This document shows, piece by piece, positions 1-64,000 of a stretch of 64,000 bases of DNA. Numbering within the stretch: position 1 is the first letter of the stretch; each line of letters starts with the position of its first letter. The notes under the pieces were generated by a model. That model worked only from the letters and a program-made list of their open reading frames with translations, had not been told where the DNA came from and made no database searches. The translations under genes were made by a program, and so were the position numbers. Where the stretch lies: positions 24,382-88,381 of the forward strand of contig DAOUHF010000131.1 of assembly GCA_034428795.1 (NCBI GenBank), given 5' to 3'. The stretch comes from Dehalococcoidia bacterium (GTDB lineage Bacteria > Chloroflexota > Dehalococcoidia > Lucifugimonadales > UBA3495).

Positions 1-439
1 TTTCAGGGTCGCTAAACTCCCGGCGCAACTCCCGGAAGAACTCGTCGTCCACGTTCCGGTGGTCCGTTGCCATACGTTCGGCGAAGCGGATGGCCAGCTT
101 TTCCCGGTAAGGCAGGCCGGTGTCTTCGAAATGGGGCAGGGACGCCACCATTTCCTCGGTCATTCCCTGCTGCACCGCCGGCGCAGCGCGTCCCAGCTTT
201 CAAGTGGCGCACTCGTTCAGCTCGGCTATCTTGAGACGGACCAACTCCTTCAGCCGCGCCGGGAGCAGACCTCCCAATTTCAGCGGCCCGTAGAACGCCC
301 AGAACGCTTCGTATACCTCGGGCAGGTTCCCTGCGGCCTGGAAGATGCGCGGGTTGAGCTTGTGGGCCGCGGCTTCATCGGCAATCTTCCGCAACCCCGG
401 GGTAAGCTGCTCCCTTGGCACCAGCTTGATTCGCGCCAT
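1..439 (-). CDS. Carboxymuconolactone decarboxylase / AhpD-like family protein, candidate selenoprotein (in-frame TGA at 200-202). The C-terminus runs off the left window edge.
   Basis: Track ORF 200..439 ends ...LKIAELNECAT at TGA. The same frame stays open to nt 1 and reads KLGRAAPAVQQGMTEEMVASLPHFEDTGLPYREKLAIRFAERMATDHRNVDDEFFRELRREFSDPE, a typical CMD-family second half. The TGA occupies the second Cys of the CxxC motif (C-A-T-TGA). Confidence 0.7.
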
Positions 440-480
440 GTCATTTCCTTTTTAGCGTAGATAACACAGAGAACAAGCCA

Positions 481-790
481 GGGAACATCTGAACAAGTCC
501 TTCCCCCCGATGGGGGAAGGTTAGGATGGGGGCGCCGGCCCTCACAAGTCCCTCCCCCCCGATGGGGGAAGGTTAGGATGGGGGCGCCGGCCCTCACAAG
601 TCCCTTCCCTCCGATGGGGCAAGGTTAGGATGGGGGTGCCGCGCTCACAAGTCCCTTCCCCCCGATGGAGGAAGGTTAGGATGGGGGCGTCGGCGCTCAT
701 TTGATAGCTAATACCGTTAAGCTCTCCTCCGAGATTTCGGCTTTCGCCTCAGTGACCATAACTTGGACCATAACTTGTTCAGAGGTTCCC
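481..790. mobile_element. MITE-like composite repeat (family 1) with terminal inverted repeats and four internal ~52-bp hairpin units
   Basis: Left end GGGAACATCTGAACAAGT (481-498) is the inverted copy of the right end ACTTGTTCAGAGGTTCCC (773-790). The interior has 4 tandem units (about 489-697), each with CCTTCCCCC..GGGGGAAGG plus TTAGGATGGGGG, followed by a unique tail. There is no ORF of its own. Related copies are at 19105, 35772, 42187 and 46004. Confidence 0.6.
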
Positions 791-2214
791 TAGCAGGCGG
801 GGCGGTTGGCGACGGCGGGGTCTATTTTGCGGCGCAGGAACTGTCCGCCGCCGGGGGCCGCGCTGAAGTCGCCAGCCTCCACCACCACCTTGCCGCGCAG
901 TATGGTCGTGACCGGCCACCCTTCAATGTCGAACCCGTCCCAGATGCTGTAGTCGGAGATGTGGAAATCATCCGACGTCAGCTTCCGCTTGATGCCGGGG
1001 TCTATGAGGCAGATATCGGCGTCGCTGCCCGGCGCCAGGACGCCCTTCCTGGGATAGAGCCCCATGATCTTGGCGGCGTTGGCGGAGGTGACGTCGACGA
1101 ACCGTTGGAGACTCATCCCCTGCTTGGACACTGCCTCGCTGTAGGTGATGCCCATGCGAGCTTCGGCCCCGTTGTGGCCGCCGGTGACGTCAGAGATAGT
1201 CCGGCCGGAAATCTTGGTCTCCCAAGAGGTGCAGTACTCGTCGGTGGCCATGGTCTGCAGGCCTCCGTTGACGATGCCGTCCCACAGGGACAACCGGTCC
1301 TTTTCCGATTTGAGCGACGGGTAGGTGTGGTATTTCATCCCGTTTTCTTCTTTGTAGTCCTCTTCGTTGAAGCAGCAATAGTTGTGCAGGGTCTCGCCGT
1401 AGACCGGCCGGCCGTTGGCCCGGGCTTCGGCGATGGCATTCACTCCGTGCAGCGCGCTGACGTGGACGAAGTAGACCGGGGCGCCGGTCCATTCGGCTAC
1501 CCGTAGGACACGCCGGAAGGACACGTCCTCGGACTCGGCGCTGTGGACCAGGGACATGTTGGTCCACTCGGTCCGTTCCTCGCTGGTGAGCTTCCGGTAC
1601 ATGTGTTGGACCATGTCGTCGTCCTCGGCGTGGACCAGGAGCATAGCGTTCAAGCGTTGGATCTCCTCCATCAGGTCGTGGAGATGACCGGTGCCCACCA
1701 TCCTGGGCTCGCCGGTGGTGGCGGGGGGCCGGATGTTGGTGGTGAAAATCTTTACGGAGGGGAAACCGTCTTCCACCGCCTCATGAAGGGAACCGATGAC
1801 TTCCCGCGGTATGGCGCCGAGCATCATCAGGTGATGGGAGTAGTCGGCGTAGGAGTTGCCCTGCCAGACAGCGGTGCGCTCCTGCACCGCCTGGGGTATG
1901 TCGATCCCAGGGTACTGGATGGCGAAGTCCAGAATAGTCGTGGTGCCGCCGAACAGGGCGGCCCGGCTCACCTGTTCCGGAGGGGCGGTCTTGAGGTCGC
2001 CGTGCCCCATAATCGGCGCGGAGATATGGGCGTGGGGCTCGATGCCGCCCGGGACCACTATCTTGCCCGTGGCGTCGACAATACGGCCCGCCTCATCGCC
2101 CAAGGCGCCGGGGGCGGCCACCGCCGCGATCCTTTCTCCTTGGACGGCAACGTCCCACTCACCTACGCCCATGGGTGTGACAACCTGTCCGCCGCGGATA
2201 ATTAAGTCCAGCAT
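790..2214 (-). CDS. Dihydropyrimidinase / D-hydantoinase (cyclic amidohydrolase)
   Basis: MLDLIIRGGQVVTPMG...GGIEPHAHISAP... shows the metal-binding HxH pattern and the family length. Start chosen at ATG 2214, preceded by GGAGG, rather than the track start at 2235. Confidence 0.8.
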   Translation of the reverse strand: MLDLIIRGGQVVTPMGVGEWDVAVQGERIAAVAAPGALGDEAGRIVDATGKIVVPGGIEPHAHISAPIMGHGDLKTAPPEQVSRAALFGGTTTILDFAIQYPGIDIPQAVQERTAVWQGNSYADYSHHLMMLGAIPREVIGSLHEAVEDGFPSVKIFTTNIRPPATTGEPRMVGTGHLHDLMEEIQRLNAMLLVHAEDDDMVQHMYRKLTSEERTEWTNMSLVHSAESEDVSFRRVLRVAEWTGAPVYFVHVSALHGVNAIAEARANGRPVYGETLHNYCCFNEEDYKEENGMKYHTYPSLKSEKDRLSLWDGIVNGGLQTMATDEYCTSWETKISGRTISDVTGGHNGAEARMGITYSEAVSKQGMSLQRFVDVTSANAAKIMGLYPRKGVLAPGSDADICLIDPGIKRKLTSDDFHISDYSIWDGFDIEGWPVTTILRGKVVVEAGDFSAAPGGGQFLRRKIDPAVANRPAC

Positions 2215-2349
2215 ATAAGGACCTCCAGACAACAAGATTAACCGGCGACCTGCCTTTGGAATCGATACCGGAGTTTAGCATATGGGCTGGTGATAGGCAC
2301 CGGCGCGGCGAATCAATCGGCGGCGCCGGGGCCAGCGGCCGGGCTGGGC

Positions 2350-3693
2350 TTAGGTGGGCAGGCCCTTCTCCCAGTCGGGAAGCAGTTCGTGCTTGGTGGA
2401 CGGCAACGCGATTATCGAAACGACGCCGATCAGGCTGAGGATCAAAGACAGGGCCATGGTGGCGTCGAAGTTGCCGGTCAAGTCCCTGAGTTGCCCGCCG
2501 ACCAGCGCCCCGGCTGCCATGCCGAAACCGGCGCCCATCATCTGCCAGCCGTAGGTGGTCCCGATAGGCGCGCCGCCGTAGTACTGGCGGTTGATGATTG
2601 GGAATGCGCTCATCTCGCCGCCGAACCCGATGCCGAAAAGGACGGCAAACAGGTAGAAGTGCCAAGGGTCGTGGGCAACGAACAAAAGGACGATGGGGAC
2701 GGTCTGCAGGAAAAAGCACACTCCCATAGCCCCCTTGCTGCCCATCCGGTCGGATGCCACGGGAACCACGAACCGGGTTATGGTGCTCACCACGGAGAGG
2801 GTAACAAAGGCCCCGGCAGCCAGGCCCTTGGATACTCCCTCGGTCTCTGCGATTGCCACCAGGTAGACCAAGACGATGGCGTGGCCGGCGCAACCCCAGA
2901 AATGAATGCCGATGAGGTTCCAGAAAGCACCGGTGCGCTGGGCCTGCTTGAGGAACACCCTGGTCCGGACCTTGGCGATCTCGCCCTTCTGCATCTCCCT
3001 TATGGGCTCGTCTCCAGACGCTCCCAAGGGGCGGAGACCGACTTGGGCGGGCTCGTTGTAGAAGAACCGCACCAAGAGCAAGAGGATAACTCCGCCGAAG
3101 ATGCCCGGCACCCAGAAGGCCGCCCGCACTCCTTCGATGCCGCCGCCGAACAGATCGATGATCCACAACATGACGGGCACTGCCACCAATGGCCCGACGC
3201 CCTGCGCCGATTGCAGCAGGCCCATTCCGGTACCCAGATGCCTGCGGAACCAGAGGGTTACCGCCGCCGTCAACGGCACCTGGAACAGGCCCATGGAAGC
3301 GCTTAAGATGACGCCGAAGAACAGGTAGAACTGCCACAAGCTGTTCATCATGCCGGTGAGCACCATGCCCACCACGAACAGGACCGCGCCCAGCGTCATC
3401 GCCGTGCGGACGCCGTGCCGGTCGCCCAGCCAGCCGGCCGACGGGCCCAGCAGTCCGGAAACGATCCACTGAAGGGCGAATCCGAAGCCGACTGCCCCGT
3501 AGCTCCAACCAAAGGAATCGACCAAACGGGGAATCAGGATACTGGAGGAAGACCGGAAAGAGGAACTGGCCAACCGCATCACGGCGGCAACGGCCACGAT
3601 CACCCAAGCGTAGTGGAACTCGCGGCCGCCTACAATTACGTTGTCGGGCTTCAGGGAAAAGGCCTTGGAAAAGACTGACATCAGCCTTGACAA
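2350..3693 (-). CDS. MFS transporter
   Basis: 447-aa polytopic hydrophobic protein with a two-halves MFS-like layout and a GDRHG-type loop motif (WLGDRHGVRTA). Confidence 0.7.
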   Translation of the reverse strand: MSRLMSVFSKAFSLKPDNVIVGGREFHYAWVIVAVAAVMRLASSSFRSSSSILIPRLVDSFGWSYGAVGFGFALQWIVSGLLGPSAGWLGDRHGVRTAMTLGAVLFVVGMVLTGMMNSLWQFYLFFGVILSASMGLFQVPLTAAVTLWFRRHLGTGMGLLQSAQGVGPLVAVPVMLWIIDLFGGGIEGVRAAFWVPGIFGGVILLLLVRFFYNEPAQVGLRPLGASGDEPIREMQKGEIAKVRTRVFLKQAQRTGAFWNLIGIHFWGCAGHAIVLVYLVAIAETEGVSKGLAAGAFVTLSVVSTITRFVVPVASDRMGSKGAMGVCFFLQTVPIVLLFVAHDPWHFYLFAVLFGIGFGGEMSAFPIINRQYYGGAPIGTTYGWQMMGAGFGMAAGALVGGQLRDLTGNFDATMALSLILSLIGVVSIIALPSTKHELLPDWEKGLPT

Positions 3694-3714
3694 CGTCGAA
3701 GATTCATATACACT
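3687..3714 (+). promoter_or_regulatory. Candidate sigma70-type promoter for rpoBC
   Basis: TTGACA (3687-3692), a 16-nt spacer, then TACACT (3709-3714). AAGGAG lies upstream of the rpoB ATG at 3862. Confidence 0.35.
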
Positions 3715-3861
3715 AGAGGTTTACCGGCGTATGTCTCAGAAGACGACTTCACCACCGCCGACCGCCAGAATTCACCCCCGGAATACTTTTTCGACCACTT
3801 GCGCCTTCCGGATTGCGGCCATTTGGCTTGCCGTACCCACCCACGTTAAGGAGAAGGGTTA

Positions 3862-6800
3862 ATGGCTTCGTCTCTTGCTCATATTGGGCGTTCTACGCAG
3901 TTGCCTGATGTCAGGTCTTACTCACGTATCCCACAGGTGCTCGACGTCCCGAACCTCATCCAGAGCCAGATCCAGTCCTACGACTGGTTGAAGAACGACG
4001 GGCTCGCGGAAGTATATCAGGAAATATCGCCCATAGCGGATTACACCGGTAAGAAATACGACCTCCACTTCCAGGGACACTACTTCCGGGACCCCAAGTA
4101 TTCGCCCCAGGATAGCAAGGAGCGCGAAATCACTTTCGCCCAGCCTCTCTACGTCAAGACCCGACTGGTAATGAAAGAGACAGGCGAAATCAAAGAGCAA
4201 GAAATATTCATGGGAGATATTCCCATGATGACCCACAACGGCACGTTCATTATTAATGGCGCCGAACGGGTGGTTGTGAGCCAACTGGTGCGCTCGCCGG
4301 GTATCTATTTCGTCTACGAGCGGAACACGGCCAGCAACCGGAACCTGTGCTTCGCCAAGCTGATCCCCTCGCGGGGGGCCTGGCTGGAGTTCGAGACCAG
4401 CAGCAAGGACGTGCTCTCGGTTAAGGTCGACCGCAAGCGCAAGGTCTCGGCCAGCACCTTCCTGCGGGCGTTGGGCGTGGCCGACGATGAAGTCATGCTC
4501 TCCATGTTCAGCGACATCGACACCGACGAAAATCACAAGTACATGCAGTCGACCCTGGAACGCGACTCGGTCATCGAAACCAAAGAGATCTCCTTCAAAG
4601 AGGACGACCTCAAGTCCCTCTGGGAATGGCTGCACCCCGACGATGAGTACAACGGCGAGGCGGCCCGCCGGATTGCCGCCGCCCAGGTGGAGTTCTACCG
4701 GCGGCTGCGTCCCGGTGAACCTCCCAGCCTGGAGAACTCGCGCACCCTGATCCGAAACCTGTTCTTCAGCGCCCGCCGTTACGATCTGGGCCGCGTGGGC
4801 CGGTACAAGCTGAACCGCCGGCTGGGGATGCCCGCAAATGCCGAACTGATGACCCTGACCCTGGAAGACGTGGTACAGGTGATCCGCACTATGATCCGCA
4901 TCAACCAGGGAGACGGCCGCCCTGATGACATCGACCATTTGGGCAACCGGCGGGTCCGGGCCGTAGGAGAGTTGGTGCAGAACCAGGTCCGGGTCGGCTT
5001 GCTCCGCATGGAGCGAATGGTCAAAGAAAAGATGACGCTGGTTGACCCGGAAACCGCGGCTCCCCAGGGGCTGGTCAACATCCGCCCGGTGGTCGCCGCG
5101 GTACGCGAGTTCTTCGGCGGCTCTCAGCTTTCCCAATTCATGGACCAGACCAATCCGCTGGCGGAGTTGACCCACAAGCGGCGCCTTTCCGCACTGGGCC
5201 CCGGCGGCCTTTCCCGCGAACGGGCCGGGTTCGACGTCCGGGACGTTCACTTTTCCCACTACGGCCGTATCTGCCCCATAGAAACCCCGGAAGGGCCCAA
5301 CATCGGACTGCTCAGCACCCTGGCCTCCTACGCCAGGGTGAACCCGTACGGGTTCATCGAATCGCCCTACCGGCGGGTATTGCACGAGTTGCCCAAGGAC
5401 TCCCCTGACCTCAAGGGGCGCACCGTCACCGAGGCGGTGATGGACACCGCCGGCGGGACCATCGTGGGCCGTGGACGCGCCATTGGCGCCAACAAGATCA
5501 ACGCCATCGGGCGGCTGCCCGACGGCGCCATGATCAAGGTCCAACCATTCGTAGCCTCCGGCGCCTATGACGTAATCTATCTTTCGGCCGACCAGGAAGA
5601 GGACTTCAGAATAGCCCAAGCCAACGCCAAGCTCGACGACCTCAACCAGTTCATGGAAGAAAAAGTTGAGATCCGGGCTGGTGACCATTACACCCAGGAG
5701 CCGCCGAACCTCATCGAGTTCATGGACGTTTCGCCGATGCAGATCATGAGCGTGTCGGCGGCGTTGATACCGTTCCTGGAGCACGACGACGCCAACCGGG
5801 CCTTGATGGGTTCCAACATGCAGCGCCAGGCCGTCCCGTTGCTACGGCCCCAGGCGCCCACCGTGGGCACCGGGATCGAGGGCCGGGTGGCCCGCGACAG
5901 CGGCCAATTGGTGACCGCCAGCGCCGCCGGGGTGGTCACCTCGGTGAACGGCCGGGACATCACTATCACCGACGAGGAGGGCGTGGGCCACCCCCACCCG
6001 CTCATCAAGTTCTCCCGGACCAATCAAGGCACCTGCTTCGACCAACGCCCCATCGCCACCAAGGGCGACGTGGTGGAGGTGGGTACGGTGCTGGCCGACA
6101 GTTCCTCCACCAACAACGGCGAACTGGCCTTGGGCCAGAACGTGTTGGTGGCCTTCATGTCGTGGGAAGGCTACAACTACGAAGACGCCATCATCGTCAG
6201 CGAACGCCTTTACCGGGACGACTACTTCACCTCCATCCACATTGAAAAGCACGAGATGGAGGCCCGGGAGACCAAGCTGGGACCCGAGGAGATCACCCGG
6301 GACATCCCCAACGTGGGCGAAATCAGCCTCCGGGACCTGGACGAGCGGGGGATCATCCGCGTCGGCGCCGACGTTGGACCCGGAGACATCCTGGTAGGCA
6401 AGGTCACCCCCAAGGGCGAGACCGAGTTGACCGCCGAGGAGAAGCTGCTGCGGGCCATCTTCGGCGAGAAGTCCCGCGACGTTAAGGACACCTCCCTTCG
6501 CGTTCCTCACGGCGAGCGGGGCAAAGTCATCGACGTGAAGGTCCTGAACCGGGAGAACCGGGACGACCTCTCCCCCGGCGTCAACGAAGCCGTCCGTGTC
6601 TGGATCGCGCAGACCCGGAAGATATCGGTGGGCGACAAGATGGCCGGCCGCCACGGCAACAAGGGCGTGGTGGCGCGGATACTGCCGGAAGAGGATATGC
6701 CCTATCTGGCCGACGGCACGCCCGTAGACATCATTCTCAACCCCATCGGCGTGCCCTCCCGCATGAACTTGGGGCAGGTCCTGGAAACCCACTTGGGGTG

Positions 6801-7637
6801 GGCCGCCCGCGGCTTGAATTTCCGGGCCAACACCCCGGTGTTCGACGGCGCTCGGGACGCGGCCGTGGAAGACGCCCTGGCCAGGGTGTGGTTCGCCGAG
6901 AAGGCCGGGGCTTCCAGTGTCACCAACGGCGAAGGCCCGCCCAACGTCGACTATTCAAGGGTCGACGAGTGGCTCACCGAACGTGGATACAACCCGGTGG
7001 ACGTCTTCGACCAAGACAAGATTGGACTGGCCCAGGAAGCCTGTCTCCGAATGTGGCTCACCGAGGAGGCCGGACAGGATACGGCCGGTATGGACCTGGA
7101 ACAGCTTTACAAGCTGGCCCTCGTGGTGCACCGGGAGCAGCGGATCGCTCCGCCGACCTTCGGCAAGTTCGAGCTTTACGACGGAAGGAGCGGTGAAACC
7201 TTCGACCAACTGGTGACCGTCGGCAGCATCTACATTCTCAAGCTCATCCACTTGGTGGAGGACAAGATTCACGCCCGTTCCACCGGACCGTACTCGATGA
7301 TCACCCAGCAGCCCCTGGGCGGAAAAGCCCAGTTCGGCGGCCAACGGTTCGGCGAGATGGAAGTCTGGGCCCTGGAAGCGTACAGCGCGGCCTACAATCT
7401 GCAGGAGGTGCTTACCGTCAAGTCCGATGACGTGGCCGGCCGGGTGAAGACCTACGAAGCCATTGTCAAGGGCGAGCCCATTGGCCAGCCCGGCGTGCCC
7501 GAATCATTCAATGTTTTGTTGAAGGAGTTGCAGAGCCTTGGCTTGGCCGTTCAGTTGCTCAACGAGGAGAACCGGCCGCCCTTGACCCAGGGAATCTCTG
7601 GGGATACCGAGCTATTTCAGCCGCTGGAGGCGATTTA

Positions 7638-7638
<1 letters not shown>
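3862..7638 (+). CDS. rpoB: DNA-directed RNA polymerase subunit beta
   Basis: 1258 aa with canonical blocks ([48 protein letters not shown]). Confidence 0.98.
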
Positions 7639-12003
<4,365 letters not shown>

Positions 12004-12026
<23 letters not shown>

Positions 12027-13032
12027 GGCCGCCACCTCGGACAGAGTAATCGACGGGCCAGGTCTAGACCTCTCGGTTGACCTGGCCCCCGGCAATCCCC
12101 GCCATCTCCGGCTGAAAAACCCGGTGATGATCGCATCGGGCACCTTTGGCTACGACGGGTACGGCCGTGGCATGACTGCCGCCATGGATCTCGCCGCCCT
12201 CGGCGCCGTCATACCCAAGACGGTTACCCGTAACCCCCGCGAGGGAAACCCGGAGCCCAGATGGTACCCGGAGTCGTACCGGAAGGCTTGGGGAGACGGG
12301 GACCGGCTGTTCTTGAATTCCATCGGGTTGACGAACCCCGGCATTGACGCGGCCATGAGCGACCTGGCCCCAGAATGGGCCGGATGGAATGCCACCGTGT
12401 TGCTCAGCTTCGCGGCCGACAGCGTGGGCCAGTTCGCCGAAATGGCCGGTATCGCCCAAGGAGTGCCCGGCTTCCAGGCCATAGAGTTGAACCTGAGCTG
12501 CCCCAATGTGGATGACGGCGCGTTGTTCAGCCACAGCGCCGCCTTGACCCACGACGCGGTGGCGGCCGTCAAGGCAAACACCGACCTGCCGGTCTTGGCC
12601 AAGCTGGCCCCCAACGTGCCGGACATCACCCGGATCGCGAAGGCGGCCGTCGCCGGCGGCGCCGATGCCCTGACCATTTGCAACACGATTCCCGCCATGC
12701 GCATCGACACTTCGACACGCCGGATGGTGCTGGGCAACGTCACCGGCGGGCTTTCCGGAGAGGGCTTGCGGCCCATCTCCCTGGCCCTGGTGTACCAGAC
12801 CTCCCGAACGGTGGATGTGCCAGTCATTGGCGTCGGCGGGATCTTCCACGCGGAACACGCCTTGGAATACCTCTTGGCGGGCGCCTCCGCCGTGCAGGTC
12901 GGCAGCGCCAACCTTGTCGGCTTGGACGCCCCCTGGCGCATTCTGGAAGAGTTAAGGGGACTGCTGGTAGAATCAGATGTAACCAGCTTGGGCCAACTGC
13001 GGTGCGCGGTCGGTCCGGCGTTGGCCGGTTAG
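12004..13032 (+). CDS. pyrD: Dihydroorotate dehydrogenase (class 1 catalytic subunit). The start is uncertain.
   Basis: [48 protein letters not shown]. There is no ATG after the rpoC stop that keeps the conserved N-terminus. GTG 12004 has GGAGG about 12 nt upstream and overlaps the rpoC end. Confidence 0.8.
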
Positions 13033-13046
13033 AGGGAAATTAAGCC

Positions 13047-13412
13047 ATGGAAGTCCAGGACCACATCGCAACCGCGAACGAGTTTCTGGAAGCGGCTGAC
13101 CGCGAGTTTGCCGCCGGGGACCAGTTGCAAGGCTCGGAAAAGCTCTGGGGCGCGGCGGCCCACGCACTGCTGTCAGTGGCTATGGAGAGGGGCTGGCCCG
13201 GCCACAACCACCAAGCGATGAGAACAGCGGTGCAAAGGCTCGTCGATGAATATAACGACCCTGGCATCCTCGCCGGTTTCCTGTCGGCGGAGAAATTTCA
13301 CCGCAACTTTTACCACTATTTCATGGAAGAGTTTGAATACCCGGTAGACCGCCAGGTCGTGCGCGACTTCGTGGCCCGGCTCAATAGTATCCGTAACACC
13401 CCACAAGCCTAG
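13047..13412 (+). CDS. PaREP1-like small helical protein, recalled family pattern
   Basis: 121 aa. ANEFLEAADREFAAGDQLQGSEKLWGAAAHALLSVAMERGW matches my memory of the PaREP1 pattern (A.EFL..A......GD..QASEK.WGA...A). Not verified. Confidence 0.4.
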   Translation: MEVQDHIATANEFLEAADREFAAGDQLQGSEKLWGAAAHALLSVAMERGWPGHNHQAMRTAVQRLVDEYNDPGILAGFLSAEKFHRNFYHYFMEEFEYPVDRQVVRDFVARLNSIRNTPQA

Positions 13413-13423
13413 GACAGACACCC

Positions 13424-16045
13424 ATGGTAACTGTTCTTCAAAAACTGTTGGGTGACCCCAACGATAAAGCGCTCAAGAAACTCGCTCCCCTGAAGGAGCG
13501 GGTCAACGCATTGGAGCCCGAATACCAAGGGTTCAGCGACGGCCAACTACGAGACAAGACGGCTGAGTTCCGGTCTCGTCTGGCCGGGGGAGAATCCCTG
13601 GAGGACCTGATCCCCGAAACCTTCGCGGCAGTCCGCGAGGCCGCACGCCGTAACTTGGGCCAGCGCCACTACGACGTCCAGCTAACCGGCGGCATGGTCT
13701 TGCACCAGGGCCAGATCGCGGAGATGAAGACCGGAGAGGGCAAGACACTGGTTTCGACCCTGGCGGTATACGCCAACGCCCTTACGAGTGAAGGCGTCCA
13801 CGTAGTGACGGTCAACGATTACCTGGCCCGGCGGGACCCCATCTGGATGGGACCCATTTATCACGCCCTGGGCCTCGGCGTGGGCTGCTTGCAACACGAC
13901 GCCGCCTTCCTGTTCGACCCCGAAGAGACAGGCGGGGCCGGGTCGGCGCCGTCGTTGAAGTTGGTCTCACGAAAGGACGCCTACGAGGCCGACGTCACCT
14001 ACGGGACCAACAACGAGTTCGGCTTCGACTACCTGAGGGACAATATGTCTCTGGAGGCATCCCACCGGGTGCAGCGGAACCTCAACTTTGCCATCGTCGA
14101 CGAGGTGGACAACATCCTCATCGATGAAGCTAGGACTCCGTTAATCATCAGTGGGCCTGCCGAGGAGCCGGTCCAGCTATACCAGAGTTTCGCCAAACTG
14201 GTGCCCCGCCTGGAAGGCGAAGAAGACTACACTATCGATGACCGCACCAAGGCTATCTCCCTAACCCAGGAAGGTATCTCCAAAATGGAGCGTTGGACCA
14301 ACACCTCCAACCTCTACGAGCCGGAGAATTTTCACCTGGTCCACTACATGGAGAACGCCCTAACCGCCGAGGTGATGAAGCAGCGGGACAAGGAATACGT
14401 GGTGCAAAACGGCGAGGTCGTCATCGTCGACGAGTTCACCGGCCGCCTGCAACCCGGCCGCCGGTGGTCCGACGGCCTGCATCAAGCGGTGGAGGCCAAA
14501 GAGGGCATCAAGATACAGCGGGAAAGCATCACCTACGCCACCATCACCCTGCAGAACTATTTCCGGATGTACCGGAAGCTGGCCGGTATGACCGGTACCG
14601 CTGCCACCGAAGCCGACGAATTCTACAAGATCTATGGGCTCGAAGTCGTCGAAGTCCCCACCAACGTGCCAATGACGCGGGAAGACCACTCCGATCTGGT
14701 GTTCCAAACGGAAGACGGCAAGTGGAACGTGGCCGTGGAAGACATCGCGGAGTTGCACGAACAGCAACGGCCGCTGCTGATTGGCACCACCTCCATCGAG
14801 GCCTCCGAATACCTCAGCGAACGCCTGCGGAAGCAGGGCGTTACCCACCAGGTGCTCAACGCCAAGAATCACGAAAGCGAAGCCCAGGTGGTGGCCCAAG
14901 CCGGCCGGCTCGGCGCGGTTACCGTTTCCACCAACATGGCAGGCCGTGGCACCGACATCGTTCTTGGAGGCGCCGACACCGACCGGTTCAACTGGCAGGC
15001 GGAGCATGATCGAGTTGTGGAGTTGGGGGGCTTGCACGTGCTGGGCACCGAGCACCATGACGCCCGCCGTATCGACAACCAGCTGAGGGGCCGGGCCGGA
15101 CGCCAGGGCGATCCGGGCAGTTCCCAGTTCTACGTGTCCCTGGAAGACGAGCTGATGCAACGCTTCGGCGGCGACCGAATCAAGACCGTGATGGGCTGGA
15201 CCGGCATGGACGAAGAAACGCCGGTGGAAAACAAGCTGGTCACCAAGTCCATCGGCGGCGCTCAGGTCAAAGTGGAGAGCTACCACTTCGACATGCGGAA
15301 GCACCTGCTGGAATACGATGACGTCCTCAACAAGCAGCGCGAGGTGATTTACACCGACCGGCACGAGGTGCTGGCTGAGGGAAGCGTTCGCGACAAGTTC
15401 ACAGGGATGATTCGTCAAGAGTTTCAGCAACTGGTGCGCCAGTACTTGCCGGGCCGCCACGCCGACAACTGGAATGCCGGCGGCTTCGTGGACGAATTGG
15501 GGCAAATCTGCCCGCCTCCGCCGGAGCTGGAACATGAAGACCGGGTTTACGAGTGGGAACCGGACCAGATCAATTCGACACTCTACGAATACGCCGAGTC
15601 GGCCTACGAGGAACGGGAAGCCGTCATCGGTGAAGAGCAGATGCGGCTGCTGGAGCGGCTATTGTTGCTCCGGGCCATCGACACCCACTGGGTGCAACAC
15701 CTGACTGCCATGGAAAACCTGCGCACCGGGATCGGTCTGCATGCCTACGGGCAACGGGACCCCTTGGTGATGTACCGGACCGAAGGCCAGAAGATGTTCC
15801 AGGAACTGCTGGGCCGAATACAGCACGACGTGGTGCATACGGTCTTTCACGTAACGGTGGGCCCCGAAGCAGCGGGCGGCTCCACTGGTCGCAGGCGTTC
15901 CTCCGACAAGTCCAACCCGATGCAGGCGGTCAACGACCCGAACCGTAACAAAGCGGTCCCAGCCAGCGGCAAAGTCGGGCGGAACGCCCCATGTCCTTGT
16001 GGCAGCGGACGAAAGTACAAGCGGTGTTGCGGGGCCGCGGCCTGA
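13424..16045 (+). CDS. secA: Preprotein translocase ATPase SecA
   Basis: 873 aa with [29 protein letters not shown] and the C-terminal zinc motif [14 protein letters not shown]. Confidence 0.97.
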
Positions 16046-16129
16046 TCATTCCGGCCCTCGCAGCCGGACCGCACCCACCGGGAAGTCAATTACGTCACGG
16101 GCAGCACCTGCCCATCCGGCTCACTATCA

Positions 16130-16414
16130 TCAATCCATCTCGGACCGCATGCCGAACAGGCGCCTGAAATAACCCAGGATACCGCCGGAGGGGCGGCGGG
16201 GCTTGTCGCCTGGGTCCCCGTGGTCCCCTTGGTCCATCGGCACCACGCCCTCCCCGGATAGGACGTGCTCCGGGTCCCGGTCGAAGGCCACCTTGCAACC
16301 GCGACTACAGAAGTAGTAGTCGGTGCTCTCGTACTCGCTGTGTCCTCCCGGCGGGTCCACGGTGTCAACCTCCATCAGGCACACCGGGTCAATCGCGATG
16401 GCCATCGCTGTCAC
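16130..16414 (-). CDS. YHS/TRASH-domain metal-binding protein
   Basis: DPVCLMEVD....YYFCSRGCKVAFDRDPE. Its start lies 1 nt after the copA stop. Confidence 0.7.
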   Translation of the reverse strand: MTAMAIAIDPVCLMEVDTVDPPGGHSEYESTDYYFCSRGCKVAFDRDPEHVLSGEGVVPMDQGDHGDPGDKPRRPSGGILGYFRRLFGMRSEMD

Positions 16415-16415
16415 C

Positions 16416-18737
16416 TCATTCCTGTAGTGTGGAACCGCGGAGCCGCAGGGAGTTGGCCACCACCGTCACCGAACTGAACGCCATGGCCAAGGCCGCCAAC
16501 GCTGGATTCAGGAAGCCCTGCTGTCCGAAAAAAAAGTCCAGCGACGCGGGTACCCCGCCCACGGCCTGAAATACCGGGTACAAAACGCCCGCCGCCACCG
16601 GGACAAGCAGGATGTTGTAGAAGAAGGCCCAGAACAGGTTCTGCTTGATGGTGCGGATGGTCTGTCGGCTAAGCATCAAGGCTGTCGCCACACCGCCGAC
16701 ATCCCCCCGCATCAGCGTGATGTCCGCCGAATCGGCGGCGATATCCGTGCCGCCGCCCATCGCCAGTCCCACGTCCGACTGCGCCAGGGCGGGAGAATCG
16801 TTTATACCGTCGCCCACCATGGCGACCACCCGGCCCTCCCGCTGTAGTCCCCGGACGATCTCGGCCTTGTCCTGGGGCAGCACTTCTGCTTCCACTCGAT
16901 CGATACCCAATTGGCTCGCCATGGCCTGAGCCGTGCGCCGGTTGTCTCCGGTAAGCATGACCACCGACAACCCCATAGCCTTCAACCGGGCGACGCCTTC
17001 CAGAGCTCCCGGCTTCAGGCTGTCGGCAACAGCGATCACACCCTTCGGACCGCCGCCGGCAGCCAGGAACATGGGAGTCCTGCCTTGGGCGGCCAGCGCC
17101 TCCGCATGCTGCTCCAGGCCGTCCAGCGCCACACCGGCGTCGGCCATCAATCCCCGGTTGCCAAGATGGACCACAACGCCGTTCACGGTGGCGGAGAGAC
17201 CCTTGCCGGGGATGGCCTGGAAGTTGTCCGCTCTTGCCAACTCAAGCCCCCGGGCACGAGCCTCGTCGACCAACGCTTGGGCCAATGGGTGTTCCGAAGT
17301 GCGCTCCGCGGAAGCGGCCAACCCCAATAGCTCCGCTTCCGAGACCCCATTGACGGCGAAGAGGTCCGTAACCGCCGGTTTCCCCGTGGTCAGGGTACCG
17401 GTCTTGTCCAGCACCACCGTGTCGACCCGGTGCGCGGTCTCGAGGGCCTCGGCCCGCTTGATCAAAATGCCCTTTTCCGCCCCTTTGCCGGTGCCTACAA
17501 TGATGGCCGTGGGAGTCGCCAGACCCAGGGCACAGGGACAGGCGATGATCAACACCGCCACGAACACCAGGGTAGCGAAGGTCAGGGCCGGCGCAGGACC
17601 CAACAGCAGCCAGAACAGGAACGCGGCCGAGGCCACAACGATAATCGTCGGGACGAAGTAGGCCGCCACCCGGTCGGCCAACCTCTGTATCGGGGCCTTG
17701 GAACCCTGGGCTTCTTCCACCAGACGGATGATCTGGGACAGAACGGTATCGCCGCCGACTTGGAGGGCGCGGTAGTGGAACGCGCCGTGGAGGTTCATGG
17801 TCGCGCCGTACACCAACGCGCCCGGAGCTTTGTCGACAGGCATGCTCTCCCCGGTCAGCATCGACTCGTCCACGGAGGAAGCCCCGTTAGTGACCTTGCC
17901 GTCCACTGGTATCTTGTCCCCGGGACGCACTAAAATGACGTCGCCGGCGACAACGCGTTCTACCGGCATCTCGACTTCCATGCCATCTCGGACGACGAGA
18001 GCCGAGGTTGGACGCAGTCCCATCAGGCGGCGAATTGCTTCGGAAGTCTGGCCCCGGGCCCTGCTCTCCAGGTACCTGCCCAACAGAATGAGGGCTACGA
18101 TGATGGCGGCCGTCTCGAAGTAGACCTTGGGTTCGAGGCCCGCGTTGATCAGTACGGCGGGAGCCATCCGGTCCAGCAGCACCACGACCGCGCTGTACCC
18201 GTAGGCGGCAATGGTGCCCATGGCGAAAAGGGTAAACATATTGGCGGCGCCGTGGCGTACGGCGGCGATCCCTGAGACGTAGAAGCCGGCGCCGGCCCAG
18301 AAGAGCACCGGCGTGGCCAGCGCCCAGAGCAGGAAGGGGTAGTATTCCAACGCCATCAGGCGCGAGACCCAGGGAAAGCCGGCGAACGTTCCGAGGAAAA
18401 GCAGTATCGCGCCGAGTCCGGCGAAGATCAGCCGGTTGCGCAGTCCCCTGGTCTCTTTGACCCGGGACAGCCGCTCTAACTCTGCCGCCTGGCCGCCTGC
18501 TTCGTTCGTTCTATCGGCCCGGTACCCCGCCTGTTCCACGGCCCTTTGCATGTCGTCGAAGCTGGCCAGGCCGGGAACAAAGTCGACGGACGCCCGTTCG
18601 GTGCCGAGGCTGACGGCAACGCCGCGGACGCCGGGAACTCCCTTTAGCGCGGACTCCACGTGATAAACGCAGGCGGCGCAGGTCATCCCTTCCACCGGGA
18701 AGGTCAGCCGCTGCGTTTCCTTCTCACTCGTAACCAT
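16416..18737 (-). CDS. copA: Copper-translocating P-type ATPase
   Basis: N-terminal HMA motif GMTCAACV, transmembrane CPC, DKTGTLT and [10 protein letters not shown]. Confidence 0.95.
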
Positions 18738-18804
18738 CGGCTACCGGTCGACCGGACAGACGGCCAAGCCGGCCCTTGCCGTTGACCGGCACGGCCGCCT
18801 CGAC

Positions 18805-19092
18805 CTACAGCCCTTCCACGAAGAACAGGTCGCCGTTGGAAGCGTTCATCCTCATTTCACGTAGAGGAATGTACTCCGGCGAGTTATACCACTTCTTGGC
18901 CTGATCGACGCTTTCAAACTCCAGGACCACGATGCGCACGGGACTGTAGCTGCCCTCGGCGACGTCGGCGGCGCCGCCGCGCACCAGGTACTTGCCGCCG
19001 TAGGCGGCGATGGTGTCGGGCACCAGCTTGCGGTACTCCTCAAAGGCCTCGGGATTGGTGACGTCGATGTTGCCGATAACGTAGCCTGCCAT
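18805..19092 (-). CDS. DUF1330 domain protein
   Basis: MAGYVIGNIDVTNPEAFEEYRKLV...LEFESVDQAKKWYNSPEY. ATG 19092 is preferred over the track TTG at 19113, which lies inside the repeat. Confidence 0.7.
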   Translation of the reverse strand: MAGYVIGNIDVTNPEAFEEYRKLVPDTIAAYGGKYLVRGGAADVAEGSYSPVRIVVLEFESVDQAKKWYNSPEYIPLREMRMNASNGDLFFVEGL

Positions 19093-19104
19093 GGCGAAAA
19101 TACC

Positions 19105-19252
19105 TCCGAACAAGTCACTTCCCCCCGATGCGGGAAGGTTAGGATGGGGGCACCGGCGCTCATTTGATAACTGATACCGTTAAGCTCTCCTCCGAGATTT
19201 CGGCTTTCGCCTCAATGACCATAATTGGACCATAACTTGTCCAGAGGTTCCC
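19105..19252. repeat. Family-1 repeat copy (one hairpin unit plus unique tail plus right TIR)
   Basis: CCGAACAAGTCACTTCCCCCCGATGCGGGAAGGTTAGGATGGGGG ... ACTTGTCCAGAGGTTCCC. The tail is near-identical to 698-790. Confidence 0.7.
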
Positions 19253-19315
19253 TAAAATACCTCTATATGAAATCTGGTCTTCTACGCGAAAATCTCCCGG
19301 GGCAGGTCGGGGCTG

Positions 19316-19610
19316 TTACTCAAAGTGAGAGACAAAGACTTCCAGGACGGTTACCAGCCGCAGGTCTTCGTTTATCTTGTAGTAAACTACTATCGGCGGG
19401 CTGGTCTGGTATAACAAATGCCCACGTATCGTCGTCAGCGATATATTGTGCGACCCGTGGGTTCCGCTCAAGAGTCCAATCGCGCGCCCACTTGGCGTCG
19501 TCCCATCGTTCGACACTGCCGAGTATCTCTTCGACCCGGCGAAGGAACTCCGGCGTTTCGCCTGGCGTTTCGACTATCGAATAGCGCTCGAAGTCCCCTC
19601 TATCCGGCAC
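19316..19610 (-). pseudogene. RelE/ParE-like small toxin-like gene interrupted by a 1-nt frameshift
   Basis: Frame A (19320..19610) reads MPDRGDFERYSIVETPGETPEFLRRVEEIL...DDDTWAFV and then degrades. Frame B (19316..19516) continues YQTSPPIVVYYKINEDLRLVTVLEVFVSHFE, a typical toxin C-terminal beta segment. The switch lies near 19411-19416. Confidence 0.45.
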
Positions 19611-20127
19611 TGTGAATCGCAGTTTCCCGCCAATACTCCTCGGCTTCTTGGGGCAGCGGGTCGGAACTGAGCCATGCCGTCTCGTAGGGAATAGTTTCCT
19701 TTGGCCGGGCCGCTAACCAGCCTATCTCGCCGTGGGACAAGTCGGACGCCTGTCGCGCCGACATATTCCACAGAGCGGAAATGGCCTCGTCCACAATCCC
19801 CACTTCTTCGGGCGAGAAGACGCTGACGTCGGGTTGCCGGAGGGCCACAATTCGCTGTTGAACACCATTAAAGTAGGGACGAAACTCAACCCCGGAGTCC
19901 AACATGCTTGTGCGAGCAGGCAGCATCTCGCGGGGCGCCGGTCCTTCGGAGAGCTTCCGGTATTCCGCCCCGGTTATCGGCTTTCCAAGACGCCGGTACG
20001 CATTGAAGTCGGCGTAGTAGAGCAGCTTGTTCAGCTTGACCGCGCCGAACCGTGGGTCTTCGTCGCTCTTGCGAGCTATATACAACACCAACTCGGAAAA
20101 TTTCGTTGGATTAAATTCTTGTGCCAT
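19600..20127 (-). CDS. Panacea (DUF4065, SocA-like) domain protein, putative antitoxin
   Basis: FSELVLYIARKS...GAVKLNKLLYYADFNAYRRLGKPITGAEYRKLSEGPAP. It overlaps the downstream toxin-like gene by 11 nt. The region is visibly lower in GC. Confidence 0.6.
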   Translation of the reverse strand: MAQEFNPTKFSELVLYIARKSDEDPRFGAVKLNKLLYYADFNAYRRLGKPITGAEYRKLSEGPAPREMLPARTSMLDSGVEFRPYFNGVQQRIVALRQPDVSVFSPEEVGIVDEAISALWNMSARQASDLSHGEIGWLAARPKETIPYETAWLSSDPLPQEAEEYWRETAIHSAG

Positions 20128-20287
20128 GCGGCACACTCCCAACCAAAAAAGCGCTTTCATCAATTAAGGGTAATTATACCGGTAATGCAGAGGCGTTAGC
20201 AGGCCCCTGCTGCCAGTAAGAAACTTCAACGGGAACGCCTACGGGAACGGGGCCCCTCCCGGTGTCGGACCAGGTTAGTTGCCGGCC

Positions 20288-21490
20288 TTAAACGTAACGG
20301 GGTTCGACGTCCCAAGGGATTCCGAAGGCGTGTTTGCCGATGAGCTCCAGGGCGTCGAAGCCGCTGATGGGGTGCATGGGGCCAGCGCGGACGTCCCGGT
20401 AGTAGCGTTCCAGGGGGAGGCGCTTGGCCAAAGCGGCCCCGCCGACCATGTCCACCGCCTTGTCCACCACGCTTACGGCGGTCTTCATGCAAAAGTATTG
20501 CATTTTCAGGGCGTCAACAATGATGGCGTCGTCCCGGTTGGCCGGGTCGGCCAGCCGTTCGGCCATTTCCAGTTGGAAAGCCCAACCGGCATGTAGGCCT
20601 ATATCCATTTCGGCCGCCAGAAACTGGTGGCCGGGGTAGTAGCTTTCCGGGTGCTTGAATGGGATGCGGGTGCGGTCTCGGGTCTGATTGATAGCGAAGT
20701 TCCGGGCCGCCTTGGCGATGCCCAGGTAGACCGCCGCGAATGTGCCTCCGTGCCAAGCCCACAACCCGCGGGCGTAAATGTCCCACTCCCACGGCTTGTG
20801 CTTGAACACCGCGTCCTCTTCCACAAACACGTTTTCCAGCCGCCAGCTATGGCTTTGGCTGGCCCGCATGCCCATGGTGTCCCAGTCGTTGAGACAGACC
20901 AGTCCCTCATGGTCGACCGGCACAAGGAAGATGAGGTTGACTTCGCCCTCTTCCGGGTCGTCGTATATGGCGGTGCTGGCGAAGAGGTCGCCGCCGGGAC
21001 TGTTGGTGCCGAACGCCTTCCTGCCGTTGACCAGGAAGCCCCCGTCGGTCTTGGTGGCCTTCACCGTAGTGTAACCCATACCGGTGATGCCTTTCATGCT
21101 GTCCACCTGGGGGTCGGTTATCGCCCCGAAAACGATCAATTTCTCGTCGGCGACGCGGGTCAGAAGCTCGTCGACGTCAAAGCCATCAGCCTTCAGATCG
21201 GTCATGACAAAGGGCAGGCCCAAGTGCATGTTAATCGCCAGAGCCGTCGCGCCGTCGCCTTGGGCCAGCCGGTTCTGGGCGATGCACATATCCAGGAGCG
21301 ATGCCCCACCGCCGTTGCAGTCGGCCGGGACAGGCATGGCGGTGTAGCCGGAGGCCTTCATGTCGTCGAAATTCTCGAAAGGGAATTTACCCTCCCGATC
21401 GTATTCGGCGGCCCGTTCGGCGAAAACGTCGGCGTGTTGGGCCGCCAAGTCGTACCATTTCTGCTGTGAGGGCGTTAGCTGCTGGACCAT
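20288..21490 (-). CDS. Acyl-CoA dehydrogenase family protein
   Basis: 400 aa with the ACAD three-domain length and an N-terminal pattern ...AERAAEYDREGKFPFENFDDMKASGY... Confidence 0.75.
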   Translation of the reverse strand: MVQQLTPSQQKWYDLAAQHADVFAERAAEYDREGKFPFENFDDMKASGYTAMPVPADCNGGGASLLDMCIAQNRLAQGDGATALAINMHLGLPFVMTDLKADGFDVDELLTRVADEKLIVFGAITDPQVDSMKGITGMGYTTVKATKTDGGFLVNGRKAFGTNSPGGDLFASTAIYDDPEEGEVNLIFLVPVDHEGLVCLNDWDTMGMRASQSHSWRLENVFVEEDAVFKHKPWEWDIYARGLWAWHGGTFAAVYLGIAKAARNFAINQTRDRTRIPFKHPESYYPGHQFLAAEMDIGLHAGWAFQLEMAERLADPANRDDAIIVDALKMQYFCMKTAVSVVDKAVDMVGGAALAKRLPLERYYRDVRAGPMHPISGFDALELIGKHAFGIPWDVEPRYV

Positions 21491-21574
21491 TCGTTCCTCC
21501 TGGACAGAGACTTTGGCTGGACTTCGCCTCCCCGCTACCCGACGGTAAACGATAGCGTATTCTAACCCGCAGGG

Positions 21575-21937
21575 TTAAACCAGTCCAACCATCGGCCCGC
21601 CATCCAGCCAGGAGTCGAGTTCTCCAATAACGGTCGCCTCCCTCGAGCCGGTGAGCGTTACAAGATAGCCGCCATCGCCCAGGGCGGCTGTAATCGCCCG
21701 GCCCAGGGGCCCTCCCAGGTGCTGGCGCCGTTCGATCCAGTCCAGGCAGCCGTAGGCCTCCCGGAGACGCTTGCGGTCTTCGGAGGGTCTGACGACGCCG
21801 AGGCCGGAAAGAGCGTGGTCTCCCGATCCAGTCGTTACGAAGCGAACGCGGCGATCGGAGGCGTCGAGCACGACCTCCTCCAGCCACGCCAACGATAGGA
21901 TCCGGTCCATCAGATAAACGCCGGCAACGCCCGCCAA
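21575..21937 (-). CDS. Hypothetical protein resembling only the C-terminal half of ArsR-type regulators
   Basis: GCLDWIERRQHLGGPLGRAITAAL resembles the CLDWSERRPHLAG segment of long ArsR-family proteins. I could not see an N-terminal wHTH. Confidence 0.3.
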   Translation of the reverse strand: MAGVAGVYLMDRILSLAWLEEVVLDASDRRVRFVTTGSGDHALSGLGVVRPSEDRKRLREAYGCLDWIERRQHLGGPLGRAITAALGDGGYLVTLTGSREATVIGELDSWLDGGPMVGLV

Positions 21938-22030
21938 ATGACCGTATCAGGTGCGGGCCTGCCGAAGCGGCGTGTTACGCCGCACCGCCCGCGCCGCCTG
22001 CGCGCTCAAGCTTGGGTTCATGCCTGGCGT

Positions 22031-22487
22031 CCTATCCCTTCCGTCTTTCCGGCGAACGCCGGAATCCACGTGGCCCCCCCCGTGTCTGTATACCCGCGAC
22101 ATCCCCCCGTCTTTCCGGCGAACGCCGGAATCCACGTGGCCCCCCGGTGTCCGTATACCCGCGCATCCCCACCGTCTTTCCGGCGAACGCCGGAATCCAC
22201 GTAACCCCACGGTGTCTGTATCCACGCGCATCCCTTCCGTCTTTCCGGCGAACGCCGGAATCCACGCGGCCCCCCGTGTCTGCATCCACGGCATCCCTTC
22301 CGTCTTTCCGGCGAACGCCGGAATCCACGTAGCCCCGGGTGTCTGTATCCATGCGCATCCCTTCCGTCTTTCCGGCGCACGCCGGAATCCACGTGGCCCC
22401 CCCGTGTCTGTATACCCGCGACATCCCCCCGGTCTTTCCGGCGAACGCCGGAATCCACGTGGCCACCCGGTGTCTGTATCCACGCGA
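22031..22487. repeat. Tandem array of 7 x ~62-65-bp units (family 2, core hairpin TTCCGGCGAACGCCGGAA)
   Basis: The unit ATCCCTTCCGTCTTTCCGGCGAACGCCGGAATCCACGTGGCCCCCCGTGTCTGTATCCACGCGC is repeated head-to-tail with only point differences. It yields spurious ORFs in several frames (WIPAFAGKT / SVFPANAGIH). Confidence 0.9.
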
Positions 22488-22513
22488 GTTGGCGCAGTTG
22501 AATCCGGTGAAAT

Positions 22514-22792
22514 TCAGCCTCCCCCGATGGCGGGGAGGAAATGAACCTCGCTGTTTTCCTGCACACGCTCGATCAAGCCGAGCAGGCTTGTCTCTCCGTC
22601 GACGATTACCGCGATGCCCGGTATCAAATCGTCTTCCTCTTCGTCGATCAGGAACGCCCGGGTGCCGGGGTAGTCCTTCTCCAGGTTGTTAATCACTTGG
22701 CGGACGGTCGCGCCGGCGACCTGTACCTGCTGCTTCCCACCGGTCAACTGCTGCAACCGGGGAGGAACCCATACCTCTGGCATTGGCGTCAC
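22514..22792 (-). CDS. MoaD/ThiS-family ubiquitin-like sulfur-carrier protein
   Basis: 92 aa with a beta-grasp-like pattern, ending ...HFLPAIGGG (C-terminal Gly-Gly). Confidence 0.7.
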   Translation of the reverse strand: MTPMPEVWVPPRLQQLTGGKQQVQVAGATVRQVINNLEKDYPGTRAFLIDEEEDDLIPGIAVIVDGETSLLGLIERVQENSEVHFLPAIGGG

Positions 22793-22857
22793 CCTTATTG
22801 AGTGTGGAATCAGGAGTGCGGAGTGTGGAAATTAATTCCGCATTCCTAATTCTTGAT

Positions 22858-25224
22858 TCAGCCGCCGTTTTTGCTCCAGAGGGCGTCCAAGACCCGCTCC
22901 GGCGACATGGGCAGAGAGTTCATTCGCACGCCGATGGCGTCGTAGATGGCGTTGGATATCGCGGCCATGGGCGGCACTATGGGCACCTCGCCAACCCCCC
23001 GCAGCCCGTAGGGGTGGGCCGGATTGGCGATTTCCACGATCACTGTATCGATCATGGGTAGGTCCAGCGACGTGGGCATCCGGTAGTCCAGGAAGCTGCT
23101 GTTGAGCATAGCCCCGTGATCGTTCAACTGGTAGCCTTCGTTCAGGGCCCAACCGATGCCCTGCACCGCGCCTCCCTGTATCTGGCCCTCCACGTAGCTG
23201 GGGTGGATGGCCTTGCCGGCGTCCTGCACCGCAGTGTAACGGAGGACGTCCACCTTTCCGGTCTCCGGATCGACCTCAACGTCCACCATGTGGACCGCGA
23301 TGGAAGGGCCGGCGCCCGGAGGATTCACTCCGGCCCTTCCCACGATGGGGCCGCCGGTGGCCACCTGGCGGGCGGCCAGTTGCTTGAAGGTCAGCTTCAG
23401 TTCTTGGTCCGACTTGTGCTGCAACACACCGTCGGCGTACTCCACGTCCTCTGCCGGGATGTCCCATATCTTGGCGGCCCGTTCGACCATCTGGCGCTTC
23501 ACGTCCTGCCCGGCCTCGTAGGCCGCCCAGCCGGACTTGAAGGTGGCGCTGCTGCCGCCGGTGTTCGAAGTGAACCCTATGGAGTCAGTGTCGCCCACCT
23601 GGGGTTTGATGTCCTCCATGGGAATGCTGAGCACCTCGGCCAAGTGCTGGGAAATGGCGGCGCGGCTCCCGCCGATATCCGGCGAACCTTCGGTCAGGCT
23701 CACCGAGCCGTCCGAGTTGACCACGGCTATGGCGCTGGCCGGGCCGGTGTTGTTGCCCCAGAAACCGCTGGCCATGCCGCGGCCCCGAAGTTTTCCGTCT
23801 GTTGCCCTCTCCCTACCCTCTCCCTGAGGGAGAGGGGTTGGGGTGAGGGGCGCTGCCGAGTGGGGATGGTCTTTCAAGGCCTGCAGGGTTTCGATGTAGC
23901 CCACCTTGGGAGTCATGGGCCCGGTCACCCGCCGCACACCTTCTTTGGAGCTGTTGGCCAACCGGAATTCCATCGGGTCGATGTCCAGCTTTTCGCACAA
24001 CTCGTCTATGGCCGTTTCCATGGCGAATGCCGAAGCCGGGGCCCCGGGAGCGCGGTAGGCGGCGGACTTTGGCATGTTGATAACCACGTCGATGGCCTCG
24101 ATATAGGCGTTGGGAATGTCATATTGGGCCATCATGCACTGGGCGCCGGGGGACACCGGGGAGCCGGGGAACGCCCCGGCCTCGTAGACCAGGTGGGCCT
24201 CGGCGGCGATCAGCTTTCCTTCCCTGGTCGCCCCGAGTTTTACCTTGATCCGGGTGCCGGAGGTCGGACCGGTTGCCTCGAACACCTCGGTCCGGCTCAT
24301 CTGCACCTTGACCGGCCTGCCTGACTTCCGGGAAAGCAGGGCCGCCACGGGCTCCGCGTAGAGCACGGTCTTCGCGCCAAACCCGCCCCCGATTTCCATC
24401 GGAATCGCCTTCACGTCGGCCACGGGGATGCCCATGAAACGGGCGGTGTGGTCGCGTACGGTGAACTGGCCCTGGCTGCTGGACCAGATGGTCAGCTTGC
24501 CGTCGGCCTGCCAGTGGGCGGTGCCGGCGTGGGGCTCGATGTATCCCTGGTGGACCGGCGCCGTGGTGGTCTCCTTCTCCACAATGACGTCGGCATCCTT
24601 GAACCCCTGCTCCACGTTGCCCAGACGGAACTCGAACTGATTGGCGATGTTGGTGGCCGGAGTGGCGTCGTCGTCGTCCATGTAGCCGCCGGGACGCAGG
24701 GCCGGGTTGGACAGGGCGGCCAGCCGTTCGTGCAATATGGGCGCATCCGGTTTGACGGCGTCGGCCGCCGACAGCACCGGAGGCAGCACTTCGTAGTCGA
24801 CCTCGATCAGGGCCAGGGCGGCCTCGGCCACGTGGGGGCTGTTGGCCGCCACGCCGGCGATGGCGTGGCCCTTGTACAGCGCTTTGCCCCGGGCCAGCAC
24901 GTTGGCGCTGAGGAACCCCAGGTTCTGGATGGCCCCCTCGGCCAGGTCCGACAGCTTCCGGGAGGTTTCCGGCCAGTCGGCCGAGGTCACCACCGCGTGA
25001 ACGCCCGGCAGCGCCGCTGCGGCGATGGTATCGACGGACTTAATCACCGCGTGGGCGTGGGGGCTGCGGAGTATCTTGCCGTGGAGCAGGCCGGGCAGAT
25101 TGGTGTCGGCGCCGTAGCGGGCTCTACCCGTAACCTTGTCGGCTCCGTCCGGCCGGACGGGCCGGGAACCGACCACGTTGAACTCTTCGTTGGAGAGCAC
25201 GATGTTCGGCTTGTAGTCCAGCAT
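22858..25224 (-). CDS. Xanthine dehydrogenase / aldehyde oxidase / CoxL-family molybdopterin-binding large subunit
   Basis: About 790 aa. N-terminal VVGSRPVRPDGADKVTGRARYGAD and family-typical blocks are present throughout. ATG 25224 has AGGAGA upstream. Confidence 0.85.
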   Translation of the reverse strand: MLDYKPNIVLSNEEFNVVGSRPVRPDGADKVTGRARYGADTNLPGLLHGKILRSPHAHAVIKSVDTIAAAALPGVHAVVTSADWPETSRKLSDLAEGAIQNLGFLSANVLARGKALYKGHAIAGVAANSPHVAEAALALIEVDYEVLPPVLSAADAVKPDAPILHERLAALSNPALRPGGYMDDDDATPATNIANQFEFRLGNVEQGFKDADVIVEKETTTAPVHQGYIEPHAGTAHWQADGKLTIWSSSQGQFTVRDHTARFMGIPVADVKAIPMEIGGGFGAKTVLYAEPVAALLSRKSGRPVKVQMSRTEVFEATGPTSGTRIKVKLGATREGKLIAAEAHLVYEAGAFPGSPVSPGAQCMMAQYDIPNAYIEAIDVVINMPKSAAYRAPGAPASAFAMETAIDELCEKLDIDPMEFRLANSSKEGVRRVTGPMTPKVGYIETLQALKDHPHSAAPLTPTPLPQGEGRERATDGKLRGRGMASGFWGNNTGPASAIAVVNSDGSVSLTEGSPDIGGSRAAISQHLAEVLSIPMEDIKPQVGDTDSIGFTSNTGGSSATFKSGWAAYEAGQDVKRQMVERAAKIWDIPAEDVEYADGVLQHKSDQELKLTFKQLAARQVATGGPIVGRAGVNPPGAGPSIAVHMVDVEVDPETGKVDVLRYTAVQDAGKAIHPSYVEGQIQGGAVQGIGWALNEGYQLNDHGAMLNSSFLDYRMPTSLDLPMIDTVIVEIANPAHPYGLRGVGEVPIVPPMAAISNAIYDAIGVRMNSLPMSPERVLDALWSKNGG
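23804..23850. repeat. Palindromic element (family 3) embedded in-frame in the molybdenum hydroxylase gene
   Basis: CCCTCTCCCTACCCTCTCCC-TGA-GGGAGAGGGGTTGGGGTGAGGGG has a 9-bp perfect stem (23816-23824 / 23828-23836). On the minus strand it translates as APLTPTPLPQGEGRERA. Confidence 0.7.
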
Positions 25225-25354
25225 GTTATGTCTCCTGAATTCAGGTTCGTCCAAGGGCTGTCAACCCGCCGATATGGTATCACAACCGCCGAAGCCCCCT
25301 GAGCGCCCCTGAGCGCCGGACGGCGTCGGACGACGGCATGACGCCGCCCCGGTA

Positions 25355-28300
25355 GTGTATATTTCGTATATGCCCACATATCCACATATCGAACGCTACC
25401 ACGCCGACAAGCAGCGGTTTATTGAGTTCGGCGGCTCTGACCAAGAGCAGAGCATACGGCGCGCTTTTGCCGTTTGCCTCGACTCCTATTGCCGCGAACA
25501 CCGGGAAAAGCTGGCCTTGGTGGACGAGTTGGAAGCCCGGCTCCACAACCGCCCCGACGGCACGGTGAAAGACTCCCTCCGTATGGACCGGGGCCACTGG
25601 GAGGCCAAAGACACCCACGACGACCTGGACGCCGAAATTCAGCACAAGTTCAACCGGGGCTACCCCCAAGACAACATCCTCTTTGAAGACTCGCAGACCG
25701 CGGTCTTGATTCAGAACCGGGAAGAGGCGATGCGGGCCGACATGTCCCGCCCTGGTGATCTCCACCGGCTCATACGCGCCTTCCTGGACTACGAGCTGCC
25801 TCAAATCGAGGAGTTCCGCCAAGCGCAGCAGCAATTCAAAGCCGACCTGCCGGCCGTCATCAGCAATCTGCGGGAGGCGGTCGAAGCGGCGGAAGCGAGC
25901 AACCCCGATTACCAGGCGGCCGCCGCCGATTTCCTGGAGCTATGCCAGCAGACCATCAGCCCCGCCGTATCCGCCGGGGACATCCGGGAGATGCTGCTGC
26001 AACACGTCCTGACCCAAGACATCTTCCTGCGGGTGTTCGCCGAGGACCAGTTCCACCGAGAAAACAACGTCGCCCGCCGGCTCGACGCCCTGGAGCAGAC
26101 CTTTTTCACCGGCGACCTGCGCCGGAACGCCGTCGACCGCCTCCGCTTTTACTACGGGGCCATCGGCCGGGCCGCCGACGAGATTGCCGACTACGCCGAG
26201 AAACAGCAATTCCTGAAGGCCATCTACGAAGACTTCTACAAGGCCTACAACCCCGCCGCCGCCGACCGCTTGGGGGTAGTCTACACCCCCAACGAGATCG
26301 TGGACTTCATCATCCGCGGCGCGGACTACCTGCTGCAAAAACACTTCGGCCGGAGCCTGGCCGACGACAACGTGCAGATTCTCGACCCGGCAACCGGCAC
26401 CGGCACGTTTGTCACCAACCTGATCAACTACTTGCCAGAAGACCGTTTGGAGCACAAGTACCGGAAGGAGATACACGCCAACGAAGTGGCGATTCTCCCC
26501 TACTACATCGCCAACCTCAACATCGAATACACCTACCGCGAGAAGATGGGGCGGTACCTGGAGTTCCCCAACCTGTGCTTCGTGGACACGCTGGACAACA
26601 TGGACTGGCAGCAGGCCGGCGCCACCGGCGGCGCCGTCCAGCGGCAGGGGGCCATGAACCTGGGCGGCCTCTCCGAAGAAAACTGGATTCGCATCCAGGA
26701 GCAGAACGAAAAGACCATCAGCGTCATCATTGGCAACCCGCCGTACAACGCCAATCAACAGAACGAAAACGATAACAACAAGAACCGCGAATACCCGGCC
26801 ATAGACCGTCGCATCAGCGAGACCTACATCGCCGCCAGCACGGCGCAGAAGACCAAACAGTACGACATGTACAAGCGGTTTATCCGGTGGGCATCCGACA
26901 GGCTGGCCGACGACGGGATTATCGGGTTCATCACCAATCGCGCGTATATAGATGCAAAGCAGGACGACGGGTTTAGACAAGTTGCCGCCAAGGAGTTTAC
27001 TGACATCTATATCTTGGACTTGGGCTCGGATGTACGCCGCAATCCCAAGATTTCGGGGACGATGCACAACGTCTTCGGCATCCAAACGGGGGTAGCAATC
27101 TGCTTCTTCGTGCGTAGCGGTACCAAACCCCGCGACTGCACAATTAGCTACGCTCTACGCGAGGACAGCGAGCTTGCGACGGATAAACTCGCCTATTTGC
27201 GACAGGCCTGCTTGGACGATATTCCTTTTGAAAACATCACGCCCGACCAGAAAAACAACTGGCTCAACCAGTCCAATAGCGACTTCAACCGGCTGCTTCC
27301 CTTGGCCAACAAGGAGACCAAACTTTCCAAGACTGCTGATGCCGAGCAGGCGGTCTTTAGCCTCTATTCAATGGGTGTTGTCACTAATCGTGACGAATGG
27401 ACTTACGCTTTTGATGAGAATACGGTTTCTGATAGAGTCTATTTCTTTTGCAGAACTTATCGGGACGAAATGCACCGATTTGCGACTGAGAAACCCGACC
27501 CTGGTTCAATCGGCGATTGGGTGGACAGGTCTATCAAATGGACTTCGGAATTGGAGATCCATTTGCTGAAAGGGGATGCCCTTGATTTCACGACTACGAG
27601 CATAGTCCCCGCGTTACACAGGCCATTTGTCGCCAAGTATTGCTACTATGCCCCCATCATCACCCATCGCAGGTATCAGCAGCCACAGATTTTCCCGCAC
27701 GGGGTCGACGCCCGGAACAAAGTGCTCTGTTTTACCGCCGCAGGCTCCAATAGAGATTTTCACGTATTAGCCGCCGCCAAACTCGTTGACCTCCATCTTA
27801 CCGGCGACACCCAATGCCTCCCCCTCTATCGCTACACGGCGGAGGGCGAGCGCATCAGCAACATCACCGAATGGGGTATCCGGCTTATCAACGAACACTA
27901 CCGCAAGGAGTGGGGCAAGGACTTCGACGGCATCTATCCGGACACGGGCATCACTGCCGAGCACATTTTCGCCTACACCTACGCGGTGCTCCACGACCCG
28001 GTTTACCGCTACGATTACGCCGTCGACCTGTTGCGCGAGTTCCCCCGCCTTCCCCTCTACCACGACTTCGACATCTGGGCGCGGATGGGCCAGAAGCTGC
28101 TCGACTTGCACATCGGTTTCGAGTCCGCCGAACCGTACTCCCTTCAGCGGAACGACCAGGCTGGCGCCCCAACTCGAGTGATTCTGCGCCCCGACAAGGA
28201 ACGCGGCGTCATCGTGCTGGACGACAAGACCACGCTGAGCGGAGTGCCGCCCGACGCCTGGCGCTACCGGTTGGGCAGCCGCTCGGCCCTGGAATGGGTG

Positions 28301-28606
28301 CTCGACCAATACAAGGAGCGCAAGCCGAAGGACCCGACCATCGCCGAGAAGTTCAACACCTACCGCTTCGCCGACTATAAGGAGCGCGTAATCGACCTGC
28401 TGCAACGGGTCTGCACCGTCAGCGTCCAGACGATGGACGTGGTGGACGATATGGCCTATTGGGAAGGCGACAACCTGATAGTATTCGGCGACCGGGACAA
28501 GCATGAATTGGCTATGCTGGCCCTTGCCGACTGGGCTAGCCGAGATGAGAAAGAGGACGAAGAATGGTTGGCCGGTTGGGTTGAGGAATGGTCGGAGACA
28601 TCGTAA
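25355..28606 (+). CDS. Single-polypeptide type IIG / type ISP-like restriction-modification enzyme (N6-adenine methyltransferase with an N-terminal PD-(D/E)xK-like motif)
   Basis: 1083 aa. SAM motif ILDPATGTGTF, catalytic GNPPYNANQ, ISP-type C-terminal region (YDMYKRFIRWASDRL..GFITNRAYID, ALEWVLDQYK). N-terminal ...RPDGTVKD...GHWEAKD..DDLDAEIQHKFNRGYP. Start is GTG 25355 or ATG 25370. Confidence 0.75.
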   Translation: MYISYMPTYPHIERYHADKQRFIEFGGSDQEQSIRRAFAVCLDSYCREHREKLALVDELEARLHNRPDGTVKDSLRMDRGHWEAKDTHDDLDAEIQHKFNRGYPQDNILFEDSQTAVLIQNREEAMRADMSRPGDLHRLIRAFLDYELPQIEEFRQAQQQFKADLPAVISNLREAVEAAEASNPDYQAAAADFLELCQQTISPAVSAGDIREMLLQHVLTQDIFLRVFAEDQFHRENNVARRLDALEQTFFTGDLRRNAVDRLRFYYGAIGRAADEIADYAEKQQFLKAIYEDFYKAYNPAAADRLGVVYTPNEIVDFIIRGADYLLQKHFGRSLADDNVQILDPATGTGTFVTNLINYLPEDRLEHKYRKEIHANEVAILPYYIANLNIEYTYREKMGRYLEFPNLCFVDTLDNMDWQQAGATGGAVQRQGAMNLGGLSEENWIRIQEQNEKTISVIIGNPPYNANQQNENDNNKNREYPAIDRRISETYIAASTAQKTKQYDMYKRFIRWASDRLADDGIIGFITNRAYIDAKQDDGFRQVAAKEFTDIYILDLGSDVRRNPKISGTMHNVFGIQTGVAICFFVRSGTKPRDCTISYALREDSELATDKLAYLRQACLDDIPFENITPDQKNNWLNQSNSDFNRLLPLANKETKLSKTADAEQAVFSLYSMGVVTNRDEWTYAFDENTVSDRVYFFCRTYRDEMHRFATEKPDPGSIGDWVDRSIKWTSELEIHLLKGDALDFTTTSIVPALHRPFVAKYCYYAPIITHRRYQQPQIFPHGVDARNKVLCFTAAGSNRDFHVLAAAKLVDLHLTGDTQCLPLYRYTAEGERISNITEWGIRLINEHYRKEWGKDFDGIYPDTGITAEHIFAYTYAVLHDPVYRYDYAVDLLREFPRLPLYHDFDIWARMGQKLLDLHIGFESAEPYSLQRNDQAGAPTRVILRPDKERGVIVLDDKTTLSGVPPDAWRYRLGSRSALEWVLDQYKERKPKDPTIAEKFNTYRFADYKERVIDLLQRVCTVSVQTMDVVDDMAYWEGDNLIVFGDRDKHELAMLALADWASRDEKEDEEWLAGWVEEWSETS

Positions 28607-28902
28607 TCACCCCAGTTCCGTACACCGATCTAAGCGGTGTTAAAATCAGACCGGCTGTTGTGTTAGCTGATGTGGGGATGGGTGACTGGATCCTATGCGA
28701 GATAACAAGCAGTAATCAAAGCCGGCCTCAGAACGTTCAACTCACCCAGCAAGACTTGCGAGCAGGATCATTACGACAAGACAGCGTGGCGCGTCCGGAC
28801 CGGATTTACGCGTTGAACCAACGGCTCTTCAGGAGGATTGTTGGTCAGCTAACGGACGTCAAGCGTGACGAAATCCTCGACTCCGTCCGGTCCCTGTTCT
28901 AA
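28588..28902 (+). CDS. mazF: MazF/PemK-family type II toxin (endoribonuclease)
   Basis: MVGDIVITPVPYTDLSGVKIRPAVVLADVGMGDWILCEITSS...VARPDRIYALNQRLFRRIVGQLTDVKRDEIL. It overlaps the RM gene 3' end by 19 nt. Confidence 0.8.
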   Translation: MVGDIVITPVPYTDLSGVKIRPAVVLADVGMGDWILCEITSSNQSRPQNVQLTQQDLRAGSLRQDSVARPDRIYALNQRLFRRIVGQLTDVKRDEILDSVRSLF

Positions 28903-29366
28903 TGTCTCGGTTTGGCTGGAGCCGTACCGCAGCGGGCAGCCCCAACCACTAGCAGCCCCTTGTTGGGTTGATATATACTCCCTGCGGCTTTTGAAGTTAA
29001 CTTTCCCCGCGCGTTTGCCGTGCGGGCGAGCTTGATCTGGAGTGAGCAGCTAGGATGCGTATACCGGGCAGGCGCGCCGGCCAGGCCGTTCTGGGCTTGG
29101 TCCTCGTTGGACTTATCCTCCTTTCCACCGTGGCCAGCCACGGTTGCACCGTCAGGGGCTCCAGCCCGGCCGGCGACGGACCCGTGGCCTCGTCTTCGTA
29201 GTTTCCCCATCGAAGTTTCCCGACCGAAGTTTCCCCACCGTAGCTGACCAAAAACCGCCCGGACCCGCCAGTTGAGCGGTTTCTGGGCCCTATTTCACCG
29301 GACCGAACCGGACCGGACTCCCGGGACCAGAAACTATCCAATCGGCGCAATCCCCGTTCCAGGGTA

Positions 29367-30644
29367 TTGACGATGGCTGTAGACAACACTCTCTCCCCCC
29401 ACGGCGGCGAGCTGAAGGTGAACGTTGCGGGCCACGGTGACGCGGGCCATAGCCCCAATGGGCTGCCGCGGTTGCCGGTGCGAGACCAGCTTGCCCGGGA
29501 AGTCGTCAATCTCTCCTACGGTTTCTTCTCCCCGCTGAGCGGGTTTATGGACCGCCGCGACGTCGACTCGGTGGTGCGTCACATGACCCTGGCCGACGGG
29601 ACTGTCTGGAGCATCCCCATCGTATTCGATGCTTCCGCCGGAGTTCTGGCTGCCTGCGGCCTCCAGACCGGCGGCCGCGTCCTGTTGACCTACCAGGACC
29701 AGCCGCTGGCGATCCTGGAAATCTCCGACATATTCGATTACGACAGGGACTTCCTGGCGCAACAGGTCTACGGCGCCACCGACGCGGCGCATCCGGGGGT
29801 GGAGCGCACCAACGCCCTTGACGACACTTTCATCGGCGGGCCGGTCACCCTCATCAACCCGCCATCGATCAACCCGCCCTTTGACCGGTTCTGGAAAACG
29901 CCTCAACAATTGCGCGAGCGATTCGCACAGCGGGACTGGCGCTCAGTGGTGGCCCACCAGACCCGCAACGTGCCCCACGCCGGCCACGAATGGTTGATGA
30001 AAGGCGCGTTCCTGTCCTCCGGCGCCGACGGCATCCTGGTCAGCGCCGTGATCGGCGAAAAGAAGCCGGGGGACTATATAGACGAGGCAATCGTCATGGC
30101 CCACGACGTCCTCCGAGAGGCCGGCTTCTTTCTCCCGGGGATACACGAGACGTCCACCCTCATGTGGGACATGCGCTACGCCGGGCCCCGGGAGGCCGTG
30201 TTCCACGCCCTCGTCCGCAAGAACCTGGGCTGCACTCACCATATGTTCGGCCGCGACCACGCCGGGGTGGGCAGCTACTACGAGACCTACGCCGCCCACC
30301 GGATATTTGACAGCCTTCCGGATCTCGGTATAAAGTCGGTTCTTACCCTGGAATGGTGGTACTGTCCGGTCTGCGAAGGAGTGGCTTACGAAGGGATTTG
30401 CGGCCACCGGGACCGGAAACAGGACTTGGCCGGCACTCTGATCCGCAGCATCATCAACGGAGGGGCCGAGCCGGCGGCAACCACCCTCCGGCCCCAAGTG
30501 TTGGAGATTGTCCGGGAGTGCGCGGAGAAATACGGTATGGGCTCAGCCTTTGTAACCCCTGAATACCTGCGAGACCGGCGCCCGGTGATAACCATGCCGG
30601 AGATGACCTGTTGCACCTGTACCGGCGACAATGCGGTTTCTTGA
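29367..30644 (+). CDS. sat: Sulfate adenylyltransferase (ATP sulfurylase)
   Basis: VAHQTRNVPHAGHEWLMK (QTRNPxHxxH motif), with family length and order. Start is TTG 29367 or ATG 29373. Confidence 0.85.
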   Translation: MTMAVDNTLSPHGGELKVNVAGHGDAGHSPNGLPRLPVRDQLAREVVNLSYGFFSPLSGFMDRRDVDSVVRHMTLADGTVWSIPIVFDASAGVLAACGLQTGGRVLLTYQDQPLAILEISDIFDYDRDFLAQQVYGATDAAHPGVERTNALDDTFIGGPVTLINPPSINPPFDRFWKTPQQLRERFAQRDWRSVVAHQTRNVPHAGHEWLMKGAFLSSGADGILVSAVIGEKKPGDYIDEAIVMAHDVLREAGFFLPGIHETSTLMWDMRYAGPREAVFHALVRKNLGCTHHMFGRDHAGVGSYYETYAAHRIFDSLPDLGIKSVLTLEWWYCPVCEGVAYEGICGHRDRKQDLAGTLIRSIINGGAEPAATTLRPQVLEIVRECAEKYGMGSAFVTPEYLRDRRPVITMPEMTCCTCTGDNAVS

Positions 30645-30787
30645 CCACTCAAACCCCCTCTGAACGTACGGAGGGGGTTATTTCTTGGTGGCAACAGGCG
30701 GCGGTTGTACAAGACGCGCCGTCGTGGCGACCGACCACGGGTACCGATTGCCAGCAACAGAACGCCCAGGCCGGAGGAATCTAAACC

Positions 30788-31234
30788 GTGCCAACTTTCG
30801 TTAACCCGAATCAATGCAACGCCTGCCAGGATGAGCACCTCGGCCCCCTCTGCGTCTACATCTGCCCCAATGACCTGATGGTGCTGGACCCCGAGATCAA
30901 CAAGGGCTATAACCAGGAGCCCGACATGTGTTCGGAGTGCTTCGCCTGCGTCAAGCTCTGTCCACAGGAGGCCATCCACGTTCGCGGCTATGCGGACTTC
31001 GTGCCGTTGGGCGCCTTGGTCCAACCCCACCGCACCGATGATGGGCTCCGGTGGGAAGTGGTCTTCCGGGATGGCCGCCAATTCGAGTTCACCTACCCGT
31101 CCCGGACCCGGCCGGCCGGCTCGGTGGCGCCTTACCAGGGGTTTACCGAAGACCAGGTAAACGATCTGGGCAACCAGTCTCTGGCCGGAGACTCGGTGTG
31201 GCTGGGCGTCGACCGGTTGCCGACGCCCCAGTAG
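30788..31234 (+). CDS. aprB: Adenylylsulfate (APS) reductase beta subunit
   Basis: MPTFVNPNQCNACQDEHLGPLCVYICPNDLM...CSECFACVKLCPQEAI (two 4Fe-4S motifs). GTG start. Confidence 0.9.
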   Translation: MPTFVNPNQCNACQDEHLGPLCVYICPNDLMVLDPEINKGYNQEPDMCSECFACVKLCPQEAIHVRGYADFVPLGALVQPHRTDDGLRWEVVFRDGRQFEFTYPSRTRPAGSVAPYQGFTEDQVNDLGNQSLAGDSVWLGVDRLPTPQ

Positions 31235-31302
31235 CGGACGTCCCAGCAGCGGACGCCCCAGTAGCGGACGTCCCAGCAGCGGACGCCCCAGCAGCGGACG
31301 CT
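31228..31302. repeat. 15-bp x 5 tandem repeat in the aprB-aprA spacer
   Basis: CCAGTAGCGGACGTC / CCAGCAGCGGACGCC alternate five times. The first unit contains the aprB TAG stop. Confidence 0.9.
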
Positions 31303-31369
31303 GTCCCTGCGGAGGTCTTCCAGCGAGACCTGTTTTCCCCTTTCTTATTGTCGGCTTGGGAGTAAAGAA

Positions 31370-33229
31370 ATGGCGTTGCCTACAACCGAAACAGTTGACT
31401 GCGACGTTCTGATCATCGGCGGCGGCATGTCCGGTTGCGGGGCCGCCTTCGAGGCCAAGTATTGGAGCGGCGATTCCCGGGTGGTCATGGTGGAGAAAGC
31501 CGCCATCGAACGCAGCGGGGCCACCGGTGAGGGCCTGTCCGCCATCAATTGTTACATGGGCCAGCGCTACGGGTGGAACACCCCGGAAGACTTCGTCCGC
31601 TACGTGGTCAACGACATGATGGGGCTGGCCCGGGAAGACCTCGTCTATGACGTAGGCCGCCACGTGGACAACTCCGTTCACCTCCTGGAGGAATGGGGTC
31701 TGCCCATCTGGAAGCGGGAAAACGGCGAATACGAACGCATCGGCCGGTGGCAGATACCGATCCACGGCGAGTCCATCAAACCCATCGCCGCCGGGCCGGC
31801 CCGCACGGCCCTGGGGCCGGAGAACCTCTACGAGCGGGTGTGCGTTACCCACCTGCTGACCGACGCCAACGAGCCCGACCGCATCGCCGGCGCCGTGGGA
31901 TTCGCCGTACGGGAGAACAAGTTCTACGTCTTCCGCTCGCCGACGGTGGTCATCACCACCGGCGGAGCTTCCAACGTGTTCCGGCCCCGGTCGGTGAGCG
32001 AGGGGCTGGGCCGCACCTGGTACTCGGTCTTCTCCACCGGCTCGGCCTACGGGCTGATGATCCCCATCGGTACCGAAATGACCCAGATGGAGCACCGGTT
32101 CGTGCCCACCCGGTTCAAGGACGGCTACGGCCCGGTGGGCATGTGGTTCCAGTACTTCCATGCCAAGGTAACGAATTCCCTGGGCGACGACTACACGGTG
32201 ACCCGGGCCGACGAACTCAAGAAGTACGAGCCCTACGGATCGGCCATCCCGACGCCCACTCCGCTCCGCAACCACCAGATGTTCCTGGACATTCGCGACG
32301 GGCTGGGGCCCATGTACATGCGGACGGACGAAGCGATGCACGCCCTGGCGGGAGGCGACCCTGCCCGCATGGAGCAGGTGCGCAACGAAGCCTGGGAAGA
32401 CTTTCTGGACATGACAATCTCACAGGCCCTGACCTGGGCCGCCCAGAACATCGCTCCTGAAGACACCCCCTCAGAGGTCGTGCTGGCCGAGCCCTACATC
32501 ATGGGCTCCCATTCCGGGGAGGCCGGAGCTTGGGTCAGCGGCCCGGAGGACATCGCTACCGGGGACTACTTCTGGGGCTACAACCGCATGACAACCATCA
32601 AGGGGCTGTTCGCCGCCGGTGACGGCGTGGGGGCGGCGCCCCACAAGTTCTCATCCGGGTCATTCACCGAAGGCCGCCTCGCCGGCAAAGCGGCGGTCAA
32701 TTTCTTGGCCGACAACCCCGCCAGCCCCACCCTGGACCCGGAAGCAACGCAGGAGCTGCAACGGACCATCTGGGGCCCGATGGAGACCTTCGACCGCCAC
32801 AAGGGAGAGACCACGGCGGAGGAAATCAACCCCAACTATCTCACTCCCAAGCAGGGGTTGGTGCGATTGCAGAAGATCATGGACGAATACGGCGCCGGCG
32901 CCGGCGCCTGGTACACCACCAACGGCCCAACTCTGGAACGGGGGATCAGTCTCCTGGAGGTATTCCGGCAGGACTTGACCCACCTGGCCGCCCGCAACCG
33001 CCACGAACTCATGCGCTGCTGGGAACTGGTGCACCGGGCCTGGGTCGGCGAGGCGCACATGCGGCACCTGCTCCATCGCCAGGAGACCCGCTGGCCCGGC
33101 TACTACTACCGGTCCGACTTCCCCAATCTGGACGACGCCAACTGGCGGGTATTCGTCAACTCCCGGTACGACGCCTCGAACGACAACTGGGAAATCTTCA
33201 CCCGCCCCTACCGCAACCTGATCACCTGA
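31370..33229 (+). CDS. aprA: Adenylylsulfate (APS) reductase alpha subunit (FAD)
   Basis: 619 aa. DVLIIGGGMSGCGAAFEA FAD fold, and an AprA-typical C-terminus ...ETRWPGYYYRSDFP. Confidence 0.9.
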   Translation: MALPTTETVDCDVLIIGGGMSGCGAAFEAKYWSGDSRVVMVEKAAIERSGATGEGLSAINCYMGQRYGWNTPEDFVRYVVNDMMGLAREDLVYDVGRHVDNSVHLLEEWGLPIWKRENGEYERIGRWQIPIHGESIKPIAAGPARTALGPENLYERVCVTHLLTDANEPDRIAGAVGFAVRENKFYVFRSPTVVITTGGASNVFRPRSVSEGLGRTWYSVFSTGSAYGLMIPIGTEMTQMEHRFVPTRFKDGYGPVGMWFQYFHAKVTNSLGDDYTVTRADELKKYEPYGSAIPTPTPLRNHQMFLDIRDGLGPMYMRTDEAMHALAGGDPARMEQVRNEAWEDFLDMTISQALTWAAQNIAPEDTPSEVVLAEPYIMGSHSGEAGAWVSGPEDIATGDYFWGYNRMTTIKGLFAAGDGVGAAPHKFSSGSFTEGRLAGKAAVNFLADNPASPTLDPEATQELQRTIWGPMETFDRHKGETTAEEINPNYLTPKQGLVRLQKIMDEYGAGAGAWYTTNGPTLERGISLLEVFRQDLTHLAARNRHELMRCWELVHRAWVGEAHMRHLLHRQETRWPGYYYRSDFPNLDDANWRVFVNSRYDASNDNWEIFTRPYRNLIT

Positions 33230-33242
33230 GCGCCCCGCACGT

Positions 33243-34028
33243 CTAGCTCCGTCGCCGGCCCGCTTGGTACCAGTAGTCCGTGGGCTGCGGCGGCGCCGGT
33301 CTGCCGGATCGCGGACCCACCTTACTGTACACAGCCATCAAAACCAACCCGGCGACGAACCCGCCGATGTGGGCGAAAAAGGCCACGCTAACGCCTTGTG
33401 GGACCCCCAGGGACGCCAGGCCCTGGAACCCCTGCCAAACAAACCAGCCTCCCAGGAGCCACCAGGCCCGCATCTCCACCACCGTAATCAGGTAGAAAAT
33501 AATCAAGGCCCTGATGCGGTTGAAGGGGTAGGCCAGGAGGTAGGCTCCCAACACGCCGGAAACGGCGCCGCTGGCTCCCACCATGGGGACCTCCGAGTGG
33601 GGGTCGATGGCCAGTTGGGACAGGGCCGCCGCGGCCCCGGTAGCCAGATAGAACAGCAGGAACTTCAGGCGGCCCCACCGGTGTTCGATATTGTCCCCGA
33701 ACACCCACAGAAACATCATGTTGCCAGCCAAATGAAAGAAGCCGCCGTGGATGAACATGGAGGAGACAATGGTGGCCCAGGTCGGCAGCGGCGTCTCGAT
33801 GACGTACGGTCCAGCGTGGGTGAAGGACTTCCCGGCGGCCAGCTCCTCGGGGATGAAGCCAAACTTCAAGTAGAAGAGGTGAATATCCATACCCCCGCCG
33901 CCGGTCAGCACTCCGAGCCCGCCGAGTTGCAACTCGTACAGAAAGACGAGGCAATTGAGGCCGATTAGCCCCATGGTGACTACGGGCAGGGTCGGATGGC
34001 GCGGACCGGCGTCGGCGAAGGGTATCAA
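33243..34028 (-). CDS. Rhomboid-family intramembrane serine protease
   Basis: Polytopic, with GASGAVSGVLGAY (catalytic Ser) and HIGGFVAG (catalytic His). Confidence 0.85.
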   Translation of the reverse strand: MIPFADAGPRHPTLPVVTMGLIGLNCLVFLYELQLGGLGVLTGGGGMDIHLFYLKFGFIPEELAAGKSFTHAGPYVIETPLPTWATIVSSMFIHGGFFHLAGNMMFLWVFGDNIEHRWGRLKFLLFYLATGAAAALSQLAIDPHSEVPMVGASGAVSGVLGAYLLAYPFNRIRALIIFYLITVVEMRAWWLLGGWFVWQGFQGLASLGVPQGVSVAFFAHIGGFVAGLVLMAVYSKVGPRSGRPAPPQPTDYWYQAGRRRS

Positions 34029-34074
34029 CGCCTGCTCACCCGGTCCGCCACTCGCAGGACGACGGGAAGGCGTC

Positions 34075-34116
34075 CGAAAAACAACAAATGCGCCACCCTG
34101 AGATGGCGGCGCATTT
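34075..34116 (-). terminator. Rho-independent terminator candidate after the kinase-like gene
   Basis: On the minus strand: AAATGCGCCGCCAT-ctcag-GGTGGCGCATTT followed by GTTGTTTTT. Confidence 0.55.
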
Positions 34117-34139
34117 GAGAAAGGCGGGGTGACTACCGG

Positions 34140-34841
34140 TCAAGAAAGCAGGTCGCCGGCGGCGTGGGCGATCACCTCGGCCGCCGCTTCCGGCTGCATT
34201 AAGCCCATGTTCAGGACCATGTGGTACCGGTCCGGGTCGTTGGGGTTGAACTTGAAGAATTTGCGGAAGAATTCCTCCCGCGCCCGTTCCAACTCGACGA
34301 CGACGTCCTCGGCCTCGGACTTGGCGTAATGCTCCCTCTGCATGAGAGTGCTGACCCTCACTTCCGCCGGGGCCAGCAGCCCTACGTGCATTACGTCCGG
34401 GGCATCGGCCAGGATTGCGTTGGCGCCGCGGCCGATGATCACCGCGTTCCCCGCCTTGTGGAGGTCGTTCACCACCGTGTTCATCGCTTCGATGAAGGTC
34501 TTGTCGTCGATGGAGGGGATGGAACTGCTGCTCTGGTTGACCATATCCAGGTAAGTCTCGGGAGGAAGATTCTCGATCCCCCTGCCGAAGTAGGGCTCTC
34601 CGCTGACACCGGACATGGCGGAGCGCTCCAACATCGTTTGCAAGAACCTCCCCAAGCGGTCCCGCAACCTGTCGACCCGCTGTTCCTTGGCGATCAGCGC
34701 ACCGACCGGAGTACCGATGATTCGGGCCGCCTGAGTGAAAATCAGGCGGTCGACGAAGTCCATTTCCAGCTTTTTGGCCACCAGTTGGCCGATGATAACG
34801 GCGCCGCAACCCAAGGGGCCGTTGACGGTTATGATTGCCAT
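34140..34841 (-). CDS. Cytidylate kinase-like family protein (P-loop)
   Basis: MAIITVNGPLGCGAVIIGQLVAKKLEMDFVDRLIFTQAA resembles the Cytidylate_kin2 pattern (ITISR..GSGG..IG..LA..LG..Y.D). Confidence 0.55.
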   Translation of the reverse strand: MAIITVNGPLGCGAVIIGQLVAKKLEMDFVDRLIFTQAARIIGTPVGALIAKEQRVDRLRDRLGRFLQTMLERSAMSGVSGEPYFGRGIENLPPETYLDMVNQSSSSIPSIDDKTFIEAMNTVVNDLHKAGNAVIIGRGANAILADAPDVMHVGLLAPAEVRVSTLMQREHYAKSEAEDVVVELERAREEFFRKFFKFNPNDPDRYHMVLNMGLMQPEAAAEVIAHAAGDLLS

Positions 34842-34935
34842 TTTATATACCTCCGGGGACGAGGTGTCGGGTTTGAAAATCCATTGGCCGCGATGTCAGG
34901 AAAGCCGGCCATACACACCGCCGGGTCCCGCCGCT

Positions 34936-35511
34936 TCACCTTGATTCGGCGACGGCATGGGGGCGGCGGCGGGAATATTCATCGGCCAGCAACCCCAAGG
35001 CTGAGGAATCGTACCATTCACCGTCCTTGCGATGGGACTTCCGGAAATGGCCCTCCAACACGAAACCCAGATGCTGGACCATTCGCATGGCGTGCTCGTT
35101 GTAGTCCGGAACGTCCACCCACACCCGGTGCAGGGCCAACTCGTTGAATGCGTAGTCGAGAAGGCCGATCAGGCCATTGGTCCCAAAATGTTGATGCCAG
35201 AGGTCTTTGCGGCCCACCAGCACATAGGCCTGGGCTTCCTGCAAGGGCCATTCGATGACCAACTGGCCCTCGCCAATGTGGTCTCCCTCGCCGGTGTAAA
35301 TTGAAAACGTCCTGCGGTTTTCGTCGTTGAAAACCCGCTCCCATTCCTCGTCGGCGTCCAATACCTGGGAGGGAACGTAGCCGGCGTGGAGCGGTTTCCC
35401 GTCATCTCCCAATCCATACCATGACGCGTTGACTTCAGGGTCTTCGAGCCAAGCGGACAGCCGCTGCACGTCTTCTTTCGTCGGCGACGCCAGTGTTATT
35501 CCCGTCAACAT
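34936..35511 (-). CDS. GNAT family N-acetyltransferase (RimJ/RimL-like)
   Basis: ...GRKDLWHQHFGTNGLIGLLDYAFNELALHRVWVDVPDYNEHAMRMVQHLGFVLEG... Confidence 0.75.
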   Translation of the reverse strand: MLTGITLASPTKEDVQRLSAWLEDPEVNASWYGLGDDGKPLHAGYVPSQVLDADEEWERVFNDENRRTFSIYTGEGDHIGEGQLVIEWPLQEAQAYVLVGRKDLWHQHFGTNGLIGLLDYAFNELALHRVWVDVPDYNEHAMRMVQHLGFVLEGHFRKSHRKDGEWYDSSALGLLADEYSRRRPHAVAESR

Positions 35512-35707
35512 AGTGCACCCCGCTCACCACGATTGAACTCGGTTGGGTTGGACCTGCCTGGTTCGCTTGATTGGTTGGGTTGGACCTCAATGAATTATAG
35601 ACCCAATCCGGTTTGAGAATAGATTATATCAAATAGCTTATGTCATGTATCCACTCAATCCCGCTGTCAGGGAGCTCGTAAACGACGCCGCCACAGGCAA
35701 GGCGCAG

Positions 35708-35750
35708 CCCAATTTATGTGGCGTCCCAATTTAAGTGGCGGTAGTATACT
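35708..35750 (+). promoter_or_regulatory. Direct-repeat operator-like site plus a -10-like box
   Basis: CCCAATTTATGTGGCG (35708-35723) and CCCAATTTAAGTGGCG (35725-35740), followed by TATACT (35745-35750). Confidence 0.3.
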
Positions 35751-35771
35751 CCCGTGGGTGAGTAACGCCTA

Positions 35772-35822
35772 GGGAACATCTGAACAAGTCCCTTTCCCCT
35801 GATGGGGGAAGGTTAGGATGGG
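35772..35822. repeat. Family-1 repeat, short copy (left TIR plus one hairpin unit)
   Basis: taGGGAACATCTGAACAAGTCCCTTTCCCCTGATGGGGGAAGGTTAGGATGGG. Confidence 0.7.
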
Positions 35823-35871
35823 CAAGGCATCAATTCCCGGGCTATTCGTCAAATTCAGTGAGGGAAGACCA

Positions 35872-36654
35872 ATGCGTGAGAATACGTTGAAAGCGAGCCT
35901 CAACGACGGCAAGGCGGTGTTCGGAGTGATGATCACGTTTCCGTCGGCCCCCGTGATCGAGATGCTGGGTTGCCTGGGGTTCGATTGGGTGCTCATCGAC
36001 AACGAACACGGGTCCATCACGGTCGATAACTCGGAAGACCTCGTGCGGGCCGCGGAACTGACTGACATCGCTCCAATCATCCGTCCGGTGGCTAACCGGC
36101 CGGAGATTATCGCGCCGTTTCTGGACCGCGGCGCGTGGGGTGTTCAGGTCCCCCACGTGAACACCGCCGACGAAGCGCGGGCCGCCGTGGACGCAGTGAA
36201 ATACTACCCCGAAGGGCACCGGGGCATTTTCAGCCGCAGCCGTCCCGCGGGCTACGGCTTCTCCGGTAGCACCGGCGATTACGTCGTCGAGGCCAACCGC
36301 AACACCCTGGTCTGCCTGATGCTGGAAGAGGTAGAAGCCATCGACAACCTTGAATCAATGGTGGAGGTGCCGGGGGTGGACGTTTTCTTCATCGGTTCCG
36401 GCGACCTTTCCCAGTCGATGGGATATCCCGGCCAACAGACCCATCCGGAAGTACAGGCCGTGATGGAACGGGGTGTGGAGGTGATCCGGAAGGCCGGCAG
36501 GGTGGCCGGGGTGAGTTGCCCCGACAATTACGTTCCGAAGTTCCTGGACCTGGGAGTACAGTACTTCCACGGCAACGTGAACTCGCTGCTCCAGACATCC
36601 AGCGTGGCCTACCTCGAGAACATGCGGGAGGCTGCCGCCAAGGCCGGAATTTAG
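35872..36654 (+). CDS. HpcH/HpaI-family aldolase
   Basis: MRENTLKASLNDGKAVFGVMITFPSAPVIEMLGCLGFDWVLIDNEHG. The track start at 35818 lies in the repeat, so ATG 35872 is preferred. Confidence 0.8.
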   Translation: MRENTLKASLNDGKAVFGVMITFPSAPVIEMLGCLGFDWVLIDNEHGSITVDNSEDLVRAAELTDIAPIIRPVANRPEIIAPFLDRGAWGVQVPHVNTADEARAAVDAVKYYPEGHRGIFSRSRPAGYGFSGSTGDYVVEANRNTLVCLMLEEVEAIDNLESMVEVPGVDVFFIGSGDLSQSMGYPGQQTHPEVQAVMERGVEVIRKAGRVAGVSCPDNYVPKFLDLGVQYFHGNVNSLLQTSSVAYLENMREAAAKAGI

Positions 36655-36728
36655 AGCCGCCCCGGTTTGAATGGTGAGAGGCGGATGAACCTGGCCATAA
36701 TGGCGGCGACGGGGACGGATGGCCCTAC

Positions 36729-36924
36729 TCCGTCTCCCCGGCGAAAGCCGGGGTCCACGTCCCTTCCACGCTTCGGTTATCTCAGTGGTTGACCGTCGTC
36801 TGGCGTTAACGGGCTGTCCTTGGGGGTTGGGGGGGCGTGGATTCCGGCTTTCGCCGGAATGACGGAGGGGGATGAGGGAATGACCGGAGGGAAGCCGGAA
36901 TGACGGGAGGGGTGCCGTCATTCC
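36729..36924. repeat. Family-2 repeat copies in opposite orientations, plus GGAATGAC(G/C)GGAGGG sub-repeats
   Basis: CCGTCTCCCCGGCGAAAGCCGGGGTCCACGTCCC (36729-36762) faces GTGGATTCCGGCTTTCGCCGGAATGACGGAGGGG (36837 onward). It translates as the familiar spurious WIPAFAGMT peptide. Confidence 0.7.
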
Positions 36925-36990
36925 TTCAAGAAACTCCGGGATGACTCATGTACGACTTGGGAATCGGACTATTCGGCGTCGGGTAGGATC

Positions 36991-38031
36991 CTACGCCGTG
37001 GTGGCGGCCACCGGCTCCCGGCGCACCGACTTGATGGCGTTGACCTGCTCCATCAACAGGTCGAAGTTCTGGAAGGTCAGGGACTGGGGGCCGTCGCACT
37101 TGGCCAGGTCCGGGTTGGGGTGGACCTCGATGAGCAGGCCGTGGGCGCCGGCGGCTACCGCCGCCAAGGCCACCGGAGTCACCAGGTACCACTTGCCGGT
37201 GCTGTGGCTGGGGTCGGCGACAATGGGCAGGTGGCTAAGGCGTTTAATCACCGGGATCGCGGCCACGTCCAACGTGAAGCGGGTGAACTGCTCGAAGCCC
37301 CGGATGCCCCGCTCGCACAGGATCACCTGGTCGTTGCCGGCGGCCATCACGTATTCGGCCGCCAGGAGCCACTCCTCGTAGGACGCCGCCAGACCGCGTT
37401 TCACCATGACCGGTTTGCGGGTAAGTCCCACCTCGTCCAAGAGGTTGTAGTTCTGCATGTTGCGGGCGCCGACCTGAAGGATATCGGCGTATTGGGCGAC
37501 CGTATCCACGTCCGCAGGGGACATGACTTCGGTGATGATGGGAAGGCCTGTCTCCTGTCTGGCGATGTCCAGCAGCTTGAGACCGTCGAGACCCATACCC
37601 CGGAAACTGTAGGGAGAGGTGCGGGGTTTGAAAGCGCCGCCCCGGAGCACAGTGGCGCCGGCGGCCTTCACCGCCTTGGCCGTGGATACCATCTGCTCTT
37701 CGTCTTCCACCGAGCAGGGCCCCGCCATGATCACCGGATCGGGACCACCGACCACCGCGCTGCCAACGACGACGCTGGTGTTGTCCGGGTGGAACTCACG
37801 GCTGGCCAGCTTGTAGGGCTTGGATATCACCACCACTTCCCGGACGCCGGGAAGAAGCTCCATTTCGTCTTTCAGGTCGGGCGGCAGGGAACCGAGGACT
37901 CCGATGACCGTCCGTTCCACGCCCTGGGATATCTGGGCTCTAAGCCCCCGGGCTTCAATGCGATGCTTCACCGTATCCAGGTTTTCCGGAGAACTGTCCG
38001 TCGCCATTACCACGATCATATTCGAATTCAC
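36991..38031 (-). CDS. 3-deoxy-7-phosphoheptulonate (DAHP) synthase, type I-beta, with an N-terminal regulatory domain
   Basis: 346 aa. A ferredoxin-like N-terminal domain is followed by PVIMAGPCSVEDEEQ and LRGGAFKPRTSPYSFRG. Confidence 0.9.
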   Translation of the reverse strand: MNSNMIVVMATDSSPENLDTVKHRIEARGLRAQISQGVERTVIGVLGSLPPDLKDEMELLPGVREVVVISKPYKLASREFHPDNTSVVVGSAVVGGPDPVIMAGPCSVEDEEQMVSTAKAVKAAGATVLRGGAFKPRTSPYSFRGMGLDGLKLLDIARQETGLPIITEVMSPADVDTVAQYADILQVGARNMQNYNLLDEVGLTRKPVMVKRGLAASYEEWLLAAEYVMAAGNDQVILCERGIRGFEQFTRFTLDVAAIPVIKRLSHLPIVADPSHSTGKWYLVTPVALAAVAAGAHGLLIEVHPNPDLAKCDGPQSLTFQNFDLLMEQVNAIKSVRREPVAATTA

Positions 38032-38169
38032 CTGCGCGAGTTTCTAATGCCATTTCATTAGTCGTAAGGAACTGGAACAGACACTGGACGAAATATCTCA
38101 CACACCTGGACCGGCAACTACGCTCCCTTCCACCCTCCTCCTGACCGGCGATCGGGCCACACGCCCGCA

Positions 38170-38523
38170 CTAAGACCTCAGAGTATCCGTACCCTTCAGA
38201 TATTTGTTGACCAGTTGCTGGGGCTCCTTATCGGTGTTAACCAGTATAAGTATCCTGATACAACGCGGCAAGCTTCCTGGCACCTCTACTTCGACGGCTC
38301 CGAAGAGAGCCGTGTCGTTCCAGCCCAACCGGCGGGCCGCCGCAGCCGGGAATGCGGCGTTGAGGTCTGGGGTCATGGTGAAATAGACGGCCGCCAGGCT
38401 GGGTTCCTCCAGGCCGTTGGCTTCAATGAGCGCTTCCAGCAGCTCGGTGGTAGCGCCGTGGATGGCCTCCGCCGTGTTGGCGTCGGCTACGGTTGCCCCT
38501 CTGATCCCGCGGCAAACAGTCAT
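38170..38523 (-). CDS. aroH: Chorismate mutase, AroH type
   Basis: MTVCRGIRGATVADANTAEAI... (RGIRGA signature). Its start overlaps the trpA stop by 1 nt (TGATG). Confidence 0.8.
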   Translation of the reverse strand: MTVCRGIRGATVADANTAEAIHGATTELLEALIEANGLEEPSLAAVYFTMTPDLNAAFPAAAARRLGWNDTALFGAVEVEVPGSLPRCIRILILVNTDKEPQQLVNKYLKGTDTLRS

Positions 38524-39353
38524 CAGCTCCCGCCTCCGGACCCCGGAGCCGCCCGTACTCCCTTCCCCGCCAGGCCGCCTACCAGATCGACGCAACGATC
38601 GATCAACTCCTCTCTCGGCGAGTCAAGCATAACCCGGACCAGAGCGCTTCCGACCACGGCGGCGTCCGCCCTGGTCCCAACCTCGTCGATGTGCTCCCGC
38701 CGCGATATGCCGAACCCGACCGCGAGGGGCAGGGAGGTATGGGCCCGCACCCGGTCGACCAATTCGAAGCTCCGGCCCGACAACTGGTCCCGGGCGCCGG
38801 TCACTCCGGTCAGGCTGATGCAGTAGATAAACCCGCTGGCATCCCGGCACGACTCTCGTATGCTGTCATCCGTACTGGTGGGGGCGAGAAGCGGTATGAG
38901 GGAAATGTCTGCCGGTTTCAACGCCGCCGCCAAGGGGCGCGCCTCGAAACCGGGAAGGTCCACCGCGATGAGGCCGTCCACTCCGGCGTCCCGGCACCGG
39001 CCGGCGAAGGGGGTTATTCCGTAGCTGTAAATGGGATTGTAGTACCCCATCAGAATCAACGGGGTCTCCGGCAACCGGCCTCTGACCGCTTCAACGGTCC
39101 GGAGGCAGTCCTCCAGGGACGTTCCCTTCTGAAGGGCCTCGTAACTGGACTCCTGAATGGTCGGCCCCTCCGCCAAGGGATCGCTGAAGGGAATTCCCAA
39201 CTCCACGGCGTCGGCCCCTGCCGCGACCAGCGCCGGCACCAATTCCCGGGTCATTTCCACGTCGGGATATCCGACGGTCAAGAACACAATAAGTCCGGGA
39301 CGCTGACGTTCCCGGACCCGCTCAAACATACGTTGAATTCGTTCCTTGCCCAT
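38523..39353 (-). CDS. trpA: Tryptophan synthase alpha chain
   Basis: GADAVELGIPFSDPLAEGPTIQ and GFGIS. Confidence 0.9.
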   Translation of the reverse strand: MGKERIQRMFERVRERQRPGLIVFLTVGYPDVEMTRELVPALVAAGADAVELGIPFSDPLAEGPTIQESSYEALQKGTSLEDCLRTVEAVRGRLPETPLILMGYYNPIYSYGITPFAGRCRDAGVDGLIAVDLPGFEARPLAAALKPADISLIPLLAPTSTDDSIRESCRDASGFIYCISLTGVTGARDQLSGRSFELVDRVRAHTSLPLAVGFGISRREHIDEVGTRADAAVVGSALVRVMLDSPREELIDRCVDLVGGLAGKGVRAAPGSGGGS

Positions 39354-39410
39354 CCGTCGGCCGACCAGTCCTCCCTTGTCTGCGTGGCAAGAATTTAACC
39401 CAACCGTTAA

Positions 39411-39500
39411 GGCCTGTCTAGCCCCGGACTCTGGCCCCGGACTCTAGCCCCGGACTCTACCCCCGGACTCTGGCCCCGGACTCTGGCCCCCGACTCTAGC
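39411..39500. repeat. 13-bp x ~6-7 tandem repeat (GCCCCGGACTCTR)
   Basis: Head-to-tail copies run from 39421 to 39498. The last unit contains the TAG stop of the CPBP gene. Confidence 0.9.
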
Positions 39501-40296
39501 CTCGATAGACCACCAAGGCCACCGCCAGGGCGTTCTGGCCGGCGTGGACCGCGATACTGGGCCAGAGGGAACCGGTACGCCAATAGAGCCACGCCAGCAG
39601 GACCCCGGTGAAGAAGACCGGGACCAAGACACCGACACCCGTGAAGATGTGGAAGCCGCTGAACACCAGGGAGCTGGCCACTATCCCCCACCAGGGGCCC
39701 AGCCGGGGCAACAGCCCGCCCAAGACGAAACCCCGGAAGAATATCTCCTCCGCCAAGGGAGTAACCCCGGCCAGGGCTTGAAAAGTAAGCAAGACCAAGG
39801 GACCGTCGAAGGCCACGTCTCGTTCGATCTCCGGCAGGGTCAGCTTGTCCACGCCCAGCCATTCGACGAACAGCCCGTACCCGCTGGTAGCTCCCAGGCT
39901 TACGGCCAAAACGACCACGGCCAGGAGCGCCATTGCAGGCGGCGGCATCGTCCCCCGCCCCAAGCCGATGAGCGAGAAGGGGGCGGTACTGCGGCGAACG
40001 CCCAGCGCCCAGACAATGACGGCGATTGCGAGGCCGGTTACGTGGACGCTGGTCCAAGTCCCGACGGCTGTCTCTTCCAGCGACGTCCAACGGGCCAATG
40101 CCTCTATCACCGCCACCGAAAGCAAGAGGGAGGCCAGGAGCAGGGCGACTCCGGCGGCGACCGCCATAACGCCCCAATCCGGGGCCCTCCCGGCCACCGC
40201 ATCCGCCCCCCGGTCCTCGGGCTTGGCCGGTTGGCCGCAATGCCGGCAATAGCCCGCGCTCGGATCGCCGGGCTGGCCGCAACGGCTACAGTGCAA
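39496..40296 (-). CDS. CPBP (CAAX/Abi) family intramembrane metalloprotease with an N-terminal zinc ribbon. The start is uncertain.
   Basis: HCSRCGQ..YCRHCGQ, then TM segments with EEIFFRG, FSGFH and HAGQN. TTG 40296 (GGAG upstream) is preferred, because the track start at 40482 collides with the divergent gene and crosses tandem duplications. Confidence 0.7.
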   Translation of the reverse strand: MHCSRCGQPGDPSAGYCRHCGQPAKPEDRGADAVAGRAPDWGVMAVAAGVALLLASLLLSVAVIEALARWTSLEETAVGTWTSVHVTGLAIAVIVWALGVRRSTAPFSLIGLGRGTMPPPAMALLAVVVLAVSLGATSGYGLFVEWLGVDKLTLPEIERDVAFDGPLVLLTFQALAGVTPLAEEIFFRGFVLGGLLPRLGPWWGIVASSLVFSGFHIFTGVGVLVPVFFTGVLLAWLYWRTGSLWPSIAVHAGQNALAVALVVYRG

Positions 40297-40481
40297 TTGG
40301 AGTCTCCAAACGGGGCCCTTCCGGTGACCCCGGTTAGTATACAAATCTACACGACCGGGGGTATGTATCGCGCCGATTGCGAATAAGGTTCGCCCTCGGC
40401 CATAATATCCGGGCTGGCGGCCATAATATCCGGGCCGGCCATCCAAACCCCGATTCCAGATAAGACCCGAGGTAAGGTCCA

Positions 40482-40679
40482 ATGACCACTGGCAAACCCT
40501 TCAGCCGGGAAGACTTCGACAACCTGGCGACCCACCTTGGTATAACCGGAGATGCGGCCCACATGGACGAGTTGTTCGTCCAAGTCCGCGGCCTCATGGC
40601 CGGGGCGGAAGCTATCCTCCAGATCGACGTCTCCGACTCAGAGCCGGACATGGCGTTCATACCGGCGGACGAGTCATAG
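40482..40679 (+). CDS. Small AtzG/GatC-like (DUF4089-like) amidase partner protein
   Basis: 65 aa. ...LGITGDAAHMDELFVQVRGLMAGAEAILQIDVSDSEPDMAF fits the recalled DUF4089 pattern and lies directly upstream of an amidase. Confidence 0.5.
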   Translation: MTTGKPFSREDFDNLATHLGITGDAAHMDELFVQVRGLMAGAEAILQIDVSDSEPDMAFIPADES

Positions 40680-40707
40680 CGTCCTGGCAACCCCCGCCCG
40701 TCCAGAA

Positions 40708-40770
40708 AACGGAGACCCCAGACAACGGAGACCCCAGACAACGGAGACCCCGGAAAGCGGAGACGATGAC
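40708..40770. repeat. 16-bp x ~4 tandem repeat abutting the amidase start codon
   Basis: AACGGAGACCCCAGAC x2, then AACGGAGACCCCGGAA, then AGCGGAGACGATGAC, followed by ATG at 40771. Confidence 0.9.
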
Positions 40771-42183
40771 ATGGACCAACTGGAAATCTGCTACATGAGC
40801 GCCGGCGATCTCTCCCGGCTGATTCGCGAAAAGGAAGTATCGCCCGTCGAGGTTATCGACGCCCATTTGGCCCGAATTCAAACCACCGAACCGGCGCTCA
40901 ACTCCTTCATAACCCTGCTGCCGGCGGAGGCCCGGGCGGCGGCCCGGCAGGCGGAGCGGGACATCCAGGCGGGCCGGTACCGGGGGCCTCTCCACGGCGT
41001 CCCTGTGGCCCTCAAAGACCTCTTCAATACCGGAGGCGTGCGCACGACATCCGGCTCCAAGATCTTCGATAACTTCGTCCCTGCGGAAGACTGCACTGTG
41101 GCGGCGCGCTTTCGGGAGGCCGGAGCAATACTGCTGGGCAAACTGAACATGCACCAGTTCGCCTTCGGCCCCACCGGGGAGAACCCCGACTACGGGCACA
41201 TGCACAACCCCTGGAACCCGGAGATGGTCAGCGGAGGATCAAGCGGCGGCTCCGGGTCTGCCGTCGCGGCCGGCCAGTGCACCATCGCCACGGGCAGCGA
41301 CACCGGAGGCTCCATTCGCATACCGTCGGCCCTTTGCGGCATAGTGGGCCTCAAGCCGACCTACGGGGCGGTGAGCCGCCACGGGCTCCGGCCCCTTTCC
41401 TGGTCCCTGGACCATCCCGGACCCATGGTGAGGACGGTGGAGGACGCGGCCCTGGCCATGAACGCCATAGCCGGCCACGACCCGAAAGACGTCGCATCCG
41501 CCAGATTTACGCCCCCGGACTACACCGAGGGGCTGGGGCAAGATGTGACCGGGCTTCGAATCGGCGTCCCCAAGGAGTATTTCGAAGCGCCATTGGACCC
41601 GGAGGTACGTCTGGCGGTGGAAAACGCCCTGGGCCAACTGGAAAGCCTGGGAGCAGAGGTGCGGGAGGTGTCGATGCCCATGTTCGAACAAGCCCAGGCC
41701 TTCTCCACGACGGTGCTGTTGGCCGAGGCCTCGGCATATTTCCGGGACATCCTGGCCAAAGACGGCCCGCAGATCTATCCGCCGGTACGCACCCGGCTGG
41801 AGGCCGGCCTCTTCATCAGCGCCGCGGACTACCTGCGGGCCCAGCAGGCTAGGGCGCTCTTCGACCGCCAGGCCAGGGCCTTGCTGGACGAGGTCGACCT
41901 GCTGGCCGGACCGACGGAACCGGTGACGGCCCCCGAGTTGCTGGCCGAAACCGTTCTGGCGGGCGAGCGAGAGGTGGGCACGGTGGCGGCGTTGACCCAA
42001 TACACCCGCCCTTACAACGTCACCGGGTTCCCAGCCATTTCGGTGCCCTGCGGCTTCTCGAACGCCGGTATGCCTATAGGCCTGCAATTGGCGGGACGGG
42101 CCTTCGACGAGCCCACCATCCTACGGGCGGCCCACGCCTACGAACATTCCACGCAATGGCATACCCGGCGGCCCCCGATCTGA
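40771..42183 (+). CDS. Amidase-signature family amidohydrolase (GatA/AtzE-like)
   Basis: MDQLEICYMSAGDLSRLIREKEVSPVEV..., GGSSGGSGSAVA and GSDTGGSIRIP. Confidence 0.85.
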   Translation: MDQLEICYMSAGDLSRLIREKEVSPVEVIDAHLARIQTTEPALNSFITLLPAEARAAARQAERDIQAGRYRGPLHGVPVALKDLFNTGGVRTTSGSKIFDNFVPAEDCTVAARFREAGAILLGKLNMHQFAFGPTGENPDYGHMHNPWNPEMVSGGSSGGSGSAVAAGQCTIATGSDTGGSIRIPSALCGIVGLKPTYGAVSRHGLRPLSWSLDHPGPMVRTVEDAALAMNAIAGHDPKDVASARFTPPDYTEGLGQDVTGLRIGVPKEYFEAPLDPEVRLAVENALGQLESLGAEVREVSMPMFEQAQAFSTTVLLAEASAYFRDILAKDGPQIYPPVRTRLEAGLFISAADYLRAQQARALFDRQARALLDEVDLLAGPTEPVTAPELLAETVLAGEREVGTVAALTQYTRPYNVTGFPAISVPCGFSNAGMPIGLQLAGRAFDEPTILRAAHAYEHSTQWHTRRPPI

Positions 42184-42186
42184 GGA

Positions 42187-42299
42187 TCCCCATCCTAACC
42201 TTCCCCCATCGGGGGGAAGGGACTTGTTCGGAGGAGAGCTTAACGGCCCCCATCCTAACCTTCCCCCATCGGGGGGAAGGGACTTGGGCAGATGTTCCC
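42187..42299. repeat. Family-1 repeat, two hairpin units in inverse orientation plus a TIR
   Basis: CCCCATCCTAACCTTCCCCCATCGGGGGGAAGGGACTTG occurs twice, ending ACTTGGGCAGATGTTCCC. Confidence 0.75.
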
Positions 42300-42435
42300 T
42301 GGAAAATGCCGCCTCCAGTTTCGCGGCAGGCGCTCCGGCTTATTACGGACCGTACTTTCGTGTAATATCTATCTAGCGACTCTCGCCGGCCCCCTGGCCC
42401 TATCTTTCAAGGGCCTCGGGCCAGGAGCTCCCCAA

Positions 42436-43200
42436 TTGCCTGGGATTACCACCGTCACCTTCGACCTCTGGCAGACTCTGCTGTTGGACAACCGGGAACT
42501 GGGCCGCGTACGGGCCCAAGCGCGGTTGGACGGCGCGCAACAGGCGTTGGCTGCCGCCGGGGAAGTGTATGACATGGAACGAATCCGGGAGGCCTACCGG
42601 GAATGCTACCTCCGGTGCCGGGAGATCCGTGAAGGCCACCTGGACGTGAGTTTTGACGAACAGGTGGGAATCTTCGTCAACAATATCGACTCCGGTCTGC
42701 CGGAACGACTGGGACGAAAAACGATGGACGAAATCATTCGCGCCTATGCCGATTCCTTCCTGGAATACCCTCCGCCGGCCCACGAACACGCCCTGTCCAC
42801 TCTGCAAGGGGTGAGAGACCTGGGGCTGCGTATGGGCCTGATTTCCAACACCGGCATGACTCCGGGCACTACGTTCCGCACTTACTTGCAAAACCAGGGA
42901 ATGTTGGGTTATTTCGACACCCTGACCTTCTCCGATGAGGTGAGGCTCTCGAAACCAGGCAAAGAAATTTTCATGATGACCCTGAGCTCCATGGGCGCGG
43001 CTCCGGATGGGACCGTACACGTGGGGGACCACGTCAAAAACGACGTTGTGGGAGCGAAACAGTGCGGCCTCAAGACCGTGTGGATCACCGGGTTTTCTGA
43101 ACGGGAGGACCCCAACGACCCGGCCACGGAGCCGGATGCCGAGGTAAATGGACTGGGGGAAGTAGCGCCCGCGATCGCCCGGTTGGCCGGGCGCCTTTAG
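42436..43200 (+). CDS. HAD-superfamily hydrolase (subfamily IA-like). The start is uncertain.
   Basis: ITTVTFDLWQTLL (motif I DxW/D), ISNT (motif II) and VGDHVKNDVVGA (motif IV). The track ATG 42292 lies in the repeat, so TTG 42436 is proposed. Confidence 0.65.
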   Translation: MPGITTVTFDLWQTLLLDNRELGRVRAQARLDGAQQALAAAGEVYDMERIREAYRECYLRCREIREGHLDVSFDEQVGIFVNNIDSGLPERLGRKTMDEIIRAYADSFLEYPPPAHEHALSTLQGVRDLGLRMGLISNTGMTPGTTFRTYLQNQGMLGYFDTLTFSDEVRLSKPGKEIFMMTLSSMGAAPDGTVHVGDHVKNDVVGAKQCGLKTVWITGFSEREDPNDPATEPDAEVNGLGEVAPAIARLAGRL

Positions 43201-43212
43201 GGAGGCCGGGCG

Positions 43213-44739
43213 TTGAGTAGTGTTAAAGTGGCCGACCGGGTTCGCGACCTGGCCCGTTTGGACCGCCTTTGCAATTCAATTTTCTCCCGCCGCCCGCTGA
43301 TACTGGTCAGCAACCGGGGTCCGGTGGAGCACCAGATGTCGCCCGAGGGCCGGCCGGAACCCCGCCGGGGCAGCGGGAGCGTCGTCACGGCCTTTAACTC
43401 CATGGCCCAGAAGGTCCCTTTCACCTGGGTGGCCAGCGCCATGGGCGAAGGCGACCGCTTGGTATCCAACCAGGGCCGGGGCCCTCATCTGAAATCCCCC
43501 CTTCCCGGACACAAGATCAACCTTCGCTACGTGGTGACGCCCCGGCGGGTGTACCACAAGTATTACAACATTCTTTGCAACCCCCTTCTTTGGTTTCTCC
43601 AACACTACATGTGGAACCCACCCTACAACCCCAACGTGGACGCATCGGTGCACGACGCCTGGGCCAACGGTTACGTTCCGGTCAACGAGGCCTTCGCCAA
43701 CTCGGTGGTCGAAGAGGCCCGGGGGTTGGAACAGCCGCCGATCGTCATCGGGCATGATTACCACCTTTATCTCATGCCAGGAATGGTAAGGCGGCAACTG
43801 CCCGAGGCGTTCATCCAGCATTACGTCCACATTCCGTGGCCCGCTCCGGTCTGCTGGCACATGGTGCCGGAGTACATCATCCGGAGCATTTGCGAGTCGT
43901 TGTGCGCCACAGACATCCTGGGGTTCCAGACCAACCAAGACCGGAATTGCTTTCTGGACACGGTCGAAGAGTTTGTTCCGGGCGCGGTGGTGGACCGGAC
44001 CGCCGGCGCTGTTGAGTTGGACGGCCGCCGTTCGATGGTCAAGGTCTATCCGATTTCCATCAACGTGGAAGAAGTGCAACATATTGCCAATTCCCCAAGG
44101 GCGCTGGACTACGAGGCCCGTTTGGCCGGCGAAGCCGGGGAAATTACCATAGTGAGGATCGACCGGGCCGAGCCCAACAAGAACATCGTCAGGGGATTTC
44201 GCGCCTACGAACTGCTCCTGGACCGGTACCCGGAGCTCCGGGGCCGCGTCAAATTCCTGGCTTTCCTGGTCCCGTCCCGCACCCACATCCGCCAGTACCA
44301 ACGGTACATGGAAGAAGTCAAGCAGGTGATCCAACAGGTCAACAACAAGCACGGCGTCGATGATTGGCAGCCCATAACCGCGTACATCGAGAACAACTAC
44401 ACCCAGGCCATAGCGGGGATGAAGCTCTACGACGCCCTGCTGGTGAACACCCTGGTGGAGGGCATGAACCTGGTGGCCAAGGAGGGCCCGGTGGTCAACA
44501 ACCGCGACGGCGTTGTGGTCCTCTCTCACAGCAGCGGCGTATACCGCGAGTTGGCGGACGGAGCCCTCAGCGTTTCGCCCACCGACATCGAAGGCACGAT
44601 GAAAGCCCTGCATCAGGCGATAACCATGGCGGGCCACGAACGGAAAGAGCGGGCGACCGCCCTTTACGAAGCCGTAAACCGGCAGGACATCAACGAGTGG
44701 ATGCGCCGCCAACTGACCGACATCGCCGACCTAATCTGA
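43213..44739 (+). CDS. otsA: Alpha,alpha-trehalose-phosphate synthase (GT20)
   Basis: LILVSNRGPVEH, IGHDYHLYLMP and VNTLVEGMNLVAKEG. Confidence 0.85.
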   Translation: MSSVKVADRVRDLARLDRLCNSIFSRRPLILVSNRGPVEHQMSPEGRPEPRRGSGSVVTAFNSMAQKVPFTWVASAMGEGDRLVSNQGRGPHLKSPLPGHKINLRYVVTPRRVYHKYYNILCNPLLWFLQHYMWNPPYNPNVDASVHDAWANGYVPVNEAFANSVVEEARGLEQPPIVIGHDYHLYLMPGMVRRQLPEAFIQHYVHIPWPAPVCWHMVPEYIIRSICESLCATDILGFQTNQDRNCFLDTVEEFVPGAVVDRTAGAVELDGRRSMVKVYPISINVEEVQHIANSPRALDYEARLAGEAGEITIVRIDRAEPNKNIVRGFRAYELLLDRYPELRGRVKFLAFLVPSRTHIRQYQRYMEEVKQVIQQVNNKHGVDDWQPITAYIENNYTQAIAGMKLYDALLVNTLVEGMNLVAKEGPVVNNRDGVVVLSHSSGVYRELADGALSVSPTDIEGTMKALHQAITMAGHERKERATALYEAVNRQDINEWMRRQLTDIADLI

Positions 44740-44815
44740 CCGCCGCTTCGCAGGCCGGCAGGCCGAAGCATCAACAAGCGTCCAATCGCCCACCTCGGAC
44801 CGGAGGGGCACCGCC

Positions 44816-45385
44816 ATGGAACAATCGTTCATCCCAGCGCCCGAAGACGCCAACGCCGACGTCTATCTGTGCCTATTTCCCTACTTGAAGCAATTTCTGG
44901 CCTTCGATGCCCGGGAGGGACAGTCTCGGGTCATGCTCCTGTCGGTGGACGACGTATTGGGGGAGGAGTTCTACCGTACCGTCGAGACCGAAATCTCGGA
45001 GATGCTGCGGGAGAGCAGCGAGTATCCGTTGGCCCATTTGATGAACCTTCCGGGGCAGATCGAGGAGGCCGTACGCGGAGTCGCCGTGACTTTCATCCTC
45101 GACCGGATAGGGATCAGGACGAACCCGGAAGACCCTGAAGACGTGATGGTCTTTGCCGTGGGCGGCGGCGGGCCCGCGGCCCCGCCCGACGTTGCCCTGC
45201 AGGGACTCAAGTGGCTGCTGCAATCCCGGTGCGGCATCGTCCCAAACTCCGAGTGGGAGCAGAAGATCGCCGACATGATCGCGGAGCAGAACTCCATTGA
45301 AGCTCAATTCCCACACCACGACATCGCCGAGACCATAGCCGGGGACGCGCCGGACTACTTCAATCTCTGGGAGAACCGCAATTAG
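44816..45385 (+). CDS. Hypothetical protein
   Basis: 189-aa ORF with coding-like composition. No motif recognised. Confidence 0.4.
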   Translation: MEQSFIPAPEDANADVYLCLFPYLKQFLAFDAREGQSRVMLLSVDDVLGEEFYRTVETEISEMLRESSEYPLAHLMNLPGQIEEAVRGVAVTFILDRIGIRTNPEDPEDVMVFAVGGGGPAAPPDVALQGLKWLLQSRCGIVPNSEWEQKIADMIAEQNSIEAQFPHHDIAETIAGDAPDYFNLWENRN

Positions 45386-45430
45386 CCGGAACCGCCCTGT
45401 CGAACTGCGCCGAACCGGCCGGGCCGGCGC

Positions 45431-45990
45431 ATGAAAATCGGCCTCATATCCGACACTCACTGTGCCGGGAGCGGACGGGACCTCCCCGCGCCGGTGCTGG
45501 ACGCCTTGGCCGGGGCGGACTTGATCCTGCACTGCGGCGATCTCGAATGCCTCGGCGTTACTACCTTGAGACGTTGGCCCCGGTGCTGGCGGTCCGGGGC
45601 TACGAGGACCCCACTGAAGCCGGCGACCGATTGGCCGATACCACCCGGGTGGTACACGTCGGCGGCGTCTCCATCGGCATGGTCCACGACATCCAGTGGC
45701 CGGGGCCACGGGTGTCCACCACCGGCGACGGCGCCGGCTTGGTCCTTCCTCCCGGAGAAGCCAGCCACACCCTGACCCGCAAGTTCGGCGAACCCGTGGA
45801 CGCGGTCGCGTTCGGCGACACGCATGAAGAGCTCATATGCTTCTGGGATGAGGTGCTGATGGTCAATCCCGGCAGCCCCACTCATCCCGGCAAACGCCAC
45901 CGGAGGGGCGATCTGGGAACAGTCGGCCTGCTGATCATAAAAGACGGGGCTGTGAAGCCCCGTCTCATCCGGCTTGAGCCGACCCGCTAG
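45431..45990 (+). pseudogene. YfcE-like metallophosphoesterase split by a frameshift near 45545-45560
   Basis: Frame 1 reads MKIGLISDTHCAGSGRDLP...LILHCGDLECLGV. Frame 2 (45547..45990) reads ..YLETLAPVLAVRGYED...AFGDTHEE...VNPGSPT. Together these form a complete MPP fold. Confidence 0.6.
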
Positions 45991-46003
45991 AGGGTGTTGG
46001 TTA

Positions 46004-46114
46004 GGGAACCTCTGAACAAGTTACGGTCATTGAGGCGAAAGCCGAAATCTCGGAAGAGAGCTTAACGGCCCCCATCCTAACCTTCCCCCATCGGGGGGAA
46101 GGGACTTGTTCAGG
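46004..46114. repeat. Family-1 repeat copy (TIR, tail and one hairpin unit, inverse order)
   Basis: taGGGAACCTCTGAACAAGTTACGGTCATTGAGGCGAAAGCCGAAATCTCGGAAGAGAGCTTAACGG CCCCCATCCTAACCTTCCCCCATCGGGGGGAAGGGACTTGTTCAGGta. Confidence 0.75.
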
Positions 46115-46120
46115 TATTGG

Positions 46121-48211
46121 TTAGAGGTTGTTGATTAGAGGCGTCGCCTTCAGGAACACCGGGGCGAACACCAGGGAAACTATCGCCATCAGTTTGAGCA
46201 GGATGTTCAGGGACGGGCCGGAGGTATCCTTGAACGGATCGCCGACTACGTCGCCCTCCACCGCAGCTTTGTGTGCGTCGGAACCCTTGCCGCCGTAGTT
46301 CCCCAACTCCACGTATTTCTTGGCGTTGTCCCAACTGCCCCCGGCTGAAGCCATCATGATGGCCAGCATGAAGCCGGCAGCCACCGCGCCAATAAGCAGG
46401 CCGCCCAAGGCCGCCTCGCCCAGGATGAAACCAGTGGCGAGGGGGGCAACCACCGCCATAATCCCGGGCACTATCATCTCTCGCAATGCGCTGCGGGTAC
46501 TGATGTCCACGCAGCGGGCAGAGTCGGGGGCAGCGGTGCCTTCCATCAGTCCGGGGATTTCACGGAACTGGCGGCGTACCTCATCGACGATGCCTTGGGC
46601 GGCCCGGCCCACGGCCTGCATGGTCAGCGCCGAGAAAATAAACGGCAGCATCGCGCCAATCACAAGGCCCACCAGGACTTGGGGCTGCAAAAGGTTGATT
46701 CCAGTCCCTCCCGCAACCAGCTTGCCGTCGGCGCCGATCTTAATCAGTTCAGCGCTGACCGAGTACGCGGCCAGCAACGCCAGCGAGGTGAGGGCCGCCG
46801 AGCCGATGGCGAAGCCCTTGCCGGTGGCGGCGGTGGTGTTGCCAAGGGCGTCTAGCGCGTCGGTGCGCTCGCGGACCTGTGGGTCGAGGTTGGCCTGTTC
46901 GGCGATACCGCCGGCGTTATCGGCCACCGGCCCGTAGGCGTCGGTAGCCAGCGTGATGCCCAAGGTGGACAGCAGCCCCACCCCGGCCAGGGCCACTCCA
47001 TAGAACCCGGCGAACCAGTAGGCCAGGAGAATGGCGACCGATATGCAAATAACCGGTATCAGAGTGCTCATCATCCCCGAGGCGATGCCCTGGATGATTA
47101 CCGTGGCCGCGCCGGTTTCGGAGGCGGCGGACACCCTTTGCGTCGGCTTGTAGCTGTAGGAAGTGTAGTATTCGGTAGCCAGCCCGATTATAGTGCCGGC
47201 GCCCAGTCCGGCGACGATGCAGCCGAACCACCACCAGTTTTCGGTCAGGGTGATGGTGAGTATGGCGGCGAATATGATGAGCAACCCGCCGGCGGCGAAA
47301 ATCCCGTAGCGTAAGGCCCACAGCAACCGCTCGAAGTCGGCCTGTTCACCGCTGCGGACCAGGAAGGTTCCCAGAATTGCGGCAACGATGCCGGAGCCAG
47401 CCAGCAGCATCGGAAACACCGCCTGCGGGTCCGTGAATTTGGAATCGCCGCTGCCCACAGCCAAGCCCACCGCGGTCGCCGACAGGGCCACCGCCGAGAT
47501 GATGCTGCCCACGTAAGACTCAAACAGGTCGGCGCCCATACCGGCCACGTCGCCGACGTTGTCACCCACGTTGTCGGCGATGACGCCGGGGTTCCGTGGG
47601 TCGTCTTCGGGGATCCCGGCCTCCACCTTGCCCACCAGGTCGGAACCCACGTCGGCCGCCTTGGTGAAAATGCCGCCGCCCACACGGGCGAACAGGGCGA
47701 TGGAGCTGGCGCCGAAGCCGAACCCGGCGACGGCGCTGATGTTCTGAAAGACCAGGTACAGGATGGTTACGCCCAAGAGTCCAATGCCTACTACGGTGAC
47801 GCCCATCACCGAGCCGCTGGAGAAGGCGACCCTCAGGGCTGGGTTCAGGCCGATCTGCGCGGCCGCGGCGGTACGCACGTTGGCCCGCACGGCCACGTTC
47901 ATGCCGATGAACCCGGCCATGCCCGAGCATATGGCGCCGACCAGGTACGAGATAGCGGTGGCCGGGGCCGCGAGGTCGTGGGTGAAAATGGTATAGTCCA
48001 AGACACCCAAGACGATGGTCACGACGACGACAAAAGGCAGCAGGCTCATGTATTCCCGGCGCAGGAAGGCGGAAGCCCCGGTACGGATGGCGTCCCCGAT
48101 GGCGCGCATGGCCTCGTTGCCGGGATCCGCCTTGATGACCCGGAACGCGGTGAATGCAGCGAACAACAGGGCGACGACACCCGCGGCCAGTGCGACAATA
48201 ATGGATTCCAT
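46121..48211 (-). CDS. hppA: Membrane-bound ion-translocating pyrophosphatase
   Basis: 696 aa with [28 protein letters not shown] and [10 protein letters not shown]. Confidence 0.95.
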
Positions 48212-48530
48212 GCAGACACTCTCAGGAGGGTATGGGGGCGGAAAATAAGCGCTGGAAAGTTACCATATCGGCCCAGGGGTGTCAAGGCGAAATTCGTCGC
48301 CGGGCCACCGTCACCAGGCAACCGTCACCAGGCCAACCGGACCAGGACAACCGGATTTCGCGCGAAGCCCCGCGAAGCCCATTTGTGACGGCGGCCGCTT
48401 GCTTCGGCCCAGCGCCGCCGGCTCCCCGTCCCGTTTCCCGCCCTCATAACCATGATGCTATAATGCCGCTGTCATACCGCCTACGGCAGCCGCACTCTAA
48501 GGCCGGAAGGCCCTCCGGAGGGTAGCCTTA

Positions 48531-49838
48531 ATGCACATTGGATATTTCACGGAACGGCCCTACCAAGACCCGTCATCGGGCTACTTTGGGGCCACCGGAA
48601 AGCCCATCATGGACTTGACGGTCAGCAACGGGATCTACAATCCTCAGCTCGGCGCCGAACTTTACAACCGCTACCTGGACGAAAAGCTATACGCCGAGGA
48701 GATGGGTTTCGACGGGCTCATGCTGAACGAGCACCACGGCACGGCCTTCTGCATGGGCGGGGCCATGAACGTGGAGGCCTCCATTCTGGCCCGCATCACC
48801 AAACGGGCCAAGATCGTGCTTCTGGGCAACATTCTGCCCATCTGGGACGACCCTCTTTGGCTGGTCGAACAACTGTCGATGATAGACATGATATCCCATG
48901 GACGGCTGGTTTCCGGATGGGTCCGGGGCACAGGACGAGAAAGCGTGTCCCACAACGCCCCGCCGCCCTATAACTGGGAACGGTTCCAGGAGGCCCACGA
49001 ATTCATCGTCAAGGCCTGGACCACCCCCGGCCCCTTCCGCTGGGAGGGGAAGCACTTCCAGTACCGTCACGTCAATCCATGGGTCAGGCCCTACCAGAAG
49101 CCCCACCCCCAGGTGTGGCTGCCCGGAGTGGTGAGCCGAGACTCCCTGATGTGGGCCGCTGAGAAACGGATCCCGTACATCATGCTCTCCACCGAGTTGG
49201 AACCCACCAAGGCAGCCTTCCAGTTGTACCACGACCGGGCTGCGGAGCTCGGCTACGAGTCGGGTCCTCAGAACCTCGGCTACCTCTGGAAGGTGCACGT
49301 CGACGAGACAGAGGAGTTGGCCGAGGAGGCCGGACGCAAGTTCGTCCAAGGGCCCAGCAACCCGTTCCTGGCGGGCAACGAGGGAACCGTCAACCCGGCG
49401 CTGGCCAGCCTGCCCGGCCTCACCTCCCGCCGCCGGGTCCTGCCCACTCAGAGCTTCGCCACCGCCGCCCGGGGAGGCGGCGCTCCCAGCAGCGCCGGCG
49501 CTGCCTCGGTGCTGAGCCGTCCCTACGAGCAACAGATCCAGGACTACACCATCATTTCCGGCACGCCCAAGTCCGTGATTCCCAAGATTCGCCACGTGAT
49601 GGAATACCTGCGCCCCGGCAGCATCTTCTTCTGGGACGGAGACGGCGCCATGACCCACGACGACGCCATGCGCAGCCTGCGGTTGATGGGTGAGGAAGTT
49701 ATTCCCGCCGTCCACGAGATTGCCAAGGAGTTGGAATTGCCCAGTTCCTTCGAGGTAGACCCGGCCACCGGCAAGCCCTACCCGGATACCCCGTCCGAAG
49801 AGGCCGCCAGCACCGGCGACGGCTATGGGGGACACTAG
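48531..49838 (+). CDS. Luciferase-like (LLM class) flavin-dependent oxidoreductase
   Basis: MHIGYFTERPYQ...EEMGFDGLMLNEHH... with the TIM-barrel LLM pattern. Confidence 0.75.
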   Translation: MHIGYFTERPYQDPSSGYFGATGKPIMDLTVSNGIYNPQLGAELYNRYLDEKLYAEEMGFDGLMLNEHHGTAFCMGGAMNVEASILARITKRAKIVLLGNILPIWDDPLWLVEQLSMIDMISHGRLVSGWVRGTGRESVSHNAPPPYNWERFQEAHEFIVKAWTTPGPFRWEGKHFQYRHVNPWVRPYQKPHPQVWLPGVVSRDSLMWAAEKRIPYIMLSTELEPTKAAFQLYHDRAAELGYESGPQNLGYLWKVHVDETEELAEEAGRKFVQGPSNPFLAGNEGTVNPALASLPGLTSRRRVLPTQSFATAARGGGAPSSAGAASVLSRPYEQQIQDYTIISGTPKSVIPKIRHVMEYLRPGSIFFWDGDGAMTHDDAMRSLRLMGEEVIPAVHEIAKELELPSSFEVDPATGKPYPDTPSEEAASTGDGYGGH

Positions 49839-49974
49839 ACCCGTTAGTCCACCAGGCGCTTCTGAAGCCTTTGACGAATCCCCCGTCCCCCGTGCAACTG
49901 GGCGGCCGGGGGATTCTGGCGTAATTCGTATACTTTGCCGGTTGTTGGATGTTTGCCGATAGTTGGATGTTTAA

Positions 49975-51639
49975 ATGGGCAACACCTCAGTGAATGACGG
50001 CACGATTGACGCGGTAGTCATAGGCGGCGGCCCCGCCGGCAGCGCCGCTGCCACTATGCTGGCCGCCAAGGGGTGGCGGGTAACGCTGCTGGAGCGGCAT
50101 CGGTTCCCACGGGACCACGTGGGCGAATCACTGTTGCCCGCCAGCATGCCCATCCTTGAGGAACTGGGCGCGATGCCGGCCGTGCGAGAGGCCGGGTTTC
50201 TGACCAAGTGGGGAGCGACCATGGTGTGGGGCCGCGACCCCGATCCCTGGAGCTGGTATTTCAAGGAGACCAGCCGTCAATACCCCCACGCCTACCAGGT
50301 GTGGCGCCCCCAATTCGACCAGATTCTCTTGGAAAACGCTCGCGCCAACGGGGTTGACGTCAGGGAAGGTCACCGGGCCGCAGAGGTAATGTTCAACTCA
50401 GGGCGGGCCTCCGGGGTCCGGTTCGTCTCTGACGAAGGCCACCGCGGGGAGATCTCTGCCCGCTTCGTGGTTGACGCCAGCGGCCAGTCCGCCATGCTGG
50501 CCAGCCGTAATGGCGCCCGCCGGTGGGACCCCTTCTTCCAAAACCTGGCAGTCTATACGTATTTCTCCGGAGTGGAGCCCCTCCTCGAACCGGACTCGAA
50601 CAACATATTCATTGAGGCCTACCAACACGGCTGGGTCTGGTCCATTCCCCTCCATACCGGTTGGACCAGCGTTGGAGCGGTGGTGGACAATCACACCGGG
50701 CAGGAAGGCATCCGCCGCCTGGGCGCCCGGGCCTTCCTGGCGGAGCAGCTATCCCAGGCCAACCACACCAGCGACCGGCTCCGGGCCGCCGCTTGGGCGG
50801 CGCAACCCCAAGTGGTCCGGGACTGGTCGTACTCGGCCGACCGGCTGGCCGGGCCCGGCTACGTGATAGCCGGCGATGCCGCCTGCTTTGTCGACCCCCT
50901 GTTCTCCTCGGGAGTCCACTTGGCGTTGATGTCGGGAGTGATGGCGGCCGCCTACGCCGCCACCGCCCTGAAACAGGACGAGAGGACGGACGAAGCTCCC
51001 ATATTGGAAAGCGCCGCCAAAGTGTACCAAGAGCTCTATTTCAGGGAATACCGCCAGTTCCGGGAGATGGCGCGCCTGTTCTACTCCAGCAATCTGACTG
51101 CCGAGTCGTATTTCTGGGAAGCCCGGCGGATCACGGCCGCAGAAGAATATTCTCCAAGGCAAAGCTTCATCCAAGCGGTGGCGGGCCAACCGCCCCGAGG
51201 CTACGAACGGGCGGTGCTGGAGCGCGGCGACGCCCCGGGCGAGTTCATCTCCAGCGTCCGCACGGTGGAATCCGAGCGTGCGGAAAGGGCCCGCCGGATG
51301 TCCGCATTGCGTTCGGACACCCAGCGAAACCAGTTGCTGTGGGCGGTCCCCCGCTTGGCCGACGGCGTGACCGTCAGCCGCCGCCCGGTACTGGGAGCGG
51401 GAGAGTTTGTCTGGGGCCACACTCTGAACTCCGTCTCCCAGCCGGAGGGCACGCCGTGCAGCCAGTTGGTCGCCAGCCTGGTGTCGCTGGTCGACGGCCG
51501 GACCCCGGTAATGACCCTGGTGGAGCGGTTGGGGCAAGGGCTGGACCAAACGTCCCGGGGACAACTGGAGGAAGCCGTCACACGGGTTGTAGAAATTCTG
51601 CACGTCGACGGAACGATCGAGCGGCTAGGTACCGGTTAG
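49975..51639 (+). CDS. FAD-dependent halogenase-like oxidoreductase with a C-terminal PqqD/RRE-like domain
   Basis: VVIGGGPAGSAAA (GxGxxG), GWVWSIPL (WxWxIP) and FVDPLFSSGVHLA (FxxPxxSxG). The C-terminal ~95 aa reads VPRLADGVTV...LVSLVDGRTPVMTLVERLG...VTRVVEILHVDGTIE. Confidence 0.6.
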   Translation: MGNTSVNDGTIDAVVIGGGPAGSAAATMLAAKGWRVTLLERHRFPRDHVGESLLPASMPILEELGAMPAVREAGFLTKWGATMVWGRDPDPWSWYFKETSRQYPHAYQVWRPQFDQILLENARANGVDVREGHRAAEVMFNSGRASGVRFVSDEGHRGEISARFVVDASGQSAMLASRNGARRWDPFFQNLAVYTYFSGVEPLLEPDSNNIFIEAYQHGWVWSIPLHTGWTSVGAVVDNHTGQEGIRRLGARAFLAEQLSQANHTSDRLRAAAWAAQPQVVRDWSYSADRLAGPGYVIAGDAACFVDPLFSSGVHLALMSGVMAAAYAATALKQDERTDEAPILESAAKVYQELYFREYRQFREMARLFYSSNLTAESYFWEARRITAAEEYSPRQSFIQAVAGQPPRGYERAVLERGDAPGEFISSVRTVESERAERARRMSALRSDTQRNQLLWAVPRLADGVTVSRRPVLGAGEFVWGHTLNSVSQPEGTPCSQLVASLVSLVDGRTPVMTLVERLGQGLDQTSRGQLEEAVTRVVEILHVDGTIERLGTG

Positions 51640-51711
51640 CCGCTCCCGCCGCTGTGCTGCCCCGGGATTATAATACCCGTGTAACCCGAATGAGGCCGTG
51701 GGAGTCGGGAT

Positions 51712-53043
51712 ATGGACAGTATTACACTTCAGAACTATCGGTGCTTTAGAGAAGAGCAGACGGCCCGCCTAGCCCCGTTGACGCTTCTTGTGGGCGAGAA
51801 CAGCACGGGAAAGACATCTTTCCTGGCATTGGTCCGGGCCCTATGGGATATCGCGTTCCAGAATAATGTTCCGAACTTTCAGGAAGAGCCATATAACCTT
51901 GGGGCCTTCCGGGACATCACCCACAAGCGTAGCAGTCCGGGCGGTCAAGCTGATTCGTTTGAAGCGGGGTTTGAATACCACCGTCCTCAGCGTGCCCGCA
52001 ATAGAAGACTAGAAGGGGTTTCGTTCCGGGCGACATTTGAGGACCGGAGAGGGTCCCCTTTTCCGGTGACAAGAAGCCTTTACCGTAGGGACGCTTGGCT
52101 GGAGGCCCACGATAAAGAAGACGGAGGGCATTTGCTGCGCTTCGGTACGGGGAAAAGCAACGAGGAATACTCAGCTGAGTCGAACATACTCTCACGAGAC
52201 GATGATAATTTGGTCTCCTTTAGACAAATGTTTTGGGATATCAACCGTGGCAGCAGATCAGATGAGCCGTCTACACCGAACGAGAAAGAGATAGAGGACT
52301 TAGTCTCCAGTCTCAGTATTCCACCTTCGAATCTTGTCCGGGAGCGTCCGTTCGCCAGCGCGCCGGTGCGTACCCGCCCCCGGCGGACATACGACCCAAC
52401 GCGGCCTTCGCGGGATCCCGAAGGAGAGTACATCCCCACCTACCTTGCCAGCGAGTTTCATCGCGGCCAAAAAAGCTGGAAGGAGTTGAAAAGCGCTCTT
52501 GAACAGTTTGGCCAAAATTCCGGGCTGTTCGACGAGATCAACGTCAAGTCCTTGGGCAAGACCGAGGGTACGCCGTTCCAATTGGAAGTCCGAAAGTTTG
52601 GCAAGAGAACGAAAGGACCCCCAAGAAACCTGATCGACGTAGGATACGGCGTGAGCCAGGCGTTGCCGATCCTGACCGAACTTTTGCGGCCTGATTCGTC
52701 CGCCATGTTCTTGTTGCAACAGCCGGAGGTCCATCTCCATCCTATGGCCCAGGCAGCCTTGGGCAGTCTGTTCTGCTCTATTGCTAGGCCAAACCGCCAA
52801 CTCATCGTCGAGACCCATAGCGACTATATTATCGACCGCGTTCGCATGGACATTCGAGATAAGAAGTCGCCACTCAAACCTGAGGACGTTTCCATCCTGT
52901 ACTTCGAGCCGGGAGAACTCGAAGTAAATATCCGTTCTATTCGCTTGGACGACATGGGCAATGTTTTGGATGCGCCGCCGGGTTACGGACAATTCTTCAT
53001 GGAAGAAGTAAGGCGCTCCGTCGGAATGGGTATCAGGGCCTGA
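51712..53043 (+). CDS. ABC/SMC-type AAA family ATPase (AAA_15/21, DUF3696-like C-terminus)
   Basis: Walker A LLVGENSTGKTSF, Walker B/D-loop MFLLQQPEVHLHP and H-loop VETHSDYIIDR. Visibly lower GC than the flanks. Confidence 0.75.
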   Translation: MDSITLQNYRCFREEQTARLAPLTLLVGENSTGKTSFLALVRALWDIAFQNNVPNFQEEPYNLGAFRDITHKRSSPGGQADSFEAGFEYHRPQRARNRRLEGVSFRATFEDRRGSPFPVTRSLYRRDAWLEAHDKEDGGHLLRFGTGKSNEEYSAESNILSRDDDNLVSFRQMFWDINRGSRSDEPSTPNEKEIEDLVSSLSIPPSNLVRERPFASAPVRTRPRRTYDPTRPSRDPEGEYIPTYLASEFHRGQKSWKELKSALEQFGQNSGLFDEINVKSLGKTEGTPFQLEVRKFGKRTKGPPRNLIDVGYGVSQALPILTELLRPDSSAMFLLQQPEVHLHPMAQAALGSLFCSIARPNRQLIVETHSDYIIDRVRMDIRDKKSPLKPEDVSILYFEPGELEVNIRSIRLDDMGNVLDAPPGYGQFFMEEVRRSVGMGIRA

Positions 53044-53511
53044 ATGTGCGCAATTATAGACAATAACGTGCGGCACGAAGTTTTTGGGGAGAATCCGACG
53101 GAAGCGGGGAATTTCTTTCTCGTATGGCTGGACCGCAAAGGGCAGTTAGTCGTTGGAGGCAAACTCCTACAAGAACTCCTGGGTTATCGGCGTTTCGAAA
53201 TGTGGCTTCGTGTGGCATCAAGACTAGGCCGTGCCATTCGCATTGCCGATGAAACCGTAGACACCGATGCCCAATCTCTACGCGATGATGGGATTTGCCG
53301 GTCGAACGATGAACATGTCCTCGCTTTGGCCAGAGTCAGCGGAGCCCGTCTGCTTTTCACCAACGACGGTTATTTGCAGGGGGACTTCAAGAATCCTGAG
53401 ATAATCGATGGTGTCCGTGGGAGGGTATACACTACTCAACTATCTAAAGACGTTCGCCGTGCACATAGAGACCTGCTGAATCGTAACGATCTTTGCGCGG
53501 CCCGTGGCTAA
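53044..53511 (+). CDS. PIN-like domain protein (putative nuclease)
   Basis: 155 aa. MCAIIDNNV (first Asp), LLQEL and SNDEHVLALARVSGARLLFTNDGYLQGDF (PIN-like D..lA.A...a.LvT.D.dF). The ATG directly follows the ATPase TGA. Confidence 0.5.
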   Translation: MCAIIDNNVRHEVFGENPTEAGNFFLVWLDRKGQLVVGGKLLQELLGYRRFEMWLRVASRLGRAIRIADETVDTDAQSLRDDGICRSNDEHVLALARVSGARLLFTNDGYLQGDFKNPEIIDGVRGRVYTTQLSKDVRRAHRDLLNRNDLCAARG

Positions 53512-53536
53512 AATTGACATTAACAGGAGGAGCCGC

Positions 53537-54466
53537 ATGACTACCGCCAGGATTCCTACCGAGGGGCAGATCATTGAATGGTTTGACACCCTGAGCAACT
53601 GGGGCCGTTGGGGGGCCGACGACCAGCTTGGAACCCTTAACCTGATTACCGACGCCAAGCGGGCCCAGGCAGCCAGCCTGGTGAGGGAGGGCATCAGCGT
53701 CACCTGTTCCCGCTTGATCGTTCCGGAAATCGCGGCCGACGTGACCTCCATTCCTCCGCTGCATTACATGGTTCGGGCCGGGGACAGTTGCCCCGACGAA
53801 GGCCCGGGCGGGACTTCCGACTTCATCGGGCTGTCGTACCACGGCCTCACGGTCACCCACATCGACAGCCTGTGTCACCAGGTATGGAACGGCAGGATGT
53901 ACAACGGGCGCCCCGCCTCCGACGTGAGCTCCGATACCAAGGCCAACAGCCTCGATATCGATAAAGCCCAGAACGGGATCGTCACCCGGGGCGTGTTGTT
54001 GGACATCGCCAAGGTCAAGGGCAAGCCTTGGCTGGAGGCTGGCGAGGGCGTCTTTACCGAAGACCTGGAAGCCGCCGAAGAAGCCCAGGGCGTCCGTGTG
54101 GAGGAAGGAGACGCCCTGATGCTGCGGTTGGGCTGGTACAAACGCCGGCTGGAACTGGGCCCGCCGCAATCGGGCCGCCCCGGCCTGCACGCCGAGACCA
54201 TCCCCTGGTTGAGAGAGCGGGGAGTTTCCCTGGTGGGCGGCGACGCCTCCCAGGACGTCGAACCCAGCGGTTATCCCAGCATCGGCCTGCCGTTGCACCA
54301 GGTCGGAATTGTCGGCATGGGCCTGTGGCTCATCGACGCCGGCAACTGCGAGGAACTGGTACAGGTGTGCGAACGGCTGGGCCGCTGGGAGTTCATGTTC
54401 AACGTAGCGCCCCTGCGGTTCAAGAACGCCACCGGCTCCCCGGTCAACCCCCTGGCGATTTTCTAG
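53537..54466 (+). CDS. Cyclase-family protein (kynurenine formamidase-like)
   Basis: WGADDQLGTLNLIT and YHGLTVTHIDSLCH. ATG 53537 has AGGAGG upstream. Confidence 0.75.
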   Translation: MTTARIPTEGQIIEWFDTLSNWGRWGADDQLGTLNLITDAKRAQAASLVREGISVTCSRLIVPEIAADVTSIPPLHYMVRAGDSCPDEGPGGTSDFIGLSYHGLTVTHIDSLCHQVWNGRMYNGRPASDVSSDTKANSLDIDKAQNGIVTRGVLLDIAKVKGKPWLEAGEGVFTEDLEAAEEAQGVRVEEGDALMLRLGWYKRRLELGPPQSGRPGLHAETIPWLRERGVSLVGGDASQDVEPSGYPSIGLPLHQVGIVGMGLWLIDAGNCEELVQVCERLGRWEFMFNVAPLRFKNATGSPVNPLAIF

Positions 54467-54471
54467 CGGGT

Positions 54472-54645
54472 GTGGAGGAACTGCTTGACTCCCATGGCCA
54501 ACGGATGCGCCTGACGGAGGAGAGTTGGGCTGTTATCATCGGCAAACATCCATACATGGGGGAAATGCGATACGCCATCGGCCAGACCTTGCAATTCCCC
54601 CAAGAGATAAGGAAGTCAATTAGCGACCCATTACTTATCGAATAA
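54472..54645 (+). CDS. Small ORF (57 aa, GTG start), possibly a truncated toxin-like gene
   Basis: VEELLDSHGQRMRLTEESWAVIIGKHPYMGEMRYAIGQTLQFPQEIRKSISDPLLIE. Lower-GC patch directly upstream of a DUF2283-like gene. Confidence 0.25.
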   Translation: MEELLDSHGQRMRLTEESWAVIIGKHPYMGEMRYAIGQTLQFPQEIRKSISDPLLIE

Positions 54646-54661
54646 AGCGGGGTGAGGCTCT

Positions 54662-54925
54662 ATGAGCGAGATTGACGAGATTGATAGGATAAATGTCTGG
54701 TTCAGCAAAGCCGGTGGAATACTGGACGTCACTTGGGCTTTCGGCAACACCTACTACACCGACACGGAGAACGAGCACGTAATGGCGCTGGTCGATATGG
54801 AGGGAAACCTCTGCGGGTTCAAAATCTCCGACATCAATATCATCGACGACGGGGAAAGCGGAGTCATCAACGTAGATTTGTCCACTGCGGACCTGTCCCA
54901 GGCCGAGCCCACCGCCCACATCTAG
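54662..54925 (+). CDS. DUF2283-like small protein
   Basis: 87 aa. ...WFSKAGGILDVTWAF...MALVDMEGNLCGFKISDI fits the recalled DUF2283 pattern (yD.e.D.l.i.........vd.d..G.lvGiEi). Confidence 0.45.
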   Translation: MSEIDEIDRINVWFSKAGGILDVTWAFGNTYYTDTENEHVMALVDMEGNLCGFKISDINIIDDGESGVINVDLSTADLSQAEPTAHI

Positions 54926-54972
54926 ACCACGGCCATCCGGCCGGTTCGCCGGCACCCGGGAGAGAAACGCCA

Positions 54973-55848
54973 ATGACCACTTCACCGAACACTCTGGAAG
55001 GCCGAATCGCCATCGTCACCGGGGCGGCCAGCCCCATCGGCATGGGCCGCTCCATCACCACCGGCCTGGTGAGGGCCGGGGCGCGGGTGGCGATGCTGGA
55101 TATCAGCGAAGACTGGCTGAGCGAGACGGCCAACGACATGCGGGAGATCGGCGGAGATGACGCCGTGCTTCCGATCATCGCCGACGTCACCAGCCCGGAA
55201 TCCGTGGAGAATGCGGTGACGCGCACCATCAACGAAATGGGCGGACTGCACATCCTGGTAAACAACGCCGGCATCAACGCCCGTACCGGCGGGTTCGGCG
55301 CACAGGCCGCCGGCAGCCAGAACGATTTCTGGGGCATCCCGCCCGAGGCTTGGCTGCGGGTCATAGACGTCAACCTCAGCGGGCCGTTCCTGATGTCCCA
55401 AGCCGTCGCCGGACACATGATCGAGCAGGGGTTCGGGCGCATCATCGGAGTGACCACCAGCATGGACACGATGTGGCGCAAGGGCGGCGCGCCCTACGGC
55501 CCCTCCAAGGCCGGACACGAGGCGTTGGTGGCCATCATGGCCCAGGACCTGGAGGGCAGCGGGGTCACCGCCAACGTGCTGACGCCCGGCGGCGCAACCG
55601 CCACCAACATGGTGATTCCCCCGGAAGGGGCCACCGCCGACGCCCTCATCCAGCCGGAGGTGATGCAGGCGCCGGCGGTATGGATCGCCTCCGACGATGC
55701 CGCCCACTGGAACGGGCGCCGCATCATCGCCTATTACTGGGACGACTCTTTGCCTTTGGAAGAACGGCTGGAGAAATGCGGCGCTCCGGCCGCTTGGCCG
55801 CAGCTTGGCTTGCAGGGGGTGCATCCCGACTGGTTCGGCCGCGCTTAG
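54973..55848 (+). CDS. SDR-family oxidoreductase
   Basis: IAIVTGAASPIGMG, NNAGI and YGPSKAG. Confidence 0.85.
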   Translation: MTTSPNTLEGRIAIVTGAASPIGMGRSITTGLVRAGARVAMLDISEDWLSETANDMREIGGDDAVLPIIADVTSPESVENAVTRTINEMGGLHILVNNAGINARTGGFGAQAAGSQNDFWGIPPEAWLRVIDVNLSGPFLMSQAVAGHMIEQGFGRIIGVTTSMDTMWRKGGAPYGPSKAGHEALVAIMAQDLEGSGVTANVLTPGGATATNMVIPPEGATADALIQPEVMQAPAVWIASDDAAHWNGRRIIAYYWDDSLPLEERLEKCGAPAAWPQLGLQGVHPDWFGRA

Positions 55849-55875
55849 GCTCCAGCCTGAAGGATTGCAAGACAC

Positions 55876-55911
55876 AACACGGCCACCGGGACCGGTGGCC
55901 GTGTTCGTTTT
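55876..55911 (+). terminator. Rho-independent terminator candidate (bidirectional position)
   Basis: AACACGGCCACCGG-GA-CCGGTGGCCGTGTT (about a 13-bp stem) followed by CGTTTTA. It lies between the convergent SDR and peroxiredoxin genes. Confidence 0.6.
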
Positions 55912-55938
55912 ACTTGGGTCGACGGTCTGGAGATAGAC

Positions 55939-56403
55939 TCAGGTTACGTCGTCCATCGCAGCGAGAATCGAATCGACGTCGGGCAGCACGCCGGGCACGT
56001 AAGTCTCCCGGAACCGTATGACGCCATTTGTGTCCACCACGAGCACTGCGCGGTTGCTGGCGCCGCGCTCTTCGTTCCAGAGGTCGTAGTCGGTGCTGAC
56101 TTTCCCCTTGGGGTGCCAGTCGGACAGCTCCGGATAGGGCAGGCCGCCCATGGCGGTGGCCCAAGCCCTGTGGGAGTGAACGTGGTCGCAACTGATGCCC
56201 AGTACCTGGGCATTCTTCTCTTCGAACCGGCCGATGGCCTGGCGGAAGGAAGTGGCCTGGCTGGTTCAACCAGACGTGAAATCGAACACGTGGAACGACA
56301 GGACCACATGCTTCTCGCCCCGGTAGCTGCTCAATGTAATGTCGCCTTCACTCACGGACGGAAGAGTGAAATCAGGCGCAACGTCGCCGACATCTGCTGG
56401 CAT
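55939..56403 (-). CDS. Peroxiredoxin (AhpC/TSA family), candidate selenoprotein (in-frame TGA at 56266-56268)
   Basis: Reading from ATG 56403 gives MPADVGDVAPDFTLPSVSEGDITLSSYRGEKHVVLSFHVFDFTSG-TGA-TSQATSFRQAIGRFEEKNAQVLGISCDHVHSHRAWA..., continuing in-frame into track ORF 55939..56151. The TGA replaces the peroxidatic Cys (T-x-x-C). Confidence 0.75.
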
Positions 56404-56588
56404 GTCTCCTCCTTAGTAACTGGTAATAAACGCACCCGGCCGCCGTGCGGCCAAGCGGGGCTAGTATACCTTCAACGCTCCATTGGTGGCTACGGCGGGG
56501 CAACCTCGAGCCCGTATTAGCAACGGGGAATAGCACTAAAAACCCTACGATGCGGGCAAAGTTCGGAAGAAATAGCGGCGGCTTTCCG

Positions 56589-57209
56589 TTAACCCATCGC
56601 CCGCCGCGCCAAGTCCGGCGGCGTTGCGAAGCGCGGGTTAGCCATGGGCTGGCCGGGGGCCGGGGGTTCCAGGAAGGTTACGCTTTCGTAGAAATCGTCG
56701 AGGGCGACGAACGTACCATGCTCCTCGGCCCATTCCCGCATCCGGCGGTTGCAGCTATGCCGCCATGACAACACCTCGATTCGCCATCCCCGGTTGCGCA
56801 TACGCTCCAAGTCGGCGTGAAAGCCGACGCCGTCGGCAAAGCCGCTGCCGTCGCCTGTGAGCAGGACGGCCGTTCCCGGGTTGCCATTGTAGTCGAAGGC
56901 GTCGCGCAGCATCGCTGTCTGTAACGCTTGGTCCACGCCTTGCTCCTGGCCCTGCAATGCGCCGCGCTCAAGTAACTGGACCGTGAACCCTTCGTTCTCC
57001 AGCCGGTTCCACACGTGCCGCAACTCTGGCGGGATGGAGCCAACGGCGATGGCATGCTCAATCTCTCGCCCGGCGCACGCAAGGTCTAGCAAGTGGCGGA
57101 AGTGAAGACGCACCCGGTAGCGGGCCGCATCGCCCTCACGCTCCGCCGCAACCTGCTGCGCGCCGATGAAGATGTTGGAGTTGTCCCAGTAGACAAACAC
57201 TTTGGCCAT
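56589..57209 (-). CDS. NYN (LabA/DUF88-like) domain protein
   Basis: MAKVFVYWDNSNIFIGA... and ...AVLLTGDGSGFADGV... Confidence 0.65.
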   Translation of the reverse strand: MAKVFVYWDNSNIFIGAQQVAAEREGDAARYRVRLHFRHLLDLACAGREIEHAIAVGSIPPELRHVWNRLENEGFTVQLLERGALQGQEQGVDQALQTAMLRDAFDYNGNPGTAVLLTGDGSGFADGVGFHADLERMRNRGWRIEVLSWRHSCNRRMREWAEEHGTFVALDDFYESVTFLEPPAPGQPMANPRFATPPDLARRAMG

Positions 57210-57220
57210 AGGCCGGCGCC

Positions 57221-57322
57221 CTACTTCCCTTCCTTAATGAACTCGGCTATCCGCTTGCCTATCATCATGGTTGTTACGTTGGTGTTTGCCTGGATGCAGT
57301 CGGGCATTATGGAGGCGTCGAC
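57221..57322 (-). pseudogene. Relic of the C-terminal 33 codons of a GMC oxidoreductase
   Basis: The minus strand reads VDASIMPDCIQANTNVTTMMIGKRIAEFIKEGK*. Compare [34 protein letters not shown] at the end of the intact GMC gene (62085). Confidence 0.65.
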
Positions 57323-57416
57323 TACGCAGAGAGCGCGGAGTGGGCGCAGAGGACGCGGAGAGTTTAAAGAAATAAAAAGTCTGCGTCCTCCTCCGTTATC
57401 TCTGTGTACTCTGCGT

Positions 57417-58184
57417 TTAGATCAGCGCGTCCGGGGTTTGGATGCCGTCCAGATCGGTTTCGGTGGCCGGGTCGTTCAGCGTCATGCCTAGGTCGGTCTG
57501 CATGTAGTGGTAGACCTGCTTCAGGTGGTGGGTGCTGTGGCTGAGGACGATGTTCAGCAACTCCAGCACTGTGACCTCACCGCCGTAATGGGCCGGGACC
57601 TCGCGTTCGAAGCCGGCAGTATTGCCGCTGTTCAGGAAAGCGATGATGCCGTCGCGGACCTTCAGTCCATACTCGGCGATGGCCGGGCCAGCGACCACTC
57701 CCTTCAGCCGCTCGTCCTGCGCGCTCATATCATCCCAACTCATGCTGCCCACTTCGTGCGAGAGGTAGGCGATTTCGGGGAACGCCAGGATGTGCACCAC
57801 CGTGTCGCGCAGGCTCCAAGGCCGCCACGGTACGATGGCGTCCAACTGCTCTTGGGTGAACTGGTTGTTGGCCCGCACGGCGGCGCTCATCACGATGCCA
57901 TACTTTTCGGCCAGCCAGGACGTTTTGCCCGAGAGATCGACGGTGACGTCAAGCTTGAGGGCCGGAATCAGCTTCTTGGGGTAGTAGCCGATGATGACCT
58001 CGGCGTCGTCTATGATGGTCACCGGCAGCGACTTGATGCCGCGGCTGCGGAGATGCTCCACGGCGGCGGGTTCGCTCAGCAGATCGTGGTGCTCGTATGG
58101 AACGCCATTGGACTTGAGGAACTCTTCCAGAGTCCGGCAACTGAATCAACCAGGCTGGGTGTAGACCTGGACGTCCATGACCAT
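57417..58184 (-). CDS. Glutaredoxin-like / DinB-domain fusion protein, candidate selenoprotein (in-frame TGA at 58146-58148)
   Basis: From ATG 58184 (AAGGAGG upstream) the frame reads MVMDVQVYTQPG-TGA-FSCRTLEEFLKSNGVPYEHHDLLSEPAAVEHLRSRGIKSLPVTIIDDAEVIIGYYP..., in frame with track ORF 57417..58061. The C-terminal half is DinB-like (...LLNIVLSHSTHHLKQV). Confidence 0.7.
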
Positions 58185-58299
58185 ACCGTCCCCTCCTTGC
58201 GAGTGTTGCCGGTATCCTAACACGTACTGTCAGCGCGGGGTATCTTCCTTCTCCGGGGTGTGCCATGCTGCGGCGCCATGTTAGGATTGCATATCCCCC

Positions 58300-60222
58300 A
58301 TGCTCGGTAACCTGGTTTCAATCGCGCTTTTTGCGCTTTGCCTACTGGCCTCGTTGGCCTGCACCCGCACGTTCACCGCAGAACCACCTATACCGATCCC
58401 AACACCGCAACCAATCGCCACGCCGGTCCCTACAAACACGCCGCGTCCGACTGCCACGCCGGTCCCTACGAGCACACCCCGTCCGATTGCCACGCCGGTC
58501 CCTACGAACACGCCCCGTCCGATTGCTATGCCAGTCCCTACAAATACACCGCGTCCGACTGCTACACCGGTTCCTACAAGCATACCGCGTCCGACTGCTA
58601 CGCCCCAACCAACTGCTACCGCGACGCCCGAGCCGACCGCCACTCCGTCGCCGACCCCCAAGCCCAAGGCAGAATGCCCGACGGTGACGCCGGAGCTGGC
58701 TACCTCTGTAACCGGGATTGGGGACGGCGTCTCATTGACCATGACGCCCGGAACCCCATTCGCCGGGACCAACGTGTCCTTCGAAATGACTGGCCTGAAT
58801 TCGGGAGAATGGGTCGAGGTGACTTTTGTAGACCCGGAGGGACAGGAAGCCGGTTGGGTTACCGACGAGGACGCCCGGGCATCCTGGACCACCCAACCCT
58901 TCCGGGCCGACGACCACGGGACCGTCGGCTGGGTGCGGTACGGGGCGCAGGACCAACCTGGAGATTGGTCGGTCAGCATTCAGTCGGGCGGGTCGGCGAG
59001 CATGGTCAAATACAAGACCACGCCGTTCCGGCTGCCCCTGATGAGCGTTTGCACGGTCCTTGGGGTCCGCCTCGTCAACTGCCACAGCGAACAGGCGGAA
59101 ATCCTGTTCTCGGATTCAGTCCACTTCGCCATGACCGTCGATATGCACCGCCAACTGGAACGGGCGGTCGGCCTGTTGGAGGAACGGCTGGGAGTCCGCA
59201 GCAGCGAGGTCCCGGTCATTCACTTGGTGGGCAGCAAAAACGAGCTGGACACGGTCAATCGGGCCACCGGCGGCGAGCCCCGCTGGGAAGCCGGGTTCTT
59301 CCGAAGCTGGGGAGACAACCCCGGTATATATGCCCATACTGACAAACCGCTGACCGACGTCTACAACATGCTCACCCATGAATACGTGCATTTCCTGATT
59401 TACGAAATATCCGGGGGCGAAGTGCTGCCTGCCTGGCTGAACGAAGGGCTGGCCGAGTATTACGCGTTCGAAGTCGGACTGTTGGGAGAACGCCCCCAAG
59501 CGACCGTCTGGCGCATGCTGCGCAGCGCCGACCAGGCGCGAGAGGCGGCTGAAGCTGGAAATCTCTTCCCCCTGAGTGAACTCGAGAGCCAGAGAGACTG
59601 GAACTCCCGTAACGGCGGTGAGCGGGTCTCGTTGCAATACTCCCATAGTCACATGCTGGTCCGCTACATCACCGAGTCCTACGGGGCGGCCGCGCCACTG
59701 CGAATGGTCGAACGGATCGGCGACGGAGAGACCCTCGCATCAGCAGTACGCGCCGTCGCCAGCGTGGACTACCCCCAGTTGGAGCAGGACTTCGTAACCT
59801 GGTTGGTCCAATGGGACGAACCTGTACGGGCCGAGTCCCGGCCGTATATCCAAACTCTCGATGAGCTTCTAGCCGCGCGACACACCATACGCGAACGCCG
59901 GGAAGTATTGATAAAGGAATGGAACCTCGGGTTTGACCGGGCCGCTTCGAAAGCGGCTATGGAACCACTGGTGAAAGAAATGGCCGGCTTGATGCAGCGG
60001 CTGGAAGAAGCTTCAACGCCCGAATCCCTGAGCGACCTGCATGAAGCGGCGCTAACCTATCTTGGCGCCTACCAGGAATTCATCAACGAGGACTTGAAGT
60101 TCTTCAGCACAGGTCAGCCGTCCAACCCGGACAAAGACCGGGAATTACGCTCAATTTTGAGAATTTGGGGCACCGCAGTCGAAAGCCTGCTAAGCGACGC
60201 CAAATTCGTTCTGAACCTGTGA
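58300..60222 (+). CDS. Secreted or lipoprotein-like zinc metallopeptidase (Peptidase_MA-like) with a Pro/Thr-rich tandem-repeat linker
   Basis: Signal-like N-terminus ...ALCLLASLAC, then 5 x TPVPTNTPRPxA. The motif HEYVHFL...NEGLAEYY gives HExxH plus a downstream Glu. Confidence 0.7.
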   Translation: MLGNLVSIALFALCLLASLACTRTFTAEPPIPIPTPQPIATPVPTNTPRPTATPVPTSTPRPIATPVPTNTPRPIAMPVPTNTPRPTATPVPTSIPRPTATPQPTATATPEPTATPSPTPKPKAECPTVTPELATSVTGIGDGVSLTMTPGTPFAGTNVSFEMTGLNSGEWVEVTFVDPEGQEAGWVTDEDARASWTTQPFRADDHGTVGWVRYGAQDQPGDWSVSIQSGGSASMVKYKTTPFRLPLMSVCTVLGVRLVNCHSEQAEILFSDSVHFAMTVDMHRQLERAVGLLEERLGVRSSEVPVIHLVGSKNELDTVNRATGGEPRWEAGFFRSWGDNPGIYAHTDKPLTDVYNMLTHEYVHFLIYEISGGEVLPAWLNEGLAEYYAFEVGLLGERPQATVWRMLRSADQAREAAEAGNLFPLSELESQRDWNSRNGGERVSLQYSHSHMLVRYITESYGAAAPLRMVERIGDGETLASAVRAVASVDYPQLEQDFVTWLVQWDEPVRAESRPYIQTLDELLAARHTIRERREVLIKEWNLGFDRAASKAAMEPLVKEMAGLMQRLEEASTPESLSDLHEAALTYLGAYQEFINEDLKFFSTGQPSNPDKDRELRSILRIWGTAVESLLSDAKFVLNL

Positions 60223-60313
60223 GCAATCGTACTGCGGAAACGACCTCTTTGCCTCGGCCCTGGCGCCATTCCCGGCTGGTCGTACTCAACCTGCCGGAAG
60301 GAAACAGACCCTT

Positions 60314-60342
60314 TTGTCCCCACAGGGATGCTCGGCTATAAT
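60314..60342 (+). promoter_or_regulatory. Candidate sigma70-type promoter with a ~195-nt leader before the GMC gene
   Basis: TTGTCC (60314-60319), a 17-nt spacer, then TATAAT (60337-60342). Confidence 0.4.
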
Positions 60343-60537
60343 CAACCGCAGCCTGCGCCATCGCGCTGCGCTATTGTCCGTGGTGCGGCCCGTCATGACA
60401 CCCAAACGGGCCCGAAGGCCTTGGTCGGCGGCCAGCGCTAAAAATGGAAGGCGTCCGAACCCTTTTGAGCCCGGACGGTCGAATTCTTCGCGGCCCATCT
60501 GAAACTTCGCGGCCCATCTGAAACAAGGAAGAGAAGC

Positions 60538-62085
60538 ATGAAGTATGACTACGTCATTCTCGGCGCCGGTTCCGCTGGCTGCACGCTGGCCAGCCGCCTC
60601 TCCGAAGACCCGGACAAGTCCATTCTCCTCTTGGAAGCAGGGCCGGACTACCCCGACTTCGAGGCTTACCCCGACGACCTGAAGTTCGGCTACGACCAGA
60701 GCGCCTCCGCCATTGACGCCCCTCACAACTGGTCGTTCCAGGGCAACACGACGCCATTACAGACCGAGCCCATGCCGGTCCCCCGGGGCCGGGTGGTGGG
60801 CGGCTCGAGCGCCATCAACGGCCAGGTGCTGCTTCGCGGCATTCCCGAGGACTACGACGCCTGGGCCGCCCTGGGCAACGACCAGTGGAGCTTCACGGAC
60901 TGCCTGCCCTACCTGCGGAAGCTGGAAACGGACATGGACTTCGGGACCGACGACTTCCACAACTCCGACGGCTTCATCCCGGTGCGACGCTTCGGGCAGG
61001 AGACCTGGCTGCCGGCCCAGCAGGCGTTCTACAACGCCGCCCGCGACGCCGGCCACCCCCACGACCCCGACATGAACCACCCGGAGTCGGGCGGCGTCGG
61101 CCCCATCCCGATGAACAATCCCAACGGCGTACGCATGAGCACGTCCCTGACCTTCCTGAGCGTTGCCCGCCACCGGCTCAACCTGACGGTCAAGGCCAAC
61201 GTAACCGTCCACCGCGTCGTTTTCGAGGGCAACACGGCTGTTGGCGCGGAGGTGGAGAGCGGCGGCGAGCGGTTCACCGTCGAGGGCGACCAGATCATCC
61301 TTTGCTCCGGGGCCATCGCTTCGCCCCAGATATTGATGCTTTCGGGCGTCGGGCCGGCGGACCGCCTACGCGAACTGGGCATACCGGTAGTGTTGGACGC
61401 TCCAGGCGTGGGGCAGAACCTGCGCGACCATCCCAACATCCGGGTGCCCATCGAGGTCAAGGAAGACTTCCCGCTAAACTCCCAGGACCCGCGCACTCAA
61501 GTGGCCCTGCGCTACACCGCCGCCGGCTCGAACCTGCGCAACGACATTCAGATTATGGCTTCGTCTTTCTCGTCGCCCATCTCCGGCGATCCACTGGAAG
61601 CCGAAGGCATCCGCTTCACCTGCATCCTGGAGCTGGCCTACGGGTCCGGCAACCTGACTATCAGCTCCACTGACCCCGACGTCCAGCCGCAGCTCAACTA
61701 CAACTACTTCGCCGACGACCCCCGGGACCTGGCCCGAATGCGCGAGGCGGTGCGGTTGTGTGTCTCGTTCCTGGACCACCCGGACTATGTCGATATCGTC
61801 AAGGAACTATTGGAGCCGACTCCCGCCGACATGGAGTCGGACGAAGCGCTGGACAACTGGCTGCTGCGCAACGTCACCACGTCGCAGCACATCTCCGGCA
61901 CCTGCAAGATGGGGCCCGACGGCGACCCGATGGCGGTGGTCGACCAGCAATGCCGGGTGAAGGGGCTGGCAGGGTTGCGTGTTATCGACGCCTCGGTGAT
62001 GCCCGATTGCATCCGCGCCAACACCAACTGCACCACGATAATGATTGCCGAGCGGATGGCCGACCGGATCAAGGCAGGAGGGTAA
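60538..62085 (+). CDS. GMC-family oxidoreductase (choline dehydrogenase-like)
   Basis: YDYVILGAGSAGCTLASRLSED and the C-terminal HISGTCKMG...VIDASVMP. Confidence 0.9.
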   Translation: MKYDYVILGAGSAGCTLASRLSEDPDKSILLLEAGPDYPDFEAYPDDLKFGYDQSASAIDAPHNWSFQGNTTPLQTEPMPVPRGRVVGGSSAINGQVLLRGIPEDYDAWAALGNDQWSFTDCLPYLRKLETDMDFGTDDFHNSDGFIPVRRFGQETWLPAQQAFYNAARDAGHPHDPDMNHPESGGVGPIPMNNPNGVRMSTSLTFLSVARHRLNLTVKANVTVHRVVFEGNTAVGAEVESGGERFTVEGDQIILCSGAIASPQILMLSGVGPADRLRELGIPVVLDAPGVGQNLRDHPNIRVPIEVKEDFPLNSQDPRTQVALRYTAAGSNLRNDIQIMASSFSSPISGDPLEAEGIRFTCILELAYGSGNLTISSTDPDVQPQLNYNYFADDPRDLARMREAVRLCVSFLDHPDYVDIVKELLEPTPADMESDEALDNWLLRNVTTSQHISGTCKMGPDGDPMAVVDQQCRVKGLAGLRVIDASVMPDCIRANTNCTTIMIAERMADRIKAGG

Positions 62086-62091
62086 ACGACC

Positions 62092-63132
62092 ATGCGTTTC
62101 GGCTCCTTCGTGTTTTCAATAAGCGGCGACCAGGCGGCCGACGGCCAGGTAATCCGGCAGACGCTGCGGGAAATCGAGTTGGCCGAAGAAGCCGGCATGG
62201 ACGCGGTATGGCTCACCGAGCACCATTTCGACGGCGCCGTGGCCTATGCGGACCCGGTGGTGTTCGGGGCCGCCGTCGCCATGCGAACCCATCGGGTGAA
62301 GATCGGGTTCGCCGTGGTCGAGTTGGCCCTGCACCACCCGGTGCGGCTGGCCGTCCAGACCGCTCTTTTGGACCAGCTCAGCGGCGGGCGGTTGATCGTG
62401 GGCACGGGGCGCGGCTCCGCCTACAACGAGTACGAGTACCTTGGCTTCGGCTCGACGCTGGAGCAGGGTTTCGACATGGTGGACGAGGCGGAAGAGCTGT
62501 TGATCCGGGCCTGGACTGAAGACAACGTAGTCCACCACGGGAAGTACTGGCAGGCGGAGTTCCCAACCCTACGCCCCCGCCCGCTGCAAAAGCCTCATCC
62601 GCCGATAATCCGCGCCTGTATCACCGAGCAATCATTGTTGGAACAGGCCGCCCAGGGAAGGCCCGCCCTCATCGGCATACAGACGCTGGACACGCTGCGC
62701 CGCCGTCTGGGACGTTTCAAGGAAACCATGACCGCCTCCGGTTTCGAGCCAGAGCAGGTGCAGGCGGCTTTGGACCAGACTTGGTGCCAGCGGGCGTTGC
62801 TGATTACAGATAGCGACGAGCAAGCGTTGGAGATAGGCCAGGAAGCCCTGGCCCGCTTCCGCCGTCACCTGGATGACGCCCGCCGGGATTTCAACCCCGG
62901 CGGTTTGCCCCCCACGGACCCCACGGCGCCGCCGCCGCCCGGCGACCAAGTGCAACATGCCTACCTGGCGGGGACCCCGGAGACCGTGGCCGGAAAGATC
63001 GAGGAACTGCGGGACGCCGGGGTGCGGAACCTGCTGCTAAACGCGAACGTGGCTCAAATCCCCGACGAAATCGTCGAGAACTCCCTTCGCCTCTTCGGCG
63101 AAAAAGTCCTCCCCCGGTTCAGGGACAATTAA
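62092..63132 (+). CDS. Luciferase-like (LLM class) flavin-dependent oxidoreductase
   Basis: MRFGSFVF...AEEAGMDAVWLTEHHF... It begins 6 nt after the GMC stop. Confidence 0.8.
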   Translation: MRFGSFVFSISGDQAADGQVIRQTLREIELAEEAGMDAVWLTEHHFDGAVAYADPVVFGAAVAMRTHRVKIGFAVVELALHHPVRLAVQTALLDQLSGGRLIVGTGRGSAYNEYEYLGFGSTLEQGFDMVDEAEELLIRAWTEDNVVHHGKYWQAEFPTLRPRPLQKPHPPIIRACITEQSLLEQAAQGRPALIGIQTLDTLRRRLGRFKETMTASGFEPEQVQAALDQTWCQRALLITDSDEQALEIGQEALARFRRHLDDARRDFNPGGLPPTDPTAPPPPGDQVQHAYLAGTPETVAGKIEELRDAGVRNLLLNANVAQIPDEIVENSLRLFGEKVLPRFRDN

Positions 63133-63186
63133 ACGCCGGGCGCGGAGAGAATGTGAAAGACTTCGACGCTCTCTACTCTCCCCCCG

Positions 63187-64000
63187 TCACCCCAACTGCT
63201 CCAAGGCGCGCCGGTCCAGCATCATTTTGACCGGTCTGATGGGGCGGAAGGTGCGGGACATCCGTATGTCGCCCGCCATGCTGAGCAGGGTATAGGCGTC
63301 GTAGGGTTCCATTCCCTTCTCGCGCACCAGGAAATCGACCATACTGCGCACCGCGCCCTTCATGGCCGGTCCCAGTTCTTCGCCGTAATAGAGCACCACG
63401 AAGTAGTCGGGCGTCATCGCCTGCGGGCTTTCGATGCCCATTCCCTTCTCGACGGTGACGCGGATGTGGCTGTCGGCGGAGCACTCGGCCCCGGTGCCCC
63501 CCACCGCGCCGTCGCCCACTACCGCATGGCAGTCGCCCAAGGCCAGCAGACCGCCCTCGACGAACACCGGCAGGTACAGGGCGCTGCCGACGGTCAGTTC
63601 CTTGAGGTCGATGTCGCCGCCGTAGGGGCCGCTGTCGCTGGCGGTCAACTGCCGGTAGGTCGGCGTAGTGGCGACGAGGCCCATCGACGGGTTGAGCGGC
63701 AGACGCACCCCGTTGGGCAGGACGACGTGACCGTCTTCGATGGTCATCACCGTCGGATAAGCCCGGTCGAAGTCCTCTGCCAAAAAGCCCCGGCCCGGCG
63801 AAACCATGTGCGCCGCGCCTTCGTCGGCTTTGGGGGTAACGCTGATGAAGTCGATCCGCAGCGCGTCTCCGGGCTCCGCGCCGTTGACGTAAATGGGGCC
63901 GATGGCGGGACCCTTGAGTTGCTGCTCGTTCAGCGCCCGCGGGTCGCGGACGCCCTCGAAGGCGTCCCAAGTCTCCACCATCAACTCCTCCCCAGAGTCG
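63187..64000 (-). CDS. Acetamidase/formamidase family protein. The N-terminus probably runs off the right window edge.
   Basis: ...IGPIYVNGAEPGDALRIDF... The reading frame remains open upstream of the track start to nt 64000. Confidence 0.7.
   Translation of the reverse strand, partial: DSGEELMVETWDAFEGVRDPRALNEQQLKGPAIGPIYVNGAEPGDALRIDFISVTPKADEGAAHMVSPGRGFLAEDFDRAYPTVMTIEDGHVVLPNGVRLPLNPSMGLVATTPTYRQLTASDSGPYGGDIDLKELTVGSALYLPVFVEGGLLALGDCHAVVGDGAVGGTGAECSADSHIRVTVEKGMGIESPQAMTPDYFVVLYYGEELGPAMKGAVRSMVDFLVREKGMEPYDAYTLLSMAGDIRMSRTFRPIRPVKMMLDRRALEQLG

What the first reader, a model, noticed from the sequence alone, without database searches (positions are those of the whole stretch)
1..439. 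AhpD-like (CMD family) gene with TGA at the second position of CxxC: likely selenocysteine, not a truncation
The ORF caller stops at TGA 200-202 after ...LNECAT. The same frame continues without stops to the window edge and encodes a textbook CMD-family second half (…TEEMVASL…REKLAIRFAERMA…DDEFFRELRREFSDPE). The TGA gives C-A-T-U in place of the family CxxC.

Twelve nt downstream, the mRNA can form GCUGCGCC-GGC-GGUGCAGC (plus-strand 169-187), an 8-bp stem with a G-rich triloop. That position is appropriate for a bacterial SECIS. AhpD-like selenoproteins are an established bacterial selenoprotein family. Two further redox genes in this window show the same phenomenon.
Basis: partly seen in the sequence, partly recalled or inferred. 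Interest (0 to 1): 0.6.

Follow-up and report, generated by a model that had tools for sequence, protein, structure and literature searches.

The report
AhpD-like selenoprotein gene with SECIS hairpin
The apparent stop codon inside this small redox-enzyme gene is almost certainly read as selenocysteine, a well-known kind of recoding, and gene callers have wrongly split this gene into two pieces in every database entry found.

Summary

- **Gene.** A minus-strand gene starts at ATG 439-437. It carries an in-frame TGA at 202-200 and runs off the window edge.
- **Family.** Read through, it is a single CMD/AhpD-fold domain. The TGA sits at the second Cys of CxxC, giving C-A-T-U.
- **Conservation.** The same codon is TGA in 111 loci: the window, 37 species genomes (mostly Dehalococcoidia MAGs) and 73 metagenome contigs. 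It is TGC/TGT in 7 and never TAA/TAG.
- **Translation downstream.** The codons after the TGA show the same three-base periodic conservation as those before it.
- **Hairpin.** Twelve nt after the TGA lies an 8-bp hairpin with a GGC triloop. It keeps its register across clades. Seven of 8 pairs show compensatory changes. It meets all four published bacterial SECIS structural criteria. The Cys-codon homologs lack it.
- **Other genes.** Two more genes in the window, a TxxU peroxiredoxin and a UxxC glutaredoxin-DinB fusion, show the same pattern.
- **Not tested.** selA/B/D and tRNA-Sec are absent from the sequence held, so the genome-wide machinery remains unchecked.

AhpD-like CxxU selenoproteins have been known since 2005. 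This is a new member of a known kind. No curated NCBIfam model reaches its cut-off for it. It is of modest interest.

The parts
446..450 (-). Shine-Dalgarno-like AAGGA, 6 nt upstream of the start codon
   Evidence: Read directly from the sequence; not tested further.
437..439 (-). ATG start codon of the AhpD-like gene
   Evidence: The N-terminus MARIKLVP is conserved in all Dehalococcoidia homologs.
203..439 (-). Codons 1-79, the part that gene callers report as a separate 79-aa ORF. It holds Glu65 and Cys77 (TGC 211-209).
   Evidence: This exact 79-aa product is on record in 59 index blocks of public assemblies; 22 contigs were read.
200..202 (-). In-frame TGA, codon 80, read as selenocysteine (C-A-T-U, the second position of CxxC)
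   Evidence: TGA in 111 loci, Cys codon in 7, never TAA/TAG. It aligns with the second Cys of CAYC in PA0269.
169..187 (-). SECIS hairpin. The 5' arm is 187-180 (GCUGCGCC), the triloop is 179-177 (GGC) and the 3' arm is 176-169 (GGUGCAGC). There are 20 nt between the UGA and the loop.
   Evidence: 93.5% of cells are paired and 7 of 8 pairs carry changes on both sides. RNAalifold gives the same structure. A mean of 7.6 of 8 positions pair in 73 distinct Sec sequences, against 3.7 of 8 in Cys forms. Third-codon-position diversity is halved over these codons.
2..199 (-). Codons 81-146, holding Arg84 and the second half of the CMD fold. The window edge cuts the gene here.
   Evidence: Contig L131 is 99.9% identical to the window and shows 31 more codons and a stop, giving 177 codons in all. 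Diversity at codon positions 1/2/3 is 0.078/0.057/0.372 downstream and 0.077/0.054/0.416 upstream.

Best explanation
This is a 177-codon gene for a selenocysteine-containing member of the CMD/AhpD-like oxidoreductase superfamily, in a Dehalococcoidia (Chloroflexota) genome. The window holds 146 of the 177 codons.

Decoding (inferred). When the ribosome reaches UGA codon 80, SelB carrying Sec-tRNA(Sec) binds the hairpin that begins 12 nt downstream. The hairpin has an 8-bp stem and a GGC triloop with G in loop positions 1 and 2. Selenocysteine is inserted instead of termination.

Product. A single-domain helical protein with a Cys77-x-x-Sec80 redox centre. An invariant Glu lies 12 residues before the Cys. 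An invariant Arg lies 4 residues after the Sec, where classical AhpD has His.

Function (inferred from family membership). It most likely works as a thiol/selenol-based reductase. It could be a peroxidase-related enzyme or a reductant of a peroxiredoxin-type partner. Sec would be the attacking nucleophile and Cys77 the resolving residue.

Shown here: the recoding signature, namely the conserved TGA, translation of the downstream half, a co-varying SECIS and Cys-containing homologs.

Inferred: the identity of the inserted residue as Sec, the role of SelB, and the catalytic chemistry.
For: - Fold. The read-through protein is one CMD domain spanning the TGA (Pfam; NCBIfam AhpD-type models; PDB CMD/AhpD structures aligned over residues 37-161).
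- Database entries. All 48 homologs are fragments that end at C-x-x or begin just after it.
- Codon. 37 of 37 species genomes have TGA at this codon, followed by about 97 more in-frame codons. 73 of 80 metagenome loci have TGA and 7 have TGC/TGT.
- Translation downstream. Diversity is three-base periodic and synonymous changes dominate both upstream (14986 syn, 3565 non-syn) and downstream (14996, 4340).
- Hairpin covariation; 0 of 500 shuffles reach the observed pairing or covariation score, and sliding the partner drops pairing from 93.5% to 16-50%. RNAalifold predicts the same hairpin.
- Hairpin diversity. There are 21 distinct stem-loops encoding different peptides (AAPAVQQ, TAQAVQD, YAGARHA, FASMMHD, TPAAREQ). 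All share the same register, and 69 of 73 have a GGC loop.
- Control. The hairpin is absent from Cys forms.
- bSECIS criteria from PMC13188914: loop 3-9 nt, stem 4-16 bp, G in the first two loop positions, 16-37 nt spacing, MFE <= -7.5. The hairpin gives 3 nt, 8 bp, GG, 20 nt and -14.7 kcal/mol.
- Genetic code. TGA is an ordinary stop for 17 of 45 predicted genes in the window, so there is no genome-wide reassignment.
- Other genes. Two more genes in the window have TGA at the active-site Cys of a Prx and a Grx domain, and their homologs are split in the same way.
- Literature. AhpD-like CxxU selenoproteins are established (PMC1088965; PMC2398784). Dehalococcoidia MAGs with 46-49 selenoproteins are listed in BSepDB (PMC13326102).
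Against: - The Sec machinery (selA, selB, selD, tRNA-Sec) was not seen. The window and the 47 related loci scanned hold no tRNA. None of the 20 window ORFs scanned against Pfam is a sel gene. The rest of the genome could not be read.
- There is no proteomic or biochemical evidence for this subfamily.
- The hairpin is not energetically unusual for its composition.
- No Rfam family matches, though it is not clear that Rfam holds a bacterial SECIS model.
- The protein is below the curated cut-offs of the four NCBIfam selenoprotein or AhpD-like models considered.
- The canonical AhpD His after the CxxC is replaced by Arg, so the chemistry may differ from AhpD.
- The loci were retrieved with peptide patterns taken from Sec forms, which inflates the Sec:Cys ratio.
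Confidence: 0.93

Rival explanations
1. The UGA is recoded, but not as selenocysteine. The hairpin would stimulate near-cognate or suppressor read-through and insert Trp, Cys, Arg or Gly.
For: The Sec machinery could not be checked. Some pipelines already translate such TGAs as Trp, as in P0117 and P0343. One Grx-DinB homolog has Arg at the equivalent site, P0328.
Against: The site is the redox-active second Cys of CxxC, and its only sense-codon alternative in 118 loci is Cys. The hairpin meets the SelB-type bSECIS criteria, including the loop G's and the spacing. The same window has a TxxU peroxiredoxin; the review PMC13188914 lists that family among prokaryotic selenoproteins and cites a Sec-containing peroxiredoxin from Eubacterium acidaminophilum. 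TGA ends 17 of 45 genes in the window.
Confidence: 0.04
2. Two separate small proteins. The TGA is a true stop, and a second ORF starting at a downstream GTG or ATG makes the C-terminal half. The two halves assemble into a split CMD domain.
For: Every gene caller reports two ORFs, for example 79 aa and 85-92 aa starting MPAVQQGM or MASL.
Against: The called downstream starts differ between genomes. The codons between the TGA and those starts are conserved at the protein level in the same frame as the upstream half. The stop is always TGA, never TAA/TAG, in 111 loci. Cys-containing relatives are single chains. A co-varying hairpin at SECIS spacing has no role in this model.
Confidence: 0.02
3. 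Pseudogene or sequencing error. A nonsense mutation or miscall truncated an ordinary CxxC gene.
For: A single in-frame stop is what a fresh nonsense mutation would look like. One relative (L042/L130) really is disrupted, by a transposase insertion further downstream.
Against: The identical TGA occurs in 111 loci from at least four taxon labels (Dehalococcoidia, Binatia, Methylomirabilota and proteobacterial MAGs). The downstream half is under purifying selection equal to that of the upstream half.
Confidence: 0.01

Closest known systems
AhpD-like selenoproteins (CxxU; 'AhpD-like 1' COG2128 and 'AhpD-like 2'/CMD-domain PF02627) from the Sargasso Sea and GOS selenoproteomes (PMC1088965, PMC2398784)
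   Same: CMD/AhpD fold. Sec at the second position of CxxC. A small bSECIS hairpin directly downstream with G in the apical loop. Cys-containing homologs exist. No experimentally shown function.
   Different: Those families were defined mostly on marine reads. This clade was found mainly in Dehalococcoidia MAGs and in soil, sediment and marine metagenome contigs. Whether it lies inside 'AhpD-like 1' could not be tested, because COG2128 is not in the libraries available.
NCBIfam NF053654 'YciW-related (seleno)protein' (GroundWater_YciW)
   Same: It is the best-scoring curated model. It aligns end to end (residues 1-153 to profile positions 1-155 of 179) and is itself a Sec/Cys family of the same architecture.
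   Different: The score is 61 bits against a cut-off of 310, so this is a sister subfamily and not a member.
Mycobacterium tuberculosis AhpD (alkylhydroperoxidase D), the characterised prototype of the fold
   Same: A CxxC-type redox centre on a helical CMD domain, with an acidic residue 12 positions before the first Cys (Glu65 here). The equivalence to AhpD Glu118 rests on my recollection of the AhpD literature and was not tested.
   Different: Sec replaces the second Cys. Arg replaces the His found 4 residues after the motif (CxxCxxxH). No AhpC partner is adjacent. M. tuberculosis AhpD itself was not among the PDB sequence hits.
Pseudomonas aeruginosa PA0269 (PDB 2ijc/2o4d), a CMD-family protein
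   Same: It is the closest solved structure by sequence (E = 2e-07, aligned over residues 39-161). Its CAYC aligns with CAT-U.
   Different: It is an all-Cys protein with His after the motif. The alignment begins at query residue 37-39, so it gives no counterpart for the first ~36 residues.

Membership tests
Bacterial selenoprotein gene (Sec-UGA plus bSECIS) | In-frame UGA followed by conserved, translated sequence in the same frame | tested here: met
   About 97 further codons follow. Diversity by codon position is 0.078/0.057/0.372 downstream and 0.077/0.054/0.416 upstream.
Bacterial selenoprotein gene (Sec-UGA plus bSECIS) | UGA aligns with Cys in homologs (Sec/Cys pair) | tested here: met
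   Seven loci carry TGC/TGT at this codon. Full-length cluster representatives have CxxC there. PDB PA0269 has CAYC.
Bacterial selenoprotein gene (Sec-UGA plus bSECIS) | bSECIS: 3-9 nt apical loop, 4-16 bp stem, G in the first two loop positions, 16-37 nt from the UGA to the loop, MFE <= -7.5 kcal/mol (criteria quoted from PMC13188914) | tested here: met
   Loop GGC (3 nt), 8 bp, 20 nt spacing, -14.7 kcal/mol. Seven of 8 pairs covary.
Bacterial selenoprotein gene (Sec-UGA plus bSECIS) | Genome encodes selA, selB, selD and tRNA-Sec | not testable with these tools
   There is no tRNA in the window or in the 47 related loci scanned. None of the 20 window ORFs scanned is a sel gene. The rest of the genome cannot be read. 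Indirect support comes from two more TGA-at-active-site genes in the window and from selenoprotein-rich Dehalococcoidia MAGs in BSepDB.
Bacterial selenoprotein gene (Sec-UGA plus bSECIS) | Selenium actually incorporated at the UGA | not testable with these tools
   This needs proteomics or 75Se labelling.
CMD / AhpD-like superfamily (Pfam PF02627) | Score above the Pfam gathering cut-off | tested here: met
   The read-through protein scores 30.9 bits against 23. The 79-aa fragment alone scores 20.2 and fails.
CMD / AhpD-like superfamily (Pfam PF02627) | CxxC redox motif at the conserved helix start | tested here: met
   Present as C-A-T-U and aligned to CAYC of PA0269.
Classical AhpD (CxxCxxxH proton relay) | His four residues after the second Cys | tested here: not met
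   Arg84 is invariant in alignments A1 and A3. The Cys-form relatives L076, L083, L108 and L126 also have Arg there.
NCBIfam NF053654 YciW-related (seleno)protein | Score above the curated cut-off (310 bits) | tested here: not met
   61.4 bits. Relatives from other clades score 55-79 bits.
NCBIfam TIGR01926 peroxidase-related enzyme (the model given for 'AhpD-like protein' selenoproteins in PMC13188914) | Score above the curated cut-off (81.8 bits) | tested here: not met
   37.2 bits. Relatives score 44-56 bits.
NCBIfam NF041047 (GSU3128 family) and NF041238 (AhpD-related CFYUT) selenoproteins | Score above the curated cut-offs (110 and 175 bits) | tested here: not met
   NF041047 gives 14.3 bits for the window-derived 146-aa read-through and is not listed at E <= 0.001 for the full 177-aa protein. 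NF041238 gives no hit for this protein.

The most novel reading that the evidence does not exclude
The gene belongs to a distinct, so far unmodelled subfamily of AhpD/YciW-like proteins with these properties:
- It uses Sec almost obligately (111 of 118 loci; 41 of 60 informative cluster representatives).
- It has an invariant Glu...CxxU-xxx-Arg centre in place of the AhpD CxxCxxxH.
- It carries an unusually rigid SECIS: the same register and a GGC triloop across loci labelled Dehalococcoidia, Binatia, Methylomirabilota and proteobacterial.

This would point to a different catalytic arrangement, with Arg in place of His next to a selenolate. It would also point to spread of the gene together with its SECIS.
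Probability: 0.4. Interest if true: 0.35.

Novelty: new member of a known kind. Interest (0 to 1): 0.3.

Why it matters
Annotation is the main practical point. All 48 public protein entries found for this gene are half-length fragments with no curated name. The gene is present in at least 37 species-level genomes. Two more genes in the same 64-kb window have the same defect: the peroxiredoxin is split in two, and the Grx-DinB fusion loses its Grx active site and is named only 'DinB family protein'. Redox and selenium-use inventories for Dehalococcoidia built from such annotations will therefore be undercounted.

The biology adds little that is new. It confirms that these Dehalococcoidia carry several selenoprotein genes, and it adds a well-supported SECIS alignment for one AhpD-like clade. 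The replacement of His by Arg next to the Sec is a small, testable biochemical question.

Tried and rejected
- Rfam at gathering thresholds over the whole window gave no match.
- Single-sequence folding does not separate the hairpin from shuffled sequence, so energy alone was dropped as evidence.
- The first MAFFT alignment of the 51-nt region put spurious gaps in L047. I replaced it with a 90-nt alignment anchored by coding flanks, which came out ungapped.
- A codon-usage screen for other read-through TGAs gave mostly antisense artefacts of rpoB, rpoC, secA and the P-type ATPase.
- I rejected the 'C*C' candidate at 59740-59742. Its translation does not look protein-like, and it lies antisense to the + strand ORF 58300-60222.
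- I judged the TGA at 53041-53043 to be the ordinary stop of a 443-aa ORF followed by a separate gene.
- Twenty window ORFs were scanned against Pfam for Sec machinery; none was a sel gene.
- tRNA-Sec was sought in the window and in 47 loci; none was found.
- The full protein's structure could not be predicted, because the tools refuse a translation containing a stop and accept only window or database sequences.
- I did not search for SelD, SelA or SelB homologs. I had no Dehalococcoidia query, and a word-indexed search with an E. coli sequence would list only close relatives of the query.
- Gene neighbourhood gave no functional lead. The amidohydrolase-AhpD-like-glyoxalase order holds only within Dehalococcoidia and is not seen in the Binatia loci.

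Full report
**What is in the sequence.**
- On the minus strand an ORF begins at ATG 439-437, 6 nt after an AAGGA.
- It reads MARIKLVPREQL...LKIAELNECAT and then meets TGA at 202-200.
- The same frame runs on for 66 codons (KLGRAAPAVQQGMTEEMVASL...RREFSDPE) until the window ends.
- Contig L131 (GCA_047517865.1, JAKZSA010000011.1) is 99.9% identical to the window. It supplies the missing end of 31 more codons and a stop, so the gene has 177 codons.

**Is it more than chance?** Taken alone, not clearly.
- The window is 62% G+C and holds 161 in-frame TGAs with at least 40 open codons on each side.
- The hairpin folds no better than dinucleotide-preserving shuffles (z = +0.19 over 60 nt, -0.87 over 37 nt).
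- Homology and comparison settle the matter instead.
- With the TGA read through, Pfam CMD (PF02627) matches residues 40-101 across the TGA, at 30.9 bits against a cut-off of 23. The 79-aa ORF alone fails at 20.2 bits.
- NCBIfam gives only AhpD-type models.
- Solved CMD/AhpD structures align over residues 37-161. CAYC of PA0269 lies on C-A-T-[TGA].

**Conservation of the TGA.**
- All 48 proteins found in the 5.8-billion-protein collection are fragments. They either end ...C-x-x (LNECAT, LNDCAT, LNQCYT, LNACRT) or begin a few residues after the TGA.
- The gene was found in 37 species-representative genomes. They are mostly Dehalococcoidia MAGs, plus a Candidatus Binatia MAG, two proteobacterial MAGs and a Methylomirabilota MAG. 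In all 37 the codon is TGA and the frame continues for about 97 codons.
- Among 80 metagenome contigs it is TGA in 73 and TGC/TGT in 7.
- Including the window, 111 loci have TGA, 7 have a Cys codon and none has TAA or TAG.
- L080 (NQCQL-TGA-IRAVYASARHQG) and L096 (NQCQL-C-IRLVYPSAREQG) are a close Sec/Cys pair.
- An index-free HMMER scan of 1.84 billion cluster representatives with the N-terminal half returned 68 hits. Of these, 41 end within two residues of the site and 19 continue past it. Most of the continuing ones I fetched have CxxC at the aligned position.

**The downstream half is translated.**
- I compared 32 Dehalococcoidia genomes.
- Nucleotide diversity at codon positions 1/2/3 is 0.077/0.054/0.416 before the TGA and 0.078/0.057/0.372 after it.
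- Synonymous differences outnumber non-synonymous ones about four to one on both sides.
- In the 12 codons that form the spacer and hairpin, third-position diversity falls to 0.19, against 0.40 in the rest of the downstream half. This is the expected mark of an RNA constraint laid over a coding one.

**The hairpin is a conserved structure.**
- The test used an ungapped 90-nt alignment of 25 distinct sequences.
- 93.5% of cells in the 8-bp helix form standard pairs, and 7 of 8 pairs show changes on both sides.
- No shuffle out of 500 reaches the observed pairing or covariation score.
- Sliding the 3' partner by 1-3 columns drops pairing to 16-50%.
- RNAalifold, given no hint, predicts this helix and nothing else.
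- Across all loci there are 21 different stem-loops. Examples are GCUGUGCC/GGUGCAGC, ACUGCACA/UGUGCAGG, UAUGCCGG/CCGGCAUG, UUUGCAUC/GAUGCAAG, ACUCCCGC/GCGGGAGC and UAUCCAUC/GAUGGAUA.
- They encode different peptides but keep the same register, and 69 of 73 distinct sequences have a GGC loop.
- A mean of 7.6 of 8 positions pair in Sec forms, against 3.7 of 8 in Cys forms.
- The published bacterial SECIS model asks for a loop of 3-9 nt, a stem of 4-16 bp, G in the first two loop positions, 16-37 nt between the UGA and the loop, and MFE <= -7.5 kcal/mol (PMC13188914). All are met: 3 nt, 8 bp, GG, 20 nt and -14.7 kcal/mol.

**Does this organism decode Sec?**
- The machinery could not be examined.
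  - The window has no tRNA, and neither do 47 related loci.
  - The 20 window ORFs I scanned are ordinary genes. They include SecA, a P-type ATPase, H+-pyrophosphatase, ATP sulfurylase, DAHP synthase and trehalose-phosphate synthase.
- Indirect support is good.
  - TGA ends 17 of 45 predicted genes in the window, so the code is standard.
  - A peroxiredoxin gene (56403-55939, minus strand) has TGA at 56268-56266 in FDFTSG-U-TSQ, the TxxU peroxidatic position. The AhpC-TSA match (E = 7.5e-35) spans it.
  - Homologs of that peroxiredoxin are mostly C-terminal fragments. One has Cys (P0122), and some have the TGA translated as W (P0117).
  - A glutaredoxin-DinB fusion (58184-57417, minus strand) has TGA at 58148-58146 in QPG-U-FSC. 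Nearly all of the 120 best homologs listed start after it.
  - BSepDB lists Dehalococcoidia MAGs with 46 and 49 selenoproteins (PMC13326102).

**How it most likely works.**
- Inferred: SelB-GTP-Sec-tRNA(Sec) binds the GGC-loop hairpin as the ribosome reaches UGA-80 and inserts Sec.
- The product is a 177-residue CMD-fold protein with a Cys77-x-x-Sec80 centre.
- Glu65, twelve residues before Cys77, and Arg84, four after Sec80, are invariant in alignments that span 37-100% identity.
- From what I recall of M. tuberculosis AhpD, the second Cys is the nucleophile and is served by a Glu/His relay. This was not tested here.
- Sec at the second position would be the attacking residue and Cys77 the resolving one.
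- Arg in place of His occurs in the Cys forms of this clade too, so it is a clade trait and not a consequence of Sec.
- The substrate is unknown. The neighbourhood (amidohydrolase upstream, glyoxalase-family gene downstream) holds only within Dehalococcoidia.

**Comparison with what is known.**
- AhpD-like (COG2128) and CMD-domain (PF02627) selenoproteins with CxxU were described from the Sargasso Sea in 2005 (PMC1088965).
- 'AhpD-like 1' was the fourth most abundant selenoprotein family in the GOS data (PMC2398784).
- The kind is therefore known.
- The present clade stays below every curated NCBIfam cut-off: NF053654 at 61 against 310 bits, TIGR01926 at 37 against 81.8, NF041047 below cut-off, and NF041238 with no hit.
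- None of the database entries seen for it is named as a selenoprotein.
- I file it as a new member of a known kind.

**Verdict.** Interest is modest at 0.3. The result is solid but unsurprising, and its main value is in correcting annotation.

Noticed in passing
window 55939-56403 (minus strand); TGA at 56266-56268: A 154-codon peroxiredoxin gene (AhpC-TSA, E = 7.5e-35) has an in-frame TGA at the peroxidatic Cys position (FDFTSG-U-TSQ, TxxU). Most database homologs are C-terminal fragments. One has Cys (P0122), and some have the TGA translated as Trp (P0117, P0126). The MFE fold of the 60 nt from the TGA scores z = -2.1, but its apical loop (AUC) does not obviously fit the G-in-loop rule.
   Followed up: partly
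window 57417-58184 (minus strand); TGA at 58146-58148: A 255-codon fusion of a glutaredoxin domain (residues 5-60) and a DinB_2 domain (108-224) has TGA in the Grx active site (QPG-U-FSC). Nearly all of the best 120 homologs are called from a start after the TGA, and those that carry a name are called 'DinB family protein', so the Grx active site is lost from annotation. No Cys form appeared among the sequences I checked; one has Arg (P0328) and one has W (P0343). The 2026 selenoproteome review does not mention DinB (0 occurrences), so the fusion may not be catalogued.
   Followed up: partly
window 493-699, 42187-42290, 46069-46112: A 52-nt dispersed intergenic repeat holds a CCTTCCCCC-ATC-GGGGGGAAGG hairpin. 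There are four tandem copies between the amidohydrolase gene and the AhpD-like gene, two copies at 42.2 kb and one at 46.1 kb. The block 467-789 is absent from the relatives L011 and L042, where the two genes are almost contiguous. L131 has five copies. It looks like a REP- or MITE-like element inserted into what is an operon in relatives.
   Followed up: partly
window 22034-22486: A tandem array of seven 65-nt units (87% matches) lies directly downstream of a ThiS-family gene (22514-22792, minus strand).
   Followed up: no
L042 3333-5047 (= L130 about 10333-12047): In one Dehalococcoidia MAG (CBDCUJ010000020.1) the AhpD-like gene is interrupted near codon 110 by an insertion of about 1.7 kb that carries a DDE transposase. 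That copy is a true pseudogene.
   Followed up: partly
window 58417-58619: Tandem repeats of 36 nt (5.2 copies) lie inside the 5' part of the + strand ORF 58300-60222, which has a low coding score (0.15).
   Followed up: no
window 51712-53511 (+ strand): A 443-aa ORF with a P-loop motif (LLVGENSTGKTS) and a low coding score (0.07) ends at TGA 53041-53043. A cysteine-containing ORF of about 155 aa follows immediately. Its composition differs from the rest of the window, so it may be a horizontally acquired gene pair. It was not scanned against any library.
   Followed up: no
window 13047-13412 (+ strand); also L128-L131: A PaREP1/PaREP8-family gene (Pfam calls the family archaeal) sits in this bacterial window, and further copies lie near the AhpD-like locus in relatives.
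   Followed up: no

What the first reader, a model, noticed from the sequence alone, without database searches (positions are those of the whole stretch)
28451..28902. MazF toxin gene overlaps the end of a 1083-aa restriction-modification gene whose acidic Trp-rich tail looks like a fused antitoxin
The MazF/PemK toxin gene (28588..28902) has no separate upstream or downstream antitoxin ORF. Its ATG lies 19 nt inside the 3' end of the RM gene.

The last ~50 aa of the RM protein read MAYWEGDNLIVFGDRDKHELAMLALADWASRDEKEDEEWLAGWVEEWSETS. This segment follows what looks like the normal end of the ISP-type C-terminal region (...LLQRVCTVSVQTMDVVDDM). It is acidic and Trp-rich, like the toxin-binding C-terminal tail of MazE-type antitoxins.

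Hypothesis: the antitoxin's DNA-binding domain has been replaced by a whole RM enzyme. This would couple RM integrity or proteolysis to MazF release, as a combined RM and abortive-infection system or an RM addiction device.
Basis: inference. Interest (0 to 1): 0.72.

Follow-up and report, generated by a model that had tools for sequence, protein, structure and literature searches.

The report
Restriction enzyme carrying MazF antitoxin tail
A DNA-cutting defence enzyme in a Dehalococcoidia genome ends in a 50-residue extension that tracks the overlapping MazF toxin gene across about 40 related genomes, so the restriction enzyme itself most likely serves as the toxin's antidote, an arrangement I could not find described.

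Summary
An intact 1083-aa restriction-modification (RM) gene (25355..28606) overlaps a 104-aa MazF gene (28588..28902) by 19 nt. No separate antitoxin gene or RNA was found.

The RM enzyme is a close homologue of the solved type IIL enzyme DrdV, not a helicase-bearing type ISP enzyme. DrdV, LlaGI and LlaBIII all end at the position of window M1033. Residues 1034-1083 are therefore a true extension.

Among 81 related Dehalococcoidia loci:
- 38-39 have both the tail and an overlapping or abutting MazF
- 36 have neither
- 4 have the tail with a lost or truncated MazF
- 2-3 have MazF with a damaged tail (Fisher p about 5e-15)

The tail evolves with MazF and not with the RM core (partial Mantel r 0.52, p 2e-4). 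It is under purifying selection and is predicted with low structural confidence.

Sister RM genes carry a different tail, about 75% identical to the C-terminal half of a free-standing antitoxin, followed by a ParE toxin. The nearest MazF relatives outside RM genes pair with a 73-aa antitoxin that has the same overlapping gene-junction design.

Best reading: the tail is an antitoxin module fused to the RM enzyme. Physical binding and the trigger for toxin release are untested. I found no published precedent.

The parts
25355..28606 (+). Single-chain type IIL/IIG restriction-modification gene (DrdV-like), 1083 aa from the GTG at 25355. The probable true start is the ATG at 25370.
   Evidence: ORF. 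DrdV 7LO5 E=1.2e-298 over residues 15-1033. PADLOC REase_MTase_IIG E=6.7e-279. Pfam ISP_coupler, N6_Mtase/Eco57I and Type_ISP_C. Homologues start MPTYPHIERY.
25397..25894 (+). N-terminal PD-(D/E)xK nuclease domain (residues 15-180), with motif RPDGTVKD...GHWEAKD.
   Evidence: Aligns to DrdV residues 9-176 at E=4e-39, with PDG and ExK conserved. The motif is present in 38/38 tail-bearing and 28/28 MazF-less full-length homologues.
26207..27022 (+). N6-adenine methyltransferase domain (residues 285-556) with the NPPY motif.
   Evidence: Pfam N6_Mtase and Eco57I. NPPY is present in all 66 full-length homologues checked.
27353..28453 (+). Target-recognition domain plus terminal helix, ending at M1033. 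This is the family's normal C-terminus.
   Evidence: Pfam Type_ISP_C covers residues 667-1015. DrdV, LlaGI and LlaBIII alignments end at the position of M1033 or a few residues beyond. AF2 predicts a long helix for query residues 205-233, which are RM residues 1005-1033.
28454..28603 (+). The 50-aa C-terminal tail (A1034-S1083), the proposed fused antitoxin module. Predicted elements: beta-hairpin AYWEGDNLIV (28454-28483), helix 28496-28537, and an acidic Trp-rich helix EDEEWLAGWVEEWSET (28559-28600).
   Evidence: Absent from solved homologues. Conserved in many homologues. Co-occurs with MazF and co-evolves with it. Under purifying selection in the RM frame. AF2 secondary structure, with pLDDT falling from 69 to 35.
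28588..28606 (+). 19-nt overlap of the RM 3' end with the MazF start. The toxin ATG is built from the last base of a Glu codon plus TG of the Trp codon in ...EEWSETS*.
   Evidence: The homologous overlap is 16 nt in 28 non-redundant related loci. The same design is seen in free-standing antitoxin-MazF pairs.
28588..28902 (+). MazF/PemK-family endoribonuclease toxin gene, 104 aa.
   Evidence: Pfam PF02452 E=6e-10. The family profile hits S. aureus MazF at E=4e-4. AF2 pLDDT is 93.8 and the top Foldseek hits are all MazF, TM 0.72-0.81. R21 is invariant and T40 nearly invariant.
28943..29366 (.). Conserved non-coding spacer upstream of sat. It marks the downstream edge of the RM-MazF cassette and holds no antitoxin.
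   Evidence: About 93% identical to L086, although the cassette itself is much more diverged. Indels of 28, 10, 2 and 1 nt. No Pfam match and no Rfam match.

Best explanation
The RM gene and mazF form a two-gene hybrid of a restriction-modification system and a type II toxin-antitoxin system.

Proposed mechanism:
- The RM protein is an apparently active DrdV-like type IIL enzyme. Its last 50 residues (a hairpin, a helix, and an acidic Trp-rich helix) act as a fused antitoxin segment. This segment binds the MazF dimer and blocks its RNA-binding groove, as the disordered C-terminal tails of MazE-type antitoxins do.
- mazF translation is coupled to RM translation through the 19-nt overlap. Toxin is therefore only made where tail is made.
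- If expression stops, the flexible tail would be degraded or outlived by MazF, which then cleaves RNA and arrests the cell. Expression could stop through loss of the locus or through phage-induced shut-off.
- My favoured consequence is addiction. A single-chain enzyme that has nuclease and methylase in one polypeptide cannot easily kill cells after gene loss in the classical way. A toxin/antitoxin pair would supply that killing. A possible secondary role is abortive-infection back-up.

Shown: the anatomy, the conservation, the tail-MazF co-occurrence and co-evolution, the absence of any other antitoxin, and the parallel ParE variant.

Inferred: physical binding, tail lability, and the trigger for toxin release.
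For: Anatomy and family assignment:
- The tail is an extension beyond the family's C-terminus.
- MazF has the MazF fold, and the Arg/Thr that align with the conserved RP and T positions of solved MazF are retained across 40 homologues 41-64% identical to the window protein. This argues for a live toxin.
- Nuclease and NPPY motifs are intact in all 66 full-length homologues, so the tail rides on working enzymes.

Co-occurrence, in 81 non-redundant Dehalococcoidia loci:
- 38-39 have tail + MazF, 36 have neither, 4 have the tail with MazF lost or truncated, and 2-3 have MazF with a damaged tail. Fisher p=5e-15.
- This asymmetry (antidote without toxin tolerated, toxin without antidote rare) is what a toxin-antitoxin pair predicts.
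- Every MazF-clade context inspected sits directly after such an RM gene.
- Two independent loci have lost about 620-640 N-terminal RM residues yet keep the target-recognition domain, tail and MazF.

Co-evolution and selection:
- Tail and MazF distances correlate at r=0.52. The partial correlation controlling for the adjacent 230-aa RM core is 0.52 (p=2e-4). Tail versus core is 0.08.
- Tails with an inserted acidic linker pair with MazF proteins that have a 3-aa longer loop: 11/11 against 3/26 (my tally from the table).
- Tail codons show purifying selection in the RM frame. Entropy by codon position is 0.58/0.42/1.03.
- AF2 gives a hairpin plus two helices with pLDDT falling to 35, as expected for a segment that folds on binding.

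No alternative antitoxin:
- No ORF or RNA candidate was found.

Parallels in the same RM family and beyond:
- Five sister RM genes end in a different tail whose sequence is about 75% identical to the C-terminal half of a free-standing antitoxin in L082. A ParE toxin gene starts on their stop codon.
- The nearest non-RM MazF relatives (39-45% identity) follow a 73-aa antitoxin ending ...AEDWNRPEEDAAWSHL. The toxin start and antitoxin stop sit in the same overlapping design, differing by a 12-nt indel.
- Pairwise similarity of the window tail to that antitoxin's C-terminal half gives z=3.1, p=0.006.
Against: - There is no direct evidence of binding or neutralisation.
- There is no detectable homology to MazE or any Pfam antitoxin family.
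- Profile comparisons of the tail with the 73-aa antitoxin family are not significant: hhalign E=0.23, and the HMM score is no better than for shuffled tails.
- Tail and MazF are adjacent DNA. Shared history as a recombining cassette could give the co-occurrence and distance correlation without physical interaction.
- The loci are phylogenetically non-independent, and they are the 80 most similar to the query. The Fisher and indel statistics therefore overstate independence.
- An antitoxin anchored to a 120-kDa enzyme may not be labile, and classical release needs lability.
- L066 has an intact MazF behind a tail with a stop codon and a frameshift. It comes from an assembly type in which I saw 1-nt indels in a related contig (L090).
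Confidence: 0.75

Rival explanations
1. Intragenic antitoxin. The tail is the antidote, but it acts as a separate 51-57-aa peptide. It would be made by internal translation initiation at M1027 or M1033, or by proteolytic clipping, as the small RpnS proteins are made from within rpn genes. The full-length RM enzyme would not itself hold MazF.
For: - A Met sits exactly at the junction and is invariant in the tail alignment.
- The window has a GGTGGA stretch 5 nt upstream of the M1033 ATG, with a duplex energy of -8.0 kcal/mol against the anti-Shine-Dalgarno sequence.
- Gene callers have produced 51- and 57-aa stand-alone tail ORFs in some assemblies.
- There is precedent for intragenic antitoxins: Zhong et al. 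2023, cited in PMC12707154.
Against: - The same Met is conserved in tail-less homologues and in DrdV, so it belongs to the RM fold.
- Shine-Dalgarno-like pairing upstream of it is no stronger in tail-bearing loci (mean -5.8 kcal/mol) than in tail-less or MazF-less loci (-6.6).
- Synonymous sites upstream are not constrained.
- The 57-aa ORF call (L090) comes from an assembly in which 1-nt indels split the RM gene.
Confidence: 0.12
2. MazF is a recruited subunit rather than an addiction toxin. The tail docks a MazF dimer onto the RM enzyme to form an integrated defence complex. The RNase would be released or switched on when the enzyme meets unmodified DNA or a phage anti-restriction protein. 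This would be PrrC-like guardian logic.
For: - The association is strict and old, and the enzymes are intact.
- DrdV-type enzymes multimerise on unmodified DNA before cutting (bioRxiv 10.1101/2021.01.06.425610). That offers a conformational trigger.
- In the PrrC-EcoprrI precedent, an RM enzyme keeps an RNase latent until phage T4 Stp inhibits the enzyme (PMC12707154 and bioRxiv 10.1101/2024.01.29.577857).
Against: - Nothing in the sequence distinguishes this from simple addiction.
- The target-recognition domain, tail and MazF survive after the nuclease and methylase halves are lost. That fits addiction better than a sensor role.
- The module is not seen on viral contigs. In the window it lies among housekeeping genes rather than in a defence island.
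Confidence: 0.08
3. The tail is an RM-intrinsic feature, for example an oligomerisation or regulatory element. MazF would be neutralised by something else in trans, or would be harmless. The linkage would reflect only a shared mobile cassette.
For: - There is no significant homology of the tail to known antitoxins.
- Adjacency alone could give the co-occurrence and correlated distances.
Against: - The tail is absent from the solved homologues DrdV, LlaGI and LlaBIII and from the tail-less homologues, whose nuclease and NPPY motifs are intact.
- The tail decays when MazF is lost (L021, L032, L034, L035, L055, L059, L067).
- MazF conserves its catalytic residues.
- The ParE variant shows that this RM C-terminus does accept sequence matching a free-standing antitoxin.
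- No other antitoxin candidate is conserved.
Confidence: 0.04
4. Artefact. A sequencing or assembly error removed a stop codon or shifted the frame, fusing a small antitoxin gene to the RM gene in this window.
For: Related long-read metagenome assemblies do contain 1-nt indels (L090).
Against: The same in-frame fusion, with the conserved 16-19-nt overlap, occurs in about 40 independent genomes and in many metagenome contigs.
Confidence: 0.01

Closest known systems
MazE-MazF (and Kis-Kid, EndoAI-EndoA) type II toxin-antitoxin systems
   Same: - The toxin is a MazF/PemK-fold endoribonuclease with the conserved Arg and Thr.
- The proposed antidote is an acidic, Trp-containing, low-confidence C-terminal segment encoded immediately upstream. 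It is translationally coupled to the toxin.
   Different: - There is no separate small antitoxin and no AbrB- or RHH-type DNA-binding or dimerisation domain. The neutralising segment hangs on a 1033-residue RM enzyme.
- No sequence homology to MazE is detectable.
Unannotated 73-aa antitoxin + PemK modules (MIRTVEA...AEDWNRPEEDAAWSHL family; loci L093, L094, L097-L099)
   Same: - These carry the nearest MazF relatives found outside RM genes (39-45% identity).
- The junction design is the same. The toxin start codon is formed across the Ala-Trp codons of ...AAWS..., and the antitoxin stop lies inside the toxin's G(D/E)VV codons.
- There is a weak local similarity, HE.A.L...W..PE.D..W, with p=0.006.
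   Different: - It is a free-standing 73-aa protein with its own N-terminal half.
- The overlap is 28 nt, against 16-19 nt here.
- Profile-level similarity to the RM tail is not significant.
PrrC-EcoprrI (and the wider 'RM guardian' idea)
   Same: An RM enzyme is the physical keeper of a latent RNase toxin, and the RM and toxin genes are genetically welded together.
   Different: - PrrC is an ABC-ATPase anticodon nuclease embedded in a multi-subunit type IC hsd operon.
- It has no antitoxin-like tail.
- Its trigger (T4 Stp) is known. Here the trigger is unknown.
DrdV / MmeI-type single-chain type IIL RM enzymes
   Same: The domain order (nuclease, helical connector, methyltransferase, target-recognition domain) matches, with very strong sequence similarity to DrdV over residues 15-1033.
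   Different: DrdV ends five residues after the position of M1033 (aligned to residue 1024 of 1029). It has no tail. The paper I read on it mentions no partner toxin.
Rpn-RpnS intragenic antitoxins, and cis-fused toxin-antitoxin proteins (CapRel, EzeT)
   Same: The antidote's coding sequence is part of a larger defence gene rather than a gene of its own.
   Different: - In Rpn the small protein inhibits the very protein it is nested in.
- In CapRel and EzeT the toxin and antitoxin are on one chain.
- Here the toxin is a separate gene, and the host protein is an unrelated RM enzyme.

Membership tests
MazF/PemK toxin family | Sequence match to the family model above the curated threshold | tested here: met
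   PF02452 at 39.7 bits against a 23.1 cutoff, E=6e-10. The profile of 40 homologues hits S. aureus MazF at E=4e-4 and B. subtilis EndoA at 0.012.
MazF/PemK toxin family | SH3-like barrel MazF fold | tested here: met
   AF2 pLDDT 93.8. All listed Foldseek PDB hits are MazF-family toxins, TM 0.68-0.81.
MazF/PemK toxin family | Catalytic Arg (RP motif) and Thr/Ser retained | tested here: met
   R21 is invariant, and P22 and T40 are nearly invariant in 40 homologues. They align with the RP and T positions of S. aureus MazF. Their catalytic role is taken from established knowledge of MazF.
MazF/PemK toxin family | Ribonuclease activity and toxicity | not testable with these tools
   Needs expression and an RNA cleavage assay.
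Canonical type II MazEF toxin-antitoxin system | A separate small antitoxin gene next to the toxin | tested here: not met
   The upstream gene is the 1083-aa RM enzyme. No conserved small ORF lies upstream, downstream or in another frame.
Canonical type II MazEF toxin-antitoxin system | Antitoxin homologous to MazE/AbrB/RHH families, with a DNA-binding domain | tested here: not met
   No Pfam hit for 30 tails. hhalign against E. coli MazE gives probability 0.15%.
Canonical type II MazEF toxin-antitoxin system | Antitoxin and toxin genes overlap or abut (translational coupling) | tested here: met
   19-nt overlap in the window. In relatives: 16 nt in 28 non-redundant loci, 4 nt in three, 37 nt in one, or a gap of 2-4 nt.
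Canonical type II MazEF toxin-antitoxin system | Antitoxin binds and neutralises the toxin; antitoxin more labile than toxin | not testable with these tools
   Only indirect support: co-occurrence, co-evolution and a low-confidence tail in AF2.
Type IIL/IIG single-chain RM enzymes (DrdV-like) | Nuclease, connector, methyltransferase and target-recognition domain on one chain, with PD-ExK and NPPY motifs | tested here: met
   DrdV E=1.2e-298. Nuclease alignment. Pfam and PADLOC matches. Motifs present.
Type IIL/IIG single-chain RM enzymes (DrdV-like) | Chain ends with the terminal helix of the target-recognition domain | tested here: not met
   There are 50 extra residues beyond the end of DrdV, LlaGI, LlaBIII and the PADLOC model.
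Type ISP RM enzymes (LlaGI/LlaBIII) | RecA-like ATPase/translocase domain between the nuclease and the methyltransferase | tested here: not met
   The window protein aligns to LlaGI only from its residue 587, and to LlaBIII only from its residue 751. There is no helicase Pfam hit. The N-terminus aligns to the DrdV nuclease and runs straight into the connector.
RM-guardian systems (PrrC-EcoprrI type) | Toxin held inactive by the RM enzyme and released by a phage anti-restriction factor | not testable with these tools
   Known only from the literature for PrrC.
RM-guardian systems (PrrC-EcoprrI type) | ABC-ATPase anticodon nuclease embedded in a type I hsd operon | tested here: not met
   The toxin is MazF, and the RM enzyme is single-chain type IIL.
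Intragenic antitoxins (Rpn/RpnS type) | Small antidote translated from an internal start within the larger gene | tested here: inconclusive
   A junction Met is present, but it is also conserved in tail-less homologues. There is no enrichment of Shine-Dalgarno-like sequence and no synonymous-site constraint.

The most novel reading that the evidence does not exclude
The C-terminus of this Dehalococcoidia type IIL RM family is a general docking platform for toxin-neutralising peptides. MazF-specific tails of several subclasses and a ParE-specific tail have all been grafted onto it. The RM enzyme would then act as the sensor of a combined restriction and abortive-infection device. Engaging unmodified DNA, or being hit by a phage anti-restriction protein or protease, would free the toxin. 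That would make it a single-polypeptide analogue of PrrC-EcoprrI, built from type II toxin-antitoxin parts.
Probability: 0.25. Interest if true: 0.9.

Novelty: new variant of a known kind. Interest (0 to 1): 0.78.

Why it matters
RM systems and toxin-antitoxin systems are the two classic 'addictive' defence modules of prokaryotes. They are normally separate genes that merely cluster together.

Here the antidote function appears to be physically built into an RM enzyme. This has happened with at least two toxin families, and the arrangement has been kept across dozens of species.

If confirmed, it would:
- give a simple, testable case of direct RM-toxin coupling
- explain how a single-chain RM enzyme, which cannot readily kill after gene loss the classical way, could still make itself hard to lose
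- add 'RM enzyme as antitoxin carrier' to the known toxin-antitoxin architectures
- show that annotation pipelines will call such MazF and ParE genes 'orphan toxins'
- bring to notice a 7000-member antitoxin family that has no Pfam model

Tried and rejected
- **Independent family of tail-like antitoxins.** phmmer of the 57-aa tail against 1.8 billion representatives gave only 15 hits. The 14 I read were all RM-derived fragments.
- **Pfam scan of 30 tails.** Nothing was found.
- **hhalign of the tail profile.** Not significant against E. coli MazE, against single 73-aa antitoxins, or against their 36-member profile. An HMM of the 73-aa family scores real tails no better than shuffled ones. Only a pairwise local alignment is mildly significant.
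- **P0127** (RM N-terminus joined directly to the tail). I considered it as a 'mini-antitoxin' produced by deletion. I rejected it as evidence because it lies on a 1.5-kb scaffold with a run of Ns, lacks the acidic end, and has no MazF start.
- **P0121** (57-aa free tail ORF). It is explained by 1-nt indels in a long-read assembly.
- **P0124** (tail-MazF in-frame fusion). It is degenerate and was not used.
- **Lengths of the hits.** All top 120 hits are under 500 aa. I did not read this as widespread RM truncation, because the genome loci are mostly full length.
- **Viral contigs.** No relatives were found.
- **Promoter scan.** Nothing was found.
- **Rfam.** Nothing was found.
- **Complex prediction.** I did not submit an artificial tail-linker-MazF chimera to structure prediction, because the tool is limited to native window or database sequences. 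No complex model was obtained.
- **Literature.** Searches for an RM-fused antitoxin found no precedent.
Full report
**What is in the window**

An ORF at 25355..28606 (+) encodes 1083 aa. A 104-aa ORF at 28588..28902 (+) starts 19 nt inside it. The small ORF is a MazF/PemK toxin:
- It matches Pfam PF02452 at 39.7 bits against a 23.1-bit cutoff.
- A profile of 40 homologues hits S. aureus MazF and B. subtilis EndoA.
- AlphaFold2 gives pLDDT 93.8, and all listed Foldseek PDB hits are MazF-family toxins at TM 0.68-0.81.
- R21 is invariant and T40 nearly invariant among homologues that are 41-64% identical to the window protein.

The large ORF matches the solved type IIL enzyme DrdV (7LO5/7LVV, 1029 aa) at E=1.2e-298 over residues 15-1033.
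- Its N-terminus aligns to the DrdV nuclease, with PDG...ExK conserved.
- PADLOC calls it a type IIG restriction enzyme-methyltransferase.
- It has no helicase. [quoted passage not shown]
- DrdV is described as nuclease, helical connector, methyltransferase and target-recognition domain, and it multimerises on unmodified DNA to cut (bioRxiv 10.1101/2021.01.06.425610).

**The tail is a real extension**

DrdV, LlaGI, LlaBIII and the PADLOC model all stop aligning at or within a few residues of window M1033. That leaves A1034-S1083 unmatched. AlphaFold2 on the last 283 residues predicts three elements after the terminal helix:
- a beta-hairpin (RM residues 1034-1043)
- a helix (1048-1061)
- an acidic Trp-rich helix (1069-1082)

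pLDDT falls from 69 to 35 over this stretch. This is the behaviour expected of a segment that orders only on binding a partner.

**It is not a one-off**

A protein search with the last 283 residues returned many homologues with the same tail: MAYWxGDxLIVFGDRDKHEWxMLGLSxWFSEPEDxEWxxxW(S/L)E(T/M/I). A scan of one genome per GTDB species gave 572 confirmed relatives. The best 80 are all Dehalococcoidia, Chloroflexota or SAR202 metagenome-assembled genomes. The window therefore probably comes from a Dehalococcoidia genome.

I ran tblastn with the window RM and MazF proteins against these loci. Among 81 non-redundant loci:
- 38-39 have an intact tail and a full MazF.
- 36 have neither. This group includes the five ParE-type loci described below.
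- 4 have an intact tail but a truncated or lost MazF. L014 keeps 19 codons, L047 keeps 29, and L046 and L073 keep none.
- 2-3 have MazF behind a damaged tail. In L040 both are decaying. L066 has a stop codon and a frameshift in the tail.

Fisher's exact test gives p=5e-15. The loci are not phylogenetically independent, and they are the ones most similar to the query. Seven further RM genes keep only the hairpin part of the tail and have no MazF, which looks like decay after toxin loss.

The MazF start position follows the tail subclass:
- It overlaps the RM end by 16 nt in 28 non-redundant loci with tails ending W(S/L)E(T/M/I). The window overlap is 19 nt.
- It overlaps by 4 nt or lies 2-4 nt downstream in subclasses ending ...LPDIRxxxx or ...MPDIxxxx.
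- It overlaps by 37 nt in one subclass.

**The reverse test**

The MazF protein search found only 67 relatives. Every context I inspected lies directly behind such an RM gene. One of them, L086, is syntenic with the window: xanthine-dehydrogenase-like gene, RM, MazF, then sat-aprBA.

In two independent lineages the N-terminal 620-640 residues of the RM enzyme are gone, yet the target-recognition domain, tail and MazF persist (L001-L004 and L006). This is what one expects if the 3' end cannot be lost while the toxin is alive.

All 38 full-length tail-bearing RM genes and all 28 full-length MazF-less ones keep the nuclease and NPPY motifs. The tail therefore rides on what look like working enzymes.

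**Co-evolution and selection**

- Across 36 pairs, tail distance correlates with MazF distance at r=0.52. The partial correlation controlling for the adjacent 230-aa RM core is 0.52, with p=2e-4 from 5000 permutations. Tail versus core is only 0.08.
- Tails with an inserted acidic linker (DDDPEYQ, NELEVSSEW or NDLEVE types) pair with MazF proteins whose loop after the RPxxV strand is three residues longer. This holds for 11/11 such pairs against 3/26 others (my tally from the table). It reflects perhaps three independent events.
- In one genome with two such pairs, the RM cores are 83% identical, the tails 56% and the MazF proteins 50%.
- Tail codons are under purifying selection in the RM frame. 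Entropy by codon position is 0.58/0.42/1.03, compared with 0.34/0.25/0.95 for the core.
- Adjacency could produce part of these signals if the tail and MazF move together as a cassette.

**No other antidote**

- The 460 bp between mazF and sat is about 93% identical to L086, although the cassette itself is far more diverged. Its indels of 28, 10, 2 and 1 nt show that it is non-coding.
- The ORFs there, and the alternative-frame ORF across the tail, have no Pfam match.
- Rfam finds nothing.
- Downstream regions of 42 loci share only syntenic housekeeping neighbours.

**Two natural parallels**

First, five sister RM genes (L051, L056, L074, L080, L082) end instead in ...DPDEGLEFRxEFxxEMExxMxSxEPTIPAEEVYRRLGLE. 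A ParE toxin gene (PF05016, E=2.3e-8) begins on their stop codon. In L082 a free-standing 74-aa antitoxin plus ParE pair lies immediately downstream. By my reading, its C-terminal half is about 75% identical to that RM tail. This RM C-terminus has therefore demonstrably captured part of a sequence that also exists as a free-standing antitoxin.

Second, a MazF-seeded metagenome scan found five loci:
- two more RM-tail-MazF loci
- two loci (L093, L094) where a 39-45% identical MazF follows a 73-aa protein, MIRTVEA...ETALLSEAALAEDWNRPEEDAAWSHLQPGK
- one distant MazF behind a DUF2281 antitoxin

That 73-aa family has 7254 database hits and no Pfam domain. It sits before PemK toxins with a 28-nt overlap.

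Its junction has the same design as the RM junction:
- The toxin start (A/G)TG is made from the last base of the preceding codon plus TG of the Trp codon in ...(A)AWS....
- The antitoxin stop lies inside the toxin's G(D/E)-V-V codons.
- The RM version is 12 nt shorter.

Part of this, the W-S residues, is forced by the toxin's M-V codons. I therefore treat it as suggestive of common descent, not as proof.

Sequence similarity of the tail to this family is weak:
- Pairwise local alignment of HELAML--ALA-DWASRDEKEDEEW with HETALLSEAALAEDW-NRPE-EDAAW gives z=3.1, p=0.006 against shuffles.
- hhalign of the two profiles gives E=0.23.
- An HMM of the family does not separate real tails from shuffled ones.
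- There is no detectable homology to E. coli MazE or to any Pfam family.
- A phmmer search of 1.8 billion representatives with the tail found only RM-derived fragments.

**Internal initiation**

The junction Met is invariant, but it is equally conserved in tail-less enzymes and in DrdV. Shine-Dalgarno-like pairing upstream is no stronger in tail-bearing loci than in tail-less or MazF-less loci (-5.8 against -6.6 kcal/mol). Synonymous sites there vary freely. A separately made tail peptide is therefore possible but unsupported. It would not change the conclusion that the tail is the antidote.

**Mechanism**

Most likely (confidence about 0.75), the tail is a cis-fused antitoxin segment that binds the MazF dimer. 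mazF is translated by coupling to the RM gene. MazF is freed when tail supply stops or the tail is degraded.

My favoured consequence is stabilisation of a single-chain RM gene. Classical post-segregational killing relies on separate restriction and modification activities declining after gene loss (PMC2853133). It is my inference that a single polypeptide cannot exploit this. Abortive-infection back-up would be a second possibility.

A PrrC-EcoprrI-like guardian role is not excluded. In that reading the RM enzyme senses phage interference or unmodified DNA and releases the RNase. This is the most novel reading.

Binding, lability and the trigger are all inferred.

**Novelty**

Full-text searches for RM-fused antitoxins, MazF with type ISP/IIG enzymes, and Dehalococcoidia toxin-antitoxin/RM links found no description of this architecture. 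The parts are known: a type IIL RM enzyme, MazF, ParE, and antitoxin tails. The wiring appears to be new.

I rate it a new variant of a known kind, with interest 0.78.

Noticed in passing
L051, L056, L074, L080, L082 (for example L082 3628-6831 RM, 6831-7094 ParE, 7159-7383 antitoxin, 7383-7640 ParE): The same RM family also occurs with a different C-terminal tail followed by a ParE toxin gene that starts on the RM stop codon. In L082 a free-standing antitoxin + ParE pair sits right beside it, and the antitoxin's C-terminal half is about 75% identical to that tail.
   Followed up: partly
L093 about 3290-3510, L094 about 1640-1860, L097-L099 1501-1722: A 73-aa protein family (MIRTVEA...AEDWNRPEEDAAWSHL) has 7254 database hits and no Pfam domain. 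It sits directly upstream of PemK/MazF toxins with a 28-nt overlap. It appears to be a large unannotated antitoxin family.
   Followed up: partly
window 28943-29366: The non-coding spacer upstream of sat is about 93% identical to L086, although the RM-MazF cassette there is much more diverged. The cassette seems to be exchanged between conserved flanks (a xanthine-dehydrogenase-like gene and sat-aprBA). The spacer holds a 14-nt tandem repeat (29200-29240) with 2.9 copies here and about one in L086.
   Followed up: partly
window 31222-31301: A 15-nt (30-nt period) tandem repeat of about 5.3 copies lies at the 3' end of the APS-reductase beta-subunit gene and in the aprB-aprA spacer.
   Followed up: no
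window 27000-28000: GC content drops to 0.50-0.54 over the target-recognition domain of the RM gene, against 0.62-0.66 in the flanks. This is consistent with a horizontally exchanged specificity domain.
   Followed up: no
L024 and L028 (both from genome OZ242258.1): One genome carries two RM-tail-MazF pairs. The RM cores are 83% identical, but the tails are only 56% and the MazF proteins 50% identical. This would be expected if paralogous pairs must avoid cross-talk, or if cassettes are swapped.
   Followed up: partly
window 28454-28603 compared with L090 about 4020-4170: Against a 95%-identical relative, by my count from the alignment, the 50 tail codons carry about 8 amino-acid replacements (including W to L) while the 104 MazF codons carry 3. 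L090 also shows 1-nt indels that split its RM gene, as I would expect of long-read assembly errors.
   Followed up: partly
L002 1-4200: The truncated RM (target-recognition domain and tail) + MazF locus lies next to several IS/transposase genes and a GmrSD-type gene, so it looks like a defence or mobile-element hotspot. In the window the cassette sits among housekeeping genes.
   Followed up: no
L070 7012-7155: A fragment resembling a RelE/YafQ-type toxin lies about 260 nt downstream of a tail-less RM gene. The 3' flank of this RM family may be a general landing site for toxin-antitoxin modules.
   Followed up: no

What the first reader, a model, noticed from the sequence alone, without database searches (positions are those of the whole stretch)
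55939..56403. Peroxiredoxin with TGA replacing the peroxidatic cysteine
Reading from ATG 56403, a complete ~154-codon AhpC/TSA-type peroxiredoxin is obtained only if TGA 56266-56268 is decoded (…VVLSFHVFDFTSG-U-TSQATSF…GISCDHVHSHRAW…). The track lists only the C-terminal 70 aa. The TGA sits exactly where the T-x-x-C peroxidatic Cys lies.

Downstream, the mRNA is GC-rich and can pair (GCC-A-GGCC AUC GGCC GGU, about 22 nt after UGA). I could not define a convincing SECIS by eye.
Basis: partly seen in the sequence, partly recalled or inferred. Interest (0 to 1): 0.6.

Follow-up and report, generated by a model that had tools for sequence, protein, structure and literature searches.

The report
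Selenocysteine peroxiredoxin gene, mis-called as truncated
This is a genuine gene for a small peroxide-destroying enzyme whose catalytic residue is selenocysteine encoded by an in-frame UGA; the kind is well known but gene callers routinely truncate it, and a second selenoprotein gene lies 1 kb away.

Summary
On the minus strand, ATG 56403 to stop 55939 is one 154-codon AhpC/TSA peroxiredoxin (Pfam E 7.5e-35) interrupted only by TGA 56268-56266. That codon aligns with the peroxidatic Cys45 of M. tuberculosis AhpE.

- All 80 related genomic loci (mostly Dehalococcoidia MAGs, 70-98% identity) plus one metagenome contig carry TGA at this codon. True Cys (TGC) homologs also exist.
- Both halves evolve as coding sequence in one frame.
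- TGA is an ordinary stop elsewhere in the window.
- A 38-nt hairpin starts 13 nt after the UGA (56252-56215, -16.3 kcal/mol). It is conserved, shows compensatory changes and constrains synonymous sites.
- The window's version fails one criterion of the published bacterial SECIS consensus (no G in the loop). That consensus also proved non-discriminating in this genome.

The window holds no selA/B/D or tRNA-Sec. It does hold a second TGA-containing gene, a glutaredoxin-DinB fusion with a UxxC motif (57417-58184), whose TGA is also conserved in relatives. This supports Sec decoding in this genome.

Sec-peroxiredoxins (TxxU) are an established, abundant family. This is an AhpE-type member with Val replacing the active-site Pro and an invariant Cys72. 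Ordinary but real.

The parts
55939..56403 (-). Complete coding sequence of the selenocysteine peroxiredoxin (154 codons including Sec46; stop TGA 55941-55939)
   Evidence: sequence and translation; Pfam AhpC-TSA E 7.5e-35, Redoxin E 1.1e-14; closest solved structure M. tuberculosis AhpE, E 1e-28; third-position divergence 0.50 before and 0.46 after the TGA, against 0.10-0.18 at positions 1 and 2; all 82 orthologs start at the aligned ATG and have no other stop.
56266..56268 (-). UGA codon 46, read as selenocysteine, at the peroxidatic position (FDFTSG-U-TSQ)
   Evidence: TGA in 80 of 80 genomic loci and in L083. TGC in Cys homologs L082 and L084-L086. Aligns with AhpE Cys45. Terminal stops of the same 82 genes vary (TAG 51, TAA 16, TGA 15), whereas the internal codon is TGA in 82 of 82.
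56215..56252 (-). Hairpin 1, the proposed bacterial SECIS. It has 15 bp, starts 13 nt after the UGA, and is CUUCCUUC-C-GCC-A-GGCC-[AUC]-GGCC-GGU-UC-GAAG-A-GAAG
   Evidence: MFE -16.3 kcal/mol. The 81-nt context gives z = -3.58 against shuffles. Across the family the upper stem is 93% paired, with compensatory G-C to C-G (5 sequences) and C-G to U-A (11 sequences), and 0 of 500 shuffles reach the covariation score. Synonymous-recoding z = -2.3. Third-position divergence falls to 0.28 against 0.51 elsewhere.
56194..56213 (-). Hairpin 2: AUGCCCAG-GUA-CUGGGCAU, 8 bp, directly 3' of hairpin 1. Its role is unknown, and it is not Sec-specific
   Evidence: 99.5% paired in 76 distinct sequences, with only wobble changes. 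Recoding z = -1.95. Third-position divergence 0.27. It is also present in Cys forms L082 and L085, the latter with a G-C to A-U double change.
56188..56190 (-). Codon 72, TGC. Cys72 (GISCD) is the only cysteine in the protein and is invariant
   Evidence: Cys in 82 of 82 orthologs, and the sole Cys in 79 of 82. AhpE has Val at this position (alignment).
56408..56413 (-). Shine-Dalgarno AGGAGG, 4 nt before the ATG
   Evidence: Read directly. An SD-like motif lies within 20 nt upstream in 67 of 81 orthologs.
56463..56492 (-). Sigma-70-like promoter match (TAGCCA-18-TATACT). Consensus match only
   Evidence: 1 found against 0.3 expected in shuffles. Not tested further.
55876..55905 (.). Terminator-like hairpin: 13 bp with a T-tail as called on the + strand, a shorter 5-bp call on the − strand. 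It lies between the peroxiredoxin and the convergent short-chain dehydrogenase gene
   Evidence: sequence (ACGGCCACCGGTCCCGGTGGCCGT followed by GTTGTGTCTT on the minus strand).
57417..58184 (-). Second selenoprotein gene in the window: a glutaredoxin-DinB_2 fusion of 255 codons, with in-frame TGA 58148-58146 (codon 13) in VYTQPG-U-FSC (UxxC). Its own hairpin lies at about 58135-58110, 11 nt after the UGA
   Evidence: sequence, SD AAGGAGGGG. (Pfam Glutaredoxin E 1.4e-8 for residues 5-60, DinB_2 E 1.6e-8). (nearly all homologs called as 214-237 aa fragments that start after the TGA). (TGA at the same codon in L087, L088 and L089 at 81, 74 and 67% identity, with a conserved hairpin whose loops GAG, AGUU, GAA and GAGU fit the bSECIS consensus).

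Best explanation
The locus is one intact, monocistronic gene for a 154-residue AhpE-type peroxiredoxin whose peroxidatic residue is selenocysteine.

**Proposed mechanism**
1. The ribosome starts at ATG 56403 and reaches UGA at codon 46.
2. At that point the mRNA hairpin beginning 13 nt downstream (56252-56215) sits at the ribosome entrance.
3. The hairpin recruits SelB-GTP-Sec-tRNA(Sec), so Sec is inserted instead of termination.
4. Translation continues to the true stop at 55941-55939.
5. In the enzyme, the selenolate of U46 sits in the first turn of helix alpha-2 next to Thr43 and Arg118. It attacks the peroxide O-O bond to give a selenenic acid.
6. A thiol partner then reduces the selenenic acid.

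**What is shown:** gene integrity; family and fold; exact placement of the UGA on the catalytic position; conservation of the UGA; Sec/Cys pairing; conservation and covariation of the hairpin; normal use of TGA as a stop elsewhere.

**What is inferred:** that the hairpin is the SelB-binding SECIS; that the genome carries selA, selB, selC and selD; the identity of the reductant; and any role of the invariant Cys72.
For: - **Family and position.** Pfam AhpC-TSA E 7.5e-35. AhpE is the best PDB match by sequence (E 1e-28), with the TGA aligned to Cys45. It is also the best match by fold, using an AF2 model of the Cys homolog P0006 (pLDDT 93; TM 0.93-0.94, rmsd 1.3-1.6 A).
- **Conservation.** The scan found relatives in 349 species genomes. 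All of the best 80 have TGA at this codon.
- **Artefact explained.** Database proteins with 'W' at this position are table-4 mistranslations of TGA.
- **Sec/Cys pairing.** True TGC homologs exist.
- **Selection.** Purifying selection acts in one frame on both sides of the TGA.
- **Active site.** H38, V39, T43, C72 and R118 are invariant. Internal TGA is 82 of 82, while terminal stops vary.
- **Genetic code.** TGA is a normal stop in 13 of 37 window genes.
- **Hairpin.** z = -3.58; recoding z = -2.3; compensatory pairs and 0 of 500 shuffles; MFE -16.3 kcal/mol; 30 nt from the UGA to the loop. Two of the four Cys forms examined have lost it.
- **Second selenoprotein gene.** A UxxC glutaredoxin-DinB gene in the same window has a conserved TGA and a consensus-type SECIS.
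- **Literature.** Prx TxxU is an established selenoprotein family (PMC1794560, PMC2398784, PMC13188914). Dehalococcoidia MAGs carry 46-49 selenoprotein genes (PMC13326102).
Against: - No selA, selB, selD or tRNA-Sec in the 64-kb window or in the 60 related loci scanned for tRNAs. The machinery is therefore not shown for this genome.
- The window's hairpin has an AUC triloop and so fails the 'G in the first two loop positions' criterion. Only 43 of 76 family sequences meet all four bSECIS criteria, against 41% of arbitrary in-frame positions. The consensus match carries little weight either way.
- The family-register fold is unfavourable in the window (-5.3 against -16.3 kcal/mol). The window, L002 and L003 therefore carry a derived apical structure.
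- Two of the four Cys homologs retain a hairpin at the same place, and only four Cys forms were examined.
- The coding constraint on FR...RFEE contributes to the apparent conservation of the stem.
- No Rfam family matches.
- There is no experimental evidence of selenium incorporation.
Confidence: 0.9

Rival explanations
1. Pseudogene or sequencing error: a peroxiredoxin gene inactivated by a nonsense mutation at the catalytic Cys codon (TGC/TGT to TGA).
For: A single-base change from TGC or TGT gives TGA. Gene callers treat the locus as truncated.
Against: TGA is at the identical codon in 82 of 82 orthologs from different species at 70-98% identity. There are no other stops or frameshifts, and the start ATG is conserved. 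Third-position divergence of 0.46-0.50 against 0.10-0.18 at positions 1 and 2, on both sides of the TGA, shows ongoing purifying selection.
Confidence: 0.01
2. Genome-wide reassignment of UGA to Trp or Gly (genetic code 4 or 25), so the residue is not Sec.
For: Several database entries show W at this position.
Against: Those W entries are TGA in the DNA. TGA terminates 13 of 37 well-supported window genes, including this one, and 15 of 82 orthologs. Trp or Gly at the peroxidatic position would abolish catalysis, yet every other catalytic residue is invariant. The genome is 62% GC and is Dehalococcoidia-like, not a known code-4 or code-25 lineage.
Confidence: 0.01
3. SelB-independent read-through or termination-reinitiation: UGA is suppressed at low level by a near-cognate tRNA (giving Cys, Trp or Arg), or two separate polypeptides are made, and the hairpin acts only as a pausing element.
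For: The window's hairpin lacks the canonical loop G. Hairpins also occur in some Cys forms. Sec machinery was not observed directly.
Against: An enzyme whose catalytic residue depends on inefficient miscoding would not be held at TGA in 82 of 82 species while TGC homologs exist one mutation away. No conserved start codon or SD follows the TGA: database fragments start at different places and run 87-104 aa. The Prx fold needs both halves. A second gene in the window shows the same TGA-at-redox-Cys pattern with a consensus SECIS. The lineage is documented as selenoprotein-rich (PMC13326102).
Confidence: 0.05
4. The SECIS is not hairpin 1 alone. The functional element is hairpin 2 (56213-56194), or a bipartite unit of hairpins 1 and 2.
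For: Hairpin 2 is the most conserved structure: 99.5% paired, recoding z = -1.95, third-position divergence 0.27. It abuts hairpin 1 with a 1-nt spacer. RNAalifold recovers only hairpin 2.
Against: Its loop lies about 60 nt from the UGA, outside the 16-37 nt range of known bSECIS elements (PMC13188914). It shows no double compensatory change among the Sec forms. It persists in Cys forms L082 and L085. It encodes the invariant NAQVLGI peptide, so much of its conservation is at the protein level.
Confidence: 0.12

Closest known systems
Bacterial Sec-containing peroxiredoxin family ('Prx', Pfam PF00578, TxxU motif; Zhang et al. 2006 PMC1794560; GOS selenoproteome PMC2398784; review PMC13188914)
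   Same: AhpC/TSA domain. Sec encoded by in-frame UGA exactly at the peroxidatic position in a T-x-x-U motif. Cys-containing homologs exist. A stem-loop lies within the coding region just downstream of the UGA. Common in marine and environmental bacteria.
   Different: This clade lacks the Pro of the PxxxTxxU motif (Val39 is invariant, preceded by His38). It has an invariant Cys72. Its distribution is centred on Dehalococcoidia/Chloroflexota MAGs. Whether this particular clade is already listed in BSepDB could not be checked.
PrxU of Eubacterium acidaminophilum (Sohling et al. 2001, cited in PMC13188914; NCBIfam NF040737 peroxi_PrxU)
   Same: The only biochemically characterised Sec-peroxiredoxin. 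Sec replaces the peroxidatic Cys.
   Different: Not the same subfamily. The window protein scores 65.5 bits against a 270-bit cutoff for NF040737. It is about 80 residues shorter than that 233-position model and is closest to AhpE instead.
Mycobacterium tuberculosis AhpE (Rv2238c; PDB 1XXU, 1XVW), a 1-Cys peroxiredoxin
   Same: Same length (153-154 aa). About 36% identity for the Cys homolog P0006 that was modelled. Best sequence match (E 1e-28) and best fold match (TM 0.93-0.94). The catalytic residue is at the same position. The conserved Thr and Arg are present.
   Different: AhpE uses Cys, has the canonical Pro (FFPLAFTGIC), and has Val where this family has Cys72. AhpE is recycled by the mycoredoxin/mycothiol system (the basis here is the database name 'mycoredoxin-dependent peroxiredoxin' and the mycothiol-exposed AhpE entry 5ID2). 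Whether that system exists in this lineage was not examined.
Consensus bacterial SECIS model (bSECISearch; criteria as given in PMC13188914)
   Same: A stem-loop in the coding sequence. In the window, 30 nt from the UGA to the apical loop, a 3-nt loop, an upper stem of at least 4 bp, and MFE -16.3 kcal/mol. In most relatives, a 9-nt loop beginning AGG or AGU, 25 nt from the UGA.
   Different: The window's loop (AUC) has no G in its first two positions. Several relatives (loops AAC.., AAU.., CUU..) also fail this criterion.

Membership tests
Peroxiredoxin (AhpC/TSA, PF00578) | Significant match to the family profile over its full length | tested here: met
   120 bits against a cutoff of 26, E 7.5e-35, profile positions 1-123 of 124 (U replaced by C for the search).
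Peroxiredoxin (AhpC/TSA, PF00578) | Thioredoxin-like Prx fold with the catalytic residue in the first turn of helix alpha-2 | tested here: met
   AF2 model of the 69%-identical Cys homolog P0006: pLDDT 93, helix 43-54 with Cys45. TM 0.93-0.94 to AhpE crystal structures. The window protein itself was not modelled.
Peroxiredoxin (AhpC/TSA, PF00578) | Active-site motif PxxxTxxC: Thr and the peroxidatic residue | tested here: met
   T43-S-G-U46 aligns with AhpE T-G-I-C45. T43 is invariant in 82 of 82.
Peroxiredoxin (AhpC/TSA, PF00578) | Active-site motif PxxxTxxC: the conserved Pro | tested here: not met
   The position aligned to the AhpE Pro is Val39, invariant in 82 of 82. Cys homologs of the clade also have FHVF/VHIF. 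This is a clade-specific deviation.
Peroxiredoxin (AhpC/TSA, PF00578) | Conserved catalytic Arg | tested here: met
   R118 (NRAV) aligns with the AhpE Arg in NRGT and is invariant in 82 of 82. The PDB entry 4XIH is an R116A AhpE mutant, consistent with this residue's role.
Sec-containing Prx selenoprotein family (TxxU) | In-frame UGA aligned with the catalytic Cys of Cys-containing homologs (a Sec/Cys pair) | tested here: met
   TGC in P0006, P0012, P0013 and P0026, and Cys45 in AhpE, at the TGA column.
Sec-containing Prx selenoprotein family (TxxU) | UGA conserved in orthologs from other organisms, with coding conservation on both sides | tested here: met
   82 of 82 TGA. The codon-position divergence pattern is the same on both sides.
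Sec-containing Prx selenoprotein family (TxxU) | Stem-loop (bSECIS) immediately downstream of the UGA | tested here: met
   A conserved, covarying hairpin 13-14 nt after the UGA. See the separate rows below for the consensus criteria.
Sec-containing Prx selenoprotein family (TxxU) | Host genome encodes SelA, SelB, SelD and tRNA-Sec | not testable with these tools
   None in the window or in the flanks of relatives. Indirect support comes from a second conserved UGA-containing redox gene in the window and from Dehalococcoidia MAGs with 46-49 selenoproteins (PMC13326102).
Sec-containing Prx selenoprotein family (TxxU) | Selenium actually incorporated at the UGA position | not testable with these tools
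   Requires 75Se labelling or mass spectrometry.
PrxU equivalog (NCBIfam NF040737) | Score above the curated equivalog cutoff | tested here: not met
   65.5 bits against a cutoff of 270. No NCBIfam equivalog cutoff is reached by any model.
AhpE-type 1-Cys peroxiredoxin | Closest relationship by sequence and structure to AhpE; about 153 aa; no C-terminal extension | tested here: met
AhpE-type 1-Cys peroxiredoxin | Single redox-active residue (no resolving Cys) | tested here: inconclusive
   The protein has one further Cys (Cys72), invariant in 82 of 82 and absent from AhpE.
Consensus bacterial SECIS (criteria in PMC13188914) | Apical loop of 3-9 nt and upper stem of 4-16 bp | tested here: met
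   Window: loop AUC (3 nt); GGCC/GGCC stem of 4 bp, extended by 3 bp after a bulged A. Relatives: 9-nt or 7-nt loop with a 5-6 bp stem.
Consensus bacterial SECIS (criteria in PMC13188914) | G in one of the first two apical-loop positions | tested here: not met
   The window's loop is AUC. The alternative fold with loop AGGCCAUCG costs 11 kcal/mol. The criterion is met in 43 of 76 relatives, but 41% of random in-frame control positions also pass all the criteria.
Consensus bacterial SECIS (criteria in PMC13188914) | 16-37 nt between the UGA and the apical loop | tested here: met
   30 nt in the window and 25 nt in most relatives.
Consensus bacterial SECIS (criteria in PMC13188914) | MFE of -7.5 kcal/mol or lower | tested here: met
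   -16.3 kcal/mol for the 38-nt hairpin. The family mean is -16.0 for the 42-nt region.

The most novel reading that the evidence does not exclude
This AhpE-like clade may be a mechanistically distinct Sec-peroxiredoxin, for two reasons.

1. It has lost the otherwise near-universal active-site Pro (Val39 is invariant). It pairs Sec46 with a single invariant Cys72 at the end of strand beta-4. After peroxide reduction it could form an intramolecular selenenylsulfide, which would be an atypical '1-Sec/1-Cys' resolving mechanism not described for AhpE or PrxU.
2. Its Sec insertion may depend on an unusual two-hairpin element. Hairpin 1 tolerates register shifts and G-less loops. Hairpin 2 is nearly invariant and abuts it. 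This would extend the bacterial SECIS model.
Probability: 0.15. Interest if true: 0.45.

Novelty: new member of a known kind. Interest (0 to 1): 0.3.

Why it matters
- **Annotation.** The finding recovers a complete antioxidant enzyme that standard gene calling reduces to a 70-aa fragment. The public protein collections are full of 87-104 aa stubs of this family, and of table-4 'Trp' mistranslations of it.
- **Sec decoding.** Together with the neighbouring UxxC glutaredoxin-DinB gene, it marks this Dehalococcoidia-like genome as a Sec decoder. This matters for metabolic reconstruction and for selenium ecology in the marine, sponge and soil Chloroflexota where the family is common; it was found in 349 species genomes.
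- **Caution about the SECIS consensus.** The published bSECIS consensus passes 41% of arbitrary positions in a 62% GC genome. Conservation and covariation, not consensus matching, should carry the argument.
- **Limits.** It does not change any concept. Sec-peroxiredoxins have been known since 2001 and are among the most abundant marine selenoproteins.

Tried and rejected
- **Rfam, whole window at gathering thresholds:** no hit. Uninformative for a bacterial SECIS.
- **ARAGORN on the window and on 60 related loci:** no tRNA at all, so no tRNA-Sec nearby.
- **Pfam on 30 window genes:** no SelA, SelB or SelD. The region is housekeeping (rpoB, secA, P-type ATPase, H+-PPase, ATP sulfurylase and others).
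- **Formal bSECIS-consensus scan:** the window fails and 43 of 76 relatives pass, but the control rate is 41%, so I dropped it as a discriminating test.
- **RNAalifold on the ungapped alignment:** it recovered only hairpin 2, because the lower stem of hairpin 1 occurs in two registers. I tested explicit structures instead.
- **Cys-homolog control for hairpin 1:** only four sequences, with a mixed result (two lost it, one is degraded, one keeps it). Suggestive, not decisive.
- **Conserved-neighbour analysis across 80 loci:** no redox partner. In 68 of 80 loci the downstream neighbour is a convergent gene; L082 and L083 have a GreA/GreB-family gene in that position. In 50 of 80 the upstream neighbour is a divergent gene with a metallo-beta-lactamase-like HxHxDH motif read by eye. 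Neither cluster was run through Pfam.
- **L001:** I first took it for the source contig. It is a 94-97% identical relative with a different arrangement upstream of the gene.
- **Sec46-Cys72 distance:** I wanted to measure it in the AF2 model, but the coordinates are not exposed to the script environment.
- **Other TGA candidates:** two further same-frame TGA junctions from the window scan were rejected. One (33243-34841) is two adjacent genes that share a frame. The other (53408-54466) is an implausible 23-codon upstream extension of the cyclase gene.
Full report
**1. The observation**

- On the minus strand an AGGAGG Shine-Dalgarno (56413-56408) precedes ATG 56403.
- The frame is open for 154 codons to TGA 55941-55939, apart from one TGA at 56268-56266 (codon 46).
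- The mechanical ORF list holds only the 70-aa C-terminal remnant (55939-56151).
- With Cys substituted at codon 46, the product matches Pfam AhpC-TSA over the whole profile (E 7.5e-35).

**2. Position of the TGA**

- The best solved relative is M. tuberculosis AhpE, a 153-aa 1-Cys peroxiredoxin (E about 1e-28).
- In the ungapped alignment the TGA column is AhpE Cys45. Thr43 and Arg118 align with the AhpE catalytic Thr and Arg.
- An AlphaFold model of the 69%-identical true-Cys homolog P0006 has pLDDT 93. It superposes on AhpE crystal structures at TM 0.93-0.94 and rmsd 1.3-1.6 A.
- No NCBIfam equivalog cutoff is reached. The PrxU model scores 65.5 bits against a cutoff of 270. The protein is therefore an AhpE-type peroxiredoxin, not a PrxU-type one.

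**3. Comparative evidence that the TGA is decoded**

- A search of 5.8 billion proteins returned mostly fragments of 87-104 aa covering only the part after the TGA.
- The few 'full-length' entries carry either C or, oddly, W at the position. The W is an artefact: the DNA of P0003 has TGA there. P0006, P0012, P0013 and P0026 have genuine TGC.
- A scan of one genome per species found relatives in 349 genomes. The best 80 are nearly all Dehalococcoidia/Chloroflexota MAGs, plus one Entotheonellaceae and one labelled Proteobacteria.
- All 80 have TGA at exactly this codon.
- Across the 82 genes, every gene starts at the aligned ATG and none has another stop.
- Pairwise divergence by codon position is 0.15/0.11/0.51 before the TGA and 0.18/0.13/0.46 after it. 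Both halves are therefore translated in the same frame under purifying selection.
- The true terminal stops of these genes drift (TAG 51, TAA 16, TGA 15), while the internal codon is TGA in 82 of 82.
- TGA ends 13 of 37 robust genes in the window. That excludes a reassigned genetic code.

**4. The RNA element**

- The 81 nt from the UGA fold at -32.5 kcal/mol, z = -3.58.
- Per-sequence folds of 81 orthologs show a recurrent hairpin. Its lower stem is CCUC/GAGG-like, followed by a small internal loop, an upper stem CCGGC/GCCGG or CCGGUC/GACCGG, and a 7-9 nt loop.
- On the ungapped 84-column alignment (A2) the upper stem is 93% paired. It shows G-C to C-G changes in 5 sequences and C-G to U-A in 11.
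- None of 500 column shuffles reach the observed covariation score. All slid registers fall to 26-46% paired.
- The lower stem occurs in two registers that use different amino acids (Ser TCG against Leu CTC) yet both pair with the same 3' GAGG.
- Resampling synonymous codons gives mean z = -2.3 for this region.
- Third-position divergence drops to 0.28, against 0.51 in the rest of the gene.
- In the window, and in its closest relatives L002 and L003, the apical part is re-registered. It reads CUUCCUUC-C-GCC-A-GGCC-[AUC]-GGCC-GGU-UC-GAAG-A-GAAG at 56252-56215: 15 bp, -16.3 kcal/mol. The family register would cost 11 kcal/mol.
- Against the published bSECIS criteria (PMC13188914) the window meets loop size, stem length, spacing (30 nt) and energy. 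It fails the loop-G criterion.
- I do not weigh that failure heavily. 43 of 76 relatives pass all the criteria, but so do 41% of arbitrary in-frame positions in other window genes.
- Of four Cys-encoding homologs, two have lost the hairpin (-7 to -9 kcal/mol), one has a degraded version and one keeps a strong one.

**5. A second hairpin**

- AUGCCCAG-GUN-CUGGGCAU (56213-56194) directly follows hairpin 1.
- It is 99.5% paired, with only wobble changes.
- It also occurs in Cys forms and encodes the invariant NAQVLGI peptide.
- I treat it as unexplained and not Sec-specific.

**6. Sec machinery**

- The window has no tRNA gene and no Rfam hit.
- Pfam on 30 genes found no SelA, SelB or SelD. The flanks of relatives have no tRNA.
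- The rest of the genome cannot be reached with these tools.
- A scan for same-frame coding segments joined by one TGA revealed a second gene at 57417-58184 on the minus strand:
  - it has its own SD, an ATG at 58184 and a TGA at codon 13, in VYTQPG-U-FSC;
  - read through, it is a glutaredoxin (PF00462) plus DinB_2 fusion;
  - nearly all of its homologs are called as fragments that start after the TGA;
  - the DNA of relatives at 81, 74 and 67% identity has TGA at the same codon, with the 12 upstream codons conserved;
  - it has a conserved hairpin 11 nt downstream whose loops (GAG, AGUU, GAA, GAGU) fit the bSECIS consensus.
- Two independent genes with a conserved UGA at a redox-Cys position in one 64-kb window are strong indirect evidence that this organism decodes Sec.
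- BSepDB lists Dehalococcoidia MAGs with 46 and 49 selenoprotein genes among the ten richest bacteria (PMC13326102).

**7. Gene context**

- The gene stands alone.
- Upstream on the same strand are a NYN-domain gene (56589-57209) and then the Grx-DinB gene.
- A promoter-like match (56492-56463) and a hairpin (56457-56433) precede the SD.
- A terminator-like hairpin (55876-55905) lies between the gene and a convergent short-chain dehydrogenase gene.
- In most relatives the neighbours are different: a convergent downstream gene in 68 of 80 loci and, in 50 of 80, a divergent upstream gene with a metallo-beta-lactamase-like motif. None looks redox-related by eye.
- L001, a 94-97% identical relative, carries a restriction-modification and Rieske/molybdopterin island just upstream of the gene. 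The window lacks it.

**8. Mechanism**

- *Shown:* an intact AhpE-type Prx gene with UGA at the peroxidatic position, held there by selection, followed at the right distance by a conserved and covarying hairpin.
- *Inferred from the established bacterial Sec pathway:* SelB-GTP-Sec-tRNA(Sec) binds the hairpin while the ribosome holds UGA in the A site and inserts Sec. The selenolate of U46, positioned by Thr43 and Arg118, reduces peroxides and is recycled by a thiol reductant.
- *Open:* the reductant is unknown.
- *Clade-specific active site:* the canonical Pro is Val39 (with His38 before it), and Cys72, the only cysteine, is invariant. A Sec46-Cys72 selenenylsulfide is conceivable but untested.

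**9. Comparison and novelty**

- Sec-peroxiredoxins with a TxxU motif are an established family. PrxU was described in 2001. Zhang et al. 2006 list 12 members and 5 inferred Cys-to-Sec events (PMC1794560). The GOS survey has 253 sequences (PMC2398784).
- This gene is a new, previously mis-annotated member of that kind. It belongs to an AhpE-like clade widespread in Dehalococcoidia.
The finding is real but not surprising to a specialist.

Noticed in passing
window 57417-58184 (minus strand); TGA 58148-58146; hairpin about 58135-58110: A second selenoprotein gene: a glutaredoxin-DinB_2 fusion of 255 codons, with UGA at codon 13 in a UxxC motif (VYTQPG-U-FSC). The TGA and a consensus-type SECIS hairpin are conserved in relatives at 67-81% identity. 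Public gene calls start after the TGA and name it only 'DinB family protein'.
   Followed up: yes
window 56194-56213 (minus strand): A nearly invariant 8-bp hairpin, AUGCCCAG-GUA-CUGGGCAU, directly 3' of the proposed SECIS. Synonymous sites are constrained (third-position divergence 0.27). It is also present in Cys-encoding homologs, one of them with a G-C to A-U double change. Its function is unknown.
   Followed up: partly
window codons 38-39 (56292-56287) and codon 72 (56190-56188) of the peroxiredoxin: The near-universal Pro of the Prx PxxxTxxC motif is Val39, preceded by His38, in all 82 orthologs and in the clade's Cys forms. Cys72 (GISCD) is invariant and is the only cysteine. AhpE has Pro and Val at these two positions. 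The PDB happens to contain an engineered F37H AhpE mutant that mimics the His.
   Followed up: partly
public protein collections (P0001-P0004, P0009, P0010, P0017, P0019, P0020, P0227): Database proteins show Trp at the Sec position. For P0003 the DNA has TGA there. The likely cause is a gene caller that chose a TGA=Trp table on short contigs. The other entries are assumed to arise the same way, including P0227, the full-length homolog of the Grx-DinB gene. P0212, another Grx-DinB homolog, has Arg at the position; this was not checked.
   Followed up: partly
window 51657-53521 (genes 51712-53043 and 53044-53511, plus strand): An AAA_15/AAA_21 (AbiEii-like) ATPase gene plus a 155-aa ORF with no Pfam hit. 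Both have much lower GC3 (0.62 and 0.51) than their neighbours (about 0.8). The segment is absent from the 94-97% identical relative L001. It looks like a recently acquired, defence-like insertion.
   Followed up: no
L001 1353-9611 (the relative), against the window around 56520: Between the NYN gene and the peroxiredoxin, the relative carries an island with a restriction-modification system (N6_Mtase/Eco57I, Methylase_S), a Rieske protein, and a molybdopterin oxidoreductase called as two overlapping pieces (681 aa and 238 aa). The window lacks the island. The split molybdopterin gene might be a frameshift or another recoding site.
   Followed up: no
window 56433-56457 (minus strand): A GC-rich hairpin followed by a U-rich tail. 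It lies between the promoter-like site and the peroxiredoxin's Shine-Dalgarno. It could be the terminator of the upstream NYN gene or a 5'-leader structure.
   Followed up: no
window 25355-28606 (plus strand): A large Type ISP restriction-modification enzyme gene (Type_ISP_C, N6_Mtase, ISP_coupler, Eco57I domains).
   Followed up: no
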